Origin: Escherichia phage vB_EcoM-ZQ3
Sequence record: MW630116.1
Length of the DNA stretch: 64,000 nucleotides
Direction: 5' to 3' (one strand)
Part shown: piece after piece, positions 1-64,000 of the stretch
How the letters are laid out: each line of letters starts with the position of its first letter
Position numbering within the stretch: the first letter of the stretch is position 1
Position numbers and translations under genes: made by a program
Notes under the pieces: model-generated
What the model was told of the DNA's origin: nothing
Database searches by the model: none
The model's input: the letters and a program-made list of their open reading frames with translations, nothing else

Positions 1-762
1 AATTTTTAACTGAGCTGAAGCACCTTTGTCATAGTCTGCTTTAGATACGATTTCAATTTCGAGCTGGTCGCCAAGTTCACCAGGATAAAGAGCAACTACG
101 CCTGGGACACCATATTTTTTAATAGATTCTTGGAAAGTTAGAGAAGTAATAGCTTCTTCAGAAGTTTCAACTTCAGTTAACAGAATACCCGAATCGGTTA
201 CGATAGAACCAATTGTAATAACACCAGAAAGTCCAGAAGAAGAACTGGCAACTTCGGCGGTCCAATTAGAACCCAATGCCGGATATTCATTAATTTCTTT
301 TGCACGAGCAATAATTTTACCGGTTGGGATGTAAATGTTAAGAATTTTACCATCGACATCAACTGAAGTGACATAACCATCTGCTTCAACAGTTTCGGTC
401 AAATACTTAACGATAATTTTATCACCAACTGCATAGTTACTACCAGTAGCAGAGATTGTGAATTCAATATTGCCTGCTACAGGAGATGAGTTCTTAGCAG
501 TAGCACGATCAACTGCGCGTACAACACGAAGGTCATTACCATATTGAAGGAAGTTCATAGCAGACATGAAATAATCTGCTGTATCCGTATTAGGAGTACC
601 AAACATATCAACTAATGCAACTTCATCAGTGATTTGTTTAATCTGGAATGCCGGTCCCCATTGGAATTTTCCAGCCAGGGCAGCGGTACCAGTGGAGTTA
701 TTAACTACAGTACTCTGTACGGTAGTTTCTTTGAGCTCAACGCCCGGAGAGAGAAGTGCCAT
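1..762 (-). CDS. 18: Tail sheath protein gp18, N-terminal part; ORF runs off the window start
   Basis: Minus-strand ATG at 762..760 after AGGAG-like RBS; translation MALLSPGVELKETTVQSTVVNNSTGTAALAGKFQWGP matches T4 gp18 N-terminus; follows gene 17 as in T4. Confidence 0.88.
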   Translation of the reverse strand, partial: MALLSPGVELKETTVQSTVVNNSTGTAALAGKFQWGPAFQIKQITDEVALVDMFGTPNTDTADYFMSAMNFLQYGNDLRVVRAVDRATAKNSSPVAGNIEFTISATGSNYAVGDKIIVKYLTETVEADGYVTSVDVDGKILNIYIPTGKIIARAKEINEYPALGSNWTAEVASSSSGLSGVITIGSIVTDSGILLTEVETSEEAITSLTFQESIKKYGVPGVVALYPGELGDQLEIEIVSKADYDKGASAQLKI

Positions 763-789
763 TTTAATTCCTCTTAATTTGCTTTATTT

Positions 790-3115
<2,326 letters not shown>

Positions 3116-3937
3116 TTATTGTTTTCTAGGACCAGGAGGGGTTGGTGGAGTCGGGATTGGAATATCATGAGTATAAGTTTGTTCAACTTCACCATTCCAA
3201 TCTTGGGCTTCAACGTCTCTCGGTTTAATTTCTGTATCAACTGATTCAAAAACGCTGGCGGCTGTTTGAAGGTCTCGTTCATTAGCATGAAAATCAAGAT
3301 AAGTCGTTTTAATAAGGCCTTCAGCTGCGCCTACCGGAGGATACATCCATCCATTTACTTCAAATGTTAATGACCACTCTAAACGTCGACGGGATAAATT
3401 ATCACCGTCTATTTGTTCATCCATTGCTGCTGCCATCCATACGACTTTAATATCCCTTTCAAATGGAATATCCTGCCCATATTGCTCAATCATAGTCGTA
3501 TTAAAATGCGGCTGAAAATATGGAATAATTTGCTCAACGATTTGGAACATATCATCTTCATAACGAGTAAAGATGCTCAGTTCAAAAATCATTTTAATTG
3601 GTGATGGGTTGTATTGGTCTACAATATCCTTAGTCGATTTACTCAAAAGAGAGTTATTCAATATATTCGTTTTAAACGTCGGGTTATAAACGAAATCTAC
3701 CATTTGGAGATTTATACGTGGTAGAATAGTTTCGACTTTAGCCACATCTTCTTGTGAGTTTATAGAGGTCCATTTATTAAGTTTCATCATAAAGTGCTCT
3801 TTAGATGCATACGTAATAGGAACTCTAATTAATTTATTGCCTGTAGACAATTGACGGTTAACTTGGATATTTGAAAACAAATCGCCCATCATTGTGATAT
3901 ATCGCCTGAACGACGAGTTGTAAAAATAGCCAAACAT
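3116..3937 (-). CDS. 15: Tail sheath stabilizer / tail completion protein gp15
   Basis: Matches T4 gp15; ATGATG tandem start, second ATG has better SD spacing. Confidence 0.85.
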   Translation of the reverse strand: MFGYFYNSSFRRYITMMGDLFSNIQVNRQLSTGNKLIRVPITYASKEHFMMKLNKWTSINSQEDVAKVETILPRINLQMVDFVYNPTFKTNILNNSLLSKSTKDIVDQYNPSPIKMIFELSIFTRYEDDMFQIVEQIIPYFQPHFNTTMIEQYGQDIPFERDIKVVWMAAAMDEQIDGDNLSRRRLEWSLTFEVNGWMYPPVGAAEGLIKTTYLDFHANERDLQTAASVFESVDTEIKPRDVEAQDWNGEVEQTYTHDIPIPTPPTPPGPRKQ

Positions 3938-3989
3938 CATTTCTCCTAACCGGCCTTTCGACCGGTGTTTGCTTTATCTTATCTATTTA

Positions 3990-4754
3990 TTAATTCATAA
4001 ACCCATCGTCAAACGGTGAATTTTGTCTACCACGGTTGTTAACTACTACGTATGGTTCAACGTATTCACTTGCCTCTGAATTGATTTGCTCAACTTCAGA
4101 ATATTCATCGATATTAATGTCATGGATACCGTCAAGATTTCTAACAGGGTTAAGTTCCAAGTCACTAAATTCAGGTATATTGATACCTTCATTTTTCTGA
4201 AGCACCGGATTGATTTCTTCACCAGAGTAAATAAACTTGCCTGCAGTAATTTTACGAATTGCATTTTTACCTACTTGATAGAATGGGTCATATGGTTCAA
4301 CCCAGTTAATCTCAAACAAACTGTTGTCCATTGGGAAGTATATTAAATCACCTTCCTTAGGCTCCTGATTGTTGACCTGGTGTTTGAAAAGACCTGGGTT
4401 AATAGATAATGTAACTTCGTCTTGAACTTGCATTCCGAAGTTGCTGAAGAACGATTTCGCTCCTTCATAACCTTCAAATGAGTTCAGATATGCTGCAAAT
4501 TTCCATGCTTTAGTAAATTTATTTTTAAGGTCCTCGCCAAAGATAAGGTCCACAGCAACATATTCACGTGGAACATAAAAACATTCAATACCACGCATCT
4601 GTATGCTTTCTGCCACTAGAACATCGGCTAATGTCTGGCTATTCTCATAGTTATTAAAATTGACAAATGGATTGAGGATTTCAGTCTCATTTGTCTGAGA
4701 ATACCCACCACGATTTTCCAGCTTGGCGAAAAGATTTTTATCATAAGTAGCCAT
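3990..4754 (-). CDS. 14: Neck protein gp14
   Basis: 254 aa; T4 gp14-like sequence and synteny. Confidence 0.85.
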
Positions 4755-4755
4755 A

Positions 4756-5682
4756 TTAACCTACCAAAATACCTGCAGGAGGGTCCAGTAAATATAACTC
4801 TTCTCGTAAAGCTTCTTTCTCTAAACGAGCTTCTTCAATTAATCGAACACCATCAACAGTGACGCCACCAGGTAACATCATACCTTGATGTTTAGCAAGA
4901 ATTTGTCCATTAAGCTCTTTAGCTAATGCAGTTGCATAATCTTTAACCCAGCGGTTGTTATATGCGCCTTGTTTAGTTGCAGGATCTTCACCAACTCGGC
5001 GTCCGACCAAATTATGGTCTGGATTATCATAACGTTCAGAAATAGACCATGAATCACGAGGACCTACCTGTCCGTACCCTACTGTATTTCCTACCATCTT
5101 ATGGGTCTCGATATAAGAGCGAACATACGATTCAACGATAATGACATCTTTCTGTCTAAAGTTACCCATTACTTTTAATTGCTCGTTTGCAGAGTTAAAC
5201 CAAAAATCTGGAAGAGGAGCAATCATATCTTGAAGCATACCCATATAAGATACTAATTGAGAATAATACCCGAGATCAGCGCCAAAAGCGTTCGGGCCGT
5301 AGAATTTACCGCAATTACTACCCATACCACCTGAAACACCTGCCATTCCTAAAAGGAAATCAGTGAACCATGGATAAGTTGCATTACCATCCATTGAAGT
5401 AATAGAGCCAACGTTTGTTCTTATAATTCTTGTTACAGCAAATACGTTAGAACCACGCATATCAAATACGCCGTGACGGTATTTTTCTTCGTCATCAACA
5501 AAAAATACGTGGAAACCTTTATTCAACCCGTCAAAATGGTATTCGCCATAAAGTTCTAACGCTCGTGAAATACAATCATAAATTTGATCTGTAGTTAATT
5601 CAACATTTACAATAGGAGCGCCTAAACGACGTAATATTACGTCCTTTAATTCTTTAGGGTTTTGTGCATTATAACCTGACAT
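4756..5682 (-). CDS. 13: Neck protein gp13
   Basis: 308 aa; T4 gp13-like sequence and synteny. Confidence 0.85.
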
Positions 5683-5694
5683 ATAAATCCTTTA

Positions 5695-5708
5695 GGGCCC
5701 GAAGGCCC
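5695..5708 (-). other. Intergenic hairpin GGGCC-UUCG-GGCCC between wac and gene 13
   Basis: Perfect 5-bp stem with UUCG tetraloop on the transcribed strand; no strong U-tract, so RNA stability or processing element rather than a clear terminator. Confidence 0.4.
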
Positions 5709-5714
5709 TTTTCA

Positions 5715-7163
5715 TTAAGCTGTAGGAAGTTCAACCCATGCACCGTCTTTGCGAACATAGAATTTACCGTCTGAAGGAGCATCTTCAATATATCCAGCTT
5801 CCTTAAGAGTTTGGATTTCAGCTTCTGCGGCGGCCAAATCAGTTTCAAGAGTAGCAATTCTAGAAGTTAAACCATTAATTGTCGTATCGTGACTTTTAAC
5901 TGTAGGCAATATACCACGTTCTTCAACAGTCGAACCATTTGGGTTGGTGCCGTTTATAAGAGTATTTAATGTGTTTACAGAACCCTTAATCCCTGTGGTA
6001 TTAGTCCCAACATCAGTTTGAATGTTCTGAATGTCATTACTCATCTCACCGATAGATCCTTCAAGCGCTCGAGTACGATAAAGCAAAGAGCCGGCTGGTT
6101 CCGGTTTCCCACCTGAAGCGTCAACACCAACTACGTTATTTAACCATGACACATTAAAACGCAATCCTGACGAAGAATCAGAGCCGACAACAGTGTTCAA
6201 TGCTCCGATAGCATCAGTATTGAGTTTAATACGTCCTTGGATTGTAGTAGGCAAATCATCGGTGCCAATGGCAGTTTCTACTGTAGTCAAACGAGGTTTA
6301 ATACCACCTGATTGATTGAGCTCAAGATTAATGTCGTTTATTGCTGAACTATTCGCATTAGTTGTAGTAATAATAGAAGTCGTATTAGGATACCCAATAG
6401 ACTGTTTAATGCCATCTAAGTCAGCATTTTGACGCGACAAAGTTAAATCAATACCGGAAAGACGACTAAATACTGGAGTAGTGAAAGAAGTGCGAGGTCC
6501 CATTTCTTCGCGTAAGTGTTCGACTTCATTAGTTAAAGAGCCGACGTCAGAATCAGCAAATTTAGTTTCTAGATCAGTTAATCGAACACCGTGGTCAACA
6601 ATCACGGAGCTATTAGTCATAATACGGCGTTTCATACCAGTGCTATCATTTCCTGGAGTAGGAACCCCATTAATATCTTGACCAGTATATTGTCCTAATT
6701 CATTTTTAATCCAAAGCAGGTCGTTACGAACGGTTCTATAAACTGAATCTGTTTCCTGATTATAAACACCAATATCATCAGTATTCGCATCAATATGTTC
6801 ATTCAAATCATTCAATTCACTAGCATGGGTTTGAACTGTGACTTTAATGACATCAATATCTTGGGTGTTCTGACCAATCTGTGCAAGTGCTTCGACGTCC
6901 CCGGAAACATCTAAAATACCTTGAATAACTTTTATATCTTCATTGGCTGTATTCAAAGAAGATGCTATAGTTTTAATATTAGTATCTAACGCTTCTACGT
7001 TACGTTGAACTTCAACAATAGGACGGTTCATTACACCTTCAGAACCGTATTTTGTATCAGCACCGGTAATTTCTTCGTCGTTTTTAATCCATTCAATACG
7101 ACTCTGACCCGCGTCTGGCGGGCCGTCAACATATGGTAAATCTACCAGAGTTATATCAGCCAT
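5715..7163 (-). CDS. wac: Fibritin (whisker protein, wac)
   Basis: 482 aa coiled-coil protein; conserved N-terminus and C-terminal foldon-like GYIEDAPSDGKFYVRKDGAWVEL. Confidence 0.88.
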   Translation of the reverse strand: MADITLVDLPYVDGPPDAGQSRIEWIKNDEEITGADTKYGSEGVMNRPIVEVQRNVEALDTNIKTIASSLNTANEDIKVIQGILDVSGDVEALAQIGQNTQDIDVIKVTVQTHASELNDLNEHIDANTDDIGVYNQETDSVYRTVRNDLLWIKNELGQYTGQDINGVPTPGNDSTGMKRRIMTNSSVIVDHGVRLTDLETKFADSDVGSLTNEVEHLREEMGPRTSFTTPVFSRLSGIDLTLSRQNADLDGIKQSIGYPNTTSIITTTNANSSAINDINLELNQSGGIKPRLTTVETAIGTDDLPTTIQGRIKLNTDAIGALNTVVGSDSSSGLRFNVSWLNNVVGVDASGGKPEPAGSLLYRTRALEGSIGEMSNDIQNIQTDVGTNTTGIKGSVNTLNTLINGTNPNGSTVEERGILPTVKSHDTTINGLTSRIATLETDLAAAEAEIQTLKEAGYIEDAPSDGKFYVRKDGAWVELPTA

Positions 7164-8746
7164 TATTTTACCTTAATAATATAGTTTAAAGAAATATTCC
7201 ATGGACGAGTTTCATTTCCAATTAATTCTGGACGATTCATGGTATATTTAGAGTTACGCTGAGACGCTGGATCAATTTCATATCCTTCGTTAGTAAAATA
7301 TGAACGGTTATCCCAGTCAAGTCCTTTACGAGTACCAACAAAGTTTGAACGACGAGTATTACCAAATGCACCGGAATCATTGTGTTCGCCAAAACCACCA
7401 GCATGTTTATGATATGACATCTGTTGTTTTTGCACTTCACCGACATATCCACCAGTACAACCAACTCCTAAACGAGGTTTACCAAATTGGTCATTACCAT
7501 TAACATTAGGGTTAGTTAAATGTGTACCACGACCTGAGCCGCGAACAAATAATCCACGCATATCAGGCAAGCCCGGGTTAGAAGAGCTACCACCATATCG
7601 TGTCCCAATTCTGGAAGCATATACCGGACATTCTGAAGCAGAAACGGTCCCACCGTGACAGAAGCGCCAGTCAGAACTCGGTAAACTATCTGCAGCCCAC
7701 ATTGTAATAGAGCCAACAGGAAGAATTCGGTCTAATTCATTTTGAGTCACAATACGATTGCCTTGAATATAACCACCAGTCATATTGACATTACCAGTTA
7801 TATTAGCTCCACCAGAACCAACCGTCAACGTATTATTAATGCGAAGCGTGCCGTTAATAGTTTGTCCACCTCGTTGGTGGATAACATCAGCATTCCAAGC
7901 AAGGGCAGAAGAACCATCACCACCTGATTGGCTACCAGCTTGTGTAGTTAAACGAACAACTCCACGTAAAGAAGTTGTAGCCCCACGCCCGTTTAATGTT
8001 GCGCCTGTCACTACAGCTGAAGAGTTGTTACTATTTACTTCAGTCTGTGTCCCTAGTTTAACGACGCCTTTATTAGTTTCTGATGCTACTGAATTCATAA
8101 AGGTATAAGGTGAAATTGCATAGCCTTCACGCAGGGTGCCTTGTTGTGCTTGAGCAACTGTAGCCAAACGAACAACACCTGTAATAGATTCGGTGGCGTC
8201 ACTATTATTTGGAGCAATTTGTGAAATAAGTTTAATTGCTAATTGTTGCGTTTTTAACGGAGTCATTGCCGTTGTATCGTCAGAACCAGCTAATGCCGCA
8301 GCAGAAGTTGAAATTTTAATTACACCATTTGTTGCTTCTGTTGACACTTTTGTCTGAAATACATTGTCTATTTTTTGATTCAATTTAAGCGGAGTAATTG
8401 ATGCATCGTCAATAGCTCCGGTTACTGCTTCATCTTCAGTAGCATAACGAGTTAAACCATATTGTGTTTCGGTTGCATTAGGATATTGTAGACGAGCATT
8501 CAGTGTTGCCGGAGTAACAGCTTTACTATTATCTAATCCATCAATAACTTCTTGTGGAGTAGCTATTTGAATAATTCCTGGTGTAGTAGTTGTTGCTTCC
8601 GGTACGCCATTAACACCTGAAGGAGAAATAGCAGCTAATGCGGCTTGGACATTAGTGACTGTATCTGGAAAATTCGACCCCGTAGGGTCGAATTCAACGT
8701 AAACGGATTCGTTTGAAACGTGTTGGTATGTATTGTTATTACTCAT
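7163..8746 (-). CDS. 12: Short tail fibre protein gp12
   Basis: 527 aa; T4 gp12-like including the conserved C-terminal receptor-binding region. Confidence 0.9.
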
Positions 8747-9402
8747 GAGGCTCTCACAAAGTGGTAGAAAACGGTAGGAGTATCATGGTTATCAAGAGTA
8801 ACCGTTTGGGCACCCAATAAATTCCATGTTCCGTATCCGGATTTTGCTTCAGACAAAATTTCTTGCGAAATTGTTACACCAAACGAAGCATATGTTGGCA
8901 ACACATGACGTTGGTTATCTAAATATGTCACCTGAAGTTTATTACCTTCAGACGGATGGTCTTTATAAGAAGAAATAGCGATTTGATTAGCAATGGCTTC
9001 TTGTAAAGCTATACGAACTTGTGCCGTTAATTCGTTATCAGTCATACCGATTGTTGCTTTAACAGCAAGTCCAAATACGTTAATAACGACTGGCGTTCCA
9101 GTGTCCAAAGTATCGTCGAGAACATCACCAGAAAAAGTCCAATAATCAACTTGTGCTGTACCTTCAGGCGATATGCCTGAAGTGTTTGTGACAACAGTAC
9201 CAATATCGGCTCGTGCCATATTATGGACATCATTTATTGCAGATTCTACGTTAGCATCATAAAAACCGCGAGCTAACTGAGAAATAGTTACGGAACCTAC
9301 AGCTTGGTTGTTTAAAACATCAATTTGAGCTGGGTTTTTTCTGTAATTCAAAAAATCAGCATGACGGGAAATAACTCCCGCCTTTGTATTAAGTACAGTC
9401 AT
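8743..9402 (-). CDS. 11: Baseplate wedge protein gp11
   Basis: T4 gp11-like; start placed at the ATG giving [12 protein letters not shown] (TAATG overlap with gene 10 stop); track ORF extends upstream to a non-ATG codon. Confidence 0.82.
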
Positions 9403-11207
9403 TATGCAATCCTTACCCAACGGTATACAGTTATAGATGGCTGAATATTAGTTATAGAACGCGCTGGAACATGAGATCCATTAGTCTTTGCATAGTCTTC
9501 ACGATATTTAGTGTAAATAGGACCTTCTTCATCTGGGTCATATTGGCAACCGCCTATAATTACTGTACCATTATCATCAGAAATAAGAACCTTTTCGTCG
9601 GTTTGTGTAGCTGGTAAATCAGCATTTTCTAATGTGATGGTTGTTACACCAACGGTACCACCTGCGGTATGAGTAGGGTTACCATTGACGTCAAGGTCAT
9701 TATTATTTAATGCAAAATTAGGATCCGACGCGTCGTCATTCCAACCTGCTAATACTTTGCCTTGTCCCCAAATTTTCCACGAACCAAAACCTAAATAAGT
9801 TGCCGGATTATTAGGGTTAACCGCATTTTCGTAAATAGTCCCAACAGGATAAATTGTATCAAATATTGCTGAGATAGTCGAGAATTCACGTTCATACTTA
9901 GGAACAGGTTCTACATTAGGCCATCCAATTTTATCGAAATCGGTTAATGCAACGTCACCAGTAATTTCAACGTTAGACCCTTGAGAAACATATTTCTCAT
10001 CAGCGACATCAAGGATTTCTTCCATTTCAAGAAGAGTTCCTAAATCGTTATTAAACCATGTGATGGTAATAATGTCTTGGTCTTCAAATTGACGGTCAAA
10101 CAGAATTGCGCTAGGGATATTATCAGTATATTCAATCGCATAATCTGTGTACGATTGAGTCCATGTCCCACCGAGATTAGCGCATGACTCTTCAGAATCG
10201 GCATCCACACCTTCGCAACGGAAAATAGGAGTTCCAACAGTACCAGCTAATTCTTGGAGAATACCGTTGAAGCGAACTTCTAACGAATTAGGGTTAGGTG
10301 GTTCCGTAGGATTAATACCAAATGCTGTAAATGGAATAGACCGGAACGTACTCAAATCAGTGACGTAAATACTTCCATCAATAGACTTTTTAGCAGTCAA
10401 TTTACTATCTAAAATGCGAACTTGGCGACGAGTATATGAACTACGCCACTGAGAAACACCATCTAGGAATGTCTCAATTTGTACAGTGTCCCCAACATTA
10501 CATGGTTGGCGTAATCTAATATTAAATCCATCAAGTGCAACCAGTTCACCAGGATTAGCGCCTGGAGAACCAAAATCACTATTATCACTGAATACATCAC
10601 CATAATACAATTCGTTGCCACGATGTTTTACACGAATGTTGTTAACGTTATAAGAAGTCCCGTTAAAAACATCCATGAAATCGGTCTGACCTTGTGTTTC
10701 AACCAGATATTCTCTACGAGCAACATTACTAATGTCAGAGCTAACTATTTTATCAATTTGTTTGTTCTTGATGTATTCCCAACGTCCAGGAGCACAATAA
10801 ACTAATTCTAAATCAGAGAACTGAACGTTAATTTCTACCGGAGATGAAGAACCTTTAATAGTGTCTCCGTTTGCCGGAATTAAAGTAACAGGGTTAATGT
10901 TCCAAGTTGCAAATACGTCACGAGCACGAATAACTTTATTATAGTCTGCAATTGTCCCTTTAGGAAGATTTACCGAAACTCGTCCAGAAGTAGTATTAAT
11001 TGCATAAGATTTACCCCAAGCGGCATTAAGATTAAGACCATCAGCCGCATCATAAGTCTTCCATGCGCCAGCGGAATAAGGAACTTCACCATCACCTAAT
11101 TCATAATAGATTTCGTCAAAGTTCTCATTTATTTTTTCACCACCTCGACGAAGGTAATCGCCTTGTCCGTCATCAACGACGTTACCAATTTTAATATTTT
11201 GTTTCAT
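9402..11207 (-). CDS. 10: Baseplate wedge protein gp10
   Basis: 601 aa; near-identical to T4 gp10. Confidence 0.9.
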
Positions 11208-12079
11208 TATTGAGCGACCCCAATTTTCTGAGTTGAGATAATTTTAACTGCTGAACGTAATCCAATAATATCAGATGTAATCGTCATAGTAGCAAAGTTG
11301 TTAATAATACTAAAGCTAATATTAGCAATCTCGTCGGTTTCATCTACATTACCAACTCGCATTACTGCAAATTCGGTAGAAAGAACTTCTGAGTTAATTG
11401 TATCTATTAGAATATTTATTTCGCATGTTTTTATTTTTCTACCGTCGGCGGATTGGCATGTAACAAGCAATTTAGCCATGTTATAATCCGTGCGATAAAA
11501 CAGAGGAATAGAAACTGTGTTTCCTGTAAGACTCCAAGTCCCATCGACAGGAGATTCTTTCTGCCCAAACATGCTATCAGTAGAATAATTCCATACTGAA
11601 GTTGGCCCATTAAGTTCAATACAACGAAGAACAACATGGGTATAAGGGGTGGAAATAACAAGATTATTAAGAACGCCTTTAATTGAACCATCGGTTACTT
11701 GGATACTTAAAGGATTGTTAACAGAAATAGACCCATTAGAGTTTATGAATTCTACAGAGTCACCTAATTCAGGACGGTCAATAATAACAATCACACCACC
11801 ATCAGAAGCATCAATATCATGCATGGTGCCTGGTTTAATAGGAGTTTGATAATCGACAGCCTTTCCTTTTTGATAATAGCCTGTGGCATGAATAGTTTGA
11901 CCTGTAGGTCCGGTTCCATCTGCTACAGCCATTTTACGTTGATCGCCAAATGCATTGTAAATAGCGTTGATATCGTCATTTATTTTATTACCACCGTCGA
12001 ATAAGATATCACCTGTTGAGGCATTACCAATTTCGCCGGTATCGATTAATTGTTTAGGAGTTTGCTTAAAAAATGCCAT
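11207..12079 (-). CDS. 9: Baseplate wedge protein gp9 (long tail fibre attachment)
   Basis: 290 aa; T4 gp9-like; synteny. Confidence 0.85.
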   Translation of the reverse strand: MAFFKQTPKQLIDTGEIGNASTGDILFDGGNKINDDINAIYNAFGDQRKMAVADGTGPTGQTIHATGYYQKGKAVDYQTPIKPGTMHDIDASDGGVIVIIDRPELGDSVEFINSNGSISVNNPLSIQVTDGSIKGVLNNLVISTPYTHVVLRCIELNGPTSVWNYSTDSMFGQKESPVDGTWSLTGNTVSIPLFYRTDYNMAKLLVTCQSADGRKIKTCEINILIDTINSEVLSTEFAVMRVGNVDETDEIANISFSIINNFATMTITSDIIGLRSAVKIISTQKIGVAQ

Positions 12080-12111
12080 AATTCTGCCTTTTGTTGTCCG
12101 ATATTATATTC

Positions 12112-12119
12112 TATTTATA
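12112..12119 (-). promoter_or_regulatory. Late promoter TATAAATA for gene 9
   Basis: Plus strand tatttata, about 33 nt upstream of the gp9 ATG on the minus strand. Confidence 0.55.
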
Positions 12120-12130
12120 GATACAAAAAT

Positions 12131-12148
12131 GGGAGCCCGAAGGCTCCC
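12131..12148 (-). terminator. Rho-independent terminator after gene 8 (GGGAGCC-UUCG-GGCUCCC then U-rich tract)
   Basis: Perfect 7-bp stem with UUCG tetraloop, followed on the minus strand by AUUUUUGU. Confidence 0.6.
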
Positions 12149-12151
12149 TAA

Positions 12152-13156
12152 TTAAAACATAAACAAAATGTTAATTTCTTCTGTTTGGTCCATTGCCATA
12201 ATAACAGGTGGTCGGTTTTCCATATAAATCATTTCACCGGAATGACGCTGCAGATCTCTAGGGTCGTAATAATCCTTTTCTGCTTTAACATTAGGGTCAT
12301 TTGGATTTTTCTTAGCTTCTAACGGGTTTGTGATAATTGATATCTGTCTAAAACCCTTGTTACCAGGCAAAGCTGCCTCAGGGAAATAAACAGAATCAAA
12401 ATATGCTTTAAACCGCATCGTATTAGCTTTAACACGGTAAATCAAGCCGTAGTCATCTTGTTGCCAAGTTAAGTTATTTTCATATCCCCAACGGGCGGGG
12501 TCTTCTTTAATTTCTTCCGGCCATGGAACTACAAGATATTCGTTAGTGCAACGGTTAATTGACACATCGGCAGGAATCTCATAAAGATACTCCCAAATAT
12601 ATCCATCACCGGTTTCGATAACCCCATTAGCATCGCCTCTGCCTTCAGGAGGAGACATAGAACGAACAGACGGAGTCCATTTACCACCTAATTTAAGACA
12701 TTCATCTTTATTATCTAAAGATTCTATTGAACAGAGCCCTACATCAGGGACATCTAAACAACGGTAAATTAACCAACCAGCTCCAACTTCTGTCGCGTTG
12801 TACGGAGCAGTATTACATGCGACTATATCGTTAATTCTAAACGTGTAAGGGTCTGGATATCGCACATCTCCCCAATCACGTCTAGGAATAACAGAATCTA
12901 ACATTGAAGGTAAAACTTTAACTGTACCCATCATATGGGTCCACATATCAGTAACACCAAGAACAGAATCTGTAGGATAAGGCGGGGCGAAGCCCACCTC
13001 ATTTTCATTTGACGCCCAAGGCTCTGAACGTCCAAACGTAATATAAATGGAGTTCTTATCATCTCCATCCCCAACTGAATTATAAAAATTCAGCATTTTC
13101 TCTGTTCTAAATTTTGATGTAACTATTGCACGATAGATAACACTTGAATCATTCAT
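12152..13156 (-). CDS. 8: Baseplate wedge protein gp8
   Basis: 334 aa; T4 gp8-like; synteny. Confidence 0.85.
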   Translation of the reverse strand: MNDSSVIYRAIVTSKFRTEKMLNFYNSVGDGDDKNSIYITFGRSEPWASNENEVGFAPPYPTDSVLGVTDMWTHMMGTVKVLPSMLDSVIPRRDWGDVRYPDPYTFRINDIVACNTAPYNATEVGAGWLIYRCLDVPDVGLCSIESLDNKDECLKLGGKWTPSVRSMSPPEGRGDANGVIETGDGYIWEYLYEIPADVSINRCTNEYLVVPWPEEIKEDPARWGYENNLTWQQDDYGLIYRVKANTMRFKAYFDSVYFPEAALPGNKGFRQISIITNPLEAKKNPNDPNVKAEKDYYDPRDLQRHSGEMIYMENRPPVIMAMDQTEEINILFMF

Positions 13157-16100
13157 CTAATTTAACCTGTGGTGGATTCACGGGGTCTCTTGGATTTCCT
13201 ACATTATCGATTAACCGTTGTTCAACCAAATCTCTAAATCTAGAGAATGTTGTTCCGGACGCATCAAATAATGGGCTCATCAGTTTACGTCGTTCCGATG
13301 GAAGTTGACCTTGAAATATGGAGTTATTGTTTTCAGCGTTATAATCTTCAGGCAATGGATAATCTTGACCAGCCATAGGGCCTATTTCATATATCGCTTC
13401 ACCTGTAATAGGGTCAAACTCAACATTTCCTTGTGGGTCTAATTTAGCCACTCGGTCTGCATATTTAGTCGGTAATCCAGAATCCCACTTATAGTTTTTG
13501 TATTTATTAATAATGGTTTCAACATGTTTAAGTGTTAATCCGGTGTTAATAAACATTGTGAGAAGGGTAATTGCGATAAATCCAAATCCAACCGGATGAA
13601 CAAAACGTAATACGTCTGATTTCCAACGAGATGATGGAAGTTTAGATTTAATCTTCATTACGTAGTATGCTCTACCACGATTTATGTAATCGATGTTGTT
13701 CTGAGAAAGCTCCTTACCTTTAATACCACGAACAATTTCACCTTCAAAACTAGGGAGTCTTTCAGCTTTAACTTCCTGACCTTGAATTAAACGACCTAAG
13801 AGGTTGTGAATTGTTACAGTCCATTGTAATTTACCTTTAGAGTAACTTCTCTCGATATACGTTACATTACAACGTCCTGTAGCGGTGTATATGGTTTGTC
13901 CGACCAAATCTTCTGTCAACGAATCAGATTCAATGATGATATCATATTCGGTCCCGGAACTAGATTCAATTTCAATTTCAACATCTTCGTTATAAAGCAC
14001 TTTAAACAAGAATTTATATGATGCTTCAGTTCCTTTAGTTGAATAGAAGTCATAACTTCTTGATTCAAAGAAACGAGACACTAAATCGCGTTTTTCAGCG
14101 TTTAAGTAAATGTTTCGTTTATAAATCTCAGACCATAAATATTCCCACGCATGCTCTTCGCGCGGATATTGATTTTTAATAAGATTTAAAAGGTTGTTAT
14201 AATGGGTCCCATAGCCGTCAGAAAGATACTGAATATAAGCCTCGCAGAATGCTTCGAAGTTTGTATTATCTAAAAGATAAGACTCTGGCATCATTGTAGT
14301 GAGCAATGGACGTAAATCCGGGTCCGCAATACCATTCTCTTCCACAGGAGTCCATGTGGTATCTTTTTCTTGGTTTTGTAATGATGCTGTTAAGAATATA
14401 TTAGTAGGCTTCCAAATTATAGAAACATTATCTCTAACACGATAACTAAAATCATAATAAGAAATAATCTCACCTGATGCTTTATAGAAAATCATGCCAG
14501 ATGCATATTTTTTAAATCCGGTGAAATCTACGTTAGGCATCACTATTGTACAGTCACCGTCATTCCAATATTCATGAACTTCACGGTCTGAAGAACTAAG
14601 TGGATGATTCTCAATAACCTTAGTGTAAAGTAAATCAGAATAAATTACAACGGCTTTGTCTGAGTTATTAATCCAACACCGAGTACCAGACTTTCTAGAA
14701 TAACTAAAGAATGGCTCAGCATAGTATTCCATCGGTTGAGGAGTGAACGATTCCCATTGAGAGTCTTCAGTTGAAATAAATGACATCATATGATAATGTT
14801 TATCAGCCAACCATTCGCGAGGATACTCGTATTTAACAGCACCGATTAAACCGTACTTGACTTGTGTTTTTGGGTCATCAACAATATCTGATTCTAAAAA
14901 TTTAAAATTACTAGATGAAATAGATAACTCAACACCATCAGTAGACATACTGGTGTACCCAGGTTCAATACGACGGCGTTCTTCTTCAGTATTACCAAAC
15001 ACACGTTTAAATGTGCCAGCGTCATGGTCTAGAACGTAAACACCCTTATCAACAGAATCAACAATAGGAGTGGTCCTCGGGTCGTCGTTAAGATTAACAA
15101 CTTCGCCGATAATCAGTGCAAATATTTTACCACCGACAGAATCCATTTTATAGCAAACTGCCTTAGGGTTACCTGTGATGTTAAATGTTTCTTGTTCAAA
15201 CAAACGTTCGGAATATGTCGGAGATAATGGGTCTGAATCAATAGGGGCATTACTAGTTTTAATAAAACGAACTTTATCTCGAGCAGCAACGTATACATAA
15301 TCGTCATTGCAAACGATAGCTTCTGCAATACGTGATACGTTAGCAGGTAATGATGCATAGTTACCAAATATTTCTACATCAAATCCTAAATTTAACTGGT
15401 CACCAATTTTAGCAAATGTTATATCTTGAGAACTAAATCTCACATCATCAGCAGACCAACGAACGTCAGTTGATTTACGGCCGTAAAATAATTTATCATA
15501 CCCAAGAACATACGTGGTGTGATCTGTCTGGTAATACACTGTTCTTGATACAGGGTACCCTACACGGTCATTAAACAATTTAACCGATTTCCAGGTTTGT
15601 CCCTTATCATTAGAGACTTTAACCACAGGCTGATACCGTTCAAACAAATAAAGAATTCCTTCGGATTCCATCAAATAAACACGGTTTATATCATGACACA
15701 CCTGTTGAATCGAACCTTGAATTTCATGATACTCATTTTCGCCAATAATGAAATTTTTAATAGATGAAATATCAGCATAAGCAGGGCTAAATTGGAACGA
15801 TTCATTCATTAGAGCTGCCATTATAGTGTCGTTATTAAAATCGACATAAGCCATGTTGTTATTTGTAAATTTTTCTCTAATAAAAGTGTTAGCCAATTGC
15901 ATTTCAATCATATGTTGAAATGTATAAGCGTTGGTCTGAAATGATTCAAATATTTCGGTATATACCCAATCAGATCTCTCGAAGCCTTCAGCGGCAGTTG
16001 ATACACGAATAATATAAGAAGTTAATGGGTCTAAGCTATTTTCGAACCAGTCGCTATTAGGAGTATATCCTAAATTTACCCATCTGTAGCTGGCAGGGGG

Positions 16101-16247
16101 AATTATTTCCCCGTCTGCCGTTTTAGTCTCAGCGATTTCTACGAAATAGTAGAAATTAGCACCAACGTCATCCCAGCGTATTTGAACTTGGTTAGCGGAC
16201 AACTTGGATATTCTGAGACTTGTGACTGCTGGCGCTTTTACTGTCAT
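13149..16247 (-). CDS. 7: Baseplate wedge initiator gp7
   Basis: 1032 aa, same length as T4 gp7; synteny. Confidence 0.9.
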   Translation of the reverse strand: MTVKAPAVTSLRISKLSANQVQIRWDDVGANFYYFVEIAETKTADGEIIPPASYRWVNLGYTPNSDWFENSLDPLTSYIIRVSTAAEGFERSDWVYTEIFESFQTNAYTFQHMIEMQLANTFIREKFTNNNMAYVDFNNDTIMAALMNESFQFSPAYADISSIKNFIIGENEYHEIQGSIQQVCHDINRVYLMESEGILYLFERYQPVVKVSNDKGQTWKSVKLFNDRVGYPVSRTVYYQTDHTTYVLGYDKLFYGRKSTDVRWSADDVRFSSQDITFAKIGDQLNLGFDVEIFGNYASLPANVSRIAEAIVCNDDYVYVAARDKVRFIKTSNAPIDSDPLSPTYSERLFEQETFNITGNPKAVCYKMDSVGGKIFALIIGEVVNLNDDPRTTPIVDSVDKGVYVLDHDAGTFKRVFGNTEEERRRIEPGYTSMSTDGVELSISSSNFKFLESDIVDDPKTQVKYGLIGAVKYEYPREWLADKHYHMMSFISTEDSQWESFTPQPMEYYAEPFFSYSRKSGTRCWINNSDKAVVIYSDLLYTKVIENHPLSSSDREVHEYWNDGDCTIVMPNVDFTGFKKYASGMIFYKASGEIISYYDFSYRVRDNVSIIWKPTNIFLTASLQNQEKDTTWTPVEENGIADPDLRPLLTTMMPESYLLDNTNFEAFCEAYIQYLSDGYGTHYNNLLNLIKNQYPREEHAWEYLWSEIYKRNIYLNAEKRDLVSRFFESRSYDFYSTKGTEASYKFLFKVLYNEDVEIEIESSSGTEYDIIIESDSLTEDLVGQTIYTATGRCNVTYIERSYSKGKLQWTVTIHNLLGRLIQGQEVKAERLPSFEGEIVRGIKGKELSQNNIDYINRGRAYYVMKIKSKLPSSRWKSDVLRFVHPVGFGFIAITLLTMFINTGLTLKHVETIINKYKNYKWDSGLPTKYADRVAKLDPQGNVEFDPITGEAIYEIGPMAGQDYPLPEDYNAENNNSIFQGQLPSERRKLMSPLFDASGTTFSRFRDLVEQRLIDNVGNPRDPVNPPQVKLDE

Positions 16248-18217
16248 TGTGAAATAGGCTCCAAATCTATAGTTAAGTACTGAGGACGTAAGTCATTTTC
16301 GAATACGATTAAAGAACCATCCTTTGTAAAAATAATATCATCTGCAGGGTCGGAATAAAGTTCAATTGTTTGAACTTCAAAACGGTCTGAAGTGAGGTCA
16401 ATTTTAGCAATGTTCCAATAAATCGAATCGGCGGGATAATTCACTTCACCAATTGAATAGTATTTGTTTCGTCCGTCAGTAACAGTAAGTTTATTAAAAT
16501 CATTACCTGTATAAGGTTGTATATTTTCGTTTTCAACAACATCGCCGTCTGCAAATGGACCGATAATAACTTGACCTATGCCACGGTCATTACGGTCAGA
16601 AGATACTATGCGAACACCATATTTAATAGTTTCGTTTGCATTTTCTGGATTAGGTCTGTGCGAATCAAACGAGAATATATTAGATTCCATCGATCTATCT
16701 TTAATCTGATTATTGTATTTAATACCGGCCTCAGGCGTTTTATAGAAGTTTTGTACTTCGCGAACCATTTGAATAGTAGCTGAAGAACCAATAATAGAAA
16801 TATCTGCATCATCGACATAAGTTAGCATTTTAGATTTTGCAAATGATGAGTTAAAAATTTCTACATCTTCAATATAATAACGGTCTATTTTATTAATAAT
16901 CTGCCCTTCAAGATATTGTTCTGATTCTTGGAGTTTATTCAACGCGTACGTAACTTTGATATTCATTTTGATAAACAAATAATCAGGCGAAATAACAACA
17001 GGTGTAATAGTCCCTAAGTTATAATCATTTAAATAGTTTTTGATATCATCACGTTGAACAGAAGTCAAATACAACCCAGACTTAGGTTTAGCAGCAATAA
17101 ATGCGTACCCTGGTTTAGATGAATCTGTGAATGTTTGAACCGCTTGAATAATAGAACCAAACCGCTCAGAGACGAATGTGTCATAGTCGGAAGCTGTTAC
17201 ACAACGTTGTTGAGTTTCGCGTTTAATTGTGCCTAATTCGCGGATACGTTCAATATCTTCAGGGTCGCCACCACCATCAGCCCCAACAAAGTCTGGGTTA
17301 TTGCTAGGATTCTCGTTAATACCGATTACCGTGATATTAGCTAATGTATCAGCATAAGAAAATCCTACAGCACCGTTAGCATCTGCGCCGTTAGTAGAAA
17401 TATACTCAATTACGATTTTAGAACCCTGAACAGGTTTAAGGCCGCCAATGTAGTTAGATGTTAACGCACCTTCTGATGTGTTAATAGAGATTTCGCCTTC
17501 ACCAAAATAAAATTCAGTGTTCCCATCAACTGTTTCACGCATATAATAGATTGTTGACGTAGAACCAGCGTGAACCATCGACTTACGAGTCCAGTTAATC
17601 CATTCTGCTCCGTCAACATACAACTTAACCAAATTACGGTCAATATTCTTATCACGAATAATGATAGGTTTTAATCTATCAAATGTTAATTCAGTGCGAA
17701 CAATACGTCCTTGAGCTAATCGAAGACGTGGAAAATATTGGTTATTTTTGTCTTTAACTACAATGACATCTTCAGTAGAAACAAAGTTATACGGGTTAAC
17801 AGAAGTATCTTTAGCGTATGCTAAGAAACGAGTGCCACGTGGAATGGTGATATAGTTTCTATTTAATGCATCCGTACATGTGAGCATAATTTCTGTTTGT
17901 GCTGCTGATTTAGATGAAGGCAGATATCCGTTATCTTGAGCCGCTTGTACAACAGAACTACGCAAGTTTGCAGTACGCATAAAACTTTCATACACTGCAC
18001 TATTACTGAACTGTTGGATGTAAAGAGTGTTATATGCTAAAAGGTCACATAATACGTTTAAACGCGAACCTTCAAAATCATAATCAAGAAATTCATTCTG
18101 TCCATTGAGCCATTCGATAATGTTCTGTTTGATTTCGGCAAATGTGCCCCCGATAAAAATCTCGGGAATAGCATTCGCTGTTCGGGTTAATTGATAATTT
18201 ACAGGAGTGTTTGCCAT
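16244..18217 (-). CDS. 6: Baseplate wedge protein gp6
   Basis: T4 gp6-like from MANTPVNYQLTRTANAIPEIF; the track ORF includes a 19-codon upstream extension. Confidence 0.88.
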   Translation of the reverse strand: MANTPVNYQLTRTANAIPEIFIGGTFAEIKQNIIEWLNGQNEFLDYDFEGSRLNVLCDLLAYNTLYIQQFSNSAVYESFMRTANLRSSVVQAAQDNGYLPSSKSAAQTEIMLTCTDALNRNYITIPRGTRFLAYAKDTSVNPYNFVSTEDVIVVKDKNNQYFPRLRLAQGRIVRTELTFDRLKPIIIRDKNIDRNLVKLYVDGAEWINWTRKSMVHAGSTSTIYYMRETVDGNTEFYFGEGEISINTSEGALTSNYIGGLKPVQGSKIVIEYISTNGADANGAVGFSYADTLANITVIGINENPSNNPDFVGADGGGDPEDIERIRELGTIKRETQQRCVTASDYDTFVSERFGSIIQAVQTFTDSSKPGYAFIAAKPKSGLYLTSVQRDDIKNYLNDYNLGTITPVVISPDYLFIKMNIKVTYALNKLQESEQYLEGQIINKIDRYYIEDVEIFNSSFAKSKMLTYVDDADISIIGSSATIQMVREVQNFYKTPEAGIKYNNQIKDRSMESNIFSFDSHRPNPENANETIKYGVRIVSSDRNDRGIGQVIIGPFADGDVVENENIQPYTGNDFNKLTVTDGRNKYYSIGEVNYPADSIYWNIAKIDLTSDRFEVQTIELYSDPADDIIFTKDGSLIVFENDLRPQYLTIDLEPISQ

Positions 18218-18225
18218 TTTAATTC

Positions 18226-18519
18226 CTATTTTATAAAGACTTTTGACGAGGCCTGAGAAACAGTATCCCCGCATGAAATTGGGTCAGCCATTTGAACAGC
18301 CTTTTTACCGGTGACGTATACTTTAGATGTACGAGGTTCAGTAACACCTCCATGAGTCTCGTATGGTTTTTTAATTTCTGTATGAGGTGTTATTTGGTCT
18401 CCTGCCACAAGAACAGGAATACCGCCGGTGAATACTTTAGATTGGGAAGCATTTATTACAGTAGGAGGCCATGCTTCATGACCTGTTGTAACGCACTTGT
18501 CGTAACTTAAGCCAGACAT
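18226..18519 (-). CDS. 5.4: Baseplate spike tip protein gp5.4 (PAAR-like)
   Basis: 97 aa from [19 protein letters not shown]; matches T4 gp5.4. Confidence 0.8.
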
Positions 18520-18521
18520 TT

Positions 18522-19037
18522 TCACGGCCTCACATAAACATAGTTTCGTAATTGTTGAGCCCATTTGCTCCAATTTCCTACTATAGTTTTTGTATAAACC
18601 TTAGTAAGAGTTTTTTGTACTGGAGCCGGTGGAGGTTCTGTACCAGAGGCACTTCTAGAATCGCCTGATGAACTTTCTTCTTGGTAGTTATAAATCATTT
18701 CAACCGTATAACTAAACACTTTACGAAGATTCTGAGGAGCTCTCCACAAATATAACTGTGTGGATTCATCTTTTGGTAAATCATCCCATGAAGATGCGGT
18801 TTCAAAATCGTCATTTAATCGGTATTTCAATGCATCTGAAGAAAAGCTAAACACACTTTCATATGTTCCATATAAACGATTACCATCTACCGTAATGCCT
18901 TGTGTCGGTTCATAATCTGTTATATTTATTGACACTAAAGTTTCGGTTGTTTCTAACTGTGGAGTAAAAAGGACGTCAATAGACGCCCCTTCCATGTCTT
19001 CTCCTAAGTCGGTATTTAAAGGAAGTATATTAGCCAA
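18522..19037 (-). CDS. Hypothetical protein in the position of T4 gene 5.1
   Basis: 171-aa ORF between the endonuclease gene and 5.4; function unknown. Confidence 0.5.
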
Positions 19038-19893
19038 TTACTGAATTCTCCAATGGTGTAAATTTATAATCACATTTTTTCAATGCTTTTAAAATTGCGT
19101 TATAACTTACATCCGGTAGATTATGTTCAATTGCTTTTTCTCTAAACCATTTATATTTCTGCGGATGAGGTTTTCCCAAATCCTCCCAAAGTTTTTTGAC
19201 TTTTTCAATACTAATCCAAGGTTCAACTGATCTTAGTTTTTTATTTCTAGTATCTAATCTTGATTTTCTTATTAAAGGATTATTCCAGGATTTTTTCGTT
19301 CCTTCTATTTTTCCTGGATGATTAATTAATTTGTTTCTATATTCATCGGATTTCCATAAAGATTTGACAGTATTAGAAATACGAATTTTTAATGTGGGAT
19401 CATTTTCAAAAGCAGTTTTCATCGCATTACTCATTTTCTTTCGATATTCCGATTCCGAACATCTAAGTTTATTAATTTTTGAAATTTTTTCTGAAAATTC
19501 TTTTGTAGATTTTCCTTTTGCCAAAGCTTTAAGTTGAGTTTCTCGATACTCAGGATTAGACCACATTCGTTTTAAATCGTTTGAAGAAAATCCATCTCCA
19601 CCGTCTTTTATATTAACACACTGGCCTGTTTTTCTATATTCAGATATCCAAAATTTTTCTCTTTCATTTAAAACATCGAGTGTTGAAACGAATTCGATAA
19701 TTTCGAAATCTATAGCATAGCCTGGTTTGTTTTTAATCTTTTGTATATAATCCCCGCTTCCTACGTAATTATCATCCTCTAGATTAAAATATCTGGATTC
19801 ATGCTTTCCTATATATATTCGAACCAACCCCTTTGGGTTGGTTACTGTTGATTTATAAATGTAACGGAATTGTATGGTTTTGGATTTCTTCAT
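19030..19893 (-). CDS. Putative GIY-YIG homing endonuclease (seg-like) inserted between gene 5 and 5.1
   Basis: N-terminal FRYIYK...GLVRIYIGKH resembles the GIY-YIG motif; repeated W-x-[NS]-[PD]-EYR modules suggest DNA-binding repeats; AT-rich; own late promoter. Confidence 0.6.
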   Translation of the reverse strand: MKKSKTIQFRYIYKSTVTNPKGLVRIYIGKHESRYFNLEDDNYVGSGDYIQKIKNKPGYAIDFEIIEFVSTLDVLNEREKFWISEYRKTGQCVNIKDGGDGFSSNDLKRMWSNPEYRETQLKALAKGKSTKEFSEKISKINKLRCSESEYRKKMSNAMKTAFENDPTLKIRISNTVKSLWKSDEYRNKLINHPGKIEGTKKSWNNPLIRKSRLDTRNKKLRSVEPWISIEKVKKLWEDLGKPHPQKYKWFREKAIEHNLPDVSYNAILKALKKCDYKFTPLENSVIG

Positions 19894-19909
19894 AATTTAC
19901 CTCTGGAAT

Positions 19910-19917
19910 TATTTATA
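19910..19917 (-). promoter_or_regulatory. Late promoter TATAAATA for the seg-like gene, overlapping the gene 5 stop codon
   Basis: Plus strand tatttata; 17 nt upstream of the endonuclease ATG. Confidence 0.45.
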
Positions 19918-21649
19918 ACCCGACATCCACACGGCTACCATCAATTGTGTATTGTCCTGAAGCTACTGAGCTCATTGTAGACATTGTTTCCGCCCAATCC
20001 CCAGCAACAGTCATATCAACATTACCATTAACAGTCCATTTAACGTTTCCGTTGACTGTGTAATCATGATTCCCTTCGACCTGAGTTTTAGCATCGCCTT
20101 TAACAAGAATATCTGCATTTCCGTCAACAACTATTTTGATATTACCCTTAACGTAAAGAGTTCCATCGCCTTCAACAGTTTTAGATTGGTTACCACGAAT
20201 AAAGATTGTATCATTGCCGTCTATTTGATGGAGGCGGTCTGCCATGTTATAATATATTTCATTAGCACCAACGTTAACAAGCTTATCGCCAGAAATCAAG
20301 AAGTTCCCATCGCCATTAGTGATGTCAAAAAGGTCTTCTACAGTTTTACGAGTACGTCGCCCAGACGGAGAAACTTCCTCATATGACCCTGTTGGATGAA
20401 CTAAGCGATAACGTTCATTACCTGGAGTATCGTCAAATTCTTGGATATGACCGCTTTCTGTTTCCATAGCATGAACGTATGGATACTCACCACGATAACT
20501 TGATTCAGGTTCTTTAAAAAGGATACGTGAATCTAACGGAACAGGAGGACCAGCTGGGTCTTCTGGATCGGTATTTCTAGTAACTAAATCGGCACCAACT
20601 CCTGGTGAAGGTGGTGTTTTAACAGGAACGCCATATGATTCCATGTTACCGGTTAAAATAATTGTTGTTACACGTGAAGCACGCCCTTTAGTCTGTTGGA
20701 ACCATAATGAATCACGTCCGGATTTGTATGCGGTTTTCCAATCACCTGTGGCCATTGCTTTAAGCATAGTATTGAATTTTGCTACACCACCAACGCCCAT
20801 CTGGAAGCACATGTTTTCTAATGCCATTTGGCGAGATCTGTTCATTTTAGCATAAACAGGACCTACTTTAGAATTAGAACGAATGTCTTTCTGCATCTTA
20901 GCAAGGTCCTTCTCAAATAACGCTGTTGCTTCTTCTAATGTAATAGTTCCCGGATTTCCTGTTACTTCACGCCCTACTTGATCAGATAACAATTTATTAA
21001 TTCGAGACATATCTCGGGTTTTTTCCATTACTATAAGATGTCCAATACCTACTGTAGGATACCCGAGATGGTCCCAATACACTTTATCACGAAGACCTTC
21101 GTCACGACGTAACATTTCTGTTATTGTAAAATTAGGGTCATCATCTTCTGGAATATTTGCTAAATCTGTATCGTCTGGGTTTATACCATAATCCAAGTTG
21201 TTATCTTGAATTACGTTAGAGTTCGAATAATAACCAGCTTCACCACCTTGGTTTAGTACGTTCGTATCATTACCTAAACGTCGCGGATACTGGCCTGTCG
21301 GGTCTGAAAAACCTTCAAGTCTATTAGGCTTTTCACGTACTATTCCGCCATATGTACCAAGTACAATCCCGTTTGTTTTCCATTTGTCTAAGAAATGACC
21401 ATATACTCGAGTTCCTTCAACAGGACCTGTAACAGAACCACCAATACCTGACATTGATGCAGACGTAATAGGTTGAATAACAGTCATCCATGGAAGTTTT
21501 TCTGTAGGAATACCTTGTACATCACCTTGTGTTCTCTGCGCCGGATGAAGACCAACGACTCGAACTCGAACTCGCCCTTGTTTTAATGGGTCCATTCTGT
21601 CCTCGACAACACCCACGAACCAATTAAGGCTACTGCTAATCATTTCCAT
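19913..21649 (-). CDS. 5: Baseplate hub / cell-puncturing protein gp5 with tail lysozyme domain
   Basis: 578 aa; lysozyme-like core (GYPTVGIGHLI...) and C-terminal beta-helix repeats as in T4 gp5. Confidence 0.9.
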   Translation of the reverse strand: MEMISSSLNWFVGVVEDRMDPLKQGRVRVRVVGLHPAQRTQGDVQGIPTEKLPWMTVIQPITSASMSGIGGSVTGPVEGTRVYGHFLDKWKTNGIVLGTYGGIVREKPNRLEGFSDPTGQYPRRLGNDTNVLNQGGEAGYYSNSNVIQDNNLDYGINPDDTDLANIPEDDDPNFTITEMLRRDEGLRDKVYWDHLGYPTVGIGHLIVMEKTRDMSRINKLLSDQVGREVTGNPGTITLEEATALFEKDLAKMQKDIRSNSKVGPVYAKMNRSRQMALENMCFQMGVGGVAKFNTMLKAMATGDWKTAYKSGRDSLWFQQTKGRASRVTTIILTGNMESYGVPVKTPPSPGVGADLVTRNTDPEDPAGPPVPLDSRILFKEPESSYRGEYPYVHAMETESGHIQEFDDTPGNERYRLVHPTGSYEEVSPSGRRTRKTVEDLFDITNGDGNFLISGDKLVNVGANEIYYNMADRLHQIDGNDTIFIRGNQSKTVEGDGTLYVKGNIKIVVDGNADILVKGDAKTQVEGNHDYTVNGNVKWTVNGNVDMTVAGDWAETMSTMSSVASGQYTIDGSRVDVGL

Positions 21650-22224
21650 TATGCAATCTCCATCTCACGAATCAAATCTGTGATAAACGAGTTTATATCT
21701 TCTTTTGCAACAATTTTTATTTTACGAAGTTTTTCATTATCTAATACTGCCGCTTCATAAGTATCTACTGCAGCTAAAGGTCCTTTATATTGCGGATACT
21801 TACGAGCTTCATCACCTTTATCGTACCACACTAAAGGCTCGTCCGGATATGAAACCAAATTGTAAAATTTCTCACGGTTTTCATTAATATGATAAAGAAT
21901 TTGGTCGCCGCCAGCATTAGCATATTTCTGAATAGACGCTTGATATGCTGCTTCCTGAGATGTAATCCAACCATAATACGGATCATAGTTGTCATTACAC
22001 ATCAAAAGGACCCAGTATAATTGAGGATTGCCATAAATTATATTTGCTAGTTCTTCAGGACGCGGAGAGCCTTTAATATAATAAGAACGTAATCTATAAT
22101 TGGCAGCAACACGCTTAAAGTACTCTTTATAGTTACGAAATATGTCTGTCATAGGAATAGTAGGTGCGTTCTTATTAACTGTTTTAGCACTATATCCTAT
22201 TGGGTCGAAGAATGTAAATAACAA
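21649..22224 (-). CDS. 53: Baseplate wedge protein gp53
   Basis: 191 aa; synteny and sequence; apparent TTG start 6 nt after AAGGAG, no in-frame ATG near the N-terminus. Confidence 0.78.
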   Translation of the reverse strand: MLFTFFDPIGYSAKTVNKNAPTIPMTDIFRNYKEYFKRVAANYRLRSYYIKGSPRPEELANIIYGNPQLYWVLLMCNDNYDPYYGWITSQEAAYQASIQKYANAGGDQILYHINENREKFYNLVSYPDEPLVWYDKGDEARKYPQYKGPLAAVDTYEAAVLDNEKLRKIKIVAKEDINSFITDLIREMEIA

Positions 22225-22251
22225 GATAGTCTCCTTCCAATATGAAATTGG

Positions 22252-22259
22252 TATAAATA
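22252..22259 (+). promoter_or_regulatory. Late promoter TATAAATA for gene 4
   Basis: Exact consensus 27 nt upstream of the gp4 ATG. Confidence 0.5.
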
Positions 22260-22266
22260 ATAATAC

Positions 22267-22274
22267 TATTTATA
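22267..22274 (-). promoter_or_regulatory. Late promoter TATAAATA for gene 53 (divergent from the gene 4 promoter)
   Basis: Plus strand tatttata in the 53/4 intergenic region. Confidence 0.5.
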
Positions 22275-22285
22275 AGGAGGACAAC

Positions 22286-22735
22286 ATGGCCTACTCTGGT
22301 AAATGGGTCCCAAAAAATTTAAAAAAATACCGTGGAGACCATACCAAAATAACGTATCGTTCAAACTGGGAAAAATTCTTTTTCGAATGGTTGGATAAAA
22401 ATCCAGAAATTATTGCATGGGGTAGTGAAACAGCAGTAATTCCATATTTTTGTAATGCTGAAGGTAAGAAACGTCGATACTATATGGACATATGGATGAA
22501 AGATGCATCAGGTCAAGAGTTCTTTGTAGAAATAAAACCAAAGAAAGAAACTCAACCACCTATTAAGCCTGTAAATCTTACGACCGCAGCAAAGAAACGT
22601 TATATGAATGAAATATATACCTGGTCTGTGAACTGTGATAAATGGAAAGCTGCCTCAGCTGTTGCTGAAAAGAGAAATATAAAATTCCGAGTTCTAACCG
22701 AAGATGGTCTTAGAAAACTCGGATACAAGGGGTAA
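22286..22735 (+). CDS. 4: Head completion protein gp4
   Basis: 150 aa from [11 protein letters not shown]; T4 gp4-like; AAGGAGG RBS. Confidence 0.85.
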
Positions 22736-22737
22736 TT

Positions 22738-23559
22738 ATGAGCATATTCAAAATTATATCTGAAGGCGTACAAGCCCCTAAGATTGCTCAGTCTATGAAT
22801 GAAAGAAAATGGATTGAGATAGGATTAGAATACAAGAAAGCTAAAGAGAAAGGAATCACTGCAAAAGCATTTGCAGAATCAAAAGGAATAAAATACTCGT
22901 CGTTTACATCTGCAATGTCTAGATATGCATCATCTATTAAGACTGCACAGAAAATTGAAACGCTTGAATCTAAACCTAAAAATAAACTCAATAAGCAAGA
23001 ACGTCAACTTCTGATGATAAACTCGTTTCGCAGTTCAATACGAGAAAAGATTAGAAATGAAGGCGCAGCAGTAAACAACAAATCATCTAAATGGTTTATT
23101 GAAACAATTAAGAAAAGTGTAAAAGGTCATAAAGTAGTCAAGCCTACTCCAGGCAAAATTTATACTTACGTGTATGATGCTAAACATAAAGATACTCTGC
23201 CGTATTGGGACAGATATCCTTTGATTATTTATTTAGGATTGGGTAAACATAATTTGATGTATGGGTTAAACTTGCACTATATCCCACCTAAAGCGCGACA
23301 ACAGTTTCTTGAAGAATTGCTGAAGCAATATGCTAGCACAACTACTATTACTAATAACACGAAGTTGAAGATAGACTGGAGCAAGGTGAAAGGATTTCAA
23401 GGTGCTGACAAAATGATTAAAGCATATCTGCCAGGTCACATTAGAGGAACAATAACAGAAATAGCTCCCAAAGACTGGGCTAACATAATCATGTTACCTA
23501 CCCAGCAGTTTATGTCAAAAGGAAAACGTTTCTCTGCGAATACTGTTTGGAAATCTTAA
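22738..23559 (+). CDS. 2: DNA end protector protein gp2 (by synteny and size)
   Basis: 273 aa between gp4 and gp3, as in T4. Confidence 0.7.
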
Positions 23560-23661
23560 TTCTATTCTCTTCCGTTCTTCTGATATTCTGTTGAACCGGA
23601 TTAATGGAAGAGACCTAAAACCATTATACTGCATTTTTATTAAAGCGTTTTTGAGGTGCTT

Positions 23662-24246
23662 ATGACTCGTCCAGCGAGACAGATTTTTAACCAAACAAAT
23701 ATAACAAACTTTGTTGTGGATATCCCGGATAGTACACGAACGTCAGGTTTTGTGCTCAATGCCCAAACGGCTCCATTGCCAGGTGTGAGAATTCCTGTTG
23801 TTGAAACTGTGACAGGCACAATGGGGTTAGGACGTGCAATGCGTGCAGGCACCACATTTGAATACGACCCTTTTGTTGTACGATTTATAGTTGATGAAGA
23901 CATGACGTCCTGGATGAACATGTATAAATGGATGCTCAGCACTAATAACTATATAACCGGACATAATACGGCCCACTCCGATGGTCCTGAGTTTGTTACT
24001 TTGCACATTTTAAACAACAATAAGACAGAAGTAGTTTTGACGGCGAATTTCTATAAACCATGGATTTCTGATTTGAGTGAAATTGAATTTAGTTACACCG
24101 AAGACTCCGACCCTGCCGTTACGTGCGTAGCAACTATTCACTACGCGTATATGACGATAGAAAAGGATGGTGAAGTCATTGTATCTCAACAACCACGTCA
24201 AGCGGTCGAATCTAAATCCATTTCTAGACACCCTTCCTTGCGTTAA
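23662..24246 (+). CDS. 3: Tail tube terminator / tail completion protein gp3
   Basis: ATG after GAGGTG; T4 gp3-like sequence and position; track ORF starts 2 codons upstream at GTG. Confidence 0.7.
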   Translation: MTRPARQIFNQTNITNFVVDIPDSTRTSGFVLNAQTAPLPGVRIPVVETVTGTMGLGRAMRAGTTFEYDPFVVRFIVDEDMTSWMNMYKWMLSTNNYITGHNTAHSDGPEFVTLHILNNNKTEVVLTANFYKPWISDLSEIEFSYTEDSDPAVTCVATIHYAYMTIEKDGEVIVSQQPRQAVESKSISRHPSLR

Positions 24247-24299
24247 TCGCTTCTAGCTCCGTATGTTATAATCACTCATAAATTATATGAGGAAAACCT

Positions 24300-25034
24300 A
24301 TGGAGCTAATCTTTTTAAGCGGCATCAAACGTAGTGGTAAAGACACTACTGCCGATTACATCAATTCAAACTTTAAATCCGTAAAATACCAATTGGCATA
24401 TCCTATTAAAGACGCTCTAGCAATAGCCTGGGACCGTAAACATGCCGAAAACCCTGATGTATTCACTGAGTTGAAATATGAATACTTTGAAGGTGTTGGA
24501 TATGACCGTGAAACACCATTAAATCTCAATAAGTTGGATGTTATTGAATTATTAGAAGAAGCGCTAATTTATTTACAAAGTCAATATTTACCAATTAATA
24601 ATGTTAAAGTATTATCATCATTAGAAGGTGGGTATTCATATCTAGATATTAAACCATATGAAGCCCTGCGTGAAGCTATAAATAATATCAACGACACATG
24701 GTCAATCCGCCGTCTTATGCAAGCCCTCGGTACGGATGTTGTCGTTAATTTATTTGACCGTATGTATTGGGTTAAACTTTTTGCATTAAACTATATGGAT
24801 TATATTGGAAGTGATTTCGATTACTATGTTGTAACCGATACACGCCAAGTCCATGAAATGGAAACCGCTAGAGCGATGGGTGCTACAGTTATTCATGTGG
24901 TTCGCTCTGGTACGGAATCCACTGATAAACATATTACAGAAGCTGGGTTGCCTATTGAAGAAGGCGATTTAGTTATTACAAACGACGGCTCTTTAGAAGA
25001 GCTTTATTCTAAAATTGAAACAATCTTAAGGTAA
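24300..25034 (+). CDS. 1: Deoxynucleoside monophosphate kinase (gene 1)
   Basis: 244 aa; P-loop GIKRSGKDT; strong match to T4 gp1. Confidence 0.92.
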   Translation: MELIFLSGIKRSGKDTTADYINSNFKSVKYQLAYPIKDALAIAWDRKHAENPDVFTELKYEYFEGVGYDRETPLNLNKLDVIELLEEALIYLQSQYLPINNVKVLSSLEGGYSYLDIKPYEALREAINNINDTWSIRRLMQALGTDVVVNLFDRMYWVKLFALNYMDYIGSDFDYYVVTDTRQVHEMETARAMGATVIHVVRSGTESTDKHITEAGLPIEEGDLVITNDGSLEELYSKIETILR

Positions 25035-25038
25035 TAAA

Positions 25039-25724
<686 letters not shown>

Positions 25725-25800
25725 TTTAACAAAACAGTTTACATAAGGATGATGGCGTGTTACTATCATCCTATCAAATAAACGACCTCAAGGAAATAAA

Positions 25801-26088
25801 ATGAAAACCTATAAAGAATTTATATCACCTGTTGCTAACGTTTCTACTCTGACCGAAGCAACCCTTACTTCCGAAGTTATTAAAGCAAATAAAGGACGTG
25901 AGGGTAAACCAATGATTAGTCTGGTTGACGGCGAAGAAGTAAAAGGTACTGTTTACTTAGGGGATGGATGGTCTGCTAAGAAAGATGGCGCTACTATTGT
26001 TATCTCTCCGGCTGAAGAGACTGCACTGTTTAAAGCTAAGCATATTTCTGTAGCTCAGCTTAAAATTGTTGCAAAAACTCTTCTGTAA
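25801..26088 (+). CDS. Internal protein with capsid-targeting sequence (ipI position)
   Basis: N-terminal MKTYKEFI with L-x-E prohead-protease-type sites; 95 aa; follows 57B as ipI does in T4. Confidence 0.6.
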   Translation: MKTYKEFISPVANVSTLTEATLTSEVIKANKGREGKPMISLVDGEEVKGTVYLGDGWSAKKDGATIVISPAEETALFKAKHISVAQLKIVAKTLL

Positions 26089-26157
26089 GTAGTTTACATG
26101 CTGATAGGACTATGTTATAGTAGTCCTATCAAATCAACAACCAAACGGAAAAAACAA

Positions 26158-26421
26158 ATGAAAACGTATAAAGAATTTATCGCTGAATCTCAATCTTCTA
26201 CTCTGTCAGAGAACTACGAATCATTCTCTTACAACAACGACCATGCAATGTTCTACGACCGAAACATCGGTACTTATGTCCATGTGTGGGGTGTTAAAGA
26301 TGGTAACGTAGTTGTTAAGAAAAACTCTAAAGAAGGCAATGGTCGTGGCCAGGTAAAAATTACCAGCAAGAAAGCTATCCAAGCTTACGTCGATTATGTT
26401 AAACGCGAAGCTGGTATTTAA
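26158..26421 (+). CDS. Internal-protein-like gene with canonical capsid-targeting sequence MKTYKEFIAE
   Basis: 87 aa; own early-promoter cassette upstream; no T4 counterpart recognised. Confidence 0.55.
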   Translation: MKTYKEFIAESQSSTLSENYESFSYNNDHAMFYDRNIGTYVHVWGVKDGNVVVKKNSKEGNGRGQVKITSKKAIQAYVDYVKREAGI

Positions 26422-26483
26422 TAGTTTACATGATGATAGGACTATGTTATAGTAGTCCTATCAAAACATGAGAGGATAATAAA

Positions 26484-26669
26484 ATGAAACGCGCTGAACT
26501 GATTCGTAATGTTGCTGTAGTAATTGCTTCAATGGCTTTTAGTTTTTCGATGTTTGTAGGATTCATTTGTGGACTACTGACGACAACCGAAAACTCTATC
26601 TCATTGGTAGTGGCATTTCTAATCGGCTTAATCGCCATCGTTATGGATAAAATTGCAAAAGGTGAGTAA
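26484..26669 (+). CDS. Small hydrophobic (membrane) protein
   Basis: 61 aa, two hydrophobic helices; promoter cassette and GAGAGGA RBS upstream. Confidence 0.5.
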   Translation: MKRAELIRNVAVVIASMAFSFSMFVGFICGLLTTTENSISLVVAFLIGLIAIVMDKIAKGE

Positions 26670-26670
26670 A

Positions 26671-27033
26671 ATGAAATATCATGTATATGCTGATTTTGAA
26701 GCTAATCCTTCTAAAGACCCTGATTGTCGTTTGTTACGTGAACCGTTTGATTCAGCCACAGAAGCATGGCACTGGATTAAATCTAAATCACCCGGTTATA
26801 TGTTCTTTGAAGTAGTCGATGACAATGGTGCACTGCATCCAGCCCCTACGGAAACTATTAATTTCCTTCTGTTTGCTGGTTATGAATACTATCCTTATGG
26901 TGGTATCGACGACCTTTACGCTAAAGGTAAAACTGTCGAAGCTCTTCGTGAAATATATAAGAACGCTGAAGAAAATTTCGACTGGTACCATATTGTTAAT
27001 GCCCATACCTTTGAAGTGGTGGAACATTCATGA
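26671..27033 (+). CDS. Hypothetical protein
   Basis: ATG overlapping the upstream stop; 120 aa. Confidence 0.5.
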   Translation: MKYHVYADFEANPSKDPDCRLLREPFDSATEAWHWIKSKSPGYMFFEVVDDNGALHPAPTETINFLLFAGYEYYPYGGIDDLYAKGKTVEALREIYKNAEENFDWYHIVNAHTFEVVEHS

Positions 27034-27320
27034 TTCTTTATGCTAAAGTAAAATCTGTTGAGAATGGTTATGAAAGCGATCAGCAAGCAGCTAAAGCATT
27101 GGTCAATGATTACGGTATTTTGACTAACTTTGAAGTTGAAAAAGTTTACATCGACCGTTCATCTTCGCAGGTTAAATTACTCTGGGAAGACGGTAAATTT
27201 AATAGCGTGAATTTTGATTTCTTTATTGAAACAGAAAAAGGTCCTCTTGAATATGATATTTTCAAGAATCCTTTGAAATTACGTTGCATTGAATATAATT
27301 ACATTAATATGGTACGGTGA
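27030..27320 (+). CDS. Hypothetical protein
   Basis: 96 aa; ATGA overlap with the upstream gene. Confidence 0.45.
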   Translation: MILYAKVKSVENGYESDQQAAKALVNDYGILTNFEVEKVYIDRSSSQVKLLWEDGKFNSVNFDFFIETEKGPLEYDIFKNPLKLRCIEYNYINMVR

Positions 27321-27324
27321 GTAA

Positions 27325-27840
27325 ATGAATATTTGTTTAGGCAGTACAATTCCTAAGGGCTACGTAATTGATGTCACTACCTATGAAAATGATGGTGACA
27401 ACTATAAAACCAAAACATTGTTTGAAGTGGAAGAGCATGAGCTCCAACAGTTTAAATATCTCTTGAAGAAATTTAAGAGCCGTCATTCTAGCACTAAAGC
27501 CGAACGTTATTGCGGTAATACACCATTCAGTGATTGTTCGCTTTTAATCTATGAATACTTGGTTGAAGGACTGTTCTCAGACCAGCTTTATCCAGAATTC
27601 ATTAAAAAGGTCTTTGGTATCGAAGTTGACCTTGGTGACAAATCCGAAGAAGATGAAACACGTGTATTCGACCTATTCTTTGAGAGCGGAGATGAGATAT
27701 CTCAAGGACTTATTGATATTCTTGGCTATGCTTCTGAATACTATGATTACGATTTCTTGCGTGTAGTTGAACGTGTTGAATTCGCTTATATTGAAGAAGA
27801 AATTGTTTTGCCGACTGTTAAAATGATTGATTTGCTTTAA
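27325..27840 (+). CDS. Hypothetical acidic protein
   Basis: 171 aa; GTGAGTAA RBS-like sequence upstream. Confidence 0.5.
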   Translation: MNICLGSTIPKGYVIDVTTYENDGDNYKTKTLFEVEEHELQQFKYLLKKFKSRHSSTKAERYCGNTPFSDCSLLIYEYLVEGLFSDQLYPEFIKKVFGIEVDLGDKSEEDETRVFDLFFESGDEISQGLIDILGYASEYYDYDFLRVVERVEFAYIEEEIVLPTVKMIDLL

Positions 27841-27919
27841 GAATTATGTGTTATTATTAATTCATACCCTCTATTACCAAAGGTGCTCTAAAGTGCCTTT
27901 CATAATAGAAAGTTATTAA

Positions 27920-27994
27920 GGCCCTGTAGCTCAATGGGAGAGCTGTCAGCTCATAACTGATAGGTAGCTGGATCGAAACCAGCCAGGGTCACCA
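27920..27994 (+). tRNA. tRNA with CAU anticodon (Met, or Ile if lysidine-modified), CCA encoded
   Basis: Manual cloverleaf: acceptor GGCCCTG/CAGGGTC, D-stem GCTC/GAGC, anticodon loop CTCATAA, T-arm GCTGG-ATCGAAA-CCAGC, discriminator A, CCA. Confidence 0.8.
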
Positions 27995-28000
27995 AACAAA

Positions 28001-28072
28001 TGGTGCATCGTATAAAGGTTATTACGGGGAGCTGTTAACTCCTTTATCTTGGTTCGAGTCCAAGTGCGCCAG
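28001..28072 (+). tRNA. tRNA-Asn (GUU anticodon), no encoded CCA
   Basis: Acceptor TGGTGCA/TGCGCCA, anticodon stem GGGAG/CTCCT with loop CTGTTAA, T-arm CTTGG-TTCGAGT-CCAAG; 6 nt after the previous tRNA. Confidence 0.7.
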
Positions 28073-28117
28073 TAATTTAAACGAAGTAAATTAAGTGCTC
28101 TATCCAAATAATAAATA

Positions 28118-28136
28118 CTCCTATATTTTATAGGAG
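28118..28136 (+). promoter_or_regulatory. Hairpin sequestering the RBS of the downstream endonuclease gene
   Basis: Inverted repeat CTCCTATA-ttt-TATAGGAG; right arm is the SD 10 nt before the ATG at 28147. Confidence 0.5.
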
Positions 28137-28146
28137 ATAATTGGTA

Positions 28147-28812
28147 ATGAGCATTTGTAAACATTGTAATATGGAATTTGATATTTCTAATAAACCTAAA
28201 GGATGGATGGCTAACCACACTAGATGGTGTAAATCCAACCCTAAATTGGAATTGTATAAAGAAAGTTCTAAATCAGCCATTGCAGCAATGAATAAAGCAC
28301 GTATAGCTTCAGGTAATTTAAACCAGTATGTTGTATCTAAAAAGACTGGTGTCCCTGTAGTAATTTCGGAAGAGACTAGACAAAAATTGTCAGCCGCTTC
28401 ATTAGGTAGAGAACACTCTGAGGAATCTAGAATAAAAATATCTAATGCTCGGAAAAAATGGTTGAATGAAAACCCTGATAAACATCCTTGGAAGAAAAAT
28501 ACAAAATTTAAATCTGTGCCTTGTGAATTTTTGAAATCTAAATTAATAGAAAACGGAATTTCATTTATTGAAGAATACCAACCGGTTAAAAACCGAGCGT
28601 ATTGCACGGATATTGCTTTAATAGATAAAAAGATTATTATTGAAGTTAATGGAAACCAACATTACTCCAATCCTAAGAAAAAGATTTTGGCCCCTTATTA
28701 TAAAGAACGCCATGATATTATAAAATCATTAGGATGGGAAATATATGAACTTCATTATGCTGAAGTTTATAAAGAAGATATTGTAAATAATTTAATTGCC
28801 TCTATAGTGTAA
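28147..28812 (+). CDS. Putative free-standing homing endonuclease (N-terminal Cys/His motif, NUMOD3-like repeats, C-terminal Vsr/DUF559-like nuclease motif)
   Basis: CKHCN...HTRWC; ETRQKLSAASLGREHSEESRIKISNARKKW; C-terminal D..IIIEVNGNQHY..RHD...LGWEI; sits between tRNA genes and overlaps tRNA-Arg by 15 nt; no GIY-YIG motif. Confidence 0.6.
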   Translation: MSICKHCNMEFDISNKPKGWMANHTRWCKSNPKLELYKESSKSAIAAMNKARIASGNLNQYVVSKKTGVPVVISEETRQKLSAASLGREHSEESRIKISNARKKWLNENPDKHPWKKNTKFKSVPCEFLKSKLIENGISFIEEYQPVKNRAYCTDIALIDKKIIIEVNGNQHYSNPKKKILAPYYKERHDIIKSLGWEIYELHYAEVYKEDIVNNLIASIV

Positions 28813-28873
28813 TGGATAGCATATAATCGTTCTAAGGTTAATGGTGAGAGTTCAAATCTTTCTAGAGGCACCA
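28798..28873 (+). tRNA. tRNA-Arg (UCU anticodon), CCA encoded
   Basis: Acceptor GCCTCTA/TAGAGGC, D-stem GTGT/GCAT, anticodon loop GTTCTAA, T-arm GAGAG-TTCAAAT-CTTTC, discriminator A plus CCA. Confidence 0.8.
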
Positions 28874-28891
28874 ACTTTAAGTGAGGAAAAT

Positions 28892-29236
28892 ATGAAAGGC
28901 AATATTTATTTGGTAGTTCATGATTTAACGTTTTATTTTAACGAACAGGATACAGTTATTTCCGACCGGTTGATTAATTCGTTATATCAACACGCTGATT
29001 ACGTTTATTTTCAAAATGAATTCGGACATTGGAAGTTTCTTAAAAACCGTTCCGGGTTAACTAGTTTTGAATACTTTGACCGTAAAGACCTTTTAAACGA
29101 AATTCCATTACAACATCGGTTCCAGAAACGCGAATCACTATACTATTGTCGCCATATACCAAATGCTGAATGTGTTTATGAAGCGATTAATCTATGGCGT
29201 CGGCGTCGAGAGCAAATTGATGATATGCCAAAATAA
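28892..29236 (+). CDS. Hypothetical protein
   Basis: 114 aa from the ATG after GAGGAAAA immediately 3' of tRNA-Arg. Confidence 0.5.
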   Translation: MKGNIYLVVHDLTFYFNEQDTVISDRLINSLYQHADYVYFQNEFGHWKFLKNRSGLTSFEYFDRKDLLNEIPLQHRFQKRESLYYCRHIPNAECVYEAINLWRRRREQIDDMPK

Positions 29237-29546
29237 GAAGCCGGGTCGCTACCGGCAAGACGTCGGACTGATGTTCCCTGAGTAAGGATTGGTCTTAATA
29301 AATCTTTACGATTTGTTAATACCCCCTTACATCACAGCAGAAACGGCGCACAGAATTATCGATTCGAGGAAATATCTTTGCCGTAAGCCGAGTAGCGTTT
29401 TTGACGGAACGTTCGGATATGGTCGAGATATGGCCTTTTAAAAATATTGAGTAGCGTCAACTGCTTAATAACCGGGTTCGAATCCCGGCGTTTCGTACAA
29501 ACACTTACCTAGTAGGTGGAAACCCGACAAGGTTGCCGCAAGGCAT

Positions 29547-29575
29547 AGCCCCTTCCGAAAGGTTGGGGCTTTTTT
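29547..29575 (+). terminator. Rho-independent terminator
   Basis: AGCCCC...GGGGCT stem followed by TTTTT. Confidence 0.6.
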
Positions 29576-29576
29576 G

Positions 29577-29584
29577 TATAAATA
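29577..29584 (+). promoter_or_regulatory. Late promoter TATAAATA upstream of the 29620 internal-protein-like gene
   Basis: Exact consensus directly after the terminator, 35 nt upstream of the ATG. Confidence 0.5.
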
Positions 29585-29619
29585 TAGTAAACAATAAACC
29601 TACTTTCTAAGGACCATCA

Positions 29620-30240
29620 ATGTATACTTTTAATGAATTTTTAGCCGAAACGGAAGTAATCACCGAAGCCGGCGTACGTATGACAAAAGAGAAATGGCAA
29701 GCTGCTTACGATGCTATTTCTGGTACAAAAACTAGTACAGAGTTTTTCAAAAACGTTCAAGCCATGTACGGTATCGACACTTCTAGCCAAAAAGAATATT
29801 ACAGAGCTTCTAAAGCATTCAAAGATATTGTTAGTGGTGGTGTTTCTGCTAAATCGGGTTCGCCTAAAGTAAAACCTGCTCCTACCATTCCTAAACCTGC
29901 GACCCCTAAAGCAAAACCTGAGCCTAAGCCTGAAGTAAAAGCAACTCCTAAAGCTCCTGCTCTTAAGTTTGATACTTCTAGCCTGGAAAAAAAATATAAA
30001 CAACTATCTTCGCTTGTTCGTGATATTGAATCCGATACATCTTCACTCGTTCGTGAATTCAATATTCTTCGTAATGGCCAACATATCAACAACCTTGATA
30101 CTCCAGACCTTTATCGTCTTTATTTGACTATCGAAGGTTTGAAGTATACTCAACCACTTCACGATGCGATTAAAGAAAAACTTCGTCAGGCAGGTCGTTT
30201 GGCTGCTGACGCTGCTCAGTATGCAAAAACTCGTAAGTAA
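29620..30240 (+). CDS. Internal-protein-like gene with capsid-targeting-type N-terminus and Pro/Lys-rich linker
   Basis: MYTFNEFLAETE resembles the capsid-targeting peptide; low-complexity PKPATPKAKPEPKPEVKATPKAP region; 206 aa. Confidence 0.55.
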   Translation: MYTFNEFLAETEVITEAGVRMTKEKWQAAYDAISGTKTSTEFFKNVQAMYGIDTSSQKEYYRASKAFKDIVSGGVSAKSGSPKVKPAPTIPKPATPKAKPEPKPEVKATPKAPALKFDTSSLEKKYKQLSSLVRDIESDTSSLVREFNILRNGQHINNLDTPDLYRLYLTIEGLKYTQPLHDAIKEKLRQAGRLAADAAQYAKTRK

Positions 30241-30349
30241 AGAATGGGGACTTCGGTCCCCATTAGGGGGTCTATAACTTACTAAAAAAGTTGTTTACTT
30301 CTTCCCTAGTTGTGTTACTATAGTCCTATTAAAACATGAGGAGAATATT

Positions 30350-30853
30350 ATGAGTCTTTACACTGAACTGAATAAAAAATCTGAAGAATCCGCTGAAACT
30401 ATTTTTAAAAACGTGCAAAAGCGTATTTTAGAAAAGATGTATAACACTGCAGCTAAAGGTGAAAAATCTTGCCGGTTTCCGATGAGGTGTTCTTCCGATT
30501 TATGCGCAAATACTATTGAATGGCTGGAAAGTGAAGGTCTTACGGTAGAGAAAAACCCGGCGTCTTCTATTGACAGTGAATCATATATTAGTATTTCTTG
30601 GGATAAATCAAGGGTAGAAGAGAAAGATGGTGATTGGGTTGTAGATGTTAAAACTTCTGATGGCGGACGTTCTGTTGAAGTTTCAGCTGTAGTTAAAGGT
30701 ACCCACGAACAAAGGACTTGGGGTTGGGGTGGTGAAGAAAAAGAAATTGTTCTTAGTGTGATTGCCAGGTCAACTAGTAATAAAATTGCACAAAGCATCA
30801 TTGACGCTGCAATTGCTGAAGCAGAAAAAATTTGCAAAATTAAAAATAAATGA
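30350..30853 (+). CDS. Hypothetical protein
   Basis: 167 aa; promoter cassette upstream. Confidence 0.5.
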   Translation: MSLYTELNKKSEESAETIFKNVQKRILEKMYNTAAKGEKSCRFPMRCSSDLCANTIEWLESEGLTVEKNPASSIDSESYISISWDKSRVEEKDGDWVVDVKTSDGGRSVEVSAVVKGTHEQRTWGWGGEEKEIVLSVIARSTSNKIAQSIIDAAIAEAEKICKIKNK

Positions 30854-30911
30854 TGTACAAACGCCAAGGACGGTGTTACTATAGACCTATCAACTACAGA
30901 GGAGAAACAAA

Positions 30912-31139
30912 ATGGCTACAGTTAGTATTGATGTCGTTGATTATGAATACACCGAAGAAGTTATTCGCAGCCGTCACCCTGAAGTTCGTATCGATTCAGT
31001 CCAAGATTCCAAGTTTTGGACAACCGAGCTTAATCTGAGTGGTCCTTATGAAGCTGTTAAGAAGTTCATGGTTGAAGAATACTGCGAAGGCATGCACCCC
31101 GAAGACGCCGAGTTTTATGTCAATTTGATTAAAAAATAA
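30912..31139 (+). CDS. Hypothetical protein
   Basis: 75 aa; GGAGAAA RBS. Confidence 0.5.
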   Translation: MATVSIDVVDYEYTEEVIRSRHPEVRIDSVQDSKFWTTELNLSGPYEAVKKFMVEEYCEGMHPEDAEFYVNLIKK

Positions 31140-31211
31140 TTTACAAACTCTTGAGAGCAGAGTATAATGCTCTCATTGGATAATAAACACCACCAATTGA
31201 AAGGTAATAAT

Positions 31212-31805
31212 ATGAACACACTGAAGAAACTTGTTGAATTCATCCGCACTAAACTGGGTACTGCTATGGCTAAAAATCTGACTGTCGAAGAACAGTATAA
31301 CGCAGCTGCAGATAAGTTGATTACCCAAATCAAAGAACTAAAAACGGCTTCTGTTAAATCTATTAATGAAGAAAAACGTATTCGCGAACTTGTTATTGAA
31401 AAGAATAAGCAAGCCGCTTCTAAGGAACGTGAAATTCGTAAGCTCCTGGCTGAAGGACAAGATGTTACCATGCATGCTAAGCTTGGTCTTCTGTATCGTC
31501 GAACTGCCGAACAACTTAATACAAAAGCTGACGGGTACGCTGCTATGCGAATTGAAATTGCTCGTAAGGTGGTTGAACTTGACGATGCTCGTCAGAATCT
31601 GGCAATCAAACTCGAATACATTCGTGAAACTCGAGCAGCTAATGCCCTTGGTATCTCTACGGCTGATGATGTAATTGAAATCGCTGCACTAACTAAGGTT
31701 GATATCGAAGACACTCTGACTCGTGTTGAAACGTTCAATGGCACACCAGCTGGTGTCGAAACCACTTCTGCTGATGTACAAGAATATATTAACTCTTTGA
31801 AATAA
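31212..31805 (+). CDS. Hypothetical coiled-coil protein
   Basis: 197 aa; heptad-rich; promoter cassette upstream. Confidence 0.5.
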
Positions 31806-31813
31806 AATAATAC

Positions 31814-31835
31814 GGAGGACTCCGGTCCTCCTTTT
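31814..31835 (+). terminator. Rho-independent terminator
   Basis: GGAGGAC-TCCG-GTCCTCC then TTTT. Confidence 0.55.
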
Positions 31836-31854
31836 GGATAATAAAGGAGTTAAC

Positions 31855-32277
31855 ATGCGAAACCAAAATAATGATATTGACTCAATGTTCGAAGAGTTCC
31901 GAAATAAGGTAAATCCACCTACGTCTTTAGTTGATTCATTACGATATGTTGCAACTGGACGTAAATGGTACTGGTCGTCTTCTTATGAGACAACTGAATA
32001 TGCAAATAACCGAAAATCTTTATTAGCCCCAGGTATTATGATTCATGATATCGGAGCTATTGCTAAACTAGTTGCGGACCATGATATTAGATTCACTGAT
32101 TTCGTTGCTCCTACGTGGTCTGTTTGTTGTTTAAACACTGAATGGGACTATATCAGTGAACGCTCTGAAGATTATTATGGTTTTAGAGATAAGCTCTTAA
32201 GGTCTAACATGTTTTATATCGATACTGAAGTTCTAGTCGATAATAAAATATTACTTTACGTTAATCGTCGATTCTGA
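31855..32277 (+). CDS. Hypothetical protein
   Basis: 140 aa from ATG after AGGAG. Confidence 0.5.
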   Translation: MRNQNNDIDSMFEEFRNKVNPPTSLVDSLRYVATGRKWYWSSSYETTEYANNRKSLLAPGIMIHDIGAIAKLVADHDIRFTDFVAPTWSVCCLNTEWDYISERSEDYYGFRDKLLRSNMFYIDTEVLVDNKILLYVNRRF

Positions 32278-32417
32278 AACTATGTATGAAGGCAAGCCTT
32301 TGCTTAAAAGAGTTGATGCTTTAAGTGCTATTGATGCGCTTTATGAAACCATGGTTGTTAGTCCTAATTTCACTAACAATTTAATCCTTGAGCAATTTAT
32401 TATGGAATGTAGAGAAT

Positions 32418-32813
32418 ATGTCAAAGCCAACCCTATACATGCCAATTAAGCCCTGGGCATACGAATACAAACGTAAATTAATCCCAAACGAAGTACTATT
32501 TGGCCCTATTTTAGCTTTAGCGTTTTTAATCTTTATGATTATAGGAGCTGTTTTAGATTCCAATAAAGTTATATCGTCTGATGCAGCGTTTTCATTAATG
32601 TTCGTCGCACCACTTATTGTACCATTTTTATTAATGCCTATTAATTGGGCAGGATATTGGCACCAAGGCCGTCATCACAGAGCTCGAGTTCGTGAGTGGA
32701 AAGTTCAGTGCGCAAAAGCCCAAGCTCAGTATGATGAAGCTGTTAAAAAGTATGAATACGAAGAAGCTATGGAATTCGTTAAGGAAATAAGATGCAAAAG
32801 CCTCAACTCTTAA
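32418..32813 (+). CDS. Predicted membrane protein
   Basis: 132 aa with two hydrophobic segments. Confidence 0.5.
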   Translation: MSKPTLYMPIKPWAYEYKRKLIPNEVLFGPILALAFLIFMIIGAVLDSNKVISSDAAFSLMFVAPLIVPFLLMPINWAGYWHQGRHHRARVREWKVQCAKAQAQYDEAVKKYEYEEAMEFVKEIRCKSLNS

Positions 32814-33043
32814 CCGTATGGCCGTCTCTTGGTGAGAACATTCTAATTTTTATTATGAGTATTGGCATGGGATTTGCCTTTGGATTAGTTGGATTTCTTA
32901 TTGACGGCGTTGTGTTAGGATTTATAGGGAACACTGGTGGATTCACAGACCAATGGCAGGACCTAAGATACACCCAAGCCTTTGCATCTATCGCATCATT
33001 TTGTACTGTAAGTCTATTTTTACTACGATTTTATAAACCATAA
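32792..33043 (+). CDS. Predicted membrane protein
   Basis: 83 aa, hydrophobic; overlaps the upstream gene. Confidence 0.45.
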   Translation: MQKPQLLTVWPSLGENILIFIMSIGMGFAFGLVGFLIDGVVLGFIGNTGGFTDQWQDLRYTQAFASIASFCTVSLFLLRFYKP

Positions 33044-33148
33044 CAAGAAAAATAAAAAGGTTTACGCTTCTCAAATGATTAGTTATAATGAACTCCTAGC
33101 TAGACGTGAAAATGAAACAATAGAAAACTTTATTAAGGAATGTAGAAA

Positions 33149-33454
33149 ATGAGTAAGATTATTGAAATTAAAGTACCAGAGTTTAATGATGCTAAATCCG
33201 CTTCAGATGCAATTTATAAACTTCTGAATCAAGCTGAACGTATCGAAGAAGAAGCAACAAAGATCGCAGACCAATATGCCGTATCATTTTCTGTAGGTGA
33301 TTATGGTAGTGGTCGTACTTATTATCCTAAGGGTGAAATTGTATCCCAGTGGATGAAAGATGAAATTGAAAATAATGGTGGTGATGTTAAACGTGAAGGT
33401 AATGGTTACGTTATTACTGAAGGTGCTTGGGTTTCGTCTTCTTCGATGTGCTAA
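33149..33454 (+). CDS. Small protein, member 1 of a tandem paralogous triplet (C-terminal GAWVSSSSMC)
   Basis: 101 aa; shares the helical N-terminus and C-terminal G-W-[VI]-[SA]-S-S-x-x-C tail with the next two ORFs. Confidence 0.55.
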   Translation: MSKIIEIKVPEFNDAKSASDAIYKLLNQAERIEEEATKIADQYAVSFSVGDYGSGRTYYPKGEIVSQWMKDEIENNGGDVKREGNGYVITEGAWVSSSSMC

Positions 33455-33463
33455 GGAATCATT

Positions 33464-33736
33464 ATGTCTAAAGAACAAACCGAACTGGCTGAAGCCGTAG
33501 CAAAAATCTATGCAGCTATTGAGGCTGCCAAAGAAATTGCTGATAAACAAAACACAACATTCGACTTGTATCCGGCTTATGGTATGGGTGGAACCTATCA
33601 TTCACCCGGACAACTTAAAGCCGATCTTGAACGTTGTACAAAAAACGGCTATGCTGAATGGGCTGACGTTTACCAATACGACTACAACCTGAGCCTCGAA
33701 ACTGGTGGTTGGATTGCATCTTCTCATACTTGCTAA
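33464..33736 (+). CDS. Small protein, member 2 of the triplet (C-terminal GGWIASSHTC)
   Basis: 90 aa; similar intergenic spacer gctaaggaa..atg. Confidence 0.55.
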   Translation: MSKEQTELAEAVAKIYAAIEAAKEIADKQNTTFDLYPAYGMGGTYHSPGQLKADLERCTKNGYAEWADVYQYDYNLSLETGGWIASSHTC

Positions 33737-33745
33737 GGAAACCAT

Positions 33746-33943
33746 ATGTCTCGTGAATTAGATTGTGCTGTACGTACCGCAGTAGCTGCTCTGGAAAACC
33801 TGTTCCAAATTGCAACAGAAGAACGCGAAGAAGTTACATTGTGGATTGAAGATAACGCAGGTCTGAATCTCCAGGACGCGATCTCATTATCCAATAATAG
33901 CATTACTGTTCAAGGCTGGGTATCATCTAGTTATTCTTGCTAA
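33746..33943 (+). CDS. Small protein, member 3 of the triplet (C-terminal QGWVSSSYSC)
   Basis: 65 aa. Confidence 0.55.
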   Translation: MSRELDCAVRTAVAALENLFQIATEEREEVTLWIEDNAGLNLQDAISLSNNSITVQGWVSSSYSC

Positions 33944-34005
33944 AACAGTTTACAACAAGATAGGGCTATGTTATAGTAGTCCTATCAAATTAAATGGAGT
34001 CCACA

Positions 34006-34245
34006 ATGATTTATTACGAAAGTATCGGAACCAAAGTGGTTGGTAAAACCATTACTCGTGAAAAGTTTGCAAAGATATTCGATATGCGTTATAAAAAATC
34101 TGAACACAAAGGCATCCGATTCGAAGATGCACATTGTACAATTTGCCCTTATAATGAAGATATAAATGGTACAATCGTTCCATTGGTAGAGGCTTCACAT
34201 GACGACCTCTGGGATGAATATAATATCGCATGTCGCGAAATTTAA
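34006..34245 (+). CDS. Hypothetical protein
   Basis: ATGGAG...ATG arrangement: the first ATG supplies GGAG as SD for the second; 79 aa. Confidence 0.45.
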   Translation: MIYYESIGTKVVGKTITREKFAKIFDMRYKKSEHKGIRFEDAHCTICPYNEDINGTIVPLVEASHDDLWDEYNIACREI

Positions 34246-34270
34246 GTAATCTAAATTCGAGGAAATTATT

Positions 34271-35227
34271 ATGATGTTAGTTATTGGTTCTCGTGCACTT
34301 CACTATCACGGTCTTATTGATTCTAACGCTATCAAAAATAGTGACTGGGACTTTATTGCAGACCAAGGTTCTTGGAATGCATTCAAAAATCAAATGATGG
34401 GTGTATATGTTCATCAAGATAACCCTGATGTCCAAGTTTTCAAATGCTTCCATAACGGACGCGAAACTCATTTTGAAGCATATATTGTTCCGGCAATCAC
34501 TAATGTCCGTGAACTAGTCGGTGAACTCACTCCTGAAGATTTCACGTCTTCTTATGACCTTTTAAAATACGCCAAGAAAAATTTGACTAAAGACCGTTTG
34601 AACGGGTTTTACTGGGCAACTCCTGAGATGTGCCTTGCAATTAAGATGTCTCATCGTTTCAAGAAAAATAATCCATTCTTTTTAAAGACTATGAACCATA
34701 TTCAGTATCTTCGTGGTAAAGGTGTTAAACTGAATGATGAACTTACTGAAATTATGCTGAAACGTCAGAAAGAAACCTTGAACTATGCTCACCCAGTTCT
34801 TGACACTTCTAAAAGTGCGTTCTTTAAAGATGACATCTATACATATGACCATGATACTATTCATGAAGCCATTGCACTAACAGACCGTCCAGCATATACA
34901 TTTTATATGAAAGACGGTTCTGAAGTCATGACCTCACGCGAGAAGTTCGAATCGTTACCAGAAATGGTCAAATTGGCCGGTGTATATGAAGAATCATGTG
35001 TACTAGCATTAGAACGTTCTCAGATTCCTAATGGCTTTGAAATCCATCCTCGTGATAGTTTTATGATGGCATTAGAAAAGGTCTGTACTTCAATCACATC
35101 AGGCTGGTTCCGTGAGTATGCCTGGGAGAACTACAGCAAAGTAGTAAGTATGTACCAAAGCTTAGGACATGATGATTACGTCAAACGTTTCAAACAAAAT
35201 TTCCATATGGTAAAACCTTTCAAATAA
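34271..35227 (+). CDS. Hypothetical protein, possible nucleotidyltransferase fold (weak)
   Basis: 318 aa; N-terminal IGSRAL...SDWDF loosely fits the G[GS]...D-x-D signature but with longer spacing than usual. Confidence 0.45.
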   Translation: MMLVIGSRALHYHGLIDSNAIKNSDWDFIADQGSWNAFKNQMMGVYVHQDNPDVQVFKCFHNGRETHFEAYIVPAITNVRELVGELTPEDFTSSYDLLKYAKKNLTKDRLNGFYWATPEMCLAIKMSHRFKKNNPFFLKTMNHIQYLRGKGVKLNDELTEIMLKRQKETLNYAHPVLDTSKSAFFKDDIYTYDHDTIHEAIALTDRPAYTFYMKDGSEVMTSREKFESLPEMVKLAGVYEESCVLALERSQIPNGFEIHPRDSFMMALEKVCTSITSGWFREYAWENYSKVVSMYQSLGHDDYVKRFKQNFHMVKPFK

Positions 35228-35306
35228 TTTCACCAAACTGTTTACAAGGTCTGTAGTTGTTGATACTATAGACCTATCAAAACAAATGAGTGAATGGAGA
35301 TACAAA

Positions 35307-35507
35307 ATGACTACTTTGAATAAACGTTTCGGTAAAGCTAAACCTGGCTGTGCAGCAGAACGTCGTTACATTTTCGCTCAGTTAGAAGATGTAGAGTATC
35401 AGATTAATCAAGTTCACATTACTGGCATCGAGCCTATGTGTGGCCTTGAAGCTCTTCGTGAAGTTCGTGACGGGTATCGTCGTGATATCGAAGAAATGTC
35501 AAAATAA
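35307..35507 (+). CDS. Hypothetical protein
   Basis: 66 aa from the second ATG of an ATGGAG...ATG arrangement. Confidence 0.45.
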   Translation: MTTLNKRFGKAKPGCAAERRYIFAQLEDVEYQINQVHITGIEPMCGLEALREVRDGYRRDIEEMSK

Positions 35508-35565
35508 GTGTACAAACTGATAGGGCTATGTTATAGTAGTCCTATTAAAACATGAGGAGAATAAT

Positions 35566-35871
35566 ATGAAATTAACAGAAACCAACCGAATTGGCCTTTT
35601 AACGATACTTACATCACCTTTTTATGCTGTGCTTTCTGTTGCAGTATTACAAAAGGCCTATGGCATGGACGGTGTTCCTGGTTGTGTATTTTTATCACCG
35701 TTTTTGTTATTAGTTGGTGCTCTGTTATTATACGCGACAACAGGTTTCGACCATAATGTTTGGGTCAAGTTTAAACGTAGATTAACTGAAGAAGAACACG
35801 CTGAAGCTCGTAAAAAAGCTATTGAATCTACCAATCTAGAAAATTTCATTAAAGAATGTCGAGGAAAATAA
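35566..35871 (+). CDS. Predicted membrane protein ending in the NFIKECR module
   Basis: 101 aa with two hydrophobic helices; C-terminal ...LENFIKECRGK. Confidence 0.5.
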   Translation: MKLTETNRIGLLTILTSPFYAVLSVAVLQKAYGMDGVPGCVFLSPFLLLVGALLLYATTGFDHNVWVKFKRRLTEEEHAEARKKAIESTNLENFIKECRGK

Positions 35872-35872
35872 T

Positions 35873-36559
35873 ATGAATAGTTCTAAAGTGTTTAATAGTC
35901 AAGCTCGTGCAGTAGGTGGTTTTGCTCATGCGATTAAAAATGACCAGATTAAAAACGAGCCTATGTTCTTCAACTGTAGTTTAGAATTTGCTTATAATAA
36001 CGGTGGTCCTATTACTCGCAGCTTCATCATGAACTTGCCTGATGATTGGAACACCGACCAGGTTGTATTTGATTCACGGGTCCACATGCTGATGCCTGGT
36101 TGGTACCCTGCTATCCCGGGTTATCACCATGATGATGTACCACGCCCGGATATTCCGGTTGGTCAACACTTTATTACTGCAGGACAACCTGATTATGACA
36201 ATCCTCGCTATTTGTCTGAACATATTCTTGGTCTTGTTAACGCTGATGTGTGTCCTACTCATTTTGCAACAGGAACTGCAGAGTTCAGTCAGATTCCTGA
36301 TGGCGAACTTATCTATCGCCAGTGGCACAAAGAAGTCCTCGAAAAAATTGAAAAAGGTGAACTAGAGAAATGGGAAGCTCCAGATCGTACTCTTCTTCAG
36401 TTTGATTGGCAAACATGGCACACTGGTTCTCGTGCAATTAGTAATGGATGGCGTTGGTTCGGACGTGTATCTCGTAATACAGACCGAGTTAAAAAGATTA
36501 CCAATGAAATTCGTGTCAATGCTCAAGTTTATCTGGAATTCCCTATGGAAGGCTGGTAA
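35873..36559 (+). CDS. Hypothetical protein
   Basis: 228 aa; His/Asp-rich segment (HHDDVP); no family assigned. Confidence 0.5.
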   Translation: MNSSKVFNSQARAVGGFAHAIKNDQIKNEPMFFNCSLEFAYNNGGPITRSFIMNLPDDWNTDQVVFDSRVHMLMPGWYPAIPGYHHDDVPRPDIPVGQHFITAGQPDYDNPRYLSEHILGLVNADVCPTHFATGTAEFSQIPDGELIYRQWHKEVLEKIEKGELEKWEAPDRTLLQFDWQTWHTGSRAISNGWRWFGRVSRNTDRVKKITNEIRVNAQVYLEFPMEGW

Positions 36560-36652
36560 TGATTAACAAAACATATTGGTCTTAATATAGACGATGGCAA
36601 CGAAGGTATTTCATACTATTCAGTAGATTGGACAGGATGTCCATCCTACTTA

Positions 36653-36964
36653 GTGAAACATATTTGCCAAGAATTTAAAATCGACCAGCCAGCAGGTATT
36701 ATCGTGAACAGATACATTAATGGATATCAACCTATCGATGAAGTAATACGAACAACTCAAGCTGAGCTTGAAAAGTTTTTCAATAAGTGCCAATGGATAA
36801 CAGGATGGATTATATTTGTACCGTCTATATGGTTTTTCAGTACTAAGGTGAGTTCTTTCGGTTTTGTTGATATTATTGCTATCTTATTAGCATCTAGTAT
36901 CATAAGTGTTGTTGGTGGCATCATTGGCGGCGGTACCGCCGCCATCATTATTAAATCTTATTAA
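36653..36964 (+). CDS. Predicted membrane protein with C-terminal glycine zipper; start codon uncertain
   Basis: ORF has no in-frame ATG (GTG at 36653); C-terminal VVGGIIGGGTAAIII. Confidence 0.35.
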   Translation: MKHICQEFKIDQPAGIIVNRYINGYQPIDEVIRTTQAELEKFFNKCQWITGWIIFVPSIWFFSTKVSSFGFVDIIAILLASSIISVVGGIIGGGTAAIIIKSY

Positions 36965-37048
36965 AAGTAGTTTACAAGAACATAAAGCCAAGATAAAGGC
37001 CAAGAATAATGAAGTTGAACGTTTTATTACCGAATGCAGGAATTTGAG

Positions 37049-37285
37049 ATGAGTATAGCAATTTACATTAAATCAGAATCATGTGATAGTTATCTGTACA
37101 CATACGATAAAGACGTGTCAGAAGAAAAAATCAAAGACGATCTTAATATGGACCTTGATATGTTCTGTCCTATTGCAGATTACAAACTTGCGGTCTCTAA
37201 TAGTGAAAGTCCATCTAAAGAAACGCGCATTGAAGAATTTATGTCCGAATTAATGGCTAAATCATGGGACCGAGATGATGAGTAA
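37049..37285 (+). CDS. Hypothetical acidic protein
   Basis: 78 aa; ATG overlaps the stop of a short upstream reading frame. Confidence 0.45.
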   Translation: MSIAIYIKSESCDSYLYTYDKDVSEEKIKDDLNMDLDMFCPIADYKLAVSNSESPSKETRIEEFMSELMAKSWDRDDE

Positions 37286-37732
37286 GAAAAATAAAGTGAA
37301 AGAACTATCAGCCGGTATTATTTTCCTTACCGAAGATAAAGAATTATTCATGGGGCGTGTAACTGGTTCTCGTCCTAAAGGTTCTTTAGCTCATCGGTGG
37401 GATATTCCTAAAGGACGTGTCGAGCCCGCCGAATCTCCTATTGAAGCCGCTATTCGCGAATGCGAAGAAGAAACTGGGTTTACACAATATGACCTGCCTT
37501 CCTGAAAGACCTAGGTGAACATCATTACTCAGACAATAAGAATATTCATCTGTTCCTATATACCATCCCTGTAGAGCACGAGCAATTCAGAAACAGTGTT
37601 TGTAATTCCTATCATACATTCCCAGACGGACGACAGATTCCTGAATTTGATGCATTCGCTTTAATTAAACCTTCTCAATGGGAATATGTAATGGGCAAAT
37701 CATTATATAAGGTGCTCACTACCCTCCTATAA
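37275..37732 (+). pseudogene. nudE: Nudix hydrolase (nudE / e.1 homolog) split by a -1 frameshift
   Basis: Frame A 37275..37505 carries the Nudix box GRVEPAESPIEAAIRECEEETG then stops; the homolog continues in the -1 frame 37499..37732 (LKDLGEHHYSD...); summed length about 153 aa, like T4 NudE. Confidence 0.6.
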
Positions 37733-37740
37733 GTAATAAA

Positions 37741-37764
37741 TACCTCCTATAAACGTGGGAGGTA
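37741..37764 (+). promoter_or_regulatory. Hairpin spanning the RBS of gene e with an internal late-promoter-like element
   Basis: TACCTCC-tataaacgtg-GGAGGTA; right arm is the e SD; loop holds TATAAACG (6/8 to TATAAATA); matches the arrangement described for T4 gene e. Confidence 0.5.
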
Positions 37765-37766
37765 TT

Positions 37767-38255
37767 ATGAATATATTTGAAATGCTTCGTAATGACGAAG
37801 GTCTTAGACTGACTTTATACAAAGACACCGAAGGCTTTTGGACGATTGGCATAGGCCATTTAGTAACAAAGAACCCGTCTTTAGCCGTAGCTAAAGCTGA
37901 ACTTGACAGAATGATCGGTCGTAAATGCAACGGTACAATTACCCTTGATGAGGCTGAAAAGCTATTTAATGAAGACGTTGATAAAGCCGTTCGCGGAATC
38001 TTGGGTAATGCTAAACTTAAACCGGTATATGATTCTTTAGATGCAGTTCGTCGATGTGCATTGGTCAATATGGTCTTCCAAATGGGTGTAGCAGGCGTCG
38101 CAGGTTTTACTAATTCTCTTCGTATGCTTCAACAGAAACGTTGGGATGAAGCGGCAGTAAATCTAGCCCAATCTAAATGGTATCGTCAGACACCTAATCG
38201 CGCGAAACGCGTAATCTCAACATTTAAAACAGGAACTTGGAAAGCGTATATATGA
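37767..38255 (+). CDS. e: Endolysin (T4 lysozyme, gene e)
   Basis: 162 aa; [32 protein letters not shown]... near-identical to T4 lysozyme. Confidence 0.95.
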
Positions 38256-38533
38256 AAACATATAGTGAATTTTTATCAGAATCTATTCTTAACGAAGCTA
38301 CTGACACATTTGCAACTAAGCTAGGTGCAGCTTTGGTTGAAGCTGAAAGTCTATTAGCACGTATTTCTGAACTTGCTAGTAAGATAGATACTCGCAAATT
38401 TGAGCGCACCAGTGATATCGTTAAGCTTGAAGCCTTGTTGCGTATGTGTGATAAACCGGAAGAAATCGCTAAGAACGGCTCGCTGATGAAACAACGTCTT
38501 GAAAAATATATTTCAGGCGCTTCAGAAAAATAG
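38252..38533 (+). CDS. Internal-protein-like gene with capsid-targeting sequence [10 protein letters not shown]
   Basis: 93 aa; ATGA overlap with the e stop; position of ipIII/ipII in T4. Confidence 0.6.
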
Positions 38534-38591
38534 TGTTTACTTCCTCCAAGGGTTTTGATACTATACATTCATCAACTACTTGGAGGAAATT

Positions 38592-39005
38592 ATGACTCGT
38601 ATCAATTTAACACTTGTTTCTGAACTGACCGACCAACATCTTATGGCTGAGTATCGTGAATTACCACGCGTATTTGGTGCAGTCCGTAAACATGTTCAAA
38701 ACGGTAAACGTGTAAAGGATTTTAAAATCTCCCCGACATTTATCTTAGGCACAGGTCATGTAACATTCTTTTACGACAAACTCGAATTTTTACGTTTACG
38801 TCAAATCGAGCTAATCGCTGAATGCTTGAAACGTGGTTTCAAAATCAAGGACACGACTGTCCAAGATATTTCCGACATCCCTGCCGAATTTCGTAATAAT
38901 TATGTCCCGTCCGAAGCGTCCATTGCGATAAGTCAAGCACGCTTAGACGAAAAAATTGCTCAACGTCCTACTTGGTACAAATACTATGGTAAATCAATTT
39001 ACTAA
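38592..39005 (+). CDS. denV: Endonuclease V, pyrimidine-dimer DNA glycosylase (denV)
   Basis: 137 aa; [35 protein letters not shown]... near-identical to T4 endonuclease V. Confidence 0.95.
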
Positions 39006-39096
39006 GGAAAAAGGTTGCGATGGTAAAGCTTAAACAGTTTACGCTTAAGTATTAATATGGTATAATTACTCTATCAAAACAAACAAGGAAACAAAA

Positions 39097-39399
39097 ATGA
39101 AAACATATCAAGAATTTATTACTGAAGCGCGAGTGAGTGCAGGTAAATTAGAAGCCGCTATAAATAAAAAGGCCCATTCATTTCACGATTTGTCCGATAA
39201 AGACCGTAAGAAACTTGTAAGCCTTTATATTGACAAAGAGCGTATTCTCGCTCTTCCTGGCGCTAATGAAGGTAAACAGGCCAAGCCTTTGAATGCTGTT
39301 GAAAAGAAAATTGATAACTTTGCTTCTAAATTCGGTATGTCTATGGATGACCTTCAGCAAGCGGCTATCGAAGCAGCTAAAGTAATTAAAGGTAAATAA
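39097..39399 (+). CDS. Internal-protein-like gene with capsid-targeting sequence MKTYQEFITE
   Basis: 100 aa; canonical capsid-targeting peptide; promoter cassette upstream. Confidence 0.6.
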   Translation: MKTYQEFITEARVSAGKLEAAINKKAHSFHDLSDKDRKKLVSLYIDKERILALPGANEGKQAKPLNAVEKKIDNFASKFGMSMDDLQQAAIEAAKVIKGK

Positions 39400-39671
39400 C
39401 AGTTTACTTTCTCCTAGAATTGTGATAGTATAATCATAATTACTTGGAGAGGTAAAATGACTCGATGAAAAAATTTTAATGAAGCCACACTGGTATAAGT
39501 ATTAAGGCAAAAATATTTACATTCAAATAACATGGGAACAAGCTGGACCTCATGATTCTATGAGGGATTCCCGCCAACCTGTAATAAGGTCGAGCCCAAG
39601 TGCGGTAATGGGTAAATACAGAAATGGACAATTCATGTGCCATGGAATGGCCCAAACTTAGAGAGAACAAA

Positions 39672-40211
39672 ATGAAAACATTTTTAACTGGACCTTATCT
39701 ATCCCTGATGAATGCTTTTACACACCATTCTGATGCTAGAGTAGAAGAAATTTGTAAGAACGGTTATGTCCCACCATTTGAAGACATACTCAAGCAGTAC
39801 TGTACACTTCGTTTAGACGGTGGCAGACAATCAGGTAAATCCACTGCAGTAACTAATTTTGCTGCTAATTGGCTGCACGACGATGGAACAGTTATTGTTC
39901 TTTCTAATACTTCAGCTTATGCTAAAATTTCTGCTGGCAACATTAAAAAAGAATTTTCTCGTTATTCTAGCGATGATATTCGATTCCGTTTATTTACTGA
40001 TTCTGTCCGTAGTTTTATTGGCAATGAAGGTTCTAAATTCCGTGGATTAACGCTTTCTCGTATTCTATACATAATTGACGAGCCTATTAAAGCTCCTGAT
40101 ATGGATAAGATTTACAATGTCCATATTAAATCAGTACAGCACTGCTGCAAAAGCAAATATTGCATAGGCGGTACTGCTCGTCCTCAATTTTTTGTGATTG
40201 GAATGCAATGA
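39672..40211 (+). CDS. Predicted P-loop NTPase
   Basis: Walker A GGRQSGKST and Walker-B-like LYIIDEP; 179 aa. Confidence 0.55.
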   Translation: MKTFLTGPYLSLMNAFTHHSDARVEEICKNGYVPPFEDILKQYCTLRLDGGRQSGKSTAVTNFAANWLHDDGTVIVLSNTSAYAKISAGNIKKEFSRYSSDDIRFRLFTDSVRSFIGNEGSKFRGLTLSRILYIIDEPIKAPDMDKIYNVHIKSVQHCCKSKYCIGGTARPQFFVIGMQ

Positions 40212-40516
40212 TGACCACTATTGAAGTTTTTGAGTATTGTTATAACAGTCCAGTATGCAATAAAAGGGCTCTTGTAGAAAATTACGAGATCTACCATTTT
40301 AAACCTAAACGATATCGTTTGACTAAAGGTCCGTTCGCAGGTCAGCAGGTTCTTTGTACTGCTCCTAATGCACGGTTGATGACTAGTATTCCGCATTTCA
40401 AAATGGAATTTATTGATGGGCCATTTAAGGGATTAATCACTCAAAGTTTAATGGCGTTTAATTCCGACCCATTTTTGATTAAAGAAAAATCTTGGATAAA
40501 TTTATTTTCTAATTGA
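40208..40516 (+). CDS. Hypothetical protein
   Basis: 102 aa; ATGA overlap with the upstream gene. Confidence 0.45.
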   Translation: MMTTIEVFEYCYNSPVCNKRALVENYEIYHFKPKRYRLTKGPFAGQQVLCTAPNARLMTSIPHFKMEFIDGPFKGLITQSLMAFNSDPFLIKEKSWINLFSN

Positions 40517-40522
40517 GGTTAT

Positions 40523-40885
40523 ATGAAAGCATATCAAATTCTTGAAGGCACACACAAAGGCACTATTTATTTTGAAGACGGTACTCAAGCCCGGATTATT
40601 GTCTCTAAGACTTTTAAAGAAGACGCTATTGTAGACCCGGAAATTTTCTACGGTTTGAATGCCCGTGAAATTGAAATTGAACATCAACCTAAAGTTAAAA
40701 TTGAAGGTGGTCAACACCTGAACGTTAATGTTCTGCGTCGTGAAACTCTGGAAGATGCAGTTAAGCATCCAGAAAAATATCCGCAGTTGACCATCCGTGT
40801 ATCCGGTTATGCAGTTCGCTTTAACTCTCTGACTCCGGAACAGCAGCGCGACGTTATCGCTCGTACCTTTACTGAGAGTCTATAA
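40523..40885 (+). CDS. Autonomous glycyl-radical cofactor (GrcA/YfiD-like)
   Basis: C-terminal ...[60 protein letters not shown] is the glycyl-radical module; codon usage in this half looks host-like (CTG, CGT, GCG). Confidence 0.8.
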
Positions 40886-41109
40886 TGGCTAAATTGATTA
40901 TAGAAGGGTCTGAAGATGTTTTAAAATGTTTTGCCGCCTGGTTTAGTTGCTCAGGCGAGCAATCATTCATTGAAGCATTTAGAATGGGTGATATTACTGG
41001 AAACTATCCGGCAACTGATATCACTGTACGTGGATATGGTATTAATGAGCCTATCCAATTGGTCGAATATGACCTTGCCACTGATGAGGAAATTCCTTAT
41101 GTCGATTGA
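40885..41109 (+). CDS. Hypothetical protein
   Basis: 74 aa. Confidence 0.45.
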   Translation: MAKLIIEGSEDVLKCFAAWFSCSGEQSFIEAFRMGDITGNYPATDITVRGYGINEPIQLVEYDLATDEEIPYVD

Positions 41110-41365
41110 AGATATTAAAGGCTACAAGCCACATACCGACGATAAAATCGGTAAAGTGAACGCTATTAAAGATGCAGAAGTCCGTCTTGGATTGTTGTTT
41201 GATGCTCTGATTGAAGAAGCATATATCTTGAAAGAAAATGAAACAGAGCAACAAACCAAAGAAGATATGGATGCAGTACAGGCTCTTAAGTATGCTAAGC
41301 AACATCTAAAAGAAGCCAGCATGTGGGCCTGTCGTGCAGTATTTCGACCTGAGGAAAAATACTAA
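41099..41365 (+). CDS. Hypothetical protein
   Basis: 88 aa from ATG overlapping the upstream stop. Confidence 0.45.
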
Positions 41366-41664
41366 TGGCTCAAATCCTATCAGGCTTTGGAACTCATTAT
41401 GAATCATCTAGACGCATAACTGAAAGCAATCCTTTTGGCCTTGTTCCGAAGCACAAAAAAATTCAAAGCCTTGATGACTTTGAGAACCGCCTATGGGCCC
41501 TCTTTAATGAGTACAAGGCATATCTGAAAGAAGACGCTGACGATTGTCTTGAAGAAGATGAGATTGCGTATTACGAACAACGCCTTGAACAGCTCAAGAA
41601 CTTCCACCAGGTTCGTGACGAAGTATCTAAAGCAGTTAAAAAGTTAATTCCTTTCAAAGAGTAG
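41365..41664 (+). CDS. Hypothetical protein (T4 vs-cluster position)
   Basis: 99 aa helical protein next to regB. Confidence 0.45.
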
Positions 41665-41720
41665 TTTACTTCTCCTCTAGATGTGTTACTATAGACCTGT
41701 CAACTAGAGGAGAAATCAAA

Positions 41721-42179
41721 ATGACTATCAATTCAGACGTTTTTATCCGCCGCAATAAACTCCGTCGAATCTTTGAAACGGAGTTCCGCAAAATAAATGC
41801 CAGTATAAAAGATGCTGCAAAGTCTCTTGGACTACCAGGCTTTCATATCAAGTATTCTCAACATCTCTTAGATCGTGCCATCCAGAGAGAAATAGATGAG
41901 AACTACGTTTTTGAATTATTTCGTAAAGTAAAAAATCATGTTAAAGAAGTTGCAGAATTTTTATCAATGCCGGCACGTCCGGATGTTGATGAAGATTTTG
42001 TCGAAGGCGTCGAATATCGCCCAGGCCGTTTAGAAATAACTGATGGAAATCTTTGGTTAGGACTTACAGTTTGTCGCGAAAATCCAGCATTCAAAATGAA
42101 GACTCTTCAATGCAGAATGGCTATTATTAACAGTAAACGACTACCAGGAAAAGCTTCTAAAGCAGTGATTAAAATCTAG
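41721..42179 (+). CDS. regB: RegB endoribonuclease
   Basis: 152 aa; matches T4 RegB as recalled; promoter cassette upstream. Confidence 0.8.
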   Translation: MTINSDVFIRRNKLRRIFETEFRKINASIKDAAKSLGLPGFHIKYSQHLLDRAIQREIDENYVFELFRKVKNHVKEVAEFLSMPARPDVDEDFVEGVEYRPGRLEITDGNLWLGLTVCRENPAFKMKTLQCRMAIINSKRLPGKASKAVIKI

Positions 42180-42187
42180 AGGTAAAC

Positions 42188-42730
42188 ATGAGAAAAGCAC
42201 TACTCGCTGGTCTATTTGCTCTTTCATTATCAGCACATAGCTCCGAGCATACTTTTAGTAATGTCCAACTCGATAACTTGAATTATGCTTATCAGTTTGG
42301 GGAACAGTTTTCTAAGGACGGAAAATTTAAAACGCATGAAAATATGCATAAGAAAGGACTTGGATACATAATGGCCGCAATACTATGGCAGGAATCATCT
42401 GCTGGTATTAATCTTAAAGATAAGAAAGGTCACCATGCGTATGGAATGTTCCAAAATTATCTACCAACAATGAGGGCAAGAATTAACCAGCTTGGTTATA
42501 ATATGTCTGATGCCCAAATTAAGAAAATGCTATCTAAGCGGTCTAATTCAGCCAGATGGGCTTATATCGAATTTTCTTATTGGTTAAATATACATAACGG
42601 GGATATAAGAAAAGCTATATCCTCATATAATGCGGGATGGAAGACAAGTGCTGGAAGTAAATATGCTTCTGAAGTCCTAGAAAAGGCTAATTACCTTAAA
42701 TCAAATAAACTACTGGAAATAAAAGAATGA
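42188..42730 (+). CDS. Secreted lytic-transglycosylase-like protein (SLT domain)
   Basis: Signal peptide MRKALLAGLFALSLSAHS; catalytic-type ILWQESS and SSYNAGW motifs. Confidence 0.65.
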   Translation: MRKALLAGLFALSLSAHSSEHTFSNVQLDNLNYAYQFGEQFSKDGKFKTHENMHKKGLGYIMAAILWQESSAGINLKDKKGHHAYGMFQNYLPTMRARINQLGYNMSDAQIKKMLSKRSNSARWAYIEFSYWLNIHNGDIRKAISSYNAGWKTSAGSKYASEVLEKANYLKSNKLLEIKE

Positions 42731-43074
42731 CCAAAATGTTGGCTTTAATAGTTGGCTTGGTTTCATTTAACGCTCTTGCTAATACTACATATACTGATGT
42801 AACGGAGTATACAAACAGAACAGCGTCTGATTATTGTGGTAAAAGTCAAGAGTGTAAAGTAGATTTTTCACAAAAATTGTTATATGCGTATAAAGACGGA
42901 GAAAAAGATGGGGCGTCTAGTAGGTTCAAGGCGTCTACCTTAATTAAAAGATACTATAAAAAATGGCAAATATTAGAATGCTCGGTGGCGGAACCTAAAG
43001 ATAAGGCAGCATGCAATTCTATGGTGGACCGTCTAGTTGACTCTTATACTAGAGGACTTGCAGCAAGTGATTAA
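42727..43074 (+). CDS. Secreted Cys-containing protein
   Basis: Signal peptide MTKMLALIVGLVSFNALA; four Cys; 115 aa. Confidence 0.5.
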   Translation: MTKMLALIVGLVSFNALANTTYTDVTEYTNRTASDYCGKSQECKVDFSQKLLYAYKDGEKDGASSRFKASTLIKRYYKKWQILECSVAEPKDKAACNSMVDRLVDSYTRGLAASD

Positions 43075-43534
43075 AAACTATATCAAGGGCGATATTGTCG
43101 CCCTGTTTTCTAAAGGTAATAATATTGCTCATGGGTGTAATTGTTTTCATACAATGGGCGCCGGTGTGGCAGGACAATTAGCAAAGGCTTATCCAAAAAT
43201 TCTAGAAGCCGATAAACTTCAAACCGAATTCGGAGACGAGTCTAAACTCGGGACTTATTCGGTTTATGAAAAATATTTTAAGACCCACAAAGCTTATTGC
43301 TTTAATCTTTATACGCAGTTTGAGCCGGGACCTAATTTTGAGTACTCTGCTTTAATGAATTGTATAATAGAATTAAATAAATTCGGAAAGAATAAGATAA
43401 CAAAGCCTGTAATTTATATGCCAAGAATTGGTGCAGGTATCGGTGGTGGAAACTGGGACGTCATCGAAGAGATTTTAGATACGTATTCCACTAAACTAGA
43501 AATTGTGATTGTTGATTGGGAACCATTATTATGA
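43067..43534 (+). CDS. Macro-domain protein (ADP-ribose binding or hydrolysis); start uncertain (GTG 43067 or TTG 43037)
   Basis: NIAHGCNCFHTMGAGVAGQLAKAYP and RIGAGIGGGNWDVIEEIL resemble macro-domain glycine-rich loops; no in-frame ATG at the N-terminus. Confidence 0.55.
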   Translation: MIKNYIKGDIVALFSKGNNIAHGCNCFHTMGAGVAGQLAKAYPKILEADKLQTEFGDESKLGTYSVYEKYFKTHKAYCFNLYTQFEPGPNFEYSALMNCIIELNKFGKNKITKPVIYMPRIGAGIGGGNWDVIEEILDTYSTKLEIVIVDWEPLL

Positions 43535-43743
43535 ATATACATTATCCACATCCATATGACCCAAAGAATAAGGCAGTAATTATTCGTCAATGGGAACGCA
43601 TTTGTCGTACCAAATGTCCAATTAATAGTCCACATGATGTAGATAAAGACTACATCGGAACATTCGTTGAATATACTTTTATCGATAAGAAAGGCCGTAA
43701 ACAACATGTAGAAGAATATTGCTTAAAGGTGACATGGTTATGA
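43531..43743 (+). CDS. Hypothetical protein
   Basis: 70 aa; ATGA overlap. Confidence 0.45.
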   Translation: MNIHYPHPYDPKNKAVIIRQWERICRTKCPINSPHDVDKDYIGTFVEYTFIDKKGRKQHVEEYCLKVTWL

Positions 43744-43925
43744 GTTTAAGTAAAGAACAAAAAGACAGACTGTTTTCTCTTATTCACGAAGTTATGGATA
43801 AAAATAGTGAATTGGAAAAAGTTTGCGATGAATGCGGTCCTTTTAATACCGACGAATACGAAGAACTGTGTAAAGATTTCGACGATAAAGAACAAGAACT
43901 TATTGATTATATAAATTCCTTATGA
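43740..43925 (+). CDS. Hypothetical small acidic protein (paralog of the next ORF)
   Basis: 61 aa; shares an N-terminal pattern with 43922..44119. Confidence 0.45.
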   Translation: MSLSKEQKDRLFSLIHEVMDKNSELEKVCDECGPFNTDEYEELCKDFDDKEQELIDYINSL

Positions 43926-44119
43926 TTACTCGCGAACAAAAGAATGAAATACGATTTTTAATCAGCGAAATTATTAGTTTAGAACGAGATTTATCTTTTG
44001 AATTGGCTTCGGATTATGGAGATGCTGAAACATACTACGAATTAGTAAAATCTATCGATAAAGCTGAAAATGATTTAGAAACATATTTAGAAAATTTAAC
44101 TAAGGACTCTTATGGCTAG
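43922..44119 (+). CDS. Hypothetical small acidic protein
   Basis: 65 aa. Confidence 0.45.
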   Translation: MITREQKNEIRFLISEIISLERDLSFELASDYGDAETYYELVKSIDKAENDLETYLENLTKDSYG

Positions 44120-44693
44120 TTTAATTTTTACATATGCCGCTATGAACGCTGGTAAGTCTGCTTCATTACTTACTGCCGCACATAACTATAAAGAACGTGG
44201 CATGGGTGTATTAGTTCTTAAACCGGCTATTGATACTCGCGATTCAAAAGGTGAAATAGTCTCTCGTATTGGTATTCGTCAGGACGCCAATATAATTACA
44301 AAAGACATGGATATCTTTGAATTCTATAAATGGGCTGCAGCACAAAAGGATATTCATTGTGTATTTGTTGACGAAGCTCAGTTCTTAACTACTGAAAAGG
44401 TGTATCAACTTAGTCGTATTGTTGACGTATACAATGTGCCGGTAATGGCATATGGACTACGAACAGATTTTAAAGGTAATCTATTTGAAGGTTCTCAAGC
44501 ATTAATGGCTATTGCCGATAAGCTTGTTGAACTTAAAGGCGTCTGTCATTGTGGTAAAAAGGCCACAATGGTAGCTAGAGTCACGGAAGACGGACTTCCA
44601 ATTACAGATGGCAGTCAAATTGAAATTGGTGATACTGATAGATATGTGTCATTATGCCGGAAGCATTGGAATGATTTGACAGGGTTGTTATAA
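44112..44693 (+). CDS. tk: Thymidine kinase
   Basis: 193 aa; P-loop AMNAGKS; Zn-binding CHCGKKA...C; T4 Tk-like. Confidence 0.95.
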   Translation: MASLIFTYAAMNAGKSASLLTAAHNYKERGMGVLVLKPAIDTRDSKGEIVSRIGIRQDANIITKDMDIFEFYKWAAAQKDIHCVFVDEAQFLTTEKVYQLSRIVDVYNVPVMAYGLRTDFKGNLFEGSQALMAIADKLVELKGVCHCGKKATMVARVTEDGLPITDGSQIEIGDTDRYVSLCRKHWNDLTGLL

Positions 44694-44720
44694 ATACTAA
44701 TATCTAACCAAGAGGTATAT

Positions 44721-44933
44721 ATGCAGCAATTAAACGAAAGACAACTTCGTAATCTTACTGTAACCCAACTGGATGAAATCCGAAGAGAATTAGGACATTC
44801 TATTTCTCATTTAAACGAGGATATCCGTCAAACTGGTTCTAAAGCTGATTATACACGCAAGCGCAAGCTGGAAAAATACCTCACAGATGTTAAGGCCGTC
44901 CAAAGGCGAAAAATAAATACTGGCCAAAATTAA
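44721..44933 (+). CDS. Hypothetical protein
   Basis: 70 aa. Confidence 0.5.
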
Positions 44934-44945
44934 CAGGAGGCCTAT

Positions 44946-45248
44946 ATGGCCTTAAGAGCGATAGCTGTCATGGCGATGCTGGGGTTTTTTGCAGCAACAA
45001 CTCCTATCGTTGGTACTGCGTACACCGACCCATATTTTGATAACTTTATGGAATCAGGGATTAAAAACGTATATACTTTGTTTGAAATTCAAAATGTCGA
45101 GAATTCTGAAAAATTCTATAAGTATATGGCAAAGCATTACAAAAATAGCCCCTGTGATGATGCATTTGAATGTCATGAACAAGGCATAAAAACTGCCAGA
45201 CAATTTGCCGAGTTCATGAAAATAAAATTAGAGCCTACATCTATCTAA
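44946..45248 (+). CDS. rI: Lysis-inhibition regulator rI (periplasmic antiholin)
   Basis: 100 aa; N-terminal signal-anchor; DPYFDNFMESGIKNVYTLFE and CDDAFEC motifs resemble T4 RI. Confidence 0.75.
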   Translation: MALRAIAVMAMLGFFAATTPIVGTAYTDPYFDNFMESGIKNVYTLFEIQNVENSEKFYKYMAKHYKNSPCDDAFECHEQGIKTARQFAEFMKIKLEPTSI

Positions 45249-45254
45249 TTTAAT

Positions 45255-45283
45255 AGCCCCTTCCTTATGGTTGGGGCTTTTTT
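45255..45283 (+). terminator. Rho-independent terminator after rI
   Basis: AGCCCC...GGGGCT stem plus TTTTT. Confidence 0.6.
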
Positions 45284-45349
45284 GCATTTAGCAGTTTACT
45301 TCTCCTCAGGTTGTGTTATAGTAGTCCTTACTTACTAGAGGAGAACGTT

Positions 45350-45529
45350 ATGTCACGTAAAGAAAAAATTTCTAAGTTAATGTTTTTGATTGAAGAGTAC
45401 GCTAATGCGGTATCTGATTGGGAAAATGCTCATGGTTGCGAAGATGGAGACATCGACATTAACAGAGCTATGAAAAAGATGGCTGATACGCACACCGAAT
45501 TGCAAATGTATGTTAACGAGATTATGTGA
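45350..45529 (+). CDS. Hypothetical small protein
   Basis: 59 aa; GAGGAGAA RBS within a promoter cassette. Confidence 0.4.
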   Translation: MSRKEKISKLMFLIEEYANAVSDWENAHGCEDGDIDINRAMKKMADTHTELQMYVNEIM

Positions 45530-45536
45530 GGATATT

Positions 45537-45701
45537 ATGCTTTACGATTATACTGGAAAATCTGAAGACGGTGTACTTGAACTTTTACCTGAAAGCGCTG
45601 AAGATGATATGGTGGTGATATATTGTGTTGGTTGTCAATCAATGCATGATGAAATTTTTAAACGTGAACCAAGAAACTGTTGGCACAGGAGCATGAGATG
45701 A
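45537..45701 (+). CDS. Hypothetical small protein (paralog of 45793..46008)
   Basis: 54 aa; MLYDYTGKSEDGVLELLPE resembles MLYDPSGCSEDGVIVLEPE. Confidence 0.4.
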   Translation: MLYDYTGKSEDGVLELLPESAEDDMVVIYCVGCQSMHDEIFKREPRNCWHRSMR

Positions 45702-45793
45702 TTTATTATCTTGAACCTTGGGCTTGGTTAACAATGGCTGTAGGACCTGTTTTAATTGGTTTATTCTTTTCATGGTTAGCGAGGAAACTGTAA
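45698..45793 (+). CDS. Possible 31-aa hydrophobic micro-protein
   Basis: MIYYLEPWAWLTMAVGPVLIGLFFSWLARKL; ATGA and TAATG overlaps with both neighbours; below the ORF-track size cutoff. Confidence 0.3.
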   Translation: MIYYLEPWAWLTMAVGPVLIGLFFSWLARKL

Positions 45794-46008
45794 TGTTATA
45801 TGACCCAAGCGGTTGTTCTGAAGATGGTGTGATTGTTCTGGAGCCTGAGCATCCAGTTGGTGATGTATATCGCACCGTTGAAGTATGCGAATGTAATTTC
45901 GTTGAAGGTAATACTGGCGGAATTTCCATTGAGCAAGATGATGATGTTATTTACCTGGATGCAAGCCAAGTAGAAGCTCTTTATAGCATTTTAAAACATA
46001 ATCGGTAG
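45793..46008 (+). CDS. Hypothetical small protein
   Basis: 71 aa. Confidence 0.45.
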   Translation: MLYDPSGCSEDGVIVLEPEHPVGDVYRTVEVCECNFVEGNTGGISIEQDDDVIYLDASQVEALYSILKHNR

Positions 46009-46065
46009 TTTACGTCTTGGTAGGACTATGATATAGTAATCCTACCAAAACAAATGGAGAACAAA

Positions 46066-46176
46066 ATGAAACTTTTGCTTATCGCTTATGTTGTAGTACA
46101 ATACAATTATCCGATGTTTACTTATAACATGGTAAACGGCATAGTGAATCTTATTGAAACGAGTATGGTAAAATGA
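46066..46176 (+). CDS. Possible 36-aa hydrophobic micro-protein
   Basis: MKLLLIAYVVVQYNYPMFTYNMVNGIVNLIETSMVK; directly downstream of a promoter cassette. Confidence 0.3.
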   Translation: MKLLLIAYVVVQYNYPMFTYNMVNGIVNLIETSMVK

Positions 46177-46352
46177 CCCGTGAACAAGCTAATAAATTGA
46201 TGGACCTTATCCGTGACTTACGTGAAGCCGATTCAGATTTGAGTGATGTAGCTTATCATGCGGTAAATGATAACGGAGACTTTTATGAAAATCAGGTTGA
46301 TGCTTGCCAGAATGCTTTGGTGAATTTTGTTGAAACTTTAATTGGTGAATAA
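46173..46352 (+). CDS. Hypothetical small acidic protein
   Basis: 59 aa; ATGA overlap with the upstream micro-ORF. Confidence 0.35.
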   Translation: MTREQANKLMDLIRDLREADSDLSDVAYHAVNDNGDFYENQVDACQNALVNFVETLIGE

Positions 46353-46353
46353 T

Positions 46354-46884
46354 ATGAAAACTGTAATTGAAACAACCGAGTTGTTTGGTGATTTATGTAT
46401 CGAAAAACGTGGTTATGTGTATGTTCTGACACAAGAAGATGATGCTGCTACTATTCTTCCTATGGAACTGGACAAGATTTTGAAACTCAATCCACCAGGT
46501 CATGCATCTGTAATTAACATTAATGAAGACCTTCAAGTTCGTTTTTATCATGGACTTTATAGTGGGGTTAATATCGAAACTGAAGACGAATGTTTTTCTA
46601 TTAATAATTGGAAAACATTCGTCACTAAGGTGAAAGAATTCGTGGAATCTGAAACAGCCAAAAAGGCCAAACTTCAATGGGCTAAATGCCGTAATGCTTT
46701 TATTACAAATCCGGCCAACCCTGTCTCTACAACGGTCTTAGGCGTTAATCCTTCTTATGAAGATGGTGATGTCGTAGTTATTCGTCAAATTGATGACCTT
46801 CGTCAACATATCATTACATTAGACAAAGATGAAGCAGTTGCTCTTAAAGCTTATCTTGATTCTATTATCCCGACTTTGAAATAA
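46354..46884 (+). CDS. Hypothetical protein
   Basis: 176 aa. Confidence 0.55.
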   Translation: MKTVIETTELFGDLCIEKRGYVYVLTQEDDAATILPMELDKILKLNPPGHASVININEDLQVRFYHGLYSGVNIETEDECFSINNWKTFVTKVKEFVESETAKKAKLQWAKCRNAFITNPANPVSTTVLGVNPSYEDGDVVVIRQIDDLRQHIITLDKDEAVALKAYLDSIIPTLK

Positions 46885-46893
46885 GGAATTATT

Positions 46894-47367
46894 ATGATTA
46901 TCAATGAAAACTCTTGGCACTTTAAAATTTATGCCGCGTTCAATAGTACATGGAATCGTCCGAAAACGTTGTGTGCTTATTTTTGGAAAACGTTAATCCC
47001 GGTATTGGCTGTTTCAATTATTGGATTTGCGATTTTAGCAGCAGTAACAATCATTGGCCAAGAAATTTTAACTAGATTCTTTGTTTTTAGCAGTCTATGG
47101 ACATTAGTTCCGGCCTCAATTGGTGTAGGCATTTTAATGGTAGCAGTCATGGCTTTTATTTCTGCCGGGTTGGTAATTGGTCCGTCTTGGTTGTTAGACA
47201 AATATAACGACAGAAAATATTATAAAGAAATTGAGCTCATTGCGCGAAACCAAGAACGAATTAAAAATGGACTTGAGCCTATTGAACGTAAGAAATCATT
47301 AATAGGTGAATACCTTAAAGCTCGTAAAGAAAAAATCTGTCCTACTCTTGAATATAAGGCTAAATAA
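46894..47367 (+). CDS. Predicted membrane protein
   Basis: 157 aa; three hydrophobic helices then a basic C-terminal tail. Confidence 0.5.
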   Translation: MIINENSWHFKIYAAFNSTWNRPKTLCAYFWKTLIPVLAVSIIGFAILAAVTIIGQEILTRFFVFSSLWTLVPASIGVGILMVAVMAFISAGLVIGPSWLLDKYNDRKYYKEIELIARNQERIKNGLEPIERKKSLIGEYLKARKEKICPTLEYKAK

Positions 47368-48353
47368 TGAAAACGATTGTTAAGGCTTACTTTGGTAGCC
47401 ACCTTTATGGAACGTCTACTCCTGAATCTGACGTCGATTTTAAAGAAATTTATGTCCCTCACGCTCGTGATATCTTGACCGGTAACGTTAAAGAACACAT
47501 GAGCAAGAACACGAATAACACATCTTCTAAGAACACAAAAGACGACGTGGACCATGAGTTGTATAGTCTCAAATATTTCTTTAAACTAGCTGCAGATGGC
47601 GAAACCGTCGCATTAGATATGCTTCACACTCCACCAAGTTTAGTAGTTAAATCTGATTTGCCTGATGTATGGAAGTATATTCAAGATAACAGGTCTCGTT
47701 TCTATACCACTAACATGAAATCTTATTTAGGGTATGTCCGTAAGCAAGCTTCTAAATACGGTGTCAAGGGTTCTCGACTGGCTGTTCTTCGTCAAGCCCT
47801 TAAACGTTCTAATGAATGGGGACAATACTTTGATAATGGTGCAGTAATTCGTTTATCACATATGAAGAATGTTCTGCCTGTAGGTGAATTTGCTTCGTGG
47901 GTTGAAACCGAAAACGAGAAAACAGGTAAGCAAACATTCTATAATCTGTTAGACCGTAAATTCCAAGACACATTAACCAATAAAGAGTTCAATGCCATCC
48001 TGGTTAAACTAGAAGAGAACTATGGCGAACGTGCTCGTAAGGCAGAAGCTAACGAAGGTATTGACTGGAAAGCATTGAGTCATGCATGTCGTGGTGGACT
48101 TCAACTATTAGAAATTTATAAAACCGGCGACCTGGTTTACCCACTTCAGGATGCTCCATTTATTCTCGATGTTAAGCTTGGTAAACATACGTTTAAAACT
48201 GTACAAGAATTCCTAGAAGATATCGTTGACCAAGTTGAACATGCGTCAGAACAAGCTGCCAAGAACGGTATGCAACAAAAAGTAGATATGAGTTTCTGGG
48301 ATGATTTCCTTGAACAAGTCTATCTCGAAAATCATAATTCTTACTATAAATAA
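47367..48353 (+). CDS. Predicted nucleotidyltransferase-fold protein
   Basis: N-terminal FGSHLYGTSTPESDVDF fits the G[GS]-x(9-13)-D-x-[DE] signature; 328 aa with helical C-terminal region. Confidence 0.55.
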   Translation: MKTIVKAYFGSHLYGTSTPESDVDFKEIYVPHARDILTGNVKEHMSKNTNNTSSKNTKDDVDHELYSLKYFFKLAADGETVALDMLHTPPSLVVKSDLPDVWKYIQDNRSRFYTTNMKSYLGYVRKQASKYGVKGSRLAVLRQALKRSNEWGQYFDNGAVIRLSHMKNVLPVGEFASWVETENEKTGKQTFYNLLDRKFQDTLTNKEFNAILVKLEENYGERARKAEANEGIDWKALSHACRGGLQLLEIYKTGDLVYPLQDAPFILDVKLGKHTFKTVQEFLEDIVDQVEHASEQAAKNGMQQKVDMSFWDDFLEQVYLENHNSYYK

Positions 48354-48384
48354 GTAGATAAATAACCATTAACTTGAGGTAAAT

Positions 48385-48648
48385 ATGAAAAAATTAGTAA
48401 TTGGTTTATTCGCAGTAATGATGGCATTCTCTGTTGGTGCTACCACGGGTGCAGTTGGTGGTAACCAGACTTCTGGGCCTTCTAATGGTTCGGTAAATGC
48501 ATCACATTCTCAGGGTATTGAGAACATTAGATCAAGCTATATTAATAGCACAGCCGGACAAGCAACTGAAGCATGGTCAAAGGGCCGAGTAGTTACTCGC
48601 TCCGTATTCTGTGATATGCCTAATTATGTTGCTAAGTGCGATAAGTAA
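48385..48648 (+). CDS. Small secreted protein
   Basis: Signal peptide MKKLVIGLFAVMMAFSVGA; Gly/Ser-rich; two C-terminal Cys. Confidence 0.5.
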   Translation: MKKLVIGLFAVMMAFSVGATTGAVGGNQTSGPSNGSVNASHSQGIENIRSSYINSTAGQATEAWSKGRVVTRSVFCDMPNYVAKCDK

Positions 48649-48767
48649 ATGTGGGGACCTTCGGGTCCCTTTAGGGGGTTAAAATATTTTTAAAAAAGTA
48701 GTGTACATGCTTTTAGGATATGTTATTATAGACCTATCGAAACGAAATGAGTAAATTGGAGAATAAA

Positions 48768-49748
48768 ATGTTCAACGTTCAAATCAAAAAAGGTATCTAT
48801 CGTAATAACGAAATCTCTGGTTCTTATGTCGCCACAAAGACATGGTTCCCGGCAAAGCTTAATCCTGAATGTTCCCACTTAGGTGATGGTAAAATTTTCG
48901 TTATGATTGATGGTTCTGAACGTGGAGTATGGGTCTTCAAATCAGACATCGTAATGGAAGGAGTTGAGACATCACCAGTTGCAGTTGTTGAAAGCACTGA
49001 AGATATGAAAACTCGTATCAACAAACGCTTTAAAGTAATGAACATGATGACGAATGGCATTATCGATGGCAAAATTCGTTCACTCATTATTTCAGGTGCA
49101 GCTGGTATTGGTAAGACGTATTCTCTGGATAAAGCACTTAATAATGCTAATGATAATGGTTTCATCAAATACAAAAGCATTAATGGTAAAATCTCTGGTA
49201 TTGGCCTTTACGAACAACTTTGGCTCAACCGTGATGCAGACAGCGTTCTCTTAATCGACGACGTTGACGTATTCTCGGATATGGACATCTTGAACCTTCT
49301 TAAAGCAGCATTAGATACTGGAGATAAACGCAAAGTTTGCTGGAGCACTGCGTCATCTTATCTCGATGATAAGGGTATTGATAAAGAATTTGAGTTTGAA
49401 GGTACTATCGTTTTCATTACAAACGTTGATATCGATAAAGAGTTAGAACGCGGTTCGAAGCTTGCCCCACACCTTCAAGCTTTAGTATCTCGTTCAGTGT
49501 ATCTCGACCTTGGAGTACACTCTAATGAAGAGATTATGGTTCGAGTTGAAGATGTAATATTATCTACTGACATGATGCAGAAACGTGGTCTGACAGATGC
49601 AGAAACGTATAAAGCATTGTCCTGGATGAAGGCCAACGTATCTCGTCTTCGCAATGTATCATTACGTACGGCTCTTTATGTAGCAGATTTTATTTCAACT
49701 GATAAAGATGGTTGGGAAGAAATCTCTGAAGTAACTTTACTGAAATAA
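48768..49748 (+). CDS. AAA+/P-loop ATPase with about 100-aa N-terminal domain
   Basis: Walker A ISGAAGIGKT, Walker B VLLIDDVD; start placed at the second ATG of an ATGAGT...GGAG...ATG leader. Confidence 0.6.
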   Translation: MFNVQIKKGIYRNNEISGSYVATKTWFPAKLNPECSHLGDGKIFVMIDGSERGVWVFKSDIVMEGVETSPVAVVESTEDMKTRINKRFKVMNMMTNGIIDGKIRSLIISGAAGIGKTYSLDKALNNANDNGFIKYKSINGKISGIGLYEQLWLNRDADSVLLIDDVDVFSDMDILNLLKAALDTGDKRKVCWSTASSYLDDKGIDKEFEFEGTIVFITNVDIDKELERGSKLAPHLQALVSRSVYLDLGVHSNEEIMVRVEDVILSTDMMQKRGLTDAETYKALSWMKANVSRLRNVSLRTALYVADFISTDKDGWEEISEVTLLK

Positions 49749-49886
49749 GCTTATAGGAAGTTCTGAGGTAACAAAAGCCATAAAGATGAATAATCATATG
49801 GCTTACCTCAAAGAAGGACACCAGGAACCTACTGAGGGCATAGAAATATTTAAAAATAATGGTGTACAAATCAAAGAGGATATGTT

Positions 49887-50174
49887 ATGGATTTTATGCA
49901 AAAAATTAAAGCCGCAGTCGAACTGTATGCTCATCGTATGGTTAGTTCTACGATGCAATACAGCGAGGAGGTTCGCCAGGACTCTTCCTTGAAAGGAAAA
50001 ACTAAAGCCTTAATTACCTTAGACCGTCTACAAAAGAATGCCCTAGAGTTGTTACAGTACGACAAGGATGCATATAAGAAAGAACAGGAAGAGAAACTTA
50101 AATCTGAAAAATTACAAAAAATCCCGAAATCGGTTTGGTTCAGCGGAAAAAATACCGAAAAAAGTTTCTTTTAG
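49887..50174 (+). CDS. Hypothetical protein
   Basis: 95 aa; AGAGGA RBS; overlapping alternative frame 49786..49992 is less likely. Confidence 0.45.
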   Translation: MDFMQKIKAAVELYAHRMVSSTMQYSEEVRQDSSLKGKTKALITLDRLQKNALELLQYDKDAYKKEQEEKLKSEKLQKIPKSVWFSGKNTEKSFF

Positions 50175-50232
50175 TTGTTTACAAGGTCTATGGTTGTGTT
50201 ATTATAGACCTATCAACTACTGGAGGTAAAAC

Positions 50233-50673
50233 ATGAACGCTAAAGATATTTTCAACCTGGTAAATTATAACGACGGTAAATTTAAATCTGAAGCACAAAG
50301 CAAGTTCTTTAATGACGTTGCTTATGGTAACGAGATTACCGTAGACGGAGGTCAGATTTTCAAATCTCGCTGGAATTGGATTGTTATCATCGATTCAGTT
50401 GGAATTGTGGAAGTCTACAAAAACACTAACAAAAAACGTACATTATTCTGGTCTCGTGAAACTAACGAGCAGTACAAAAAGGATAAAGCATCTCGTTTAT
50501 CCAAAGTAACCCAGGAAGATATCGAGTTTATCAAGAAAGATATCGAGATGTACGAAAATTTAATCGCTGAAGACCAGGCAGTACTCGATAAGTTTGATGA
50601 AATTAAAGCTTCTCGTGAAATCCCTGACTTCATGAAAGAAACAGTAAATGAACGATACGCTCTCACTTCATAA
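50233..50673 (+). CDS. Hypothetical protein
   Basis: 146 aa; promoter cassette and GGAGGT RBS. Confidence 0.5.
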   Translation: MNAKDIFNLVNYNDGKFKSEAQSKFFNDVAYGNEITVDGGQIFKSRWNWIVIIDSVGIVEVYKNTNKKRTLFWSRETNEQYKKDKASRLSKVTQEDIEFIKKDIEMYENLIAEDQAVLDKFDEIKASREIPDFMKETVNERYALTS

Positions 50674-50822
50674 CGTATTGCAAACTATACAAAACAGAAA
50701 TCAGAACGTATTAGTACTCTTCGGAAATTTGAAGAACGTTTAAAGACGGTTCACGCATAAACGCTTTACCCAAGGACGGGTTATAATGGTTTTGAGTTCC
50801 AATTCAATCTGAGGAAATAGTT

Positions 50823-51818
50823 ATGAGCATTACATCTGATGCGGTAAAACATGAAATTAACGGTTTATGTGCTTCACAGATTAAAGTGTGGTTTAAAGAC
50901 CATAATGATCGCAGAGCACTTAATTATGAGCAAATTGCTATCCAAGTTCATCAATTACTGACTAGTAAATTTGATTTTCATATGCCGTCTGAAATCTATA
51001 CTAATCTACCGCGAGCGCTTATTAAAGCGTGTAAAGGTTACGGAAAATCAATGGCCGATGGAATCTTCAGCGCGCTGAATAAACTTAACGTTCTGTCGAT
51101 GATTAACTCTAACAACATCCTGCGTAATCTAGGACGTACTGATTTGTTCGGTCGGGAACAGTGTAAAATGCCTTTGAAATGGATTGTTGCTCATCTTAAC
51201 GAGAACCAAACACGTTTTATGGCCGTATCAGCACGCTTACAAATGGGCCTAGATCGTCAGATGAACTTTAAAACTCATCCACGTTATTCAGGTTCAACTG
51301 TCTTTTATAAATGTGAGCTTCAAAAGGTCGGTGGCAAAACTGTCTTAGTAGTTCGTGTAACGTTTGAAGGACGACGTCAAGGATATTTTGACCTAATCGG
51401 CTCTGGTCTTAAACATTGTGGATTTATTGACGAAGTTGATATCAAGCGAGACGGCATTGGATACCGTATTGGATATGTTTGTACTCTTAAAGAAGAGATT
51501 TCAGGACCAGCACCAGGACTAAAAGACGTTAGATATAAAGACGAGCTCGTTGAAGAAATAAAAGAAGTTGAATATGATATCAACCAAGAAGATGCTCTTA
51601 AAGACCTTATTGATGAACTGAACCAAGACGTTATTCCGGTTCAGAAATTTGAATCAAAACATGCTGAGCAAATCAAATACTTTGAAGCTTTGATTAACGA
51701 ACTTAATGTAACTATTCAACAGACTGACGATGAAATCTCACGATTAGCAGGCTTAAACGGTAAAAATAAAACAGAACGAGCTAATCTTATTCAGGTAGTA
51801 AAACTTCTTAAGGAATGA
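50823..51818 (+). CDS. Hypothetical protein with C-terminal coiled coil
   Basis: 331 aa; promoter at about 50770. Confidence 0.5.
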   Translation: MSITSDAVKHEINGLCASQIKVWFKDHNDRRALNYEQIAIQVHQLLTSKFDFHMPSEIYTNLPRALIKACKGYGKSMADGIFSALNKLNVLSMINSNNILRNLGRTDLFGREQCKMPLKWIVAHLNENQTRFMAVSARLQMGLDRQMNFKTHPRYSGSTVFYKCELQKVGGKTVLVVRVTFEGRRQGYFDLIGSGLKHCGFIDEVDIKRDGIGYRIGYVCTLKEEISGPAPGLKDVRYKDELVEEIKEVEYDINQEDALKDLIDELNQDVIPVQKFESKHAEQIKYFEALINELNVTIQQTDDEISRLAGLNGKNKTERANLIQVVKLLKE

Positions 51819-51873
51819 TGTACAACCAAGGATGGTTGGAGTATAATAAATTTTTCAACATGAGGAATATAAA

Positions 51874-52806
51874 ATGGCTTTTATTACACGTAGAGAACTT
51901 ATCAAAGAATTTACCTCGAACGCATATACTCCAGGACCTAATCCTATCCGTATGCCTGTAAAGACTCCTGAAGAGATTGAGGAAATCTGTTCATATTATG
52001 GGATTACTTCTCGTAAGTTTACTCAATTTGAATGCGTTACTAACACACCCGTTAAAGAGTTCATTAAAAATGGCGAGTTCAGCCGTTTATTAGCCAAACA
52101 GAAACTTCGTAATTTTTGTATTGGCGGTGAAGGACAATATTTCGCTAAGCAGTTCCGGAATAACCTTAACAATCTGATGGCCATTGCTTCTCGTATTCGT
52201 CCTCAAGCAATTAACATGAAACATTTGAAATATACTTACGATAAGTTGGAAATCATGGTTATCAGTGAGAATGAGTTCACTCTTACGTATAAACCTAAGA
52301 ATGATAACGTTGCTCGTGTATTCCACCAAGCGTTGGAAGTGTTAGGTGATAATATTCACCAGATTAAAGCAATTTATTCTCGTGAGCTTAATATTATCGA
52401 CCCTATCAAGAATAAGGGCCATATCGCTATCCAGGCTCGTGTATCTATTGGTAAAAAGGTTCCTGCACCATGGTGGCACAAAGACTCTGAATACTATCAA
52501 AATCTTAAAAAGGAAAATGCAACGTTCGAAGCGTCAATTATTGTCGCCCCGACTATCGGTAAGATTAATTCAGCTTCAGCACAACCTGTTATGTTTAACG
52601 GCACACCGTCGACTAAACTGGAAATCTCTAACGGTCTTCTTCCTGCCGAAGATTACTATTATAATCAAATCAAAGCCACTGCGGACCAACTGTCTGATGA
52701 ACTTGACAAAGCACAAGCTAAGCTTCGTGATGCTCAACAAGTAGTTACCAAGCTCCAGTTGCAGTACTCTAAACTTTTTAACGCAATGAATGCATTAAAA
52801 TCATAA
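51874..52806 (+). CDS. Hypothetical protein with C-terminal coiled coil
   Basis: 310 aa; promoter cassette ccaaggatggttggagtataat upstream. Confidence 0.5.
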   Translation: MAFITRRELIKEFTSNAYTPGPNPIRMPVKTPEEIEEICSYYGITSRKFTQFECVTNTPVKEFIKNGEFSRLLAKQKLRNFCIGGEGQYFAKQFRNNLNNLMAIASRIRPQAINMKHLKYTYDKLEIMVISENEFTLTYKPKNDNVARVFHQALEVLGDNIHQIKAIYSRELNIIDPIKNKGHIAIQARVSIGKKVPAPWWHKDSEYYQNLKKENATFEASIIVAPTIGKINSASAQPVMFNGTPSTKLEISNGLLPAEDYYYNQIKATADQLSDELDKAQAKLRDAQQVVTKLQLQYSKLFNAMNALKS

Positions 52807-52868
52807 ATCAGTTTACAACCAAGGATGGTTGGAGTATAATGAATCTATCTTAACGAGAGGAAAATATT

Positions 52869-53819
52869 ATGACACGTTCACATTATGTTGATTATTTTGC
52901 AGGTCTTATCGCTAACGTTCATGCCCAACGTGCTTCTGGTTCATTAGGATTTGATGTTCCACACCGAGTTGTAGTAAGTGGTATTCTTCGCGATTTTGGT
53001 ACATACACAGGCCAAGAAAATCATATCTGTAAAGATACTCAGAATGCGTATTCTCATTCATTAGGGACACTGCTTCAATGGTTCAAACGTTCTCGTTTAT
53101 TATCTTCTACTGTAGCTCGCGATAACATTAAAAACTTTATGAAGCCGAGCTTTATTAAATCTGTGACATCTAAAACCGATTTGGTTGAATTTACTATTAT
53201 TAACGATGTTAAAAAGACTCATTTGGCTGATTGGTTATCTACCATTCCTGAAACTAAATTTGCTGATAAATTTGCTTGTGAATTCAATAACCAAGTGAAT
53301 ATGCTTTTTAAACATTCACGTAAATTATTCACAGGCGGCGACGGTCGTACAAATAAAGTTCATGTTAAAGATTGGGTTACTGCAGTATTCAAACCAACTG
53401 GTAATTGTAACGCATCATTGTCAATTGATATCCAGGTTCCTTATTACTACTCACGTAATCTCGGTACCATGAAAGCTGAAGAAATTAATAAGCATAACAA
53501 AACCGTTCGTTCGTTGTCTTATAAACTTATTACATTGTTAGAGACTATGGATGTTGTTGAAACGTTCGACGAATCCGAAGATAACGGTTCAATGTTATAC
53601 AGTTCTCGTACCCGAATTAAGCTGAAGAACCCTAATATGTATAAACCTAAGCTTATTAAAGAACCTAAAGCAGAAAAGGTTGATATCATGGCTGAAGAAC
53701 GTGAATACCTCAAATCTCGTCTGAAAGAAGTCGAAGCCCAGATTGCAGAACAAACTAAATCGTTAAAAGCTCTGAATGCGAAAGCGGACGGTTTACGAAA
53801 TGCCATTGAGGTTTTATAA
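52869..53819 (+). CDS. Hypothetical protein with C-terminal coiled coil
   Basis: 316 aa; near-identical promoter cassette upstream. Confidence 0.5.
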   Translation: MTRSHYVDYFAGLIANVHAQRASGSLGFDVPHRVVVSGILRDFGTYTGQENHICKDTQNAYSHSLGTLLQWFKRSRLLSSTVARDNIKNFMKPSFIKSVTSKTDLVEFTIINDVKKTHLADWLSTIPETKFADKFACEFNNQVNMLFKHSRKLFTGGDGRTNKVHVKDWVTAVFKPTGNCNASLSIDIQVPYYYSRNLGTMKAEEINKHNKTVRSLSYKLITLLETMDVVETFDESEDNGSMLYSSRTRIKLKNPNMYKPKLIKEPKAEKVDIMAEEREYLKSRLKEVEAQIAEQTKSLKALNAKADGLRNAIEVL

Positions 53820-54124
53820 TGAAACTACGTCTTTTAGAGGATATTGATATGAGCACTAATCACGGCTTGGTTAAGTTTATTGACGATAGTTCAAAGATTG
53901 AATTTGTTCAGCGAGATAAAATCCACGGTGAAGAAGAGTTCGTTCCTCCGGCATGGAACGAAATCATGAAAATGGTTGAACGACGTGAAAATGCTGCCAA
54001 ATCGGCAGCAAAACATCCATGCCCGGAATGTGGAACTATCCAAGTCCAACTGGTTAACTGGACCACTGATAACTTGAAATTGAAATGCCGTAAATGCTTC
54101 CACAAATTTGAGAGAACATTATAA
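53819..54124 (+). CDS. Hypothetical protein with C-terminal zinc ribbon
   Basis: CPECG...CRKC; 101 aa. Confidence 0.5.
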   Translation: MKLRLLEDIDMSTNHGLVKFIDDSSKIEFVQRDKIHGEEEFVPPAWNEIMKMVERRENAAKSAAKHPCPECGTIQVQLVNWTTDNLKLKCRKCFHKFERTL

Positions 54125-54537
54125 TGAGATATAGCCTTCGTTTGTTTATTGCAGCTTTAGTTTTTGCCATCATTCCATTCATTTGGAACAGCCAGAATAC
54201 TTACATGGAAACTAAAGTAATTCCTGTGGAGGTAGTGGAATTAATCTCAGGTCAATCTACAGGAAAATATTCTAAATTGGAATTTATTGCAGTTTATAAA
54301 GATGAACAAGGTCGAGTTTTTGACAGGCGTGTATCGCCATCGTTTTATACGCTTCTGAATAAAGGTGATACGATAGCTATAGAAATTCGTGAGATGGATA
54401 TCAAACAAACTACTAAAGATAACTTGATTTGGTTCTTTGGTACAGTGTTGTTGGTTTCTATCTGTATCACAGGTTTTATTACATGTATTGTATTTGGTGT
54501 TGCATATTTAATCGATGAAAGGAAAAATAATGTTTAA
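54124..54537 (+). CDS. Predicted membrane protein
   Basis: 137 aa; N- and C-terminal hydrophobic helices. Confidence 0.5.
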   Translation: MRYSLRLFIAALVFAIIPFIWNSQNTYMETKVIPVEVVELISGQSTGKYSKLEFIAVYKDEQGRVFDRRVSPSFYTLLNKGDTIAIEIREMDIKQTTKDNLIWFFGTVLLVSICITGFITCIVFGVAYLIDERKNNV

Positions 54538-54793
54538 AGTGTACGGGTATGACTCTACTATTCATAAATGCATTTATTGCGATAATGCGAAACGATTGCT
54601 GACTGTTAAGAAACAGCCATTCGAATTCATTAATGTTATGCCAGAAAAAGGTGTGTTCGATGATGAGAAAATTGCTGAGCTTCTGGTTAAGCTTGGACGT
54701 GAATCACAAGTCGGATTGACTATGCCTCAAGTGTTTGCTCCTGACGGAAGTCACATTGGTGGATTTGACCAACTGCGAGAATATTTTAAATGA
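54530..54793 (+). CDS. nrdC: Thioredoxin/glutaredoxin NrdC
   Basis: 87 aa from MFKVYGYDSTIHKCIYC; active-site CIYC; T4 NrdC-like. Confidence 0.85.
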   Translation: MFKVYGYDSTIHKCIYCDNAKRLLTVKKQPFEFINVMPEKGVFDDEKIAELLVKLGRESQVGLTMPQVFAPDGSHIGGFDQLREYFK

Positions 54794-55125
54794 ACAATAT
54801 TGATTTCACCAAAGCATATAAATTTGTAGCAACTCTTCTCGGCCCTGACGCTCCTACTAAGCTTGAAGTTTTAAATTCGATTCCGACTTCATTGGTTCGA
54901 GATGCTGAAATATGGACATGGGATGACCCGGCTGTTTGTGAAGACCTGTACATTCTGATGAATGACATGATGGTTAAAAAGCCTGAAACAATGGTTACTA
55001 TTACTGTTGAAGAATATAATCGCCTACAAGCCATCGAAGAGCTTCTGTGGAACATTGAATCTGCTTTGCCATCTGGGCTAGAATCCTGGATTGATTATGA
55101 AGAGCTTAATAAACTCCGCGGTTAA
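54790..55125 (+). CDS. Hypothetical protein
   Basis: 111 aa; ATGA overlap with nrdC. Confidence 0.5.
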   Translation: MNNIDFTKAYKFVATLLGPDAPTKLEVLNSIPTSLVRDAEIWTWDDPAVCEDLYILMNDMMVKKPETMVTITVEEYNRLQAIEELLWNIESALPSGLESWIDYEELNKLRG

Positions 55126-55253
55126 ACCGTGGTATTCGGCTCGATGGGAGACGGTCGAGCCGGACGTTGAAACAGTTTACAACGACGAAGAAACGTGTTA
55201 TGATGAGCCTTCAATAAATGAATTAATTGATATGGAAATGGGAAGAGATTATT

Positions 55254-55424
55254 ATGCAAGTTAAATTATTGTACCGTTTATTAAAAAATGGCAAGCATGA
55301 TTGGTATTTGCTTATTAAAACCGATCCGAATTTTTTCTCTGGACAACCATTTACAGTTCGTCCTACTAAACGTCAGCTTCGCAAAGCTAAACGTTCTCAT
55401 CGTAACTTTTATAGAGAATATTGA
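55254..55424 (+). CDS. Hypothetical small basic protein
   Basis: 56 aa; strongly basic C-terminus; early promoter and hairpin upstream. Confidence 0.4.
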   Translation: MQVKLLYRLLKNGKHDWYLLIKTDPNFFSGQPFTVRPTKRQLRKAKRSHRNFYREY

Positions 55425-55425
55425 T

Positions 55426-55851
55426 ATGAATATTTCTGAAACTCGCGGTAAATGGTTCAAGATTGTTAAAGAAGATGAAGAACTACAAGTCAAGTTTCCT
55501 GAATTAAAGAAAGGAACACTCATCAAGGTAATTGGTACTACTACCGAAGATGGTTATGGCGGCCATGGCATTAACGAAGTGATGTTGAACACAGGTGAGA
55601 AACTTTGCATCTATGACCGTGATACTTCTCTTTGGTGCTTCTGGGAATCCCATTCAATAGATGAACTCGAAGAAATTGACCAAGTAGTTTGTGTTGGCGA
55701 ATTCGAAGGTGAACGTATTTCTTATGCTCTAGCTAAATTAGCCGCCCAAGAAAATAATGACGGTTATGAAGGTAATCTGATGCAAGCCGCAGCGGAATAC
55801 ATTGAATATTTAGAAAGACGTTTTCATCGAGACTTTTATAACGTTTACTAA
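55426..55851 (+). CDS. Hypothetical protein adjacent to gene 49 (position of T4 pin; identity not established)
   Basis: 141 aa from ATG; track ORF extends upstream to 55288 in the same frame. Confidence 0.45.
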   Translation: MNISETRGKWFKIVKEDEELQVKFPELKKGTLIKVIGTTTEDGYGGHGINEVMLNTGEKLCIYDRDTSLWCFWESHSIDELEEIDQVVCVGEFEGERISYALAKLAAQENNDGYEGNLMQAAAEYIEYLERRFHRDFYNVY

Positions 55852-55853
55852 AT

Positions 55854-55861
55854 TATAAATA
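55854..55861 (+). promoter_or_regulatory. Late promoter TATAAATA upstream of gene 49, followed by an ACCCTTA...TAAGGGT inverted repeat
   Basis: Exact consensus 30 nt before the ATG; inverted repeat 55862..55886 overlaps the SD. Confidence 0.5.
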
Positions 55862-55890
55862 CCCTTATCTATTTAAGGTAAGGGTTTATC

Positions 55891-56364
55891 ATGTTATTAT
55901 CAGGCGCAAAATATAAAGAAGAAAAACAAAAATTTTATGATGCACAGAATGGTAAGTGTCCTATTTGCCACCGTGAATTAGACCCTGATGTTCAAGGTAA
56001 CCATCTTGACCACGACCATGAATTAAACGGGCCAAAAGCAGGTAGAGTTCGTGGGTTACTCTGTAATCTGTGCAACGCAGCAGAAGGCCAAATGAAGCAT
56101 AAGTTCAACCGTTCCGGTCTTAAAGGACGTGATGTCGACTACTTAGAATGGCTTGAAGCTCTTCTTGCTTATTTGAAACAAGATTATTCTGATAATAATA
56201 TCCATCCTAATTTTGTTCCAGACAAAACTAAAGAGTTCTCAAGACTAGGTAAAGAGGAAATGATGTCCGAGATGCTTCAAAGAGGATTTGAATATAATGA
56301 ATCTGATACCAAAACACAATTAATAGCTTCATTCAAAAAGCAGCTTAGAAAGAGTTTAAAATGA
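55891..56364 (+). CDS. 49: Endonuclease VII, Holliday-junction resolvase (gene 49)
   Basis: 157 aa; MLLSGAKYKEEKQKFYDAQNGKCPICHREL...HLDHDHELNGPKAG; T4 endo VII-like. Confidence 0.95.
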   Translation: MLLSGAKYKEEKQKFYDAQNGKCPICHRELDPDVQGNHLDHDHELNGPKAGRVRGLLCNLCNAAEGQMKHKFNRSGLKGRDVDYLEWLEALLAYLKQDYSDNNIHPNFVPDKTKEFSRLGKEEMMSEMLQRGFEYNESDTKTQLIASFKKQLRKSLK

Positions 56365-58178
56365 AAATTGAAAAAGAAATTGAAGGATTAATTCATAAAA
56401 CTAATAAAGATCTTTTGAACGAGAATGCTAATAAAGATTCTCGTGTTTTTCCAACTCAACGGGACCTTATGGCTGGTATTGTGTCTAAGCACATTGCCAA
56501 AAATATGGTCCCGTCTTTTATTATGAAAGCACATGAAAGCGGAATTATCCATTTCCATGATATTGATTATTCTCCTGCTCTTCCATTTACTAATTGCTGT
56601 TTAGTAGATTTAAAAGGAATGCTTGAGAATGGATTTAAATTAGGCAATGCTCAAATTGAAACGCCTAAATCTATTGGCGTTGCTACTGCAATTATGGCAC
56701 AAATTACTGCACAAGTTGCTTCGCATCAGTATGGTGGAACTACATTTGCGAATGTAGATAAAGTCCTTTCTCCTTATGTTAAACGCACCTACGCAAAACA
56801 TATTGAGGACGCAGAAAAATGGCAAATCGCTGATGCATTGAATTATACCCAATCTAAAACAGAAAAAGACGTATACGATGCATTCCAAGCGTATGAATAT
56901 GAAGTAAATACTCTCTTTAGTTCAAACGGACAAACGCCTTTTGTAACAATTACGTTTGGTACGGGAACTGACTGGGCTGAACGAATGATTCAGAAAGCAA
57001 TTCTGAAAAATCGTATTAAAGGCCTTGGACGCGATGGGATAACTCCTATTTTTCCTAAACTTGTTATGTTTGTTGAAGAAGGTGTTAATCTTTATAAAGA
57101 TGATCCGAACTATGATATTAAACAACTTGCGTTAGAATGTGCAAGCAAAAGAATGTATCCTGACATTATTTCTGTTAAGAATAATAAAGCTATTACCGGT
57201 TCTTCAGTTCCTGTTTCTCCGATGGGCTGTCGTAGTTTCTTGAGCGTATGGAAAGATTCGACTGGTAATGAAATTCTTGATGGACGTAATAATCTTGGTG
57301 TTGTAACACTGAATCTTCCTCGTATTGCGTTAGATTCTTATATTGGAACACAGTTCAATGAACAGAAATTTGTTGAGCTATTTAATGAACGAATGGATCT
57401 GTGTTTTGAAGCTTTGATGTGTAGAATTAGTTCCTTAAAAGGAGTTAAAGCTACTGTTGCTCCTATTCTTTACCAAGAAGGTGCATTTGGGGTTCGTCTT
57501 AAACCTGATGACGACATAATTGAGTTATTTAAAAACGGTAGAAGTTCGGTGTCTTTAGGATACATTGGTATTCACGAATTGAATATTCTTGTCGGTCGTG
57601 ATATTGGGCAAGAAATTTTAACTAAAATGAATGCTCATCTTAAACAGTGGTCTGAAAGAACTGGATTTGCTTTTAGTTTATATTCTACTCCTGCTGAAAA
57701 CCTTTGTTATCGCTTCTGTAAACTTGATACAGAAAAATATGGAAGTGTAAAAGATGTTACTGATAAAGGCTGGTACACTAATAGTTTCCATGTTTCAGTA
57801 GAAGAAAATATCACTCCGTTTGAAAAGATTTCTCGCGAAGCCCCATATCATTTCATTGCGACTGGCGGACATATTTCTTATGTTGAACTTCCTGATATGA
57901 AAAATAACCTAAAAGGTCTTGAGGCTGTATGGGATTATGCTGCACAACATTTAGATTATTTTGGTGTTAATATGCCAGTAGATAAATGTTTTACATGTGG
58001 AAGTACTCATGAAATGACTCCTACTGAAACCGGATTTGTTTGTTCTATTTGTGGAGAAACTGACCCTAAAAAGATGAACACCATAAGAAGAACATGCGGT
58101 TATCTTGGAAATCCTAACGAACGCGGATTTAATCTCGGCAAAAATAAAGAAATCATGCATAGGGTTAAACACCAATGA
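56361..58178 (+). CDS. nrdD: Anaerobic ribonucleoside-triphosphate reductase NrdD (uninterrupted)
   Basis: 605 aa; C-terminal Zn and glycyl-radical region; continuous ORF with no intron. Confidence 0.95.
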   Translation: MKIEKEIEGLIHKTNKDLLNENANKDSRVFPTQRDLMAGIVSKHIAKNMVPSFIMKAHESGIIHFHDIDYSPALPFTNCCLVDLKGMLENGFKLGNAQIETPKSIGVATAIMAQITAQVASHQYGGTTFANVDKVLSPYVKRTYAKHIEDAEKWQIADALNYTQSKTEKDVYDAFQAYEYEVNTLFSSNGQTPFVTITFGTGTDWAERMIQKAILKNRIKGLGRDGITPIFPKLVMFVEEGVNLYKDDPNYDIKQLALECASKRMYPDIISVKNNKAITGSSVPVSPMGCRSFLSVWKDSTGNEILDGRNNLGVVTLNLPRIALDSYIGTQFNEQKFVELFNERMDLCFEALMCRISSLKGVKATVAPILYQEGAFGVRLKPDDDIIELFKNGRSSVSLGYIGIHELNILVGRDIGQEILTKMNAHLKQWSERTGFAFSLYSTPAENLCYRFCKLDTEKYGSVKDVTDKGWYTNSFHVSVEENITPFEKISREAPYHFIATGGHISYVELPDMKNNLKGLEAVWDYAAQHLDYFGVNMPVDKCFTCGSTHEMTPTETGFVCSICGETDPKKMNTIRRTCGYLGNPNERGFNLGKNKEIMHRVKHQ

Positions 58179-58645
58179 ATTATGATAGATTTTATCCTTG
58201 CGATTTTGTGAATGGCCCTGGTTGCAGGGTCGTTCTTTTCGTTACAGGTTGTTTGCATAAATGCGAAGGGTGTTATAATAAATCAACATGGAACGCTAGA
58301 AATGGTATTCCATTCACGGGTGAAACACTAGAGCAATTAATTGAATGTTTGAATAATGATTATATAGAAGGATTAACTATAACTGGAGGAGACCCTCTCT
58401 ATCCCGATAACAGAGATGTTGTTCATTGCATTGCTCAAACAGTAAAAAATCTTTATCCCAATAAAAGCATTTGGTTGTGGACAGGATATAAGTTTGAAGA
58501 TATTAAACAACTAGAAATGCTTAAATATGTTGATGTTATTATTGATGGGAAGTATGAGAAAAATCTTCCGACCAAAAAACTGTGGCGAGGATCAGATAAT
58601 CAGCGACTTTGGTCAAATACCGATGGGGTGTGGAAACATGATTAA
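58175..58645 (+). CDS. nrdG: Anaerobic RNR activating enzyme NrdG (radical SAM)
   Basis: 156 aa; Cys-rich radical-SAM-type N-terminus (CDFVNGPGCR...CLHKCEGC). Confidence 0.93.
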   Translation: MNYDRFYPCDFVNGPGCRVVLFVTGCLHKCEGCYNKSTWNARNGIPFTGETLEQLIECLNNDYIEGLTITGGDPLYPDNRDVVHCIAQTVKNLYPNKSIWLWTGYKFEDIKQLEMLKYVDVIIDGKYEKNLPTKKLWRGSDNQRLWSNTDGVWKHD

Positions 58646-58755
58646 ATTGAATTACATTATGGATACTATAAATGATATGATTTTTCGTTTTGGTCCAGAA
58701 TTTTATTCGCAGTATAGTTTGGTGTTTATCAATGCTTAGTTAATTAAGGGTAAAT

Positions 58756-58971
58756 ATGTATAAATTTCGTAAAGGTTTAGCTGATTTTCTTACAACTGTA
58801 ACGTTCTTTTTGTTTATGGCAGTTGGAGCTATTTTTCTTATTCCTTTTACTGTTGTATTTTTCTTGATTAGTTTAATTTCTCCGGAAAAGGGTTTATCCT
58901 CCAGCGAATTCAATGAACGTTTGGACAAAATTACTAATAAACTGAATTCTGTTCTTGATAAAAAGGCTTAA
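58756..58971 (+). CDS. Small membrane protein
   Basis: 71 aa; one long hydrophobic helix. Confidence 0.45.
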   Translation: MYKFRKGLADFLTTVTFFLFMAVGAIFLIPFTVVFFLISLISPEKGLSSSEFNERLDKITNKLNSVLDKKA

Positions 58972-58973
58972 TT

Positions 58974-59291
58974 ATGATTAGTTTTGAGCGGTATGTGGTA
59001 GAGAGTTGGAAAGGTTTTGATATGTTCGGTAATGACTATTATTTTTACGAATGTAATCTAAATCCTAGTTTTTGGGCTGGACGTGAACGAGATCTCGAAG
59101 AAATTAATGCTCGTGCCGAATTGTTAGGTGAACTGCCTACAGTTTATTTTACCTTTGATGAATCTGGATTTGTTATCCAGGTTTATTTTCCTGAAGAAAA
59201 CTCTGGCGAGGATTCTGTTAATCCTCCTTATTGGGCTTACCAAGGAATTATTTCTCGTGGAACAAAACTCGAACTTAAAGAACAAGATTGA
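58974..59291 (+). CDS. Hypothetical protein
   Basis: 105 aa. Confidence 0.5.
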   Translation: MISFERYVVESWKGFDMFGNDYYFYECNLNPSFWAGRERDLEEINARAELLGELPTVYFTFDESGFVIQVYFPEENSGEDSVNPPYWAYQGIISRGTKLELKEQD

Positions 59292-59580
59292 AATTTATGG
59301 CATCCCTGAAGAAGTAGGACGTTGTCCGGGATGTTATACTGTTACAAAACTTTTAAAGGAGCTCAATGCTCCTTATACATTTTATAAAGTCCTCACTAAT
59401 AATGGTAAGATTGAATATGACCGTCCTTTAATCGTATCTCTTGCTAAACGTGCAGGATTCACTTCACTTAATATTCGTTATCCTGTCATATTTTTAAATG
59501 ATAAGAAACAAAAGAATATTGCAGAGTTTAAAAAGTCCTTGATTTCATTAGGATATGACTCTGATATCATAGAAGATTGA
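59287..59580 (+). CDS. Glutaredoxin-like protein (possible NrdH-type redoxin); start codon unresolved
   Basis: IEIYGIPEEVGRCPGCY redox motif; no in-frame ATG near the N-terminus (candidates ATT 59287, GTG 59257); overlaps the upstream gene. Confidence 0.45.
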   Translation: MEIYGIPEEVGRCPGCYTVTKLLKELNAPYTFYKVLTNNGKIEYDRPLIVSLAKRAGFTSLNIRYPVIFLNDKKQKNIAEFKKSLISLGYDSDIIED

Positions 59581-59745
59581 CCAGGTGCCGCCTGGTCTTC
59601 TTTATCTCATTTCTAATATAATCCATTGGAATCTTCACTTCACTATCTCCTTGTGCCCCTCTCAAATCGAAAATATTTTCATAAAACAGTTTACATCCTC
59701 AATAGATGTGTTAAGATTAAACCATCCACTATAGAGGAAAATAAA

Positions 59746-59928
59746 ATGACAATTGAAGATAAAGAAATTAAGGTCGACCAGTACTATTCTGTCAATGGTA
59801 ATGCAATACAGATAACCAGAGTTTCAAGCCTGGATGTTTGGTACCGTTCAATCAAATATCCAGAAATTGGTGAAATGCTTTGTGACCGTGGTATCTTCTG
59901 TTCAATTGCGAAGGAAATTAAGCCATGA
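59746..59928 (+). CDS. Hypothetical small protein
   Basis: 60 aa; GAGGAAAA RBS downstream of a promoter cassette. Confidence 0.4.
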   Translation: MTIEDKEIKVDQYYSVNGNAIQITRVSSLDVWYRSIKYPEIGEMLCDRGIFCSIAKEIKP

Positions 59929-60173
59929 TTAGTTTAGATTCAAAGAAAGTTGTTCTAACTCTTAATGTAAACAACGAACGTCCAGTATTCGTTACCATTT
60001 CCGATTTGCATGTTGAAATTGCTAATGGCGTCCGTACTTATCAAACGTCTAAAACACAATGGGACTATATCCCAATGTTGACGCTTACTCAGCGTTTAGA
60101 ATCAATCGGTCTTAAAGACCTTTCAGTAAGTGAAATGAATTTTATCAAACGCATTGTATCAATCAACCTCTGA
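59925..60173 (+). CDS. Hypothetical protein
   Basis: 82 aa; ATGA overlap. Confidence 0.45.
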   Translation: MISLDSKKVVLTLNVNNERPVFVTISDLHVEIANGVRTYQTSKTQWDYIPMLTLTQRLESIGLKDLSVSEMNFIKRIVSINL

Positions 60174-60180
60174 GGTACTT

Positions 60181-60474
60181 ATGGGTAAAACGTATCGTCG
60201 TAAAGATTTGAAAGTTCGTGATTACGACTATTTTGGTAAACGTAAAGCTCCTGACGGTGTTAGCCACAAAGTCATGGTTGAAAACATTTTCCGCTCAGAT
60301 AAATGGAAACGTATGAAAGGCGTTGATTCTGAAGTCAAGAACGAAATGAATCGACAACTCCGCAAAGAAGTTCGTAAGTTGAAAAAAGATGTTTACAGTA
60401 AAGAAGATTATGATTATAATACTTCTCATACTGAAGCCAAACGTAAAGCTAATGAATGTTATCGTTACAGTTGA
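60181..60474 (+). CDS. Hypothetical basic protein
   Basis: 97 aa; GAGGT RBS. Confidence 0.45.
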   Translation: MGKTYRRKDLKVRDYDYFGKRKAPDGVSHKVMVENIFRSDKWKRMKGVDSEVKNEMNRQLRKEVRKLKKDVYSKEDYDYNTSHTEAKRKANECYRYS

Positions 60475-60481
60475 GGAAATT

Positions 60482-60616
60482 ATGAATATCAAACGAATGC
60501 TTTTTAAGCAGGGATTATATACTTTAAATGTTAATCCAAAGGGTGATACAACTAAATGGTCTGTAAATGACTGGATTAAGTTCATCGATGAAAATGGGGC
60601 GTGGAACACAAAATGA
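60482..60616 (+). CDS. Hypothetical small protein
   Basis: 44 aa; GAGGAAA RBS. Confidence 0.35.
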   Translation: MNIKRMLFKQGLYTLNVNPKGDTTKWSVNDWIKFIDENGAWNTK

Positions 60617-60813
60617 ATCCTGAAAATATTGTGTCATGGCAACTTCGTGAAGAACGTGCCGAATTCTTTGCCAATATGAAACTCAATGGTGTTGAGGACG
60701 AAGACTTTTTACGTTGGTTCTGGATTTACAAATACAAAGAATGCCAACATGCCGTGCTATTGACTTGCGCAGCTATGTATGAAGGCTGGAAAGGCGCTAA
60801 AAAGTTCGGTTAA
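60613..60813 (+). CDS. Hypothetical protein
   Basis: 66 aa; ATGA overlap. Confidence 0.4.
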   Translation: MNPENIVSWQLREERAEFFANMKLNGVEDEDFLRWFWIYKYKECQHAVLLTCAAMYEGWKGAKKFG

Positions 60814-60876
60814 TAATGTACGACGATAGGAAGACATGTTATTATCTTCCTATCGTCTTAAAATGAGGAAAATATC

Positions 60877-61116
60877 ATGGCCCAAGAATTAGATTTTATC
60901 AAATTCAAAAAACACCTCGACGTTAAAATTGGGGATTCAATTGTTAGGATTGAGTATGACATTTTAACAGATGCTATTACTGTTAGTTGTGATGGAAATA
61001 GTTTCAGCTTCGATACAACCGAAAATAAATACCCAATCTATAAAGGCATCTTTGATATAGGTGTTGATATTACTCCACGTGATACAAATTACTTACTTTT
61101 CATGCTTAAAAAATAG
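60877..61116 (+). CDS. Hypothetical protein
   Basis: 79 aa; promoter inside a 13-bp-arm inverted repeat upstream. Confidence 0.45.
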   Translation: MAQELDFIKFKKHLDVKIGDSIVRIEYDILTDAITVSCDGNSFSFDTTENKYPIYKGIFDIGVDITPRDTNYLLFMLKK

Positions 61117-61182
61117 TATATAAACTCTTGAGAGCAGAGTATAATTCTCTCATTGGATAATAAAATAACCGAGGAAAATAAT

Positions 61183-61515
61183 ATGTCTACTAAAATCAAA
61201 AACGTAGTTAATTCTTTCGCTTTCGATAAAGTTGTTGCTCTTCTGGAATCCGGCAATATTGTTACTCCTCAAGTCCTTGACGCGTGGGAATTCCGTCTTT
61301 ATGAAATTATGCAAAAACACGACCAGAAAATTGGACGTAATTCTATTCGCGAAATTCTAGTACAATATATTCTTTCTGAATTTGACGTTGCTGCATTTGG
61401 TGTTGAATCTAAAGCTTATCAGAAACATGAAATCTCTGAAAAAACTATCCGTCGTATGAAAAATCAACGTAAGAAAAAATTCGCTGACTTGAAAATTGTT
61501 AAGGCGGTAAAATGA
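61183..61515 (+). CDS. Hypothetical protein
   Basis: 110 aa; GAGGAAAA RBS; repeated promoter cassette upstream. Confidence 0.5.
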   Translation: MSTKIKNVVNSFAFDKVVALLESGNIVTPQVLDAWEFRLYEIMQKHDQKIGRNSIREILVQYILSEFDVAAFGVESKAYQKHEISEKTIRRMKNQRKKKFADLKIVKAVK

Positions 61516-61739
61516 GCGTATTAACAGAAACTTTGATTAATGACCTGCGTCTAGCTGGTTACGAAGTTGGTACAAATAGCCTAGGTCTTCCTCAGATTGA
61601 AGGTCCTGGATTTATTCTTGAATACGAATTCAAACAATGGTGGTTATATGCTACGGTTGACGATGCATTGAATATTGATTTCGTTGACCAATTTGATTCG
61701 TTGGATGATGCTCTTGAAGCAGCAAAGGAACTAGAATGA
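61512..61739 (+). CDS. Hypothetical acidic protein
   Basis: 75 aa. Confidence 0.45.
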   Translation: MSVLTETLINDLRLAGYEVGTNSLGLPQIEGPGFILEYEFKQWWLYATVDDALNIDFVDQFDSLDDALEAAKELE

Positions 61740-62005
61740 AATTAACTCGAATCAGTATAACTGAAGAAAAGCTGGGCGAATTTTATGTTGACGAATACAT
61801 GAAAGTCACGTATTTTCCATTCGTTAAAGGTGTTGGTTTTTGGGAAACTCATGTATCTCAATTAAACGAAGGCGACTATAACGAAACTCATGAGAACTTT
61901 TTAGATTTTCTTTATAATGCCGGTCTTACTGAGCTTTATATCGATATCCATGAGTTCAAACGTTTAATGGAAAAAGTGTTTCAGGCTTATTGTTTGCTCC
62001 GATAG
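61736..62005 (+). CDS. Hypothetical protein
   Basis: 89 aa. Confidence 0.45.
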   Translation: MKLTRISITEEKLGEFYVDEYMKVTYFPFVKGVGFWETHVSQLNEGDYNETHENFLDFLYNAGLTELYIDIHEFKRLMEKVFQAYCLLR

Positions 62006-62077
62006 TATCTCGTGCTTTAAGATAGGTCTCTAAATATTATGATATAATAGACCTATGAATTGAGCTAAGAGGTACTT

Positions 62078-62635
62078 ATGACTGAACAAAAACCTAAAAA
62101 TAACTATGTGAATAATAAAGAGCTTCTCGCCGCTATAATCGAGTGGAAAAAGGAGCTCTTAAATAATAAAGACCCAAACAAAATTATTCGTCAGAATGAT
62201 ACCATCGGTTTAGCAATTATGCTTATCGCCGAAGGCCTGTCCAAACGTTTCAACTTTTCAGGATATACCCAGTCTTGGAAGCAGGAGATGATTGCAGATG
62301 GGATTGAAGCCTCTATTAAGGGACTTCATAATTTCGACGAAACTAAGTACAATAACCCACATGCATACATAACTCGAGCTTGTTTTAATGCTTTTGTCCA
62401 ACGTATCAAAAAAGAGCGTAAGGAAGTTGCAAAGAAATATAGTTACTTCGTTCATAACGTCTACGACAGTCATGACGATGATATGGTAGCGTTGGTAGAT
62501 GAAACGTTTATTCAAGACATCTACGATAAAATGACGCATTATGAAGAATCCGCTTATAAAGCTCCTGGGGCTGAAAAGAAGGAAGTTGTTAGCGATTCGC
62601 CTAGTTTGGATTTTTTATATGAGGATGACAATTGA
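62078..62635 (+). CDS. 55: Late-transcription sigma factor gp55
   Basis: 185 aa; near-identical to T4 gp55 as recalled. Confidence 0.95.
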
Positions 62636-62834
62636 CATCTCTAACTACTTAGAAGAACCTTTTGACGAAGCAATCCCTTATTTGGTAAAACTGTTGGGTC
62701 GTGAATTTAAAATTAATTTTGACATCGACCCTTTGAACCCATATGACGTGTCATTTTCGATAAATGGGACTCCGGTTGAGTATGAGTTCTGTATTGAAGA
62801 GGATGGACGTTTTTATTTTAATTTAATGAGATAA
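62622..62834 (+). CDS. Hypothetical protein
   Basis: 70 aa; overlaps the gene 55 stop. Confidence 0.4.
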
Positions 62835-62835
62835 T

Positions 62836-63159
62836 ATGACTACCGAGATTATTGAAAATAAAGAAGCAGAAGATGCAGTAGCTAAAATGCTACAAGAAAT
62901 CCAAAAGAAAAATGAAGCTGAAGCACGTAAAAAATCCGAAAAGATTCTTAAAAAGAATCGTTTTGAGCTAAACCGTCTTTATGCTCATGCTCAAGAAGCA
63001 GCAATTCAAAACAACTTCGAAGCTTACGAATATGCTATTAAGAAATCTCGGGATATTCTACGACAACCATATAATGACAAGTTAATTAAAATCCAGTGGG
63101 TTACTACTCGTCAGGCTATTGAGGACATCATTAATGGCGCTAGTTCAAACAAAGTTTAA
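62836..63159 (+). CDS. Hypothetical protein
   Basis: 107 aa. Confidence 0.5.
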   Translation: MTTEIIENKEAEDAVAKMLQEIQKKNEAEARKKSEKILKKNRFELNRLYAHAQEAAIQNNFEAYEYAIKKSRDILRQPYNDKLIKIQWVTTRQAIEDIINGASSNKV

Positions 63160-63340
63160 ACGTCTTAATCTGAACGCAGGATTCACCCTTAAATTGGGAG
63201 GTCCTCTTTGTGTTAAAATTTCCGAAAAGGAATATCACGACGGTTCTATTACAGAAATTTGTCCGCCTATTGTAAAGGCAGACCCAAAACAACTCGTGTG
63301 GGTCGATTCATTTCAAGTTAAGAAATGGTGGAAACGATGA
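63134..63340 (+). CDS. Hypothetical protein
   Basis: 68 aa from the internal ATG. Confidence 0.4.
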   Translation: MALVQTKFKRLNLNAGFTLKLGGPLCVKISEKEYHDGSITEICPPIVKADPKQLVWVDSFQVKKWWKR

Positions 63341-63378
63341 GAGAAATCGATTTAGGCATTTTCTGAGAGGTGCTTATG

Positions 63379-63552
63379 CATGACGAACATCCCGACTTCT
63401 GAAAATTTCGATAAAATCCGTAAAGGCAAAGCAGAAAGAATGAGACGTTTTAAAGAGTCTTATGATAAAGCTAAAGCCGAAGGAACTATTACATACAAGC
63501 CCATTCGATTTAAAAGTTCAAATGAGCCTCTGTACGGTGTACTATGTGGATA
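63379..63552 (+). CDS. Possible small basic protein (57 aa)
   Basis: MTNIPTSENFDKIRKGKAERMRRFKESYDK...; GAGAGGT RBS; terminator directly after. Confidence 0.35.
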
Positions 63553-63578
63553 GGAACTCTTCGGAGTTCCTTTTTTTG
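63553..63578 (+). terminator. Rho-independent terminator
   Basis: GGAACTC-TTCG-GAGTTCC then TTTTTTT. Confidence 0.6.
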
Positions 63579-63623
63579 CTTTATAAACGGATGATAGAAT
63601 GAATTAACTAATGAGGAAATAAT

Positions 63624-63989
63624 ATGAAAATTTTAAATTTAGGTGATTGGCATTTAGGTGTTAAAGCCGATGATGAGTGGGTTCAATCCATTCAGTTGGA
63701 TGGAATTAAGCAGGCGATAGAATATTCTAAGAAAAATGGAATTACTACATGGATTCAATACGGCGATATTTTTGATGTGCGAAAAGCAATCACGCATAAA
63801 ACTATGGAGTTCGCACGTGAAATAGTTCAAATGCTTGATGATGCTGGTATTACCCTACATACTGTTGTAGGAAACCATGATATGCACTTTAAAAATACTT
63901 TAACTCCAAACGCTTCTACTGAGCTTTTAGCTAAATATCCTAATGTTAAAGTATACGATAAGCCTACTACAGTAGATTTGGATGTTTGA
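63624..63989 (+). CDS. 47: Recombination endonuclease subunit gp47 (Mre11/SbcD-like), N-terminal 121 aa; in-frame stop at 63987 close to the window end
   Basis: MKILNLGDWHLGVKADDEW... phosphoesterase motifs; T4 gp47-like; ends far short of the expected length. Confidence 0.8.
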   Translation: MKILNLGDWHLGVKADDEWVQSIQLDGIKQAIEYSKKNGITTWIQYGDIFDVRKAITHKTMEFAREIVQMLDDAGITLHTVVGNHDMHFKNTLTPNASTELLAKYPNVKVYDKPTTVDLDV

Positions 63990-64000
63990 TTGATTTAATT

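Follow-up and report, generated by a model that had tools for sequence, protein, structure and literature searches.

The window, by which we mean the whole stretch of 64,000 nucleotides (64 kb) analyzed here, carries three consecutive genes for small proteins that end in the same Trp…Ser-Ser…Cys tail. Genes of this family are found so regularly just upstream of a nucleotidyltransferase (NTase) gene that the small proteins and the enzyme probably work together. The small family, its tail and its pairing with the DUF7277/DUF7275 enzyme are new to the libraries and the literature searched: no publication on any of these was found under the DUF, RB69 ORF and PHROG/Pfam names or with the motif. An invariant Trp…Ser-Ser…Cys tail locked to an active-looking NTase provides a concrete hypothesis for a new enzyme-partner relationship.

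Three consecutive genes with a common ending

The best matches to positions 32000-36000 were Mosigvirus genomes, 95-97% identical (megablast; 318 phage records), and on this basis the window is assigned to Mosigvirus, the RB69-like T4-type phages of E. coli and Shigella. The features in and around the three genes are as follows.

33061..33089, + strand: T4-early/sigma-70-like promoter (G)TTTACG-17-TATAAT, 10/12 consensus matches, 60 nt upstream of ORF-A
33149..33454, + strand: ORF-A, 101 aa, 'GDYGxGRTYYP' subtype, ortholog of RB69ORF139c, phrog_899 (E 1.9e-23)
33428..33451, + strand: ORF-A tail W-V-S-S-S-S-M-C (sequence reading, six-frame scan)
33464..33736, + strand: ORF-B, 90 aa, canonical 'AYGMGGTY' subtype, ortholog of RB69ORF137c (tblastn)
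33710..33733, + strand: ORF-B tail W-I-A-S-S-H-T-C (sequence reading, six-frame scan)
33746..33943, + strand: ORF-C, 65 aa, short subtype lacking the YG-G motif, phrog_4882, ortholog of RB69ORF136c
33917..33940, + strand: ORF-C tail W-V-S-S-S-Y-S-C (sequence reading, six-frame scan)
33949..33977, + strand: second early-type promoter-like site (G)TTTACA-17-TATAGT, consensus match, directly 3' of ORF-C

The first-pass annotation had pointed to a triplet of ORFs with W-[VI]-[SA]-S-S-x-x-C endings placed directly before the stop codon, and this description is borne out by the sequence and the ORF list: ORF-A ends in ...EGAWVSSSSMC, ORF-B in ...TGGWIASSHTC and ORF-C in ...VQGWVSSSYSC, and a TAA directly follows each of them. 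It had also considered that the motif might be common in unrelated proteins. Within the 64 kb window, a six-frame scan for the ending W-x-[SAT]-S-x-x-x-C found it in 3 of the 374 ORFs of at least 50 aa, namely only in ORF-A, -B and -C; thus, the shared tail is not a matter of chance. The spacers, A-B and B-C, are both 9 nt long (TGC TAA GGA Atc att ATG and TGC TAA GGA Aac cat ATG). They are alike, as had been claimed, but the explanation is trivial, because the likeness follows from the conserved Cys codon and from a stop codon overlapping the Shine-Dalgarno sequence AAGGA. At both spacers, this overlap corresponds to a translational-coupling layout.

Orthologs of each of the three ORFs were found in about 250-390 phage records (391 for ORF-A by tblastn), and synonymous codon differences exceed non-synonymous ones in ORF-A, -B and -C when these are compared with two relatives. 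The three ORFs are real genes. The reading that they are chance ORFs or annotation artefacts with a coincidentally shared ending has their small size in its favor and nothing else. Against it stand the confinement of the tail to these three among the 374 ORFs, the 1,027 clusters of relatives described below, the orthologs in hundreds of phages, the Shine-Dalgarno sequences with the coupling layout and a confident AlphaFold2 (AF2) model. The data already refute this reading, and its probability is practically nil.

In vB_EcoM_SA79RD, the three ORFs lie within an accessory stretch bounded by e.3-like and e.2-like genes, and they are annotated there as hypothetical, with a similarity to RB69ORF139c and RB69ORF136c noted. 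Close to the region of the triplet there are known anti-defence genes, vs.4 among them, many small early genes are present around it, and a tRNA cluster is found ~5 kb upstream in the window. A 'sulfurtransferase' label that appeared under a BLAST match was discarded, since in the one record concerned it refers to the e.3-like membrane-protein gene upstream and not to this family. The two promoter-like sites, which are pattern matches of a consensus scan only, suggest early expression of two units: the triplet, and an 83-aa gene together with the NTase gene. In a relative, the position equivalent to 33949-33977 is annotated as a rho-independent terminator.

The tail-bearing family and its predicted fold

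A profile search of a collection of 5.8 billion proteins gave about 115 proteins, 102 of which end in W-x-x-S-[SGTA]-x-x-C. Searched exhaustively with HMMER, a set of 1.84 billion cluster representatives yielded 1,027 clusters with E ≤ 1e-3, of which 421 reach E ≤ 1e-10, and the family is taken to comprise 1,000 or more clusters (50% identity). Two giant repeat proteins (2,289 and 4,549 aa) at the top of the latter search lack both motifs and were rejected as spurious. The termination point is nearly uniform: among the 126 best representatives, 124 stop exactly at the Cys and 2 carry one extra residue, and ~7% of the first 115 profile matches also have one residue beyond it. The existence of such members argues against any chemistry that requires the alpha-carboxylate of the Cys.

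Over 226 distinct members, Trp(-7), Ser(-4) and Cys(0) are conserved in 100% and Ser(-3) in 97%, so that the extreme C-terminus is indeed the conserved element that the first-pass annotation had taken it for. The consensus of these members is [ED][ED]-G-G(79%)-W(100%)-[VQI]-S(71%, else A/P)-S(100%)-S(97%)-x-x-C(100%), and the terminal motif G-W-x-[SAP]-S-S-x-x-C was assigned to all three ORFs of the window. The terminal Cys is the sole Cys in 130 of the 226 members, whose median pI is 4.5 and median length 89 aa. The linker preceding the tail is acidic and variable in both length and sequence, and in 17% of the members it contains an extra W-x-[ST]-S.

All of the named sources of the family are phages or phage-sized contigs, and the host genera of these phages are Escherichia, Klebsiella, Enterobacter, Aeromonas, Acinetobacter, Pseudomonas and Stenotrophomonas. 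Despite its very large size and its presence in hundreds of sequenced phages, many of which are therapy candidates, the family is nameless, has no Pfam entry and is the subject of no publication. The small proteins are held in phrog_899 and phrog_4882, both labeled 'unknown function'. The window proteins are clear members of the PHROG and Pfam groups concerned (phrog_899, phrog_4882, phrog_2141 and DUF7277/DUF7275), but these labels represent clustering only, and neither the tail motif nor the pairing is recorded there. No significant Pfam, NCBIfam or PADLOC match was obtained for ORF-A, -B or -C, and sequence and profile searches of the PDB gave only compositional matches to designed helical proteins, in agreement with the earlier remark that the family is not a recognized one. 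Phi92_gp137 was dismissed as a PDB relative, the match being non-significant, and so were Peptidase_S78_2 and E217_gp32 for ORF-A, which were weak matches below the cut-off. Individual copies have been damaged in some genomes: RB69's own ORF139c is truncated with the tail missing, and the B copy is frameshifted in another phage.

AlphaFold modeling, which had been proposed as a check, was carried out on ORF-B with a 75-sequence alignment and gave a confident model (pLDDT 93.3, pTM 0.79). The predicted structure starts with a long N-terminal helix (3-29), followed by strands 32-35 and 43-46, which form a beta-hairpin around the YGMGG turn, and by helices 48-60 and 68-71. In its C-terminal part, strand 81-85 (GGWIA) leads into a helical turn at 86-89 (SSHT), and the chain ends with Cys90. 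Since the Gly-Trp portion of the tail sits in a predicted beta-strand of a confident fold, this portion is considered to be structural. The predicted secondary structure separates Ser(-4) from Cys(0) by one helical turn. Structure matches in BFVD were confined to uncharacterised family members, and the small protein resembles antitoxin folds (Phd/YefM) only at a level below any reliable threshold.

The mutual relationship among the three proteins depends on how much of the similarity is left when the tail is set aside. In BLASTP, the E values were 1e-4 for A/B, 2e-4 for A/C and 3e-4 for B/C, and the signal comes mostly from the tail. Subtype alignments were therefore compared profile to profile (hhalign) after having been built from database relatives. 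The A-type and B-type profiles matched with E 3e-13 and a probability of 98% even with the last 9 residues removed, while the C-type and B-type profiles matched with E 3.5e-7 with the tail and 0.012 without it. Judged from these profiles, A and B are true paralogs, the tail aside; for C, homology to A and B beyond the tail is not significant, and paralogy is only plausible. The alignments of A and B contain an N-terminal helix ...AExIADxxxxxFxF followed by (A/D)YG(M/x)G(G/R)TY, and C does not have this arrangement, as the YG-G motif is absent from it. In other phages, intermediate forms retain the N-terminal helix and the tail and lack the YG-G motif; C may be either a strongly reduced relative or a convergent form consisting of helix plus tail. 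The earlier description of a paralogous triplet hence holds for A and B and is only plausible for C. Similarly, in its notion of a signal attached to diverged bodies, the conserved tail stands, but the bodies of A and B are homologous and the Gly-Trp is part of the predicted sheet.

Pairing with a downstream nucleotidyltransferase gene

The gene with which the small genes are associated is located in the window as follows.

34271..35227, + strand: 318-aa DUF7277+DUF7275 protein, a minimal pol-beta-type NTase with a conserved helical C-terminal domain

Pfam assigned residues 1-101 to DUF7277 (E 9.6e-28) and residues 120-305 to DUF7275 (E 7.5e-79), and the PHROG family of the enzyme is phrog_2141. 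These were the only Pfam matches at E ≤ 0.1, with none to AbiEii/DUF1814 or RlaP, and the protein had no PDB sequence match and no PADLOC match. The rows of the comparison table for this protein are given below with their values.

MenT1 toxin, 10.1
ANT(2''), 8.8
TglT/MenT3, 8.6
MenT4, 7.9
TM1012, 7.7
LnuA, 7.2

The fold of the 318-aa protein is that of a minimal pol-beta NTase, and the hG[GS]...D-x-[DE] motif is present. Among 67 close and 11 distant homologs, G6, S7, D25 and D27 are invariant, as are K125, S127, H128, K139, H194-D195-x-x-H198, E240-E241 and E248-R249 of the helical domain. With its catalytic motif intact, the protein is apparently an active MenT-fold NTase. In all of these 67 + 11 enzymes, D25 of the D-x-D occupies the place where MenT1 has its Ser/Thr acceptor, an equivalence that is based on the motif rather than on a superposition; the phospho-acceptor arrangement of MenT1 is T39-x-D41 (PMC10435456). 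An Acinetobacter ortholog has already been deposited by some as a 'putative nucleotidyltransferase'. Actinophage and vibriophage homologs had appeared to consist of the C-terminal domain only; this was rejected, as the alignment shows that G-S…D-x-D is kept in a shortened head. The neighbors of the NTase gene in several unrelated contigs include Rnl1+PNKP, Rnl2, other RNA ligases, calcineurin-like phosphoesterases and tRNA clusters, and there are hints, by analogy with MenT toxins and RlaP, that the substrate is an RNA or tRNA end.

In every related locus that was fetched, a gene of ~300-350 aa lies just 3' of the small genes. When the contigs of six divergent small-family proteins were inspected, a DUF7277/DUF7275 gene was located 0-4 genes downstream in all six, no small-family gene without the NTase being met in these look-ups, and the other neighbors differed from contig to contig (DNA polymerase/RecA/DnaB; Rnl1+PNKP; DNA ligase+RNA ligase; and others). 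The pairing is also present in phAPEC8, Otagovirus phiPsa347 and Acinetobacter phage Berthold, and it is kept with an inverted gene order in Stenotrophomonas phage Moby. It spans unrelated backbones, i.e., T4-like, phAPEC8, Otagovirus and Menderavirus phages and metagenomic phages with different replication modules.

A less biased sample was provided by 80 IMG/VR loci retrieved via the NTase, in which ~1 Mb of sequence was searched. Motif ORFs were found in 73 of the 80 loci: one in 25 loci, two in 22, three in 11 and four in 15. As many as 160 of the 162 motif ORFs are situated upstream of the NTase on the same strand, and the nearest one is at a median distance of 436 nt from the match start (maximum 1,725 nt). 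Farther than 3.5 kb from the NTase, only one motif ORF occurred in the ~1 Mb. Of the seven 'empty' loci, one contains a shortened variant that terminates in W-V-Q-S-S-C, so that the pairing amounts to 74 of 80, and the other six have no detectable small partner nearby. The triplet of the window has the same upstream location, with the end of ORF-C at 33943 and the start of the NTase gene at 34271 on the same strand. The synteny in the 80-locus sample speaks strongly for a functional link between the small proteins and the NTase, but not for an obligatory one. The two are not obligatorily co-transcribed either, because a promoter/terminator-like site and the unrelated 83-aa gene intervene between ORF-C and the NTase gene.

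Possible roles of the tail and the enzyme

We tentatively favor, at a confidence somewhat below an even chance, the reading that the products of ORF-A, -B and -C bind the NTase non-covalently and serve as its regulatory or pseudo-substrate partners. Under this proposal, the small acidic early proteins would act together with the enzyme encoded at 34271-35227. The last strand of the sheet would bear the Trp, and the one-turn C-terminal helix would place Ser(-4) a single turn away from the terminal Cys, which has a free carboxylate. The tail would engage the enzyme through non-covalent docking at or close to its active site, and the docked small protein would inhibit or re-direct the NTase; the 1-4 paralogs per phage may provide different regulatory or specificity states. 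That the small proteins bind the NTase, that the tail takes part in the binding and that the regulation runs in this direction is what we infer here. The downstream NTase is a candidate reader or writer of the tail, which may be a processing, modification or targeting signal, as the first-pass annotation had suggested.

The regulatory-partner reading is favored because MenA1-MenT1 is the closest precedent: MenA1 is a 68-aa helical protein encoded upstream of MenT1 that spans the active site of the toxin and triggers its inactivation (PMC10435456, PMC11375011). The tail would fit a docking element, since it is invariant over ~1,000 clusters while the preceding linker varies freely. Several observations point the other way. 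A classical antitoxin is expected to be single-copy, and 1-4 paralogs are found here. The NTase is not a sequence member of MenT/AbiEii and has D-x-D in place of [ST]-x-D, the antitoxin-fold similarity of the small protein is below the reliable threshold, 6 of the 80 NTase loci have no partner, and a promoter/terminator-like site and the 83-aa gene separate the two units. Besides, the adjacent, near-invariant Ser pair together with the Cys looks more like a chemical site than like a simple docking peg.

In the main rival reading, the NTase would put an NMP (or phosphate) on Ser(-4)/Ser(-3) or on the Cys thiol of the tail, the modified tail then being the active or storage form of the small protein. 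Parallels exist in MNT, which poly-AMPylates HEPN, and in GlnD, which uridylylates PII, and such a reaction suits the chemistry of the fold and the presence of multiple paralogs. However, acceptor sites usually allow Ser/Thr exchange, which the tail does not, the G-W portion of the motif is structural in the AF2 model, and we know of no precedent for a phage NTase that modifies the phage's own small proteins; we consider this covalent role possible though rather unlikely. A wider version is a phage protein-tail modification system, in which the NTase would nucleotidylylate or activate the Ser-Ser and DUF7275 and the terminal Cys would help to give a covalently changed C-terminus, in the form of an NMP-Ser adduct or of a thioether-type staple between Ser and Cys; this appears distinctly unlikely. 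Still further along this line, the proteins might be RiPP-like precursors whose S-S-x-x-C core is dehydrated and closed into a lanthionine or aminovinyl-cysteine-type ring; activation of the Ser would fall to the N-terminal NTase domain, and the C-terminal domain would serve as a lyase or cyclase. A Ser at -3/-4 followed by a C-terminal Cys has the spacing of the lanthionine/AviCys rings of epidermin-type peptides, and the partner is a two-domain protein in which many His, Asp, Glu and Cys residues are invariant. Nevertheless, none of the LanB/M/KC/L, LanC and LanD-type Pfam domains was found in the window neighbors or in 9 metagenomic loci. Instead of a short unstructured leader and a hypervariable core, the proteins have a folded, conserved body (pLDDT 93.3), and the supposed core is their most conserved part. 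Because of these features and of the members with a residue after the Cys, this reading is very improbable.

The linkage to the NTase might also reflect co-regulation or joint mobility in an accessory cassette, in which case the small proteins would be independent host-directed effectors (anti-defence or host take-over) and the tail would cap the structure, ligate a metal or bind a host protein. This would be in line with their location in the hyperplastic e.2-e.3 accessory region near vs.4, with the early-type promoter-like sites, with the six NTase loci that lack partners and with an acidic character (median pI 4.5) resembling that of many DNA-/RNA-mimic inhibitors. The small genes are also dispensable, judging from the truncation of RB69ORF139c before the tail, the frameshifted B copy elsewhere and the six partnerless NTase loci. 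Hitch-hiking, however, does not explain why unrelated phage families whose other neighbors differ should retain only this pair, with its order and orientation unchanged, and all six contig look-ups had the NTase with the small-family gene. We therefore judge the host-effector explanation unlikely.

Compared with known systems, the combination of a small upstream-encoded protein and a minimal NTase recalls MenA1-MenT1 and MenAT/AbiE in general. Unlike in MenT/AbiE, the phage enzyme shows no sequence relationship to these, possesses the canonical D-x-D and has a much larger conserved C-terminal DUF7275; the phage small proteins have a beta-sheet and an invariant tail, whereas MenA1 has no such tail and its C-terminus is dispensable; and there are 1-4 paralogs per enzyme, in lytic phages and not on bacterial chromosomes. 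HEPN-MNT (type VII TA) and GlnD-PII similarly unite a minimal NTase with a small protein modifiable at a hydroxyl side chain, and the NTase with a second conserved domain is reminiscent of the transferase/removing-enzyme layout of GlnD. In those systems, however, the acceptor is Tyr, whereas the candidates here are Ser and Cys, and no HEPN, PII or HD-domain signature was detected by Pfam in the small ORFs or their neighbors. RlaP and CCA-adding NTases resemble the enzyme in that they are phage-encoded pol-beta NTases, and the DUF7275 NTase is repeatedly near RNA-repair genes; RlaP, an NTase of phage RNA-repair cassettes, is described in PMC7824862. The present enzyme differs from RlaP in its Pfam membership, only the genomic context resembling RNA-repair cassettes. 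The Ser-rich stretch, the C-terminal Cys and the S-x-x-C spacing are shared with lanthipeptide/AviCys precursors, but the phage proteins have a folded, conserved body of 60-90 aa without a leader peptide and are products of intracellular early phage genes. To our knowledge, RlaP and the CCA enzymes are not reported to have a small partner with such a tail.

Host NTases with the MenT/AbiEii fold act as toxins against phages by attacking the 3' ends of tRNAs. The phage NTase has the same fold and is repeatedly encoded beside RNA-repair and tRNA genes; the module may therefore serve counter-defence or the control of translation. Covalent modification of the tail, if it occurs, would represent a protein modification of a new kind that lytic phages apply to their own early proteins, and its products might be protein-linked nucleotide decoys or tRNA-3'-end mimics directed against tRNA-targeting immunity.

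Two Cys residues of the NTase were considered as partners of the tail Cys. Cys243 was rejected, as it is replaced by Tyr or Gln in several partner-associated enzymes. Cys272 (in KVCTSITSGWFRE) is invariant in all of the partner-associated enzymes, and the diverged NTases of ClubL, Atuin and K470, which have no small partners nearby, carry Ile at this position. This correlation would speak for the partnership; being confounded by phylogeny, it is a weak lead. In KIL5, a 276-aa protein matches the fold and is possibly a fusion.

Genes bordering the triplet in the window

The gene upstream of ORF-A, the first of the three tandem small genes (ORF-A, -B and -C), is interrupted in the window, and a further small ORF separates the triplet from the DUF7277+DUF7275 nucleotidyltransferase (NTase), its proposed partner. 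These two features, together with the tRNA genes found by ARAGORN, are as follows.

Window 32792-33043: e.3-like membrane-protein gene, frameshifted, 83 aa versus 119 aa when intact
Window 33994-34245: 83-aa ORF (phrog_3723, unknown function) containing H-C-x-x-C, between the triplet and the NTase
Window 27920-27994: tRNA-Met gene
Window 28001-28072: tRNA-Asn gene
Window 28798-28873: tRNA-Arg gene

As compared with the annotated relative SA79RD, the window carries a 1-nt insertion around 33013 (the extra A in CTGTAAGTC), by which the e.3-like gene is frameshifted and shortened. The frameshift may mark a genuine pseudogene, or it may stem from an error in sequencing. In relatives, the e.3-like stop codon and the ORF-A start codon overlap as ATGA; thus, the coding sequence of the e.3-like gene there contains the early-promoter-like site (33061-33089). 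[quoted passage not shown] The tRNA region also differs among close relatives: only Met and Arg tRNAs, adjacent to each other, are annotated in SA79RD, while the window has three tRNA genes.

Tail variants and damaged paralogs

One variant member (L050, 5709-5954) of the family with the C-terminal W-x-x-S-S-x-x-C tail ends in W-V-Q-S-S-C, in which the interval from Ser-Ser to Cys is two residues shorter than usual, and it also has an internal W-N-S-S-S-C; another protein (P0078) carries a tandem pair of tail-like units. The tail thus behaves as a short, repeatable module. A match to the small-protein fold was given in BFVD by a 276-aa protein of Pseudomonas phage KIL5 (A0A142IFN2); it may have arisen by fusion of tandem paralogs, in which case one tail would be internal, or it may be mis-annotated.

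Damaged copies were also found. The ORF-A ortholog of RB69 itself (ORF139c, P0002) has just 71 aa and ends ahead of the tail, and the B copy is frameshifted in one Mosigvirus record (phage mar005P1, P0067), so single paralogs are dispensable in laboratory or natural strains.

Neighborhoods of DUF7275 NTases in other phages

Genes of RNA-repair type (Rnl1, PNKP, Rnl2, PF09414 RNA ligase and calcineurin-like phosphoesterase) or arrays of tRNA genes are repeatedly found in unrelated phages no more than a few kb from the DUF7275 NTase.

L009 1-2478, L011 7055-7369, L022 265-1810, L013 6540-7250: RNA-repair-type genes
L020, L023: tRNA clusters

W..SS..C partners are missing next to the highly diverged NTases with DUF7275 in actinophages, a vibriophage and DSS3_VP1; these NTases are adjoined by a different small-protein family, often as two or three tandem paralogs with the conserved motifs GGEGQGD and Y-x-S-W-D-G...EV-P. 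This family is possibly an alternative type of partner, and its fold may resemble an OB fold.

L023 3621-4720, L020 3887-4797, L021 3991-4356, L022 4217-4612: loci of this small-protein family

What the first reader, a model, noticed from the sequence alone, without database searches (positions are those of the whole stretch)
34271..35227. Second possible nucleotidyltransferase-fold protein in the tRNA-e interval
The 318-aa ORF starts MMLVIGSRALHYHGLIDSNAIKNSDWDF, a weaker and longer-spaced version of the NTase G[GS]...D-x-D motif. It lies in a run of unassigned genes (31855..36964) that also contains the paralog triplet and several membrane proteins.
Basis: inference. Interest (0 to 1): 0.4.

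Follow-up and report, generated by a model that had tools for sequence, protein, structure and literature searches.

The report
Phage nucleotidyltransferase with small-protein partners
The 318-aa gene very probably encodes a working nucleotide-transferring enzyme of a phage-only family, and it is inherited together with one to six small acidic proteins that all end in the same Trp-x-Ser-Ser-x-x-Cys tail, a two-part module nobody has described.

Summary

New result: the 'paralog triplet' upstream (33149..33943) belongs to the same module. In 86 of 93 loci (23 of 26 lineages), 1-6 small acidic ORFs ending in W-x-S-S-x-x-C-stop lie within 3 kb upstream on the same strand. Four of four reverse look-ups found the NTase downstream. 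Only short-form NTases lack them.

Best reading (about 0.35): the enzyme transfers a nucleotide onto the Ser-rich tail. Main rival (about 0.3): a MenT-like RNA-end NTase with the small proteins as inhibitors or adaptors. tRNA linkage, RlaP, HD domain and the arabinosylation pathway were tested and rejected.

The parts
34271..35227 (+). NTase gene, 318 aa (RB69ORF134c ortholog, 96.9% identical)
   Evidence: ORF; Pfam DUF7277 (E 1e-27) + DUF7275 (E 7.5e-79); PHROG 2141; RB69 ortholog
34271..34585 (+). N-terminal domain (res 1-105): Pol-beta nucleotidyltransferase core
34286..34291 (+). codons G6-S7 (hG[GS] motif)
   Evidence: G 262/263, S 258/263 in 266 homologs
34343..34351 (+). codons D25-W-D27 (metal-binding [DE]h[DE]h motif)
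   Evidence: D25 260 (+2 E), D27 263/263
34475..34477 (+). codon E69 (third catalytic carboxylate, on a beta-strand)
   Evidence: E 245 + D 14 of 263; strand 64-73 in model
34586..35227 (+). C-terminal all-helical domain (res 106-318, DUF7275). The first ~65 residues resemble the MenT C-lobe; the rest has no solved relative.
34643..34669 (+). codons K125-N133 (KMSHRFKKN): invariant K125/H128, candidate NTP-binding/catalytic Lys; R129 and K132 are specific to long forms
   Evidence: Spacing D27->K125 = 98 against D41->K137 = 96 in MenT1 (PMC10435456); equivalence is inferred
34850..34864 (+). codons H194-D195-T-I-H198, invariant His/Asp cluster
   Evidence: 265/265 each; kept in short forms
34988..35017 (+). 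codons E240-E241...E248-R249, invariant acidic/Arg cluster
   Evidence: kept in short forms
35084..35113 (+). codons C272-R281 (CTSITSGWFR): C272, W279 and R281 conserved only in long forms, the ones that have partners
33149..33454 (+). small acidic partner protein 1 (101 aa, pI 4.6), tail WVSSSSMC at 33428-33451
   Evidence: PHROG 899
33464..33736 (+). small acidic partner protein 2 (90 aa, pI 4.7), YGMGG motif, tail WIASSHTC at 33710-33733
   Evidence: PHROG 899
33746..33943 (+). small acidic partner protein 3 (65 aa, pI 4.05), tail WVSSSYSC at 33917-33940
   Evidence: PHROG 4882
33994..34245 (+). intervening 83-aa gene (RB69ORF135c ortholog, PHROG 3723), role unknown, not conserved outside close relatives
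33061..33089 (+). sigma-70-like promoter match (TTTACG-17-TATAAT) ahead of the small-gene array
   Evidence: consensus match only
33949..33977 (+). sigma-70-like promoter match (TTTACA-17-TATAGT, TG extended) ahead of the 83-aa gene and the NTase
   Evidence: consensus match only
34259..34263 (+). Shine-Dalgarno GAGGA, 7 nt before the ATG

Best explanation
The gene encodes a catalytically active Pol-beta-fold nucleotidyltransferase. It has a minimal MenT/ANT-like core joined to a family-specific, basic, all-helical domain. It is the enzyme half of a phage-restricted two-part module. The other half is the array of small acidic proteins encoded just upstream, three in this window, whose only invariant feature is the C-terminal tail G-x-W-x-S-S-x-x-C. 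Proposed mechanism (inferred): D25, D27 and E69 hold two Mg2+ ions and an NTP. K125 and neighbouring basic residues of the helical domain hold the triphosphate. The nucleophile-rich tail of a small protein docks in the cleft between the two domains, against the long-form-specific residues R129, K132, H174, C272, W279 and R281. A tail Ser hydroxyl then attacks the alpha-phosphate, so the small protein becomes O-nucleotidylylated. The variable acidic bodies of the small proteins would be the effectors (host-factor binders or decoys made early in infection), and the shared tail would be the handle for one common modifying enzyme. Shown here: the fold, the conservation of catalytic residues, and the two-way genomic linkage. 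Inferred: enzyme activity, tail docking, and the acceptor being Ser.
Against: There is no direct evidence that a protein is the acceptor. The closest structural neighbours act on tRNA 3' ends (MenT1/3/4) or on small molecules (ANT(2''), LnuA), not on proteins. Short forms without any partner keep the whole catalytic set and most C-domain invariants, so the enzyme has some partner-independent substrate, at least in those phages. A small gene upstream of an NTase is also the MenA1-MenT1 toxin-antitoxin layout (PMC10435456). I could not inspect model coordinates or run a complex prediction, so tail docking is untested. Seven of 93 loci have no motif ORF within 3 kb. The tail regex was refined after seeing the data, although the first detection came from BLAST clustering that made no use of the motif.
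Confidence: 0.35

Rival explanations
1. The enzyme is a MenT-like RNA 3'-end nucleotidyltransferase that adds nucleotides to tRNA or other RNA ends, either to shut off host translation or to repair damaged ends. The small upstream proteins are not substrates. They are active-site-directed inhibitors (antitoxin-like, as MenA1 is for MenT1) or adaptors that set timing or target.
Against: There is no Pfam AbiEii/DUF1814 or RlaP match even at E<=10. The MenT motif-IV Asp has no invariant counterpart: positions 139-140 are invariant K and T. tRNA-gene proximity is a lineage effect only, seen in 4 of 51 divergent loci. RNA-ligase or Pnkp neighbours occur in only two lineages. Up to six diversified paralogs sharing one invariant nucleophile-rich tail is unlike known antitoxins.
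Confidence: 0.3
2. The enzyme activates a tail Ser by nucleotidylylation only as a leaving group. The helical domain (invariant His/Asp/Glu, C272) then eliminates NMP to give dehydroalanine, and the terminal Cys adds to it, closing a lanthionine-type S-x-x-C thioether ring. That would make this a new kind of protein or RiPP-like cyclase with several precursor proteins. This is a sub-case of the best explanation.
For: There is a fixed Ser...Cys spacing at the extreme C-terminus, and some members carry a second internal W-x-S-S-x-C copy. There are several diversified 'precursors' per enzyme. The helical domain is unexplained, extremely conserved and rich in His/Asp/Glu/Cys. From my own knowledge: lanthipeptide synthetases activate Ser/Thr by phosphorylation or glutamylation before elimination.
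Against: No lyase or LanC-like cyclase fold was detected. No NTase-based dehydration is known. The partners are 60-150-aa folded proteins rather than peptides. The argument rests purely on the motif.
Confidence: 0.08
3. The enzyme is a small-molecule or nucleotide-directed NTase (ANT/Lnu-like, or one acting on a host metabolite or signal). The small proteins sit next to it only because of shared early regulation or common descent of an accessory block, with no direct interaction.
Against: The linkage survives across lineages whose other neighbours are all different and holds in both directions, which is hard to explain without function. Long-form-specific conserved residues co-vary with partner presence. 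The C-domain is basic, whereas aminoglycoside-binding NTases are acidic (own knowledge).
Confidence: 0.12
4. The protein is a catalytically dead NTase-fold scaffold.
For: No activity has been measured.
Against: All three carboxylates and the G-S motif are near-invariant over 266 sequences and in 31%-identical relatives.
Confidence: 0.03

Closest known systems
MenT1/MenT3/MenT4 toxins (AbiEii, DUF1814) of Mycobacterium tuberculosis
   Different: No Pfam AbiEii match. Canonical D-x-D instead of the MenT [ST]-x-D. No counterpart of the motif-IV Asp. About 140 extra helical residues with their own invariant His/Asp/Glu set. Phage-only. The partners are multi-copy and share a W-x-S-S-x-x-C tail.
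ANT(2'')-Ia (AadB) and LnuA antibiotic nucleotidyltransferases
   Different: No sequence-family match. This protein has a much larger, basic C-domain and a protein partner. There is no antibiotic-resistance context.
RlaP (PF10127; T4 NrdC.11), RNA-ligase-associated Pol-beta NTase
   Same: A phage-borne Pol-beta NTase with an N-terminal NTase domain, a C-terminal helical domain and a conserved cleft between them (PMC12776372).
   Different: PF10127 not matched. The third carboxylate is Glu rather than Asp. No consistent RNA-ligase neighbourhood. The partner is a set of small proteins, not a ligase.
Protein-modifying Pol-beta NTases: MntA-HepT, GlnE/GlnD, CitX/MdcG with their acyl carrier proteins (own knowledge)
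   Same: This is what the best reading works like: an NTase encoded next to, and covalently modifying, a partner protein. CitX/MdcG modify a Ser of a small acidic protein.
   Different: No membership: only a sub-threshold MdcG echo (E 0.016, 1 of 8 members). Different partner families. The modification here is hypothetical.
One-enzyme, many-precursor RiPP systems such as ProcM/prochlorosins (own knowledge)
   Same: Several diversified small gene products share one short conserved element and sit next to a single enzyme gene.
   Different: Here the conserved element is the putative modification site itself, not a leader. The products are folded acidic proteins. No known RiPP enzyme fold is present.

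Membership tests
Pol-beta-like nucleotidyltransferase superfamily (fold level) | hG[GS] between the first strand and the following helix | tested here: met
   V-I-G6-S7 follows strand 2-5 and precedes helix 7-12; G 262/263, S 258
Pol-beta-like nucleotidyltransferase superfamily (fold level) | [DE]h[DE]h on the second strand plus a third carboxylate h[DE]h on a later strand | tested here: met
   D25-W-D27-F at strand 26-31; F-E69-A in strand 64-73
Pol-beta-like nucleotidyltransferase superfamily (fold level) | three-dimensional similarity to solved NTases | tested here: met
Pol-beta-like nucleotidyltransferase superfamily (fold level) | NTP-dependent nucleotidyl transfer | not testable with these tools
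   needs biochemistry
Pfam DUF7277 + DUF7275 / PHROG 2141 | score above the curated cut-off | tested here: met
   97.2 and 264.4 bits against a cut-off of 27; PHROG 2141 E 1.6e-150
MenT / AbiEii (DUF1814, PF08843) | match to the family model | tested here: not met
   no PF08843 hit at E<=1 for the whole protein or at E<=10 for eight N-domains; no PADLOC hit
MenT / AbiEii (DUF1814, PF08843) | motif III Lys in the C-lobe (K137 in MenT1) | tested here: inconclusive
   Invariant K125 at spacing 98 from the D-x-D, against 96 in MenT1. No residue-level structural alignment was available.
MenT / AbiEii (DUF1814, PF08843) | motif IV Asp about 15-22 residues after the Lys (D152 in MenT1) | tested here: not met
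   Positions 139-140 are invariant K and T. The only nearby acid (consensus D143) is H in this protein.
MenT / AbiEii (DUF1814, PF08843) | cognate antitoxin gene and toxicity | tested here: inconclusive
   Small upstream genes exist, but they are multi-copy and unrelated to the known MenA/AbiEi families. Toxicity not testable.
RlaP (PF10127) | match to PF10127 | tested here: not met
   no hit
RlaP (PF10127) | gene neighbourhood with RNA ligase / RNA repair genes | tested here: not met
   Only Streptomyces phage Beuffert (RNA ligase) and Salmonella phage 7t3 (Pnkp) show such neighbours. No conserved RNA-repair neighbour emerged from 94 loci.
HD-domain phosphohydrolase (considered for the C-domain) | HD fold and H...HD...D motif | tested here: not met
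CitX/MdcG holo-ACP synthases | match to the family model | tested here: not met
   MdcG E 0.016, 15.6 bits against a cut-off of 26.5, in 1 of 8 members, over the G-S...D-x-D region only

The most novel reading that the evidence does not exclude
The module is a previously unrecognised protein-modification system of large phages. One NTase either installs a nucleotide on the invariant W-x-S-S-x-x-C tail of a diversifying family of small acidic effector proteins, or uses nucleotidylylation as a leaving group to close a Ser-Cys thioether ring on that tail. The modification would be needed for their activity against host factors or defence systems.
Probability: 0.3. Interest if true: 0.85.

Novelty: new variant of a known kind. 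Interest (0 to 1): 0.6.

Why it matters
The family is large: 733 of 50,697 phage records, 1593 clusters at 50% identity, and hosts from Enterobacteria to Actinobacteria. It occurs in therapeutically used T4-like and Phapecoctavirus phages and in the model phage RB69 (ORF134c). Even so, it is labelled 'hypothetical' almost everywhere, and the held literature says nothing about it. Placing it in the NTase fold with an intact active site turns two DUFs into a testable enzyme. Linking it to the tail-bearing small proteins (PHROG 899/4882, RB69 ORF136c-139c) turns up to four or more unexplained genes per genome into one system with an obvious experiment: co-expression followed by mass spectrometry. 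If the tail is modified, that would add a new kind of phage-encoded post-translational chemistry and a recognisable tag for a hidden class of early effector proteins.

Tried and rejected
1. tRNA linkage (suggested by the 'tRNA-e interval'). ARAGORN on 80 viral loci shows tRNAs within 10 kb in 28 of 29 loci of the >=54%-identity enterobacterial T4-like clade. Only 4 of 51 divergent loci have them, which is about chance. Rejected as functional evidence.
2. Role in RB69 arabinosyl-hydroxycytosine synthesis. That pathway is gp45-55 and uses a Rossmann-type sugar NTase (PMC13326640). Rejected.
4. RlaP identity. PF10127 is not matched.
5. Sequence searches against PDB with the protein, the full profile and an N-domain profile found nothing relevant.
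6. NCBIfam and PADLOC gave nothing.
7. T4 nrdC.3 (308 aa, in a position similar to the Aeromonas-phage copy) is unrelated.
8. The idea that DUF7275 occurs alone was wrong. The 'C-domain only' tblastn hits are short forms that keep the G-S...D-x-D...E core.
9. Cellular homologs: only 5 hits in 185,579 species genomes, all on phage-sized MAG contigs.
10. Literature searches for DUF7275/DUF7277, the PHROG and Pfam ids and RB69ORF139c returned no papers.
11. A DNA-repeat explanation of the conserved tail is rejected by codon diversity.
12. Not done: the rest of the T4 genome beyond 50 kb. Absence from T4 rests on the RB69 annotation, the genus counts and my own knowledge.

Full report
**Observation.** The ORF exists exactly as described: ATG at 34271, stop ending at 35227, + strand, 318 aa, starting MMLVIGSRALHYHGLIDSNAIKNSDWDF. 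A GAGGA ribosome-binding site lies 7 nt upstream. The window is a Mosigvirus (RB69-like Tevenvirinae). The closest records are phiC120 and CEV1 at about 98-99% protein identity, and the RB69 ortholog is RB69ORF134c at 96.9%. The bare G[GS]...D-x-D pattern is not informative on its own, since 7 of 80 long ORFs in the window contain it. Its conservation is informative.

**What the protein is.** Pfam places it in two domains of unknown function, DUF7277 (res 2-101) and DUF7275 (res 120-305), and PHROGs places it in family 2141, 'unknown function'. Sequence searches against PDB, NCBIfam and PADLOC give nothing.

- The family is large: 2203 hits at 90% clustering, 1593 clusters at 50% identity, and 733 phage records. 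These span T4-like phages of enterobacteria, Aeromonas and Acinetobacter, Phapecoctavirus, jumbo phages, and Gordonia, Streptomyces and Vibrio phages.
- It is essentially absent from cellular genomes: 5 hits in 185,579 species, all on phage-sized MAG contigs.
- An AlphaFold2 model built on 70 homologs is confident (pLDDT 91.8, pTM 0.86). It shows strand-G6S7-helix, then a strand carrying D25 and D27, a helix, and further strands of which one carries E69. That is the Pol-beta nucleotidyltransferase core.
- In 266 aligned homologs G6, S7, D25 and D27 are practically invariant, and position 69 is Glu (245) or Asp (14).

A few Acinetobacter-phage records already call it 'putative nucleotidyltransferase'.

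**Distant relatives.** tblastn hits that seemed to cover only the C-domain are short forms of 251-263 aa in Gordonia, Streptomyces and Vibrio phages. They keep the G-S, D-x-D and probably the third carboxylate. They lack a beta-hairpin (about residues 45-61) and an insert (about residues 74-105). The NTase core and DUF7275 therefore always travel together.

**Context.** Named neighbours differ in every lineage: tRNA-e in Mosigvirus, gp41-gp61 in Lazarusvirus, nrdD-nrdC in Tulanevirus, and an early block in Phapecoctavirus. tRNA proximity is inherited synteny within one clade and is at chance level elsewhere.

I then clustered all ORFs of 94 loci against each other and asked which clusters recur near the NTase across lineages. 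One real family stood out: small proteins that include the window's 'paralog triplet'. They all end in G-x-W-x-S-S-x-x-C followed by the stop codon.

- With a regex for that tail, 244 of 262 motif-bearing ORFs in 1.68 Mb lie on the NTase strand and end within 3 kb upstream of it. That zone holds 7.5% of all segments.
- 86 of 93 loci and 23 of 26 lineages (60% identity) are positive.
- Arrays hold one to six paralogs.
- In the 64-kb window the only three motif ORFs are the triplet at 33149..33943.
- In the reverse test, a profile of the small proteins recovered new members. For 4 of 4 looked up (7 places on independent metagenomic contigs), a PF23942+PF23940 gene lies 0.7-2.4 kb downstream.
- Genus counts of the two families in the phage collection run in parallel.
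- The tail is selected at the peptide level: both Ser codon families, both Cys codons and all three stop codons are used.
- The small proteins are acidic (median pI 4.4) with a median length of 86 aa. They belong to PHROG 899/4882 and have no Pfam family. The enzyme's C-domain is basic (pI 8.3).
- The only lineages without partners are the three short forms. The whole Gordonia phage Smoothie genome has no motif ORF.
- Those short forms also lack residues that are otherwise highly conserved and sit beside K125 and in the CTSITSGWFR segment: R129, K132, H174, C272, W279 and R281.

In RB69 the block ORF132c-139c lies between the T4-homologous genes e.2 and e.3 and has no T4 counterpart noted.

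**Mechanism.** What is shown: the fold, an active site under purifying selection, and a two-way, lineage-independent linkage to tail-bearing small proteins.

My best reading, at about 0.35, is that the small proteins are acceptor substrates. The tail docks in the inter-domain cleft and a Ser hydroxyl is nucleotidylylated. This would work like CitX/MdcG on their acyl carrier proteins or MntA on HepT (my own knowledge).

The main rival, at about 0.3, is a MenT-like RNA-end NTase whose small partners are active-site inhibitors or adaptors. It is favoured by the structural neighbours and by the existence of partner-less short forms with a complete catalytic set. It is disfavoured by the failed DUF1814 membership tests and by the multi-copy partners sharing a nucleophile-rich tail.

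Three further readings carry lower weights:
- Ser activation followed by Ser-Cys thioether closure.
- A small-molecule NTase with merely co-located genes.
- A catalytically dead scaffold.

**Comparison and novelty.** The protein is a member of the Pol-beta NTase superfamily at fold level and of DUF7277/DUF7275 at family level. It fails the membership tests for MenT/AbiEii, RlaP, CitX/MdcG and HD domains. The NTase assignment itself is a modest advance. The conserved enzyme-plus-tail-protein module was not found in the searched literature and is best classed as a new variant of a known kind: an NTase with a partner protein.

**Limits.** Structures are predictions, and I could not inspect coordinates or model the complex. 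Small ORFs are predicted genes. The regex was refined after first sight of the data. Lineages are not fully independent. Absence from T4 was tested directly only for 1-50 kb.

Noticed in passing
window 37275..37730: nudE (Nudix hydrolase, T4 e.1) is frameshifted here. The frame-0 ORF stops after 76 aa at 37505, and the rest of the protein (PAFLKDLGEHH...TTLL) continues in another frame. RB69 and phiC120 have intact 151-152-aa genes. This is either a real pseudogene or a sequencing indel.
   Followed up: partly
window 25269..25724: A 151-aa ORF has two H-x-T/S motifs (HSTI, HITL), the signature of LigT-like 2H phosphoesterases (an RNA 2',3'-cyclic phosphate / ligase-related fold).
   Followed up: no
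window 28141..28812: A 223-aa ORF sits inside the tRNA cluster, between tRNA-Asn (28001..28072) and tRNA-Arg (28798..28873). It is positioned like the homing endonuclease genes found in T4-type tRNA regions.
   Followed up: no
L101 (RB69 NC_004928) 7735..8041: In RB69 the ortholog of small protein 1 is annotated as two ORFs (138c and 139c), split by a frameshift. Its tail reads WVSSPALC. This may be a sequencing error of the kind already reported for other RB69 genes.
   Followed up: partly
L058, L059, L084 (about 7 kb downstream of the NTase, opposite strand): These loci have no upstream tail-motif ORF, but they encode a 147-aa protein ending ...GTYAWCSSSMEC about 7 kb away on the other strand. 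It may be a relocated partner.
   Followed up: no
L004 1..1227; L008 1..2163; L095 1..980 and 5889..6362: NAD-salvage genes (NAMPT, a PRPP-synthetase-like gene) and Macro-domain genes recur within a few kb of the module in several unrelated lineages. The NAMPT cluster lies within 10 kb in 7 of 26 lineages. In L095 a Macro gene overlaps the NTase stop.
   Followed up: partly
window 35873..36559: A 228-aa ORF downstream (PHROG 1843, RB69ORF132c) has no Pfam, NCBIfam or PADLOC match. It is conserved only among close relatives.
   Followed up: partly
L026 8693..8923; L080 7551..7775; L040 9709..9954; L082 9432..9677: Some small partner proteins carry the tail motif twice: an internal W-[ND]-S-S-x-C-Y-G-E plus the terminal copy. 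The motif therefore works as a module and does not strictly need the free C-terminus.
   Followed up: partly
L102 40388..41605 and L103 20283..20990 (Gordonia phage Smoothie): The partner-less short-form phage also encodes an RtcB-like RNA ligase (gp74) and a separate annotated nucleotidyltransferase (gp138). Both lie far from the short-form gene (gp16), which itself sits 1.2 kb upstream of a tRNA cluster.
   Followed up: no

Follow-up and report, generated by a model that had tools for sequence, protein, structure and literature searches.

The window, as we call the whole 64,000-nucleotide stretch of Escherichia phage vB_EcoM-ZQ3 (MW630116.1) analyzed here, carries an ordinary RB69-type nudE, whose reading frame is broken in the record because a CCC run has lost one C, at 37493-37494. 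Nothing repairs the frame, and the sequence as written would yield no more than an N-terminal fragment of 76 residues, with the Nudix box kept, over half of the Nudix fold missing and the 3′ half of the gene left untranslated. In this form, nudE is a null allele. The missing C is best explained as an indel error in the consensus of a locally weak stretch, a reading that we hold to be slightly likelier than a genuine null allele.

Identity and genomic setting of the broken gene

The DNA of the window belongs to an RB69-like member of the genus Mosigvirus, among the T4-type phages. A 601-base piece around the nudE lesion matches 171 phage records with a top identity of 99.0%, and a 25-kb piece of the window is at most ~96-97% identical to any phage record. 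The gene order e.2 - ORF130c - nudE - e (lysozyme) - ORF127c - denV is common to RB69 and 18 other relatives, with the lysozyme gene located as follows.

37767..38255, + strand: lysozyme gene e, intact, directly 3′ of nudE (RB69 protein comparison)

Because of this synteny, with the lysozyme gene directly downstream, the broken gene is identified as e.1/nudE, and both sequence and position assign it as the orthologue of RB69 NudE and T4 NudE.1 (gene e.1). The original prediction of a T4 nudE homologue is thereby borne out, and the RB69 and Mizar records likewise annotate their nudE as similar to T4 nudE. Between nudE and gene e, the Shine-Dalgarno sequence of gene e (ATG 37767) is base-paired in a strong hairpin at 37739-37766 (AUACCUCC ... 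GGGAGGUAU, -16.3 kcal/mol, z = -5). It resembles the known translational control of T4 gene e, where the ribosome-binding site is hidden in early transcripts that read through.

RB69 NudE (AAP76031.1) and T4 NudE.1 resemble the window gene in their position, upstream of e and downstream of e.2/ORF130c, and in their Nudix box. The window gene differs from both in the absence of one C, which ends the open reading frame after 76 codons, and in a Gly52Ala exchange inside the Nudix box. Once repaired, its product is identical to the one that an intact allele encodes in another, independent dataset. The T4 protein is described, in a preprint, as a T-even Nudix hydrolase that acts on FAD, Ap3A, ADP-ribose, NAD and NAD-capped RNA (bioRxiv 10.1101/2024.04.04.588121).

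The two halves of nudE and the Nudix box

The coding information for NudE is distributed over two overlapping frames, the first of which contains the catalytic motif.

37275..37505, + strand: nudE 5′ part, frame A, 76 codons and TGA (ORF translation; tblastn with RB69 NudE 1-73)
37413..37481, + strand: Nudix box G47-F69, GRVEPAESPIEAAIRECEEETGF, intact (GX5EX7REUXEEXGU; frame A translation and alignment)
37429..37429, + strand: C, against G in 18 of 19 relatives (exchange Gly52Ala within the Nudix box; alignment)
37493..37732, + strand: nudE 3′ part, -1 frame, 79 codons and TAA (100% identical to RB69 NudE 74-152)

When RB69 NudE is compared with the window by tblastn, its residues 1-73 align at 97% identity in one frame and residues 74-152 at 100% in the other; the two-frame layout is no chance pattern of open frames. 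The split itself had been predicted and is confirmed by the open frame 37275-37505 and the -1 frame that runs to 37732. The frame A product reads MMSKKNKV...GRVEPAESPIEAAIRECEEETGFTQYDLPS and stops after ...FTQYDLPS, in agreement with the N-terminal half, intact Nudix box and ...QYDLPS end that had been described for it. The terminal LPS is out of frame, being encoded downstream of the lesion, and the wild type reads PAFL there. The -1 frame reads PAFLKDLGEHHYSDNK...KVLTTLL through to 37732 and has a TGA directly 5′ of the nudE 3′ part, at 37490-37492. Repair of the lesion yields a protein of 152 residues from the first ATG or 151 from the second, slightly short of the ~153 residues at which the sum of the two halves had been put.

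All positions of the Nudix motif are occupied in frame A (G47-RVEPA-E53-SPIEAAI-R61 E62 C63 E64 E65 E66 T67 G68 F69), and the 76-residue product matches the NUDIX profile (Pfam PF00293) with E = 6e-14. The match spans profile positions 4-59 of 134, compared with 4-99 for the intact RB69 NudE of 152 residues. By this Pfam coverage, no single polypeptide of the window nudE comprises the full Nudix fold domain of ~130 residues. Likewise, instead of one uninterrupted reading frame of 151-152 codons, the window gene stops at codon 76, and the frame is intact in 19 of 19 relatives.

One might imagine that nudE consists by nature of two pieces, translated separately, whose products come together as a Nudix enzyme. 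Beyond the two open frames, nothing speaks for such an arrangement, which we consider extremely improbable. A scan of the 3′ frame for ATG, GTG and TTG finds none until the last 13 codons ahead of its stop, the 3′ piece alone matches no Pfam family, and no relative has a split nudE. On the strength of the start-codon scan and the Pfam coverage, the two-piece enzyme was rejected.

The exchange at 37429 looked, in a first view with three relatives, like a second lesion unique to the window. This idea was rejected as well, since the intact nudE allele nearest to that of the window also encodes Ala52, and Gly52Ala is regarded as a natural variant.

Position and uniqueness of the lesion

Alignment with relatives, begun with RB69, pEB20 and AV116 and extended to 9 and then 19 genomes, places the frame break precisely.

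37493..37494, + strand: lesion, CC where all relatives have CCC, one C lost (alignment, 19 relatives)

The site reads GACCTG in the window and GACCCTG in the relatives. The junction had been predicted at 37497-37505, and the alignment moves the lesion a few bases 5′ of it.

The deletion is not found in any other sequence that was searched. With a 61-nt query over the junction, none of the 234 matching phage records reaches 99% identity, and all 15 of those listed have one extra base (98.4%). Similarly, among the records listed for the longer query, 40 of 40 span 602 nt compared with the 601 nt of the window. The exact deletion allele has no match in IMG/VR, in the GTDB genomes (one genome per species) or in the JGI metagenomes, and the wild-type nudE junction allele is present in IMG/VR. 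At the protein level, the exact truncated NudE (with either of two possible starts) and the truncated products of the neighboring genes e.3 and e.5 are all without an entry in the protein-to-contig index. Among the loci listed that encode an identical 228-residue neighboring protein, 10 of 10 hold an intact NUDIX gene of 151-152 residues.

The nudE allele nearest to that of the window lies on L025, a contig assembled from run SRR19137807, and is intact. Window positions 36956-38239 are identical to L025 save for the one missing C, and the repaired window NudE equals the L025 protein, Ala52 included.

Absence of recoding signals at the junction

A programmed -1 ribosomal frameshift, or slippage during transcription, could in principle yield full-length NudE from the two frames, and the halves do abut and together make a complete NudE. 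This is the only point in favor of recoding, to which we assign a negligible probability. Productive frameshifting would have to occur between the TGA of the -1 frame (37490-37492) and the TGA of frame A (37503-37505). The zone in question, 37493-37505, reads CCTGCCTTCCTGA and contains no X_XXY_YYZ motif, as had been anticipated from the junction, which was noted to be no classic slippery heptamer; none is found in register there. The sole heptamer of this shape, GGGTTTA at 37476, has the wrong register and lies 5′ of the -1-frame stop. Downstream, the 80 nt at 37503-37582 fold with a minimum free energy of -7.7 kcal/mol (z = +0.92), and 162 of 200 shuffled sequences fold as well or better. 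Nor does the site offer an A/T run on which the polymerase might slip. The bases flanking the site are the same in relatives with a single-frame NudE, and the two-frame layout occurs in 0 of the 19 aligned relatives and 0 of the 234 records.

Well-known frameshift sites are those of dnaX (A_AAA_AAG, -1) and prfB (CUU_UGA_C, +1). Like the window nudE, they have two overlapping frames that jointly encode one protein. The window nudE differs from them in having no slippery motif, no stimulator and no conservation, with an overlap zone of only 13 nt. Programmed frameshifting was ruled out for lack of a slippery motif, of downstream structure and of two-frame relatives, and transcriptional slippage was rejected as well. 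The original prediction had favored a deletion (pseudogene) or an assembly error over programmed frameshifting, and this ranking is backed by the unique loss of a C, by the missing heptamer and structure and by the single-frame relatives.

A cluster of broken accessory genes around nudE

Comparison of all RB69 proteins with the window, along with a search for every indel at which all relatives disagree with it, reveals that nudE is not the only gene affected. Within 5.3 kb, the four accessory genes e.5, e.3, e.2 and nudE are broken by window-unique run-length changes of 1-2 bases. The indels of the three neighboring genes, of the same type and likewise unique, were not part of the original prediction; they bear on the choice between an error and a real mutation in nudE.

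32245..32248, + strand: e.5 (Y06P family), A6 of relatives changed to A4 (-2), stop at 140 of 198-200 residues (alignment)
33010..33011, + strand: e.3, one A gained (TGTAGTC to TGTAAGTC), stop at 83 of 119 residues (alignment)
36582..36583, + strand: e.2, one T gained near the start, stop at codon 8 (alignment)
36953..36955, + strand: e.2, one A gained (AA to AAA), window-unique, second shift of frame, C-terminal ~34 residues lost (alignment)

Three further window-unique indels of 1-2 nt are located in non-coding spacers, at 29509, 30881 and 31187; the gene for a 206-residue protein at 29620-30240, beside the first of them, is intact.

The backgrounds of these changes are strikingly clean. Window positions 31752-32907 equal the intact allele of a second contig, L028, except for the missing AA in e.5, and positions 32981-33279 equal it except for the added A in e.3. 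Over 36881-38239, the window differs from L025 only by the added A in e.2 and the missing C in nudE. The matching tracts of the two contigs come from independent datasets, and over the 2.8 kb that they cover the window has four unique coding indels without a single substitution. With substitutions set at their upper bound, such an outcome still has P <= 0.013 if indels arise at no more than 0.3 of the substitution rate. Ordinary divergence would not be expected to look like this, and a process specific to indels is indicated.

The excess of indels is also apparent on a larger scale. The 29-37.5 kb region has 7 unique indels for 23 unique substitutions, compared with 0 for 22 in the 38-46.5 kb next to it (Fisher P = 0.015). 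Premature stops affect ~2% of gene instances among 19 relatives and 14 genes, versus 4 of the 14 genes in the window (P ~1.5e-4). Relatives do show occasional premature stops in this hyperplastic region, for example in Mizar e.2 and ST0 ORF137. Most indels of the cluster occur in very short runs (1 to 2, 2 to 3 or 3 to 2 bases), and one of the 65 homopolymers of at least 6 nt in the window is altered. Coding sequence contains 4-5 of the 7 window-unique indels, versus ~6 expected, a count that is uninformative on whether the indels avoid coding sequence.

The early frame shift in e.2 stands somewhat apart from the others. In phage Mizar (PV714129.1), an independent isolate, e.2 likewise ends at codon 8, and the annotated gene begins at an internal start that corresponds to the GTG at 36653 of the window. 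The shared codon-8 stop and the internal start suggest that Mizar probably carries the same additional T, which would make this change a real polymorphism.

Integrity of the rest of the window

Elsewhere in the 64 kb, comparison with all RB69 proteins finds no other conserved gene broken; the structural genes tested, gp7 and three tRNAs are intact. Every full-length RB69 match outside the stretch lies in a single frame, and the only other two-frame matches are those of 55.3 and nrdC.5. These split tblastn matches were rejected as frameshifts, given that HY126, TU01 and moskry have shorter or longer versions of the C-termini. The differences are messy, multi-indel divergence of C-termini that vary between lineages, not clean window-unique indels. 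A comparable pattern is seen at 54790-54990, in the region of ORF092c (49% amino acid identity), with many small compensating indels relative to RB69, HY126 and TU01; it reflects divergence and not a clean frameshift.

Several other regions of the window deserve mention in their own right. A divergent mosaic patch at 26000-28000 contains 20-67 window-unique substitutions per kb, versus 1-7 from 31 kb on, and small unique indels are found at 26421-26473, between ipI and tRNA.4. The tRNA genes at 27920-28873 (tRNA-Met, tRNA-Asn and tRNA-Arg) are intact, and the tRNA-Asn is shared with HY126 and absent in RB69. The spacer between the Asn and Arg tRNAs measures 725 nt; at this place AV110 has a T5orf172/MUG113-type gene, between genes for 171-residue and 114-residue proteins. 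On the minus strand, at 5715-12079, the host-recognition genes gp9, gp10, gp11, gp12 and wac reach only 64-80% amino acid identity to RB69, and the neck and terminase genes beside gp9-gp12/wac reach 98-100%. The exact gp12 protein has no entry in the protein-to-contig index. Homologues of 57B and vs.4, at 25269-25721 and 41099-41362, are both intact; in related loci, 57B and vs.4 match the Pfam families Acb1 (anti-CBASS) and Acb2/Tad1 hairpin.

Consensus error or genuine null allele

Two readings of the missing C carry most of the weight. According to the first, it is one member of a local cluster of run-length errors at ~29.5-37.5 kb, such as might arise in a poorly covered or unpolished stretch. 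According to the second, the phage has very recently lost nudE function through a frameshift, caused by replication slippage in a run of three C, in a dispensable gene, as part of a real decay or inactivation of e.5, e.3, e.2 and nudE. We regard this second reading as a serious contender, although a somewhat less probable one.

The case for a genuine mutation begins with the function of the gene. T4 NudE.1 is auxiliary and phage lacking it are viable, as stated in the preprint cited above, and a nudE null allele should therefore be viable too. The preprint, citing Xu et al. 2002, reports that phage with the catalytically dead NudE.1 E64,65Q lyse ~15 min late with an unchanged burst size (bioRxiv 10.1101/2024.04.04.588121). 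Frame-breaking indels in the window all fall in accessory genes and none in an essential one, and they spare the long homopolymers, where error-prone platforms fail first. The early additional T in e.2 is apparently present in the independent isolate Mizar, and for this reason a real frameshift polymorphism probably exists here; the occasional premature stops of relatives in the hyperplastic region point in the same direction.

These observations also weigh against a technical origin, in that no conserved gene is broken outside the stretch and all four genes hit are accessory, and in that indels placed mostly in short runs do not follow the length-dependent profile usual for homopolymer miscalls.

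Nevertheless, several features are difficult to reconcile with a genuine null allele. The four indels come with no substitutions on 2.8 kb of sequence that otherwise matches intact alleles exactly, and unique indels are in excess only in one 8-kb stretch, with dozens of other accessory genes of the window untouched. The deletion allele is absent from every other assembly searched, and the 3′ half of nudE displays no decay, at 100% amino acid identity to RB69. Null alleles that arise by homopolymer slippage in accessory genes of T4-like hyperplastic regions are alike in kind: there, too, a run in a dispensable gene is longer or shorter by 1-2 nt. The window differs from them in that four genes within 5.3 kb are hit together, on backgrounds otherwise identical to intact alleles.

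The indel-only pattern on tracts identical to intact alleles makes a consensus error slightly likelier than a recent null allele, and we infer that the indel cluster is technical. Against this inference, a uniform scatter of errors over 64 kb would seldom produce such a cluster (P ~0.002), so that a local problem of quality has to be assumed. A real, linked and recent inactivation of e.5, e.3, e.2 and the NAD- and ADP-ribose-cleaving NudE in one Mosigvirus lineage is, by our estimate, quite unlikely. If true, it might have been caused by a host defense that senses one of the products, or by NudE activity that is harmful on some host, and the window would then represent a natural escape genotype.

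Implications for annotation and biology

Whether it stems from a consensus error or from a routine null allele, the broken nudE is nothing new in kind, being a known dispensable accessory gene of T-even phages. Its biological weight is small, and the finding is of practical use for gene annotation and for quality control. The proper label is a frameshifted nudE with a note, and neither a novel short Nudix protein nor a recoding event. The assembly at ~29.5-37.5 kb deserves re-examination because of its four unique frame-breaking indels. Should the lesions prove real, the isolate would offer a nudE-null strain of natural origin, defective also in e.2, e.3 and e.5, and would be useful for assessing what NudE contributes to NAD-cap and ADP-ribose metabolism and to the timing of lysis.

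Follow-up and report, generated by a model that had tools for sequence, protein, structure and literature searches.

A denV deletion scar joined to a probable conserved structured RNA element upstream of vs.8 in a T4-type coliphage

Results

A composite locus in front of vs.8

We analysed positions 39400–39671 of a 64,000-nucleotide stretch of Escherichia phage vB_EcoM-ZQ3 (MW630116.1), the whole of which is referred to as the window. The region is probably a composite, in which the scar of a deleted denV gene is joined to an older, independently conserved structured RNA element. Judged from its alignment with relatives, the first part (39400–39523) is a gene-deletion scar, consisting of a promoter cassette together with both ends of a second, divergent denV. 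The second part (39543–39654) is, on the evidence of sequence conservation and base pairing, a structured RNA-like element that is conserved independently of the scar. All features lie on the + strand unless otherwise stated.

The window phage is T4-type, and the closest database genomes are ECCR664 and HX01, the latter a Mosigvirus. On the + strand the gene order is lysozyme e (37755–38255), an internal-protein-like ORF, denV, an ipII-like internal protein gene (39097..39399, with the capsid-targeting leader MKTYQEF...), the region 39400–39671, and homologues of vs.8, vs.7 and vs.6/GrcA, with regB further on at 41721. The upstream denV (38592..39005) is an intact, T4-like gene of 138 codons with a Pfam Pyr_excise match (E = 3e-14) and 91% amino acid identity to T4 denV; on this basis it is taken to be the functional copy, which renders the downstream copy redundant. 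The first gene after the region begins at 39672: this is the vs.8 homologue (39672..40211, 179 aa), which has a weak P-loop match and starts at the equivalent of T4 vs.8 Met41. The window has three tRNA genes, 11 kb upstream of the region. Gene content from e to vs.8 varied among the genomes compared (HX01, BYEP01, N2, RPN187, AV117, UGKSEcP1 and T4), and the ipII-like gene was found directly 5′ of the cassette in all scar-state relatives and in some intact-state relatives.

Deletion of a second denV gene

An earlier note, made from the sequence of the window alone, had suggested that the region might be the scar of a deleted gene and that alignment with relatives would reveal what occupies the slot. 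This proved to be so: in UGKSEcP1 (Tequatrovirus) an intact 183-codon denV, with vs.8 after it, stands behind the same ipII-like gene and promoter, so that the denV lies between the promoter and 3′ sequence found in the window. When aligned to UGKSEcP1, the window retains the first 8 nt and the last ∼200 nt of the long denV, the 347 nt between them are missing, and the distance between common anchors falls from 526 nt to 179 nt. The deletion junction lies in a 6-nt direct repeat, GACTCG (39459..39464). The 5′ copy of the repeat is ATGACTCGTAT and the 3′ copy is ACGACTCGATGAAAAA; the latter is still visible in TB004, which retains GACTCGATGAAAAA at the 3′ repeat, while UGKSEcP1 has GACTCT there.

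At the junction, ATGACTCG runs directly into the final ∼60 nt of denV, which are in a different frame. As 347 is not a multiple of three, the reading frame from the denV start is closed at once, giving the three-codon ORF ATG ACT CGA TGA (M-T-R-stop; 39457..39468), of which the first 8 nt are the start of denV and the stop results from the frameshifting deletion. The immediate stop reported in the earlier note is thus accounted for. The 3′ remnant of denV (LDEKILMKPHWYKY*GKNIY, residues ∼118–137; 39461..39520) is out of frame with the ATG and was recovered by tblastn with E ∼9e-5. A secondary TAC>TAA change at 39503–39505 is present in the window, HX01, SF and N2 and absent from BYEP01, RPN187 and AV117; since only some of the scar-bearing phages carry this change, it postdates the deletion.

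The scar junction is common to 17 records (15 phages). In approximately 270 further records the match is confined to the sequence 3′ of the junction and, in the rows listed, lies under a CDS annotated as endonuclease V. TB004 carries a separate 187-nt deletion in the same long denV allele, which from the aligned sequences is independent of the 347-nt deletion in the window. A complete short denV lies 0.4–1.3 kb upstream of the scar in 7 of 7 scar-state genomes (the window, HX01, BYEP01, SF, N2, RPN187 and AV117); as every scar-state genome examined has this full gene, the copy that was lost was redundant. In UGKSEcP1, the one genome with an intact long denV that was examined, there is no other denV copy in the locus. 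Because only three codons are read from the ATG and the missing 347 nt include the whole Pyr_excise region, what is left of the second denV is a pseudogene remnant. The scar explains both the orphan promoter and the three-codon ORF.

We propose that the ancestor had the order ipII-like gene, early promoter/stem-loop cassette, 183-codon denV and vs.8, an arrangement that persists in many Tequatrovirus genomes, and that this block would have been located downstream of another, T4-like denV. The redundant copy shed 347 nt between the GACTCG repeats, probably by slipped-strand or short-homology recombination, and the frameshift leaves the strong ribosome site serving M-T-R-stop alone. The surviving promoter presumably starts a transcript that crosses the remnant and the element and continues into vs.8 and beyond; we infer that it still fires and now feeds vs.8.

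The promoter cassette

The stop codon of the upstream gene (TAA, 39397–99) is followed by a denV-type early promoter (39403..39431) made up of TTTACT (39403–08), a 17-nt spacer and TAGTAT (39426–31), with a TGn motif (TGa) before the −10. A Shine-Dalgarno sequence, GGAGAGG (39446–52), precedes the ATG at 39457. The GTTTAC and TATAAT strings to which attention had been drawn earlier are at 39402–39407 and 39429–34, respectively; the literal TATAAT is probably unused as a −10, because 20 nt separate it from the −35 hexamer. The likeness to a denV promoter that had been noticed was borne out, as the cassette is identical at 53/71 positions to the window's own denV cassette, at 54/74 to that of T4 and at 63/68 to the UGKSEcP1 promoter that serves the intact long denV. 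The cassette is predicted to fold into a stem-loop (39400..39459; the PeSL stem-loop discussed below) in which the −35 region pairs with the Shine-Dalgarno region (−21.2 kcal/mol, z = −5.0, with 0/200 shuffles equally stable). The window's own denV cassette adopts the same fold (z = −3.9).

It is unlikely that this promoter and the distal sequence together form a dedicated small-RNA gene. The arrangement in the window does invite that reading, with the promoter ∼100 nt before the element and nothing between them beyond the three-codon ORF. However, the promoter is orthologous to that of denV, and a whole denV intervenes in T4, UGKSEcP1 and ∼270 other genomes; it was the deletion in the window lineage that brought the element to ∼100 nt behind the promoter. 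Elsewhere, the gaps that hold the element in S16 and KPV15 had, by reading, no obvious promoter, and a scan of magaca found no promoter in the ∼150 nt before the element. In Ivi, the closest promoter-like site upstream (1331–1360) is cut off from the element by a hairpin and T-run, read as a terminator, and in the window no terminator follows the element. The suggestion in the earlier note of a promoter driving a non-coding RNA therefore holds in part: the distal ∼110 nt are RNA-like, but there is no dedicated unit, the promoter being that of denV.

Distribution and conservation of the distal element

The T4-like version of the element occupies ∼39543–39654, as delimited by conservation and pairing, and a covariance model found one copy in the window (72.9 bits). 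A blastn search with 39515–39672 matched 1117 phage records. The central block alone was matched at 77–84% identity in T4-like genera of Klebsiella, Salmonella, Yersinia and Enterobacter phages, a 43-nt core was matched at 91–95% in rV5-like phages, and a shorter, 32-nt core at 94% in the 45-kb phage Ivi. Most of the core matches beyond close relatives fall in unannotated gaps. Pattern scans of viral and metagenome contigs also gave ∼46-kb phages, a 70-kb contig and further T4-like variants. Two metagenome matches (L043 and L058) were judged to be chance hits in GC-rich coding DNA without P3 (see below), and were left out.

Several T4-like genera, rV5-like phages and ∼45-kb phages share the core ACCTGTnnnAAGGTCGAGCCnAAGnGCGGTAA with hardly any change. 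When 30 distinct sequences from six lineages were aligned, 25 columns of the core ACCTG(T)nnnAAGGTCGAG(C)CnAAGnGCGGTAA were invariant, and the bracketed positions were conserved in at least 90% of sequences. Among 41 distinct T4-like sequences, 27/42 core columns are invariant, compared to 1/100 in the first 100 nt of vs.8. No match was obtained when two patterns for the exact core were run against 185,579 bacterial genomes; there is thus no host or prophage counterpart at exact-match stringency.

In seven non-T4 loci (magaca, L024, L026, L027, L028, L031 and L033), the element is 0.2–0.7 kb from a tRNA cluster and on the same strand. ARAGORN found no tRNA in the 3-kb locus of Ivi. In T4-like phages, the element is ∼10 kb from the tRNA cluster and almost always before vs.8; in KPV15 it is before an internal-protein gene. 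We also noted that the structural genes beside the element in L027 are on the opposite strand.

These comparisons make it very improbable that all 270 nt are a decaying remnant and leader without a function of its own, seemingly conserved through kinship or recent exchange alone. The flanks (the ipII-like gene, the promoter and vs.8) are indeed also 95–97% identical between the window and Tequatrovirus relatives, and the element is not thermodynamically special: its stability (z = −0.5 in the window, −1.6 to +1.2 elsewhere) is unremarkable and, as evidence for structure, not significant. Nevertheless, genera and unrelated phage groups with flanks beyond any alignment have essentially the same core, its conservation far exceeds that of the adjacent coding sequence, and the helices still pair despite changes on both sides (below). 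On this sequence evidence, the notion of a mere scar is already largely refuted, and the composite of a scar and an older RNA element is the reading that we carry forward.

Secondary structure of the element

In our model of the element, P1 is a hairpin of variable sequence, P2 a short helix that closes the core and P3 an invariant hairpin; an 18-nt strand with almost no variation completes the layout. The element would be read on the + strand within early transcripts. P1 (CCTCATG/TATGAGG; 39548..39565) contains the CCTCAT/ATGAGG arms (39548–53/39560–65) singled out in the earlier note; the hairpin is there, as part of the element, with z = −0.5 when taken alone. A hairpin is present at the P1 position, 0–7 nt upstream, in every lineage, with ∼10 different arm sequences. 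Within the T4 type, L052 has the compensatory variant CCTTATG/TATAAGG, and BYEP01 has a wobble variant.

P2 (39573..39613) pairs 39573–76 with 39609 and 39611–13, leaving G39610 bulged, and encloses P3 and the invariant strand. In alignment A4, pair 7–40 was AU21/UA5/UG3/GC1 and pair 6–42 was CG19/UA6/GC4/GU1, both with no unpaired cases; pair 5–43 was CG24/GC5 with one unpaired, and pair 4–44 was GU10/AU9/UA4/GC1 with six unpaired. The covariation score for P2 was 0.36 compared to 0.095 for shuffles, of which 0/500 reached 0.36, and slid controls gave ≤0.12. P3 (ACCT-GTAATA-AGGT; 39577..39590) has an invariant stem and a variable, GTRRNA-like loop. An A-U to G-C double change, giving GCCT/AGGC, occurs in the diverged, tandem second copy in L030 (a Karamvirus-like contig), which supports P3. 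The strand that follows (CGAGCCCAAGTGCGGTAA; 39591..39608) is nearly invariant, with 15/18 columns invariant and one more at ≥90% over the 30 distinct sequences from six lineages. Further 3′, the hairpin GCCAT-GGA-ATGGC (39639..39651) is conserved in T4-like genera, where GCC/GGC is kept and there is little covariation.

For the family of 46-kb phages, a four-helix model (an outer helix P0 with P1, P2 and P3) gave 99.4% of cells paired, compared to 30–44% for slid controls, with compensatory changes in P0, P1 and P2. In some lineages, the outer helix P0 creates a three-way junction. Compensatory changes mostly separate lineages, and the count of independent events is therefore modest (∼6). A type-A outer helix, pairing the denV end with the sequence after P2, was also considered; the two sides are complementary in the window and do not co-change among relatives, and this helix was rejected.

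P3 and the 18-nt strand show zero variation in the main alignment. The predicted inner fold with P3 and a single strand, and a mutually exclusive inner fold proposed by RNAalifold on the same invariant bases, would fit equally well, and a riboswitch-like switch between the two is possible. Run lineage by lineage, RNAalifold gave inconsistent folds. Its alternative outer register for P2 was rejected, having 8 and 6 broken cells where the adopted register has 1 and 0.

The presence of G-U pairs makes the structure strand-specific, on the + strand. We therefore give very little credence to the idea that the core acts as DNA, such as a site for protein binding or recombination: a protein might bind the invariant 31-nt block and the region is a recombination hot spot, but the compensatory changes in P0, P1 and P2, the many G-U pairs (which become C-A on the opposite strand) and an orientation that is consistently co-linear with flanking transcripts and tRNAs all argue for RNA.

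Coding potential

The distal sequence has been annotated in three ways. In T4, the equivalent of 39560–39661 forms the opening 33 codons of vs.8, which has 219 codons in all. The denV of UGKSEcP1-type genomes has 45 extra codons, of which this stretch makes up the final 34 and the remaining 11 are upstream of 39560. In the window, it is an orphan ORF, ended by a TAG and a frame change. That one stretch of DNA should belong to three different proteins calls its coding status into question. The earlier note had seen no credible ORF here; there is in fact a 33-codon ORF (39560..39661), identical to T4 vs.8 residues 1–33, which we judge to be an annotation artefact over the RNA element, so that the view of the sequence as non-coding is upheld.

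A protein-coding role seems extremely doubtful, whether the stretch is taken to begin vs.8, to lengthen denV at its C-terminus, to encode a separate 33-aa peptide or to carry a 64-aa minus-strand ORF. Frames are open at 39560–39661 (+) and 39476–39670 (−), and two of the differences between the window and T4 within the + ORF are synonymous. Against this, the variable sites are spread evenly over the three codon positions, both in the 33-codon ORF (8/8/10) and, by hand count, in the minus frame (10/8/8), compared to 7/8/18 in the vs.8 core. The ATG of the ORF coincides with the 3′ arm of P1 and has no Shine-Dalgarno sequence before it at 39560; L021, L054 and every B/C-type phage lack this ATG. 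The T4 frame is closed or without a start in L021, L054 and the B, C, D, E and F types, and in B-type phages a stop closes the frame on either strand no more than 12 codons from the core. As for a minus-strand protein, the long open minus frames fall in different frames across lineages, with the core frame closed in B-type phages, and this candidate was rejected. We therefore judge from the sequence comparisons that the distal stretch is non-coding and that the N-terminus of T4 vs.8 and the C-terminal extension of denV are probably mis-annotations. The element also lies within the denV frame in ∼270 genomes and within the annotated vs.8 frame in T4; were either frame translated across it, ribosomes would unfold the element.

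Resemblance to tRNA and searches for known RNA families

The 18-nt segment that the earlier note had likened to the T-arm and acceptor 3′ half of tRNA-Asn(GUU) is at 39588–39605, where it forms part of the element and overlaps the nearly invariant strand, and it does match that tRNA of the window at 14/15 positions. This level of match was reached by 19/2000 dinucleotide shuffles, and an unrelated 15/15 match to the same tRNA is found at 31841–31855, so the resemblance is probably due to chance. The T-arm reading found no support: ARAGORN found no tRNA in the region or at the element in four homologous loci (L010–L013), the Rfam tRNA model gave no match at E ≤ 10 in 38900–40000, and the T-stem cannot form, as the TAAGG 5′ of TCGAGCC pairs with CCAAG by GG:CC only and those Gs are used in P3. 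Therefore, although the element matches tRNA-Asn and accompanies tRNA clusters in other phage groups, a degenerate tRNA or tRNA-derived fragment is scarcely credible, given also that the T-stem 5′ half is absent, that the match is weaker in T4 and in CCA-AAG variants and that a chance match at least as good occurs elsewhere in the window.

With Rfam 15, the best matches in the region had E ≥ 1.6, far below gathering scores, and there were none at the element in eight other loci. The riboswitch and ribozyme models showed no resemblance in the region or in those eight loci; a riboswitch or ribozyme is a formal possibility. Literature searches on RNA features of vs.8 and denV, on strings of the core sequence and on structured RNAs of T4 and rV5 found nothing relevant. 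A catalogue of ∼10,000 unnamed phage RNA candidates exists (PMC10690425), and the element may already be listed in large collections of this kind.

Discussion

The scar is in itself ordinary. It is a tidy case of a T4-type hyperplastic region losing a redundant gene, and both the cassette and the denV pseudogene are of known kinds. The interest lies rather in the conserved element, which outdoes the surrounding genes in conservation, is found in more than 1000 phage genomes, crosses phage families and is absent from Rfam. Even the annotation of T4, the most thoroughly studied phage, treats it as protein.

We put forward, tentatively and short of conviction, that the ∼75–130-nt element (core ACCUGUnnnAAGGUCGAGCCnAAGnGCGGUAA in the P1/P2/P3 fold) represents an undescribed class of functional structured RNA that is shared horizontally by unrelated lytic coliphages (T4-like phages including T4 itself, rV5-like phages and ∼45-kb phages), accompanies tRNA clusters in the non-T4 groups and has been hidden as pieces of vs.8 and denV. 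Its target would be a host factor, on which it might act as a decoy or as a processing module tied to tRNA biology or anti-phage defence. An RNA-binding protein or RNase, of the host or of the phage, would most likely recognise the folded module; the outcome might be a stable small RNA, or control over how tRNA-cluster and early transcripts are processed. A trans-acting decoy against a host function would be the most interesting version of such a mechanism. If the element is a functional RNA, the start of vs.8 and the length of denV would need to be corrected in hundreds of records, T4 biology would gain a new RNA, and there would be a directly testable candidate for acting on a host function linked to tRNA clusters.

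Comparison with known systems

The promoter cassette is, by its sequence features, a PeSL-type element and thus of an already known kind. PeSL cassettes of T4-type phages (Arbiol et al. 2010, PMC2839356; Comeau et al. 2014, PMC4122927) comprise a stop codon, an early promoter, a stem-loop over the −10, and a Shine-Dalgarno sequence with an ATG, and are found in hyperplastic regions. The scar cassette has each of these parts, the stop codon being that of the upstream gene and the early promoter being of T4 type, and lies in a hyperplastic region where gene order differs among close relatives. Its promoter agrees with 11/12 specified positions of the PST/T4-type PeSL early promoter consensus, TTTACW-N17-TAYWAT (Comeau et al. 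2014, PMC4122927), the −10 being TAGTAT, with a G where the consensus has Y. The scar also differs in that the deletion took place between two 6-nt repeats within a gene rather than between two PeSLs, and in that the cassette no longer serves any gene of its own.

In read-through transcripts, the −35 region of the scar cassette would pair with the Shine-Dalgarno sequence, and transcripts from the cassette's own promoter would be without the 5′ arm of the hairpin. In both respects it is like the hairpins that reportedly sequester the ribosome sites of T4 genes such as e, in work attributed to McPheeters et al. of 1986. Unlike those hairpins, that of the scar guards only a three-codon ORF, and any such control would be vestigial.

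The scar is homologous to denV over its first 8 nt and last ∼60 nt and stands at the orthologous slot. It differs from a denV gene by the loss of ∼83% of the core gene, by its broken frame and by the additional nonsense codon. The allele from which it came is the 183-codon form of denV, whose 45 extra codons are, in our reading, the RNA element read as protein.

The element is like the T4 RNAs rnaC and rnaD (species 1 and 2) in being a structured non-coding phage RNA, as we read it, of unassigned role and co-oriented with tRNA clusters. It differs from them in lacking homology of sequence or structure; with covariance model R1 and filters off, the best score over T4 68000–75000 was 10.1 bits, at neither rnaC nor rnaD. 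GOLLD, ROOL and drum are structured phage RNAs, likewise of unassigned role, that are adjacent to tRNA genes. It is in kind only that the element resembles such tRNA-adjacent orphan phage RNAs.

Gene annotations overlapping the RNA element

The conserved RNA element, a structured RNA-like element comprising helices P1, P2 and P3 and a near-invariant 18-nt strand, underlies residues 1–40 of vs.8 in T4, where the reference annotation gives this protein a length of 219 aa. The region concerned lies at L004 3794–3913 (about 64,793–64,912 of T4 NC_000866; minus strand), with its window counterpart at 39560–39661, and coding conservation is absent there. Met41 (MRTFLTGPYL) is therefore probably the true start of vs.8 in T4.

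The frame given to vs.8 in T4 is also the frame in which a C-terminal extension of denV passes through the element. This longer denV, of 183 aa, is found in many Tequatrovirus genomes (UGKSEcP1, L002 2578–3129, and about 270 records), and its 45 additional C-terminal residues are the product of predicted read-through into the RNA element. In Shigella phage TB004, the same denV allele carries an internal deletion of 187 nt at an AATGG microhomology (L040 2527–2750), which is an independent event. No second denV was present in TB004 within 2.5 kb to either side of the deleted copy; TB004 may therefore be without a functional denV, or else the record may contain an assembly error.

Second copies and alternative pairing

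In two Karamvirus-like contigs, a diverged second tandem copy of the RNA element is placed between the first copy and vs.8 (L032 9135–9188, 32.6 bits; L030 5084–5137, minus strand, 22.2 bits). The invariant strand is changed in these second copies, and one of them has a compensatory change in P3.

A possible alternative pairing was noted in the 46-kb-phage family, one of the non-T4 groups that carry the element. Here the sequence ACUAACC, which supplies the 5′ strands of both P2 and P3, is perfectly complementary to GGUUAGU located 35 nt downstream (loci L024, L026, L027, L031, L033, L045, L048 and L061, taking the element ±60 nt). The resulting helix was not observed in the other lineages of the RNA element. 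As it is mutually exclusive with P2 and P3, it may act as a conformational switch in this family.

Transcription context

In phage Ivi, the RNA element is flanked by a hairpin with a T-run on one side and by a promoter-like TTGACA-17 site on the other (L013 ∼1395–1425 and 1553–1581). Read by eye, the hairpin and T-run form a putative intrinsic terminator; the terminator scan listed no terminator in Ivi. The element of magaca is followed, after ∼65 nt, by a promoter close to consensus (L010 1621–1649). These flanking sites suggest that, in both phages, a transcription unit may have the element at its 3′ end.

Neighbouring genes and cassettes

The lysozyme gene overlaps at its end with an ORF that has an internal-protein-type leader (window 38237–38533; L001 1386–1654); in the HX01 RefSeq record, a pair of short CDSs annotated ‘internal head protein’ takes the place of this ORF. 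Phage SF has an additional 393-nt gene (L036 2678–3070) between the scar/element region and vs.8, and its record had two matching places in the nearest-genome search. Window 31841–31855 matches the reverse complement of the tRNA-Asn anticodon arm (ATAAAGGAGTTAACA) at 15/15 positions; this match, which looks like a ribosome-binding region, served solely as a yardstick for chance tRNA-Asn matches. Separately, among the database hits, 18 records titled ‘Campylobacter phage’ (e.g. MG065676.1; A116, 59.5 kb, unannotated) contain rV5-like coliphage sequence at 97% identity, and are probably mislabelled or contaminated.

Both denV-type cassettes in the window (38533–38596, z = −3.9; 39400–39462, z = −5.0) fold with the −35 region paired to the Shine-Dalgarno sequence. 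In read-through transcripts, the predicted fold would conceal the ribosome site; in transcripts begun at the cassette's own promoter, the site would be exposed.

Follow-up and report, generated by a model that had tools for sequence, protein, structure and literature searches.

Does Escherichia phage vB_EcoM-ZQ3 encode an enzyme that erases ADP-ribose, and, if so, what would it be erased from? The question is raised by an open reading frame at 43067..43534 (+) of a 64,000-nucleotide stretch of the DNA of this phage (sequence record MW630116.1; hereafter, the window). The original prediction had read this frame, from its glycine-rich loops, as a macro-domain protein that could reverse ADP-ribosylation either by bacterial DarT-type defenses or by the phage's own transferases. 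We found that the gene is already known, as tk.4 or adfM, and that the guess was right.

We examined whether the frame is a gene and where it begins. A frame +2 open reading frame spans 43037..43534 (+), and initiation at the GTG codon at 43067 yields a macrodomain coding sequence (43067..43534, +) of 155 amino acids (17.4 kDa) plus a TGA stop codon at 43532-43534. A GAGGA ribosome-binding site at 43052-43056 precedes the start codon at 43067-43069 with 10-nt spacing (43052..43069, +), as read from the sequence, and the start of the gene overlaps the vs stop codon at 43072-43074 (GTGATTAA). At the homologous place, T4 tk.4 has GAGGA, an 11-nt spacer, and ATG, and the annotations of phages moskry and phi25-307 use the same start as GTG 43067, the moskry codon also being GTG. 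The position of the T4 ATG, the ribosome-binding site, the vs overlap, and the annotation of relatives together identify GTG 43067 as the correct start, upholding the predicted one. The accompanying remark that the frame lacks an in-frame ATG was literally incorrect, as ATG codons occur at 43154, 43355, and 43418; it held in the sense that no ATG stands at a usable start, all three lying within the conserved domain. The dN/dS ratio was 0.067 against T4 (dS ~1.4, dN 0.095) and 0.10 against moskry, indicating a real gene under strongly purifying selection. That 43067..43534 is a real gene is far beyond chance. An antisense open reading frame at 43414-43707 (97 aa) had no support and was taken as spurious.

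The 3-kb surroundings were 97-98.7% identical to those of the Mosigvirus-type T-even phages JQD51, SQ17, phi25-307, HX01, and moskry, and the window belongs to a Mosigvirus-type T-even phage. Gene order around the locus was regB (PF10715), vs.1, vs, the macro gene, tk.3 (DUF7202), tk.2, tk.1, tk (PF00265), rI.1, and rI, identical to that of T4. Immediately upstream, and sharing 8 nt with the macro gene, lies vs (valyl-tRNA synthetase modifier; 42727..43074, +), assigned by its synteny with the T4 and moskry gene; immediately downstream, the ATG of tk.3 (43531..43743, +) overlaps the macro-gene stop codon (ATGA). The window protein and T4 Tk.4 showed 83% amino acid identity over their full, equal length of 155 aa, and they agree in start position, in their place between vs and tk.3, and in the invariant pocket residues. 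They differ in the start codon (GTG in the window, ATG in T4) and by 26 amino acid changes, 0 of which fall at conserved pocket positions. Alignment and gene order thus identify the macro gene as the syntenic ortholog of T4 tk.4. In close relatives, it is labeled either 'macro domain protein' (moskry) or 'phosphatase' (phi25-307).

Next, we assessed the fold. Both glycine-rich peptides quoted in the original prediction, GCNCFHTMGAGVAGQLAKAYP and RIGAGIGGGNWDVIEEIL, are found in the 43067-43534 translation. The protein scored 28.6 bits on Pfam Macro (PF01661; E 1.5e-6), above the gathering cut-off of 22, and the alignment took in model positions 2-117 of 118. A phmmer search against PDB sequences returned Bt_1257 (4.8e-11), Poa1p (9e-9), SCO6735 (8e-5), TARG1 (1e-3), and DarG (2-4e-3), and a family profile built from 52 sequences returned Bt_1257 (1.9e-17), human TARG1/OARD1 (2e-15), DarG (2e-13), SCO6735 (3.6e-14), and Poa1p (8e-13). 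An AlphaFold2 model computed on the same 52-sequence family alignment reached a mean pLDDT of 94.3 and a pTM of 0.90 and displayed the three-layer alpha/beta/alpha macro fold. When the model was compared with the PDB by Foldseek, the best matches were Poa1p, TARG1, DarG, Bt_1257, and SCO6735 (TM 0.68-0.80), with Poa1p first. There were 143 structural matches at E <= 1e-3, and the best 50 of these 143 were nearly all macrodomains, the rest being designed serine hydrolases of the OSH55 series. The macro-domain claim was thus borne out by Pfam Macro, PDB profile matches, and the AlphaFold2 model; the absence of a macro-fold hit, named at the outset as its refutation, did not occur.

The matches also pointed to a class. 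All of the top 15 profile matches belonged to the ALC1-like class (TARG1, DarG, SCO6735, Poa1p), as did the Foldseek top 20 except for the designed serine hydrolase 4etj at rank 19, and matches to MacroD-type and viral Mac1 domains were far weaker. [quoted passage not shown] Homologs of the window protein numbered ~2,800 phage records from many hosts, and macrodomains are present in ~41% of myoviruses. The broad family PHROG 335, labeled 'phosphatase', takes in Tk.4, PhiKZ gp104, and Adpp.

We then analyzed the pocket, using the 120 closest database homologs for all conservation counts. The segments N25...G31xG33 and G122xG124 are the predicted ADP-ribose-binding loops. Loop 1 of the pocket, H22-G-C-N25-C-F-H-T-M-G31-A-G33 (43130..43165, +), carries the conserved Asn and GxG seen in alignments; H22 was present in 117, N25 in 118, and G33 in all 120 of the homologs. 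The equivalents of N25 are N22 in DarG, N27 in SCO6735, and N23 in PhiKZ gp104, and mutation of this loop-1 Asn lowers the activity of both SCO6735 (PMC9411070) and PhiKZ AdfM (PMC13309987). Loop 2, the phosphate-binding loop P119-R-I-G122-A-G124-I-G-G-G-N-W130 (43421..43456, +), has P119, G122, G124, and W130 as invariant or near-invariant positions, and its G124 corresponds to SCO6735 G128. Between the two loops, the CAG codon at 43316..43318 (+) encodes Gln84, which aligns with the Lys that acts in catalysis in TARG1 (K84), DarG (K80), and PhiKZ AdfM; this Gln was found in 120/120 homologs and has Q85 as its SCO6735 counterpart. In SCO6735, Q85A is inactive and G128E loses activity (PMC9411070).

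Gln at the catalytic-Lys column is a defining feature of SCO6735 and of Bt_1257, the best PDB sequence match, and the window protein has it too, although identity to these two proteins is only 24-32%. SCO6735 outpaces DarG in freeing DNA of thymidine-linked ADP-ribose, and its proposed mechanism is water-mediated, with the Gln held by the conserved Asn (PMC9411070). His24, Asn27, Gln85, Gly126, and Gly128 of SCO6735 have their equivalents in the window protein at H22, N25, Q84, G122, and G124; these match residues needed in SCO6735 and argue for an anti-DarTG2 role. Several features argue against a thymidine hydrolase. The Lys that is catalytic in DarG, TARG1, and PhiKZ AdfM is missing from the protein. 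K34 and K89, which position DNA in SCO6735, are absent, being replaced by Ala32 and Gly88, and the mobile loop is short (8 aa), compared with 13-14 aa in SCO6735 and Bt_1257 and 8-10 aa in TARG1 and DarG. The phage family also has an Asp49 and an HxCNC motif of its own, which SCO6735 lacks. The window protein therefore resembles the Gln-type subclass in having Gln at the Lys column and the conserved Asn, but not in mobile-loop length or in K34/K89. Human TARG1/OARD1 is likewise of the ALC1-like fold, but its Lys84/Asp125 dyad is replaced by Gln84/Gly126; TARG1 is also reported to reverse thymidine ADP-ribosylation (PMC8501950).

Which ADP-ribosylated substrate this pocket would serve is suggested by the genetics of the T4 ortholog. 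A transposon-insertion screen of T4 (HIDEN-SEQ) recovered tk.4 as the single significant match on cells expressing DarTG2, and a clean tk.4 knockout made T4 sensitive to DarTG2, whereupon the gene was renamed adfM, for anti-DarT factor Macrodomain (bioRxiv 10.1101/2025.11.20.689424). Removal of ADP-ribose from DNA by T4 AdfM is the authors' own inference (bioRxiv 10.1101/2025.11.20.689424). All Tevenvirinae tested earlier, including RB69-type Mosigviruses, were resistant to DarTG2, the responsible factor being unknown at that time. The anti-DarT role proposed in the original prediction is thus supported by the published genetics of an ortholog that is 83% identical. The DarTG2 phenotype was established in T4, and we infer that the Mosigvirus copy acts like the T4 copy.

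In the mechanism that we propose, host DarT2 would use NAD+ to place ADP-ribose on thymidine N3 at TNTC motifs of single-stranded phage DNA, thereby blocking replication. With its two glycine-rich loops, the phage protein would bind the ADP-ribose and then hydrolyze the ribose-thymine bond, which would restore normal DNA, free ADP-ribose, and permit phage growth on DarTG2 hosts. Catalysis would probably be Gln-type and water-mediated, as suggested for SCO6735, with Asn25 holding Gln84 so that it positions the distal ribose; the window protein is unlikely to use the Lys-dependent chemistry known from DarG and TARG1. The reading of the locus with the best support, which we judge likely, is thus a Gln-type, ALC1-like macrodomain that hydrolyzes thymidine-ADP-ribose; it draws on the T4 genetics of one preprint and on extrapolation from SCO6735. 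T-even phages carry several anti-DarTG genes, with AdfA and AdfN acting against DarTG1 and Tk.4/AdfM against DarTG2, and the window shows the DarTG2 factor kept in Mosigviruses under strong purifying selection.

We also compared the window protein with the DarG family. It scored 31.9 bits on NCBIfam NF048014 (DarG) against an equivalog cut-off of 250, aligning to positions 4-146 of the 338-position model. On the PADLOC DarG model, it scored 33 bits and PhiKZ gp104 133 bits. SCO6735 reached the same 32-33-bit level on the DarG family models; the DarG-model similarity is class-level only, a further point against thymidine hydrolysis. K80 of DarG, within its FPTK motif, is replaced by Gln84, and both the C-terminal DarT-binding domain of DarG and an adjacent darT are absent from the 155-aa protein and its locus, respectively. 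Neither the window nor the phi25-307 genome yielded a DarT2 homolog, and none lay beside 80 bacterial homologs at E <= 0.01, a search made with one DarT2 query and of limited sensitivity. An origin as a captured DarG antitoxin was rejected on Gln84 in place of Lys, the 32-33 bits on DarG models, and the lack of a darT neighbor at the window locus. By these comparisons, the Tk.4 family is not of DarG descent. Moreover, the missing catalytic lysine means that the T-even chemistry is not transferable from DarG.

PhiKZ gp104, which was independently named 'AdfM', removes DarT2 marks in vitro (Cell Rep 2026, PMC13309987). It resembles the window protein in being a stand-alone phage macrodomain of the same fold class with an equal proposed task, the removal of DarT2 marks from DNA. 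It differs in being Lys-type (FPTK) and DarG2-like, with E 9e-25 to Mycobacterium tuberculosis DarG, whereas the window protein is Gln-type, and BLASTP between the two aligned 23 residues only. Their alignments place the name AdfM on two non-orthologous macrodomain lineages, T4 Tk.4 (Gln-type) and PhiKZ gp104 (Lys-type). Net charge and pI were uninformative as clues to DNA binding, the validated DNA hydrolase PhiKZ gp104 having a pI of 5.05 and the 155-aa window protein a pI of 6.3.

The strongest alternative holds that the main job of the protein is that of an ADPR-1''P phosphatase, as in Vibrio phage Gary Adpp or yeast Poa1p, turning the product of a RES-domain NADase (aRES) into ADP-ribose. 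Adpp (KNV71_gp137), encoded in an Adps-macro-Namat operon, dephosphorylates ADPR-1''P, as demonstrated by LC-MS, an activity by which NAD+ can be regenerated through the NARP1 pathway in the face of the aRES defense (bioRxiv 10.64898/2026.01.28.702374). At 38% identity (E 1e-23), Adpp is the nearest biochemically tested relative of the window protein, and this counts against the thymidine-hydrolase reading. The two proteins have HxCNC, D49, N80-x-Y82, and Q84 in common, a set that, as such, is missing from SCO6735 and DarG. Poa1p, for its part, is the first structural match as well as a strong sequence match, and 'phosphatase' is the database label of the family (PHROG 335). However, Adpp works only in company with Adps and Namat, NARP1 enzymes encoded beside it, whereas the window gene lies between vs and tk.3. 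Searched by tblastn (E <= 1), the window and the complete genome of phi25-307, a near-identical Mosigvirus, gave no match to Adps or to Namat; the operons that we located in Chazly21 and Gary served as positive controls. With no Adps or Namat in the genome, the ADP-ribose product would not be recycled by the phage. Furthermore, the loop after the Gln is 15 aa long in Adpp and 8 aa in the T-even proteins, the long form occurring in 0/120 closest homologs. Poa1p has Ser at the key position where the window protein has Gln. The DarTG2 phenotype of the T4 ortholog also argues against an Adpp-type role, and overall, we consider a principal phosphatase function unlikely. Side activity on ADPR-1''P is common among macrodomains, and the window protein may possess it.

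The bacterial homologs provided observations of their own. Clustering of neighbors at their loci revealed no conserved partner. In a Cocleimonas MAG (L035, 1733-4468), a Tk.4-family macro gene adjoins Adps and Namat, and in a second locus (L039, 4001-5304), one adjoins Adps; both are NARP1-AP-like operons, and the DNA that carries them is probably of prophage or phage origin and was binned into MAGs. The remaining 78 of the 80 bacterial loci had no DarT2, Adps, or Namat neighbor.

The thymidine-hydrolase and phosphatase readings could also be parts of one scheme, in which the Tk.4 type is a single Gln-based platform serving two counter-defenses: removal of thymidine-ADP-ribose against DarTG2 and dephosphorylation of ADPR-1''P against RES/aRES. 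Which substrate is preferred would depend on how long the loop is that follows Gln84 (8 versus 15 aa), and the T-even protein would be an independent lineage that converged on the task of PhiKZ AdfM, not a captured DarG. We offer this scheme tentatively and hold it to be doubtful. At the level of annotation, the labels 'phosphatase' and 'AdfM' are both spreading across the broad PHROG 335 family, in which no fewer than three lineages of different function are combined: DarG-like proteins (Lys-type), T-even proteins (Gln-type), and Adpp proteins with the long loop (Gln-type).

A further alternative is that the protein neutralizes DarT2 without catalysis, by binding the toxin directly or by shielding ADP-ribosylated DNA. 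Inhibition of DarT in vitro persists in the catalytically dead variants SCO6735 Q85A, DarG K80A, and TARG1 K84A and is strongest with SCO6735 (PMC9411070), and the other phage factors, AdfA and AdfB, inhibit DarT directly. Nevertheless, invariance across the 120 homologs falls on the pocket and catalytic positions N25, Q84, G122, and G124. The family also occurs in phages that infect many different hosts and in bacteria without a DarT neighbor, a distribution that an enzyme fits better than a toxin-specific binder does. Non-catalytic neutralization is therefore improbable, and hydrolysis of thymidine-ADP-ribose remains the reading that we prefer.

The other substrate suggested in the original prediction, the ADP-ribosylation laid down by the phage's own Alt and ModA/ModB, including RNAylation, whose erasure would tune host takeover, found no support. 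This phage type does encode Alt-like and Mod-like transferases. Alt and Mod marks, though, are arginine-linked, and their reversal is the work of ARH/DraG-type hydrolases, not of macrodomains; moreover, the Alt/Mod genes are not linked to the macro gene. For tk.4 insertions, a phenotype was reported on DarTG2 cells but none on plain E. coli K-12 (bioRxiv 10.1101/2025.11.20.689424), and we regard self-erasure as very improbable. Weakest of all, and barely credible, is an O-acetyl-ADP-ribose deacetylase or YmdB-like RNase III regulator: several homologs bear the JGI label 'O-acetyl-ADP-ribose deacetylase (regulator of RNase III)' and TARG1/OARD1 has O-acetyl-ADP-ribose deacetylase activity, but this label stems from generic COG transfer, YmdB (5cb3, MacroD type) is only a distant structural match (rank 47, TM 0.59), and no sirtuin context was seen.

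Finally, we examined how the gene might be expressed. A terminator-like hairpin was identified by sequence scan and folding at 43086..43104 (+), within codons 7-13 of the macro gene. It comprises an 8-bp stem and a 3-nt loop (AGGGCGAT-ATT-GTCGCCCT) followed by GTTTTCT, all within 43080-43110 (+). The 26-nt block TATATCAAGGGCGATATTGTCGCCCT is nucleotide-invariant across Mosigvirus, Tequatrovirus (T4, fPS-2), and Dhakavirus (IME281), although proteins sharing this block are just 57-59% identical, and the fPS-2 annotation marks a 'terminator' at the site. The stem is invariant in the E. coli T-even genera and lost in Karamvirus, a Klebsiella phage, and Roskildevirus, a pattern without informative covariation. 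The hairpin may attenuate transcription from vs into tk.4. A sigma-70 promoter scan of 41000-45500 gave 12 matches, fewer than the 16.2 found in shuffled sequence, and no promoter is therefore claimed in this interval. Seven genes in a row, vs.1, vs, tk.4, tk.3, tk.2, tk.1, and tk (42188-44693, +), are chained by 4-nt (ATGA) or 8-nt start/stop overlaps, an arrangement that suggests a translationally coupled block.

Several further observations concern the neighbors and more distant parts of the window. Tk.2 (43740-43925, +) and Tk.1 (43922-44119, +) both match DUF7438 (E 3e-19 and 2e-14, respectively) and are thus tandem paralogues. Vs.1 (42188-42730, +) begins with a signal-peptide-like N-terminal segment and resembles the SLT lytic transglycosylase domain weakly, its 18.3 bits falling short of the cut-off of 21.3; the annotation of one relative calls vs.1 a lytic transglycosylase. 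Farther downstream, 47367-48353 (+) encodes a 328-aa protein with an RlaP-type nucleotidyltransferase domain (RNA-repair pathway, DNA polymerase beta family; E 8e-13), and 3' of it lie several open reading frames of 310-333 aa with weak AAA matches, DUF7235, or no Pfam match. At 25269-25724 (+), the window contains acb1, an ortholog of the anti-CBASS nuclease gene acb1 (T4 57B; PF23474, E 1e-58), which is a second anti-defense gene of the window.
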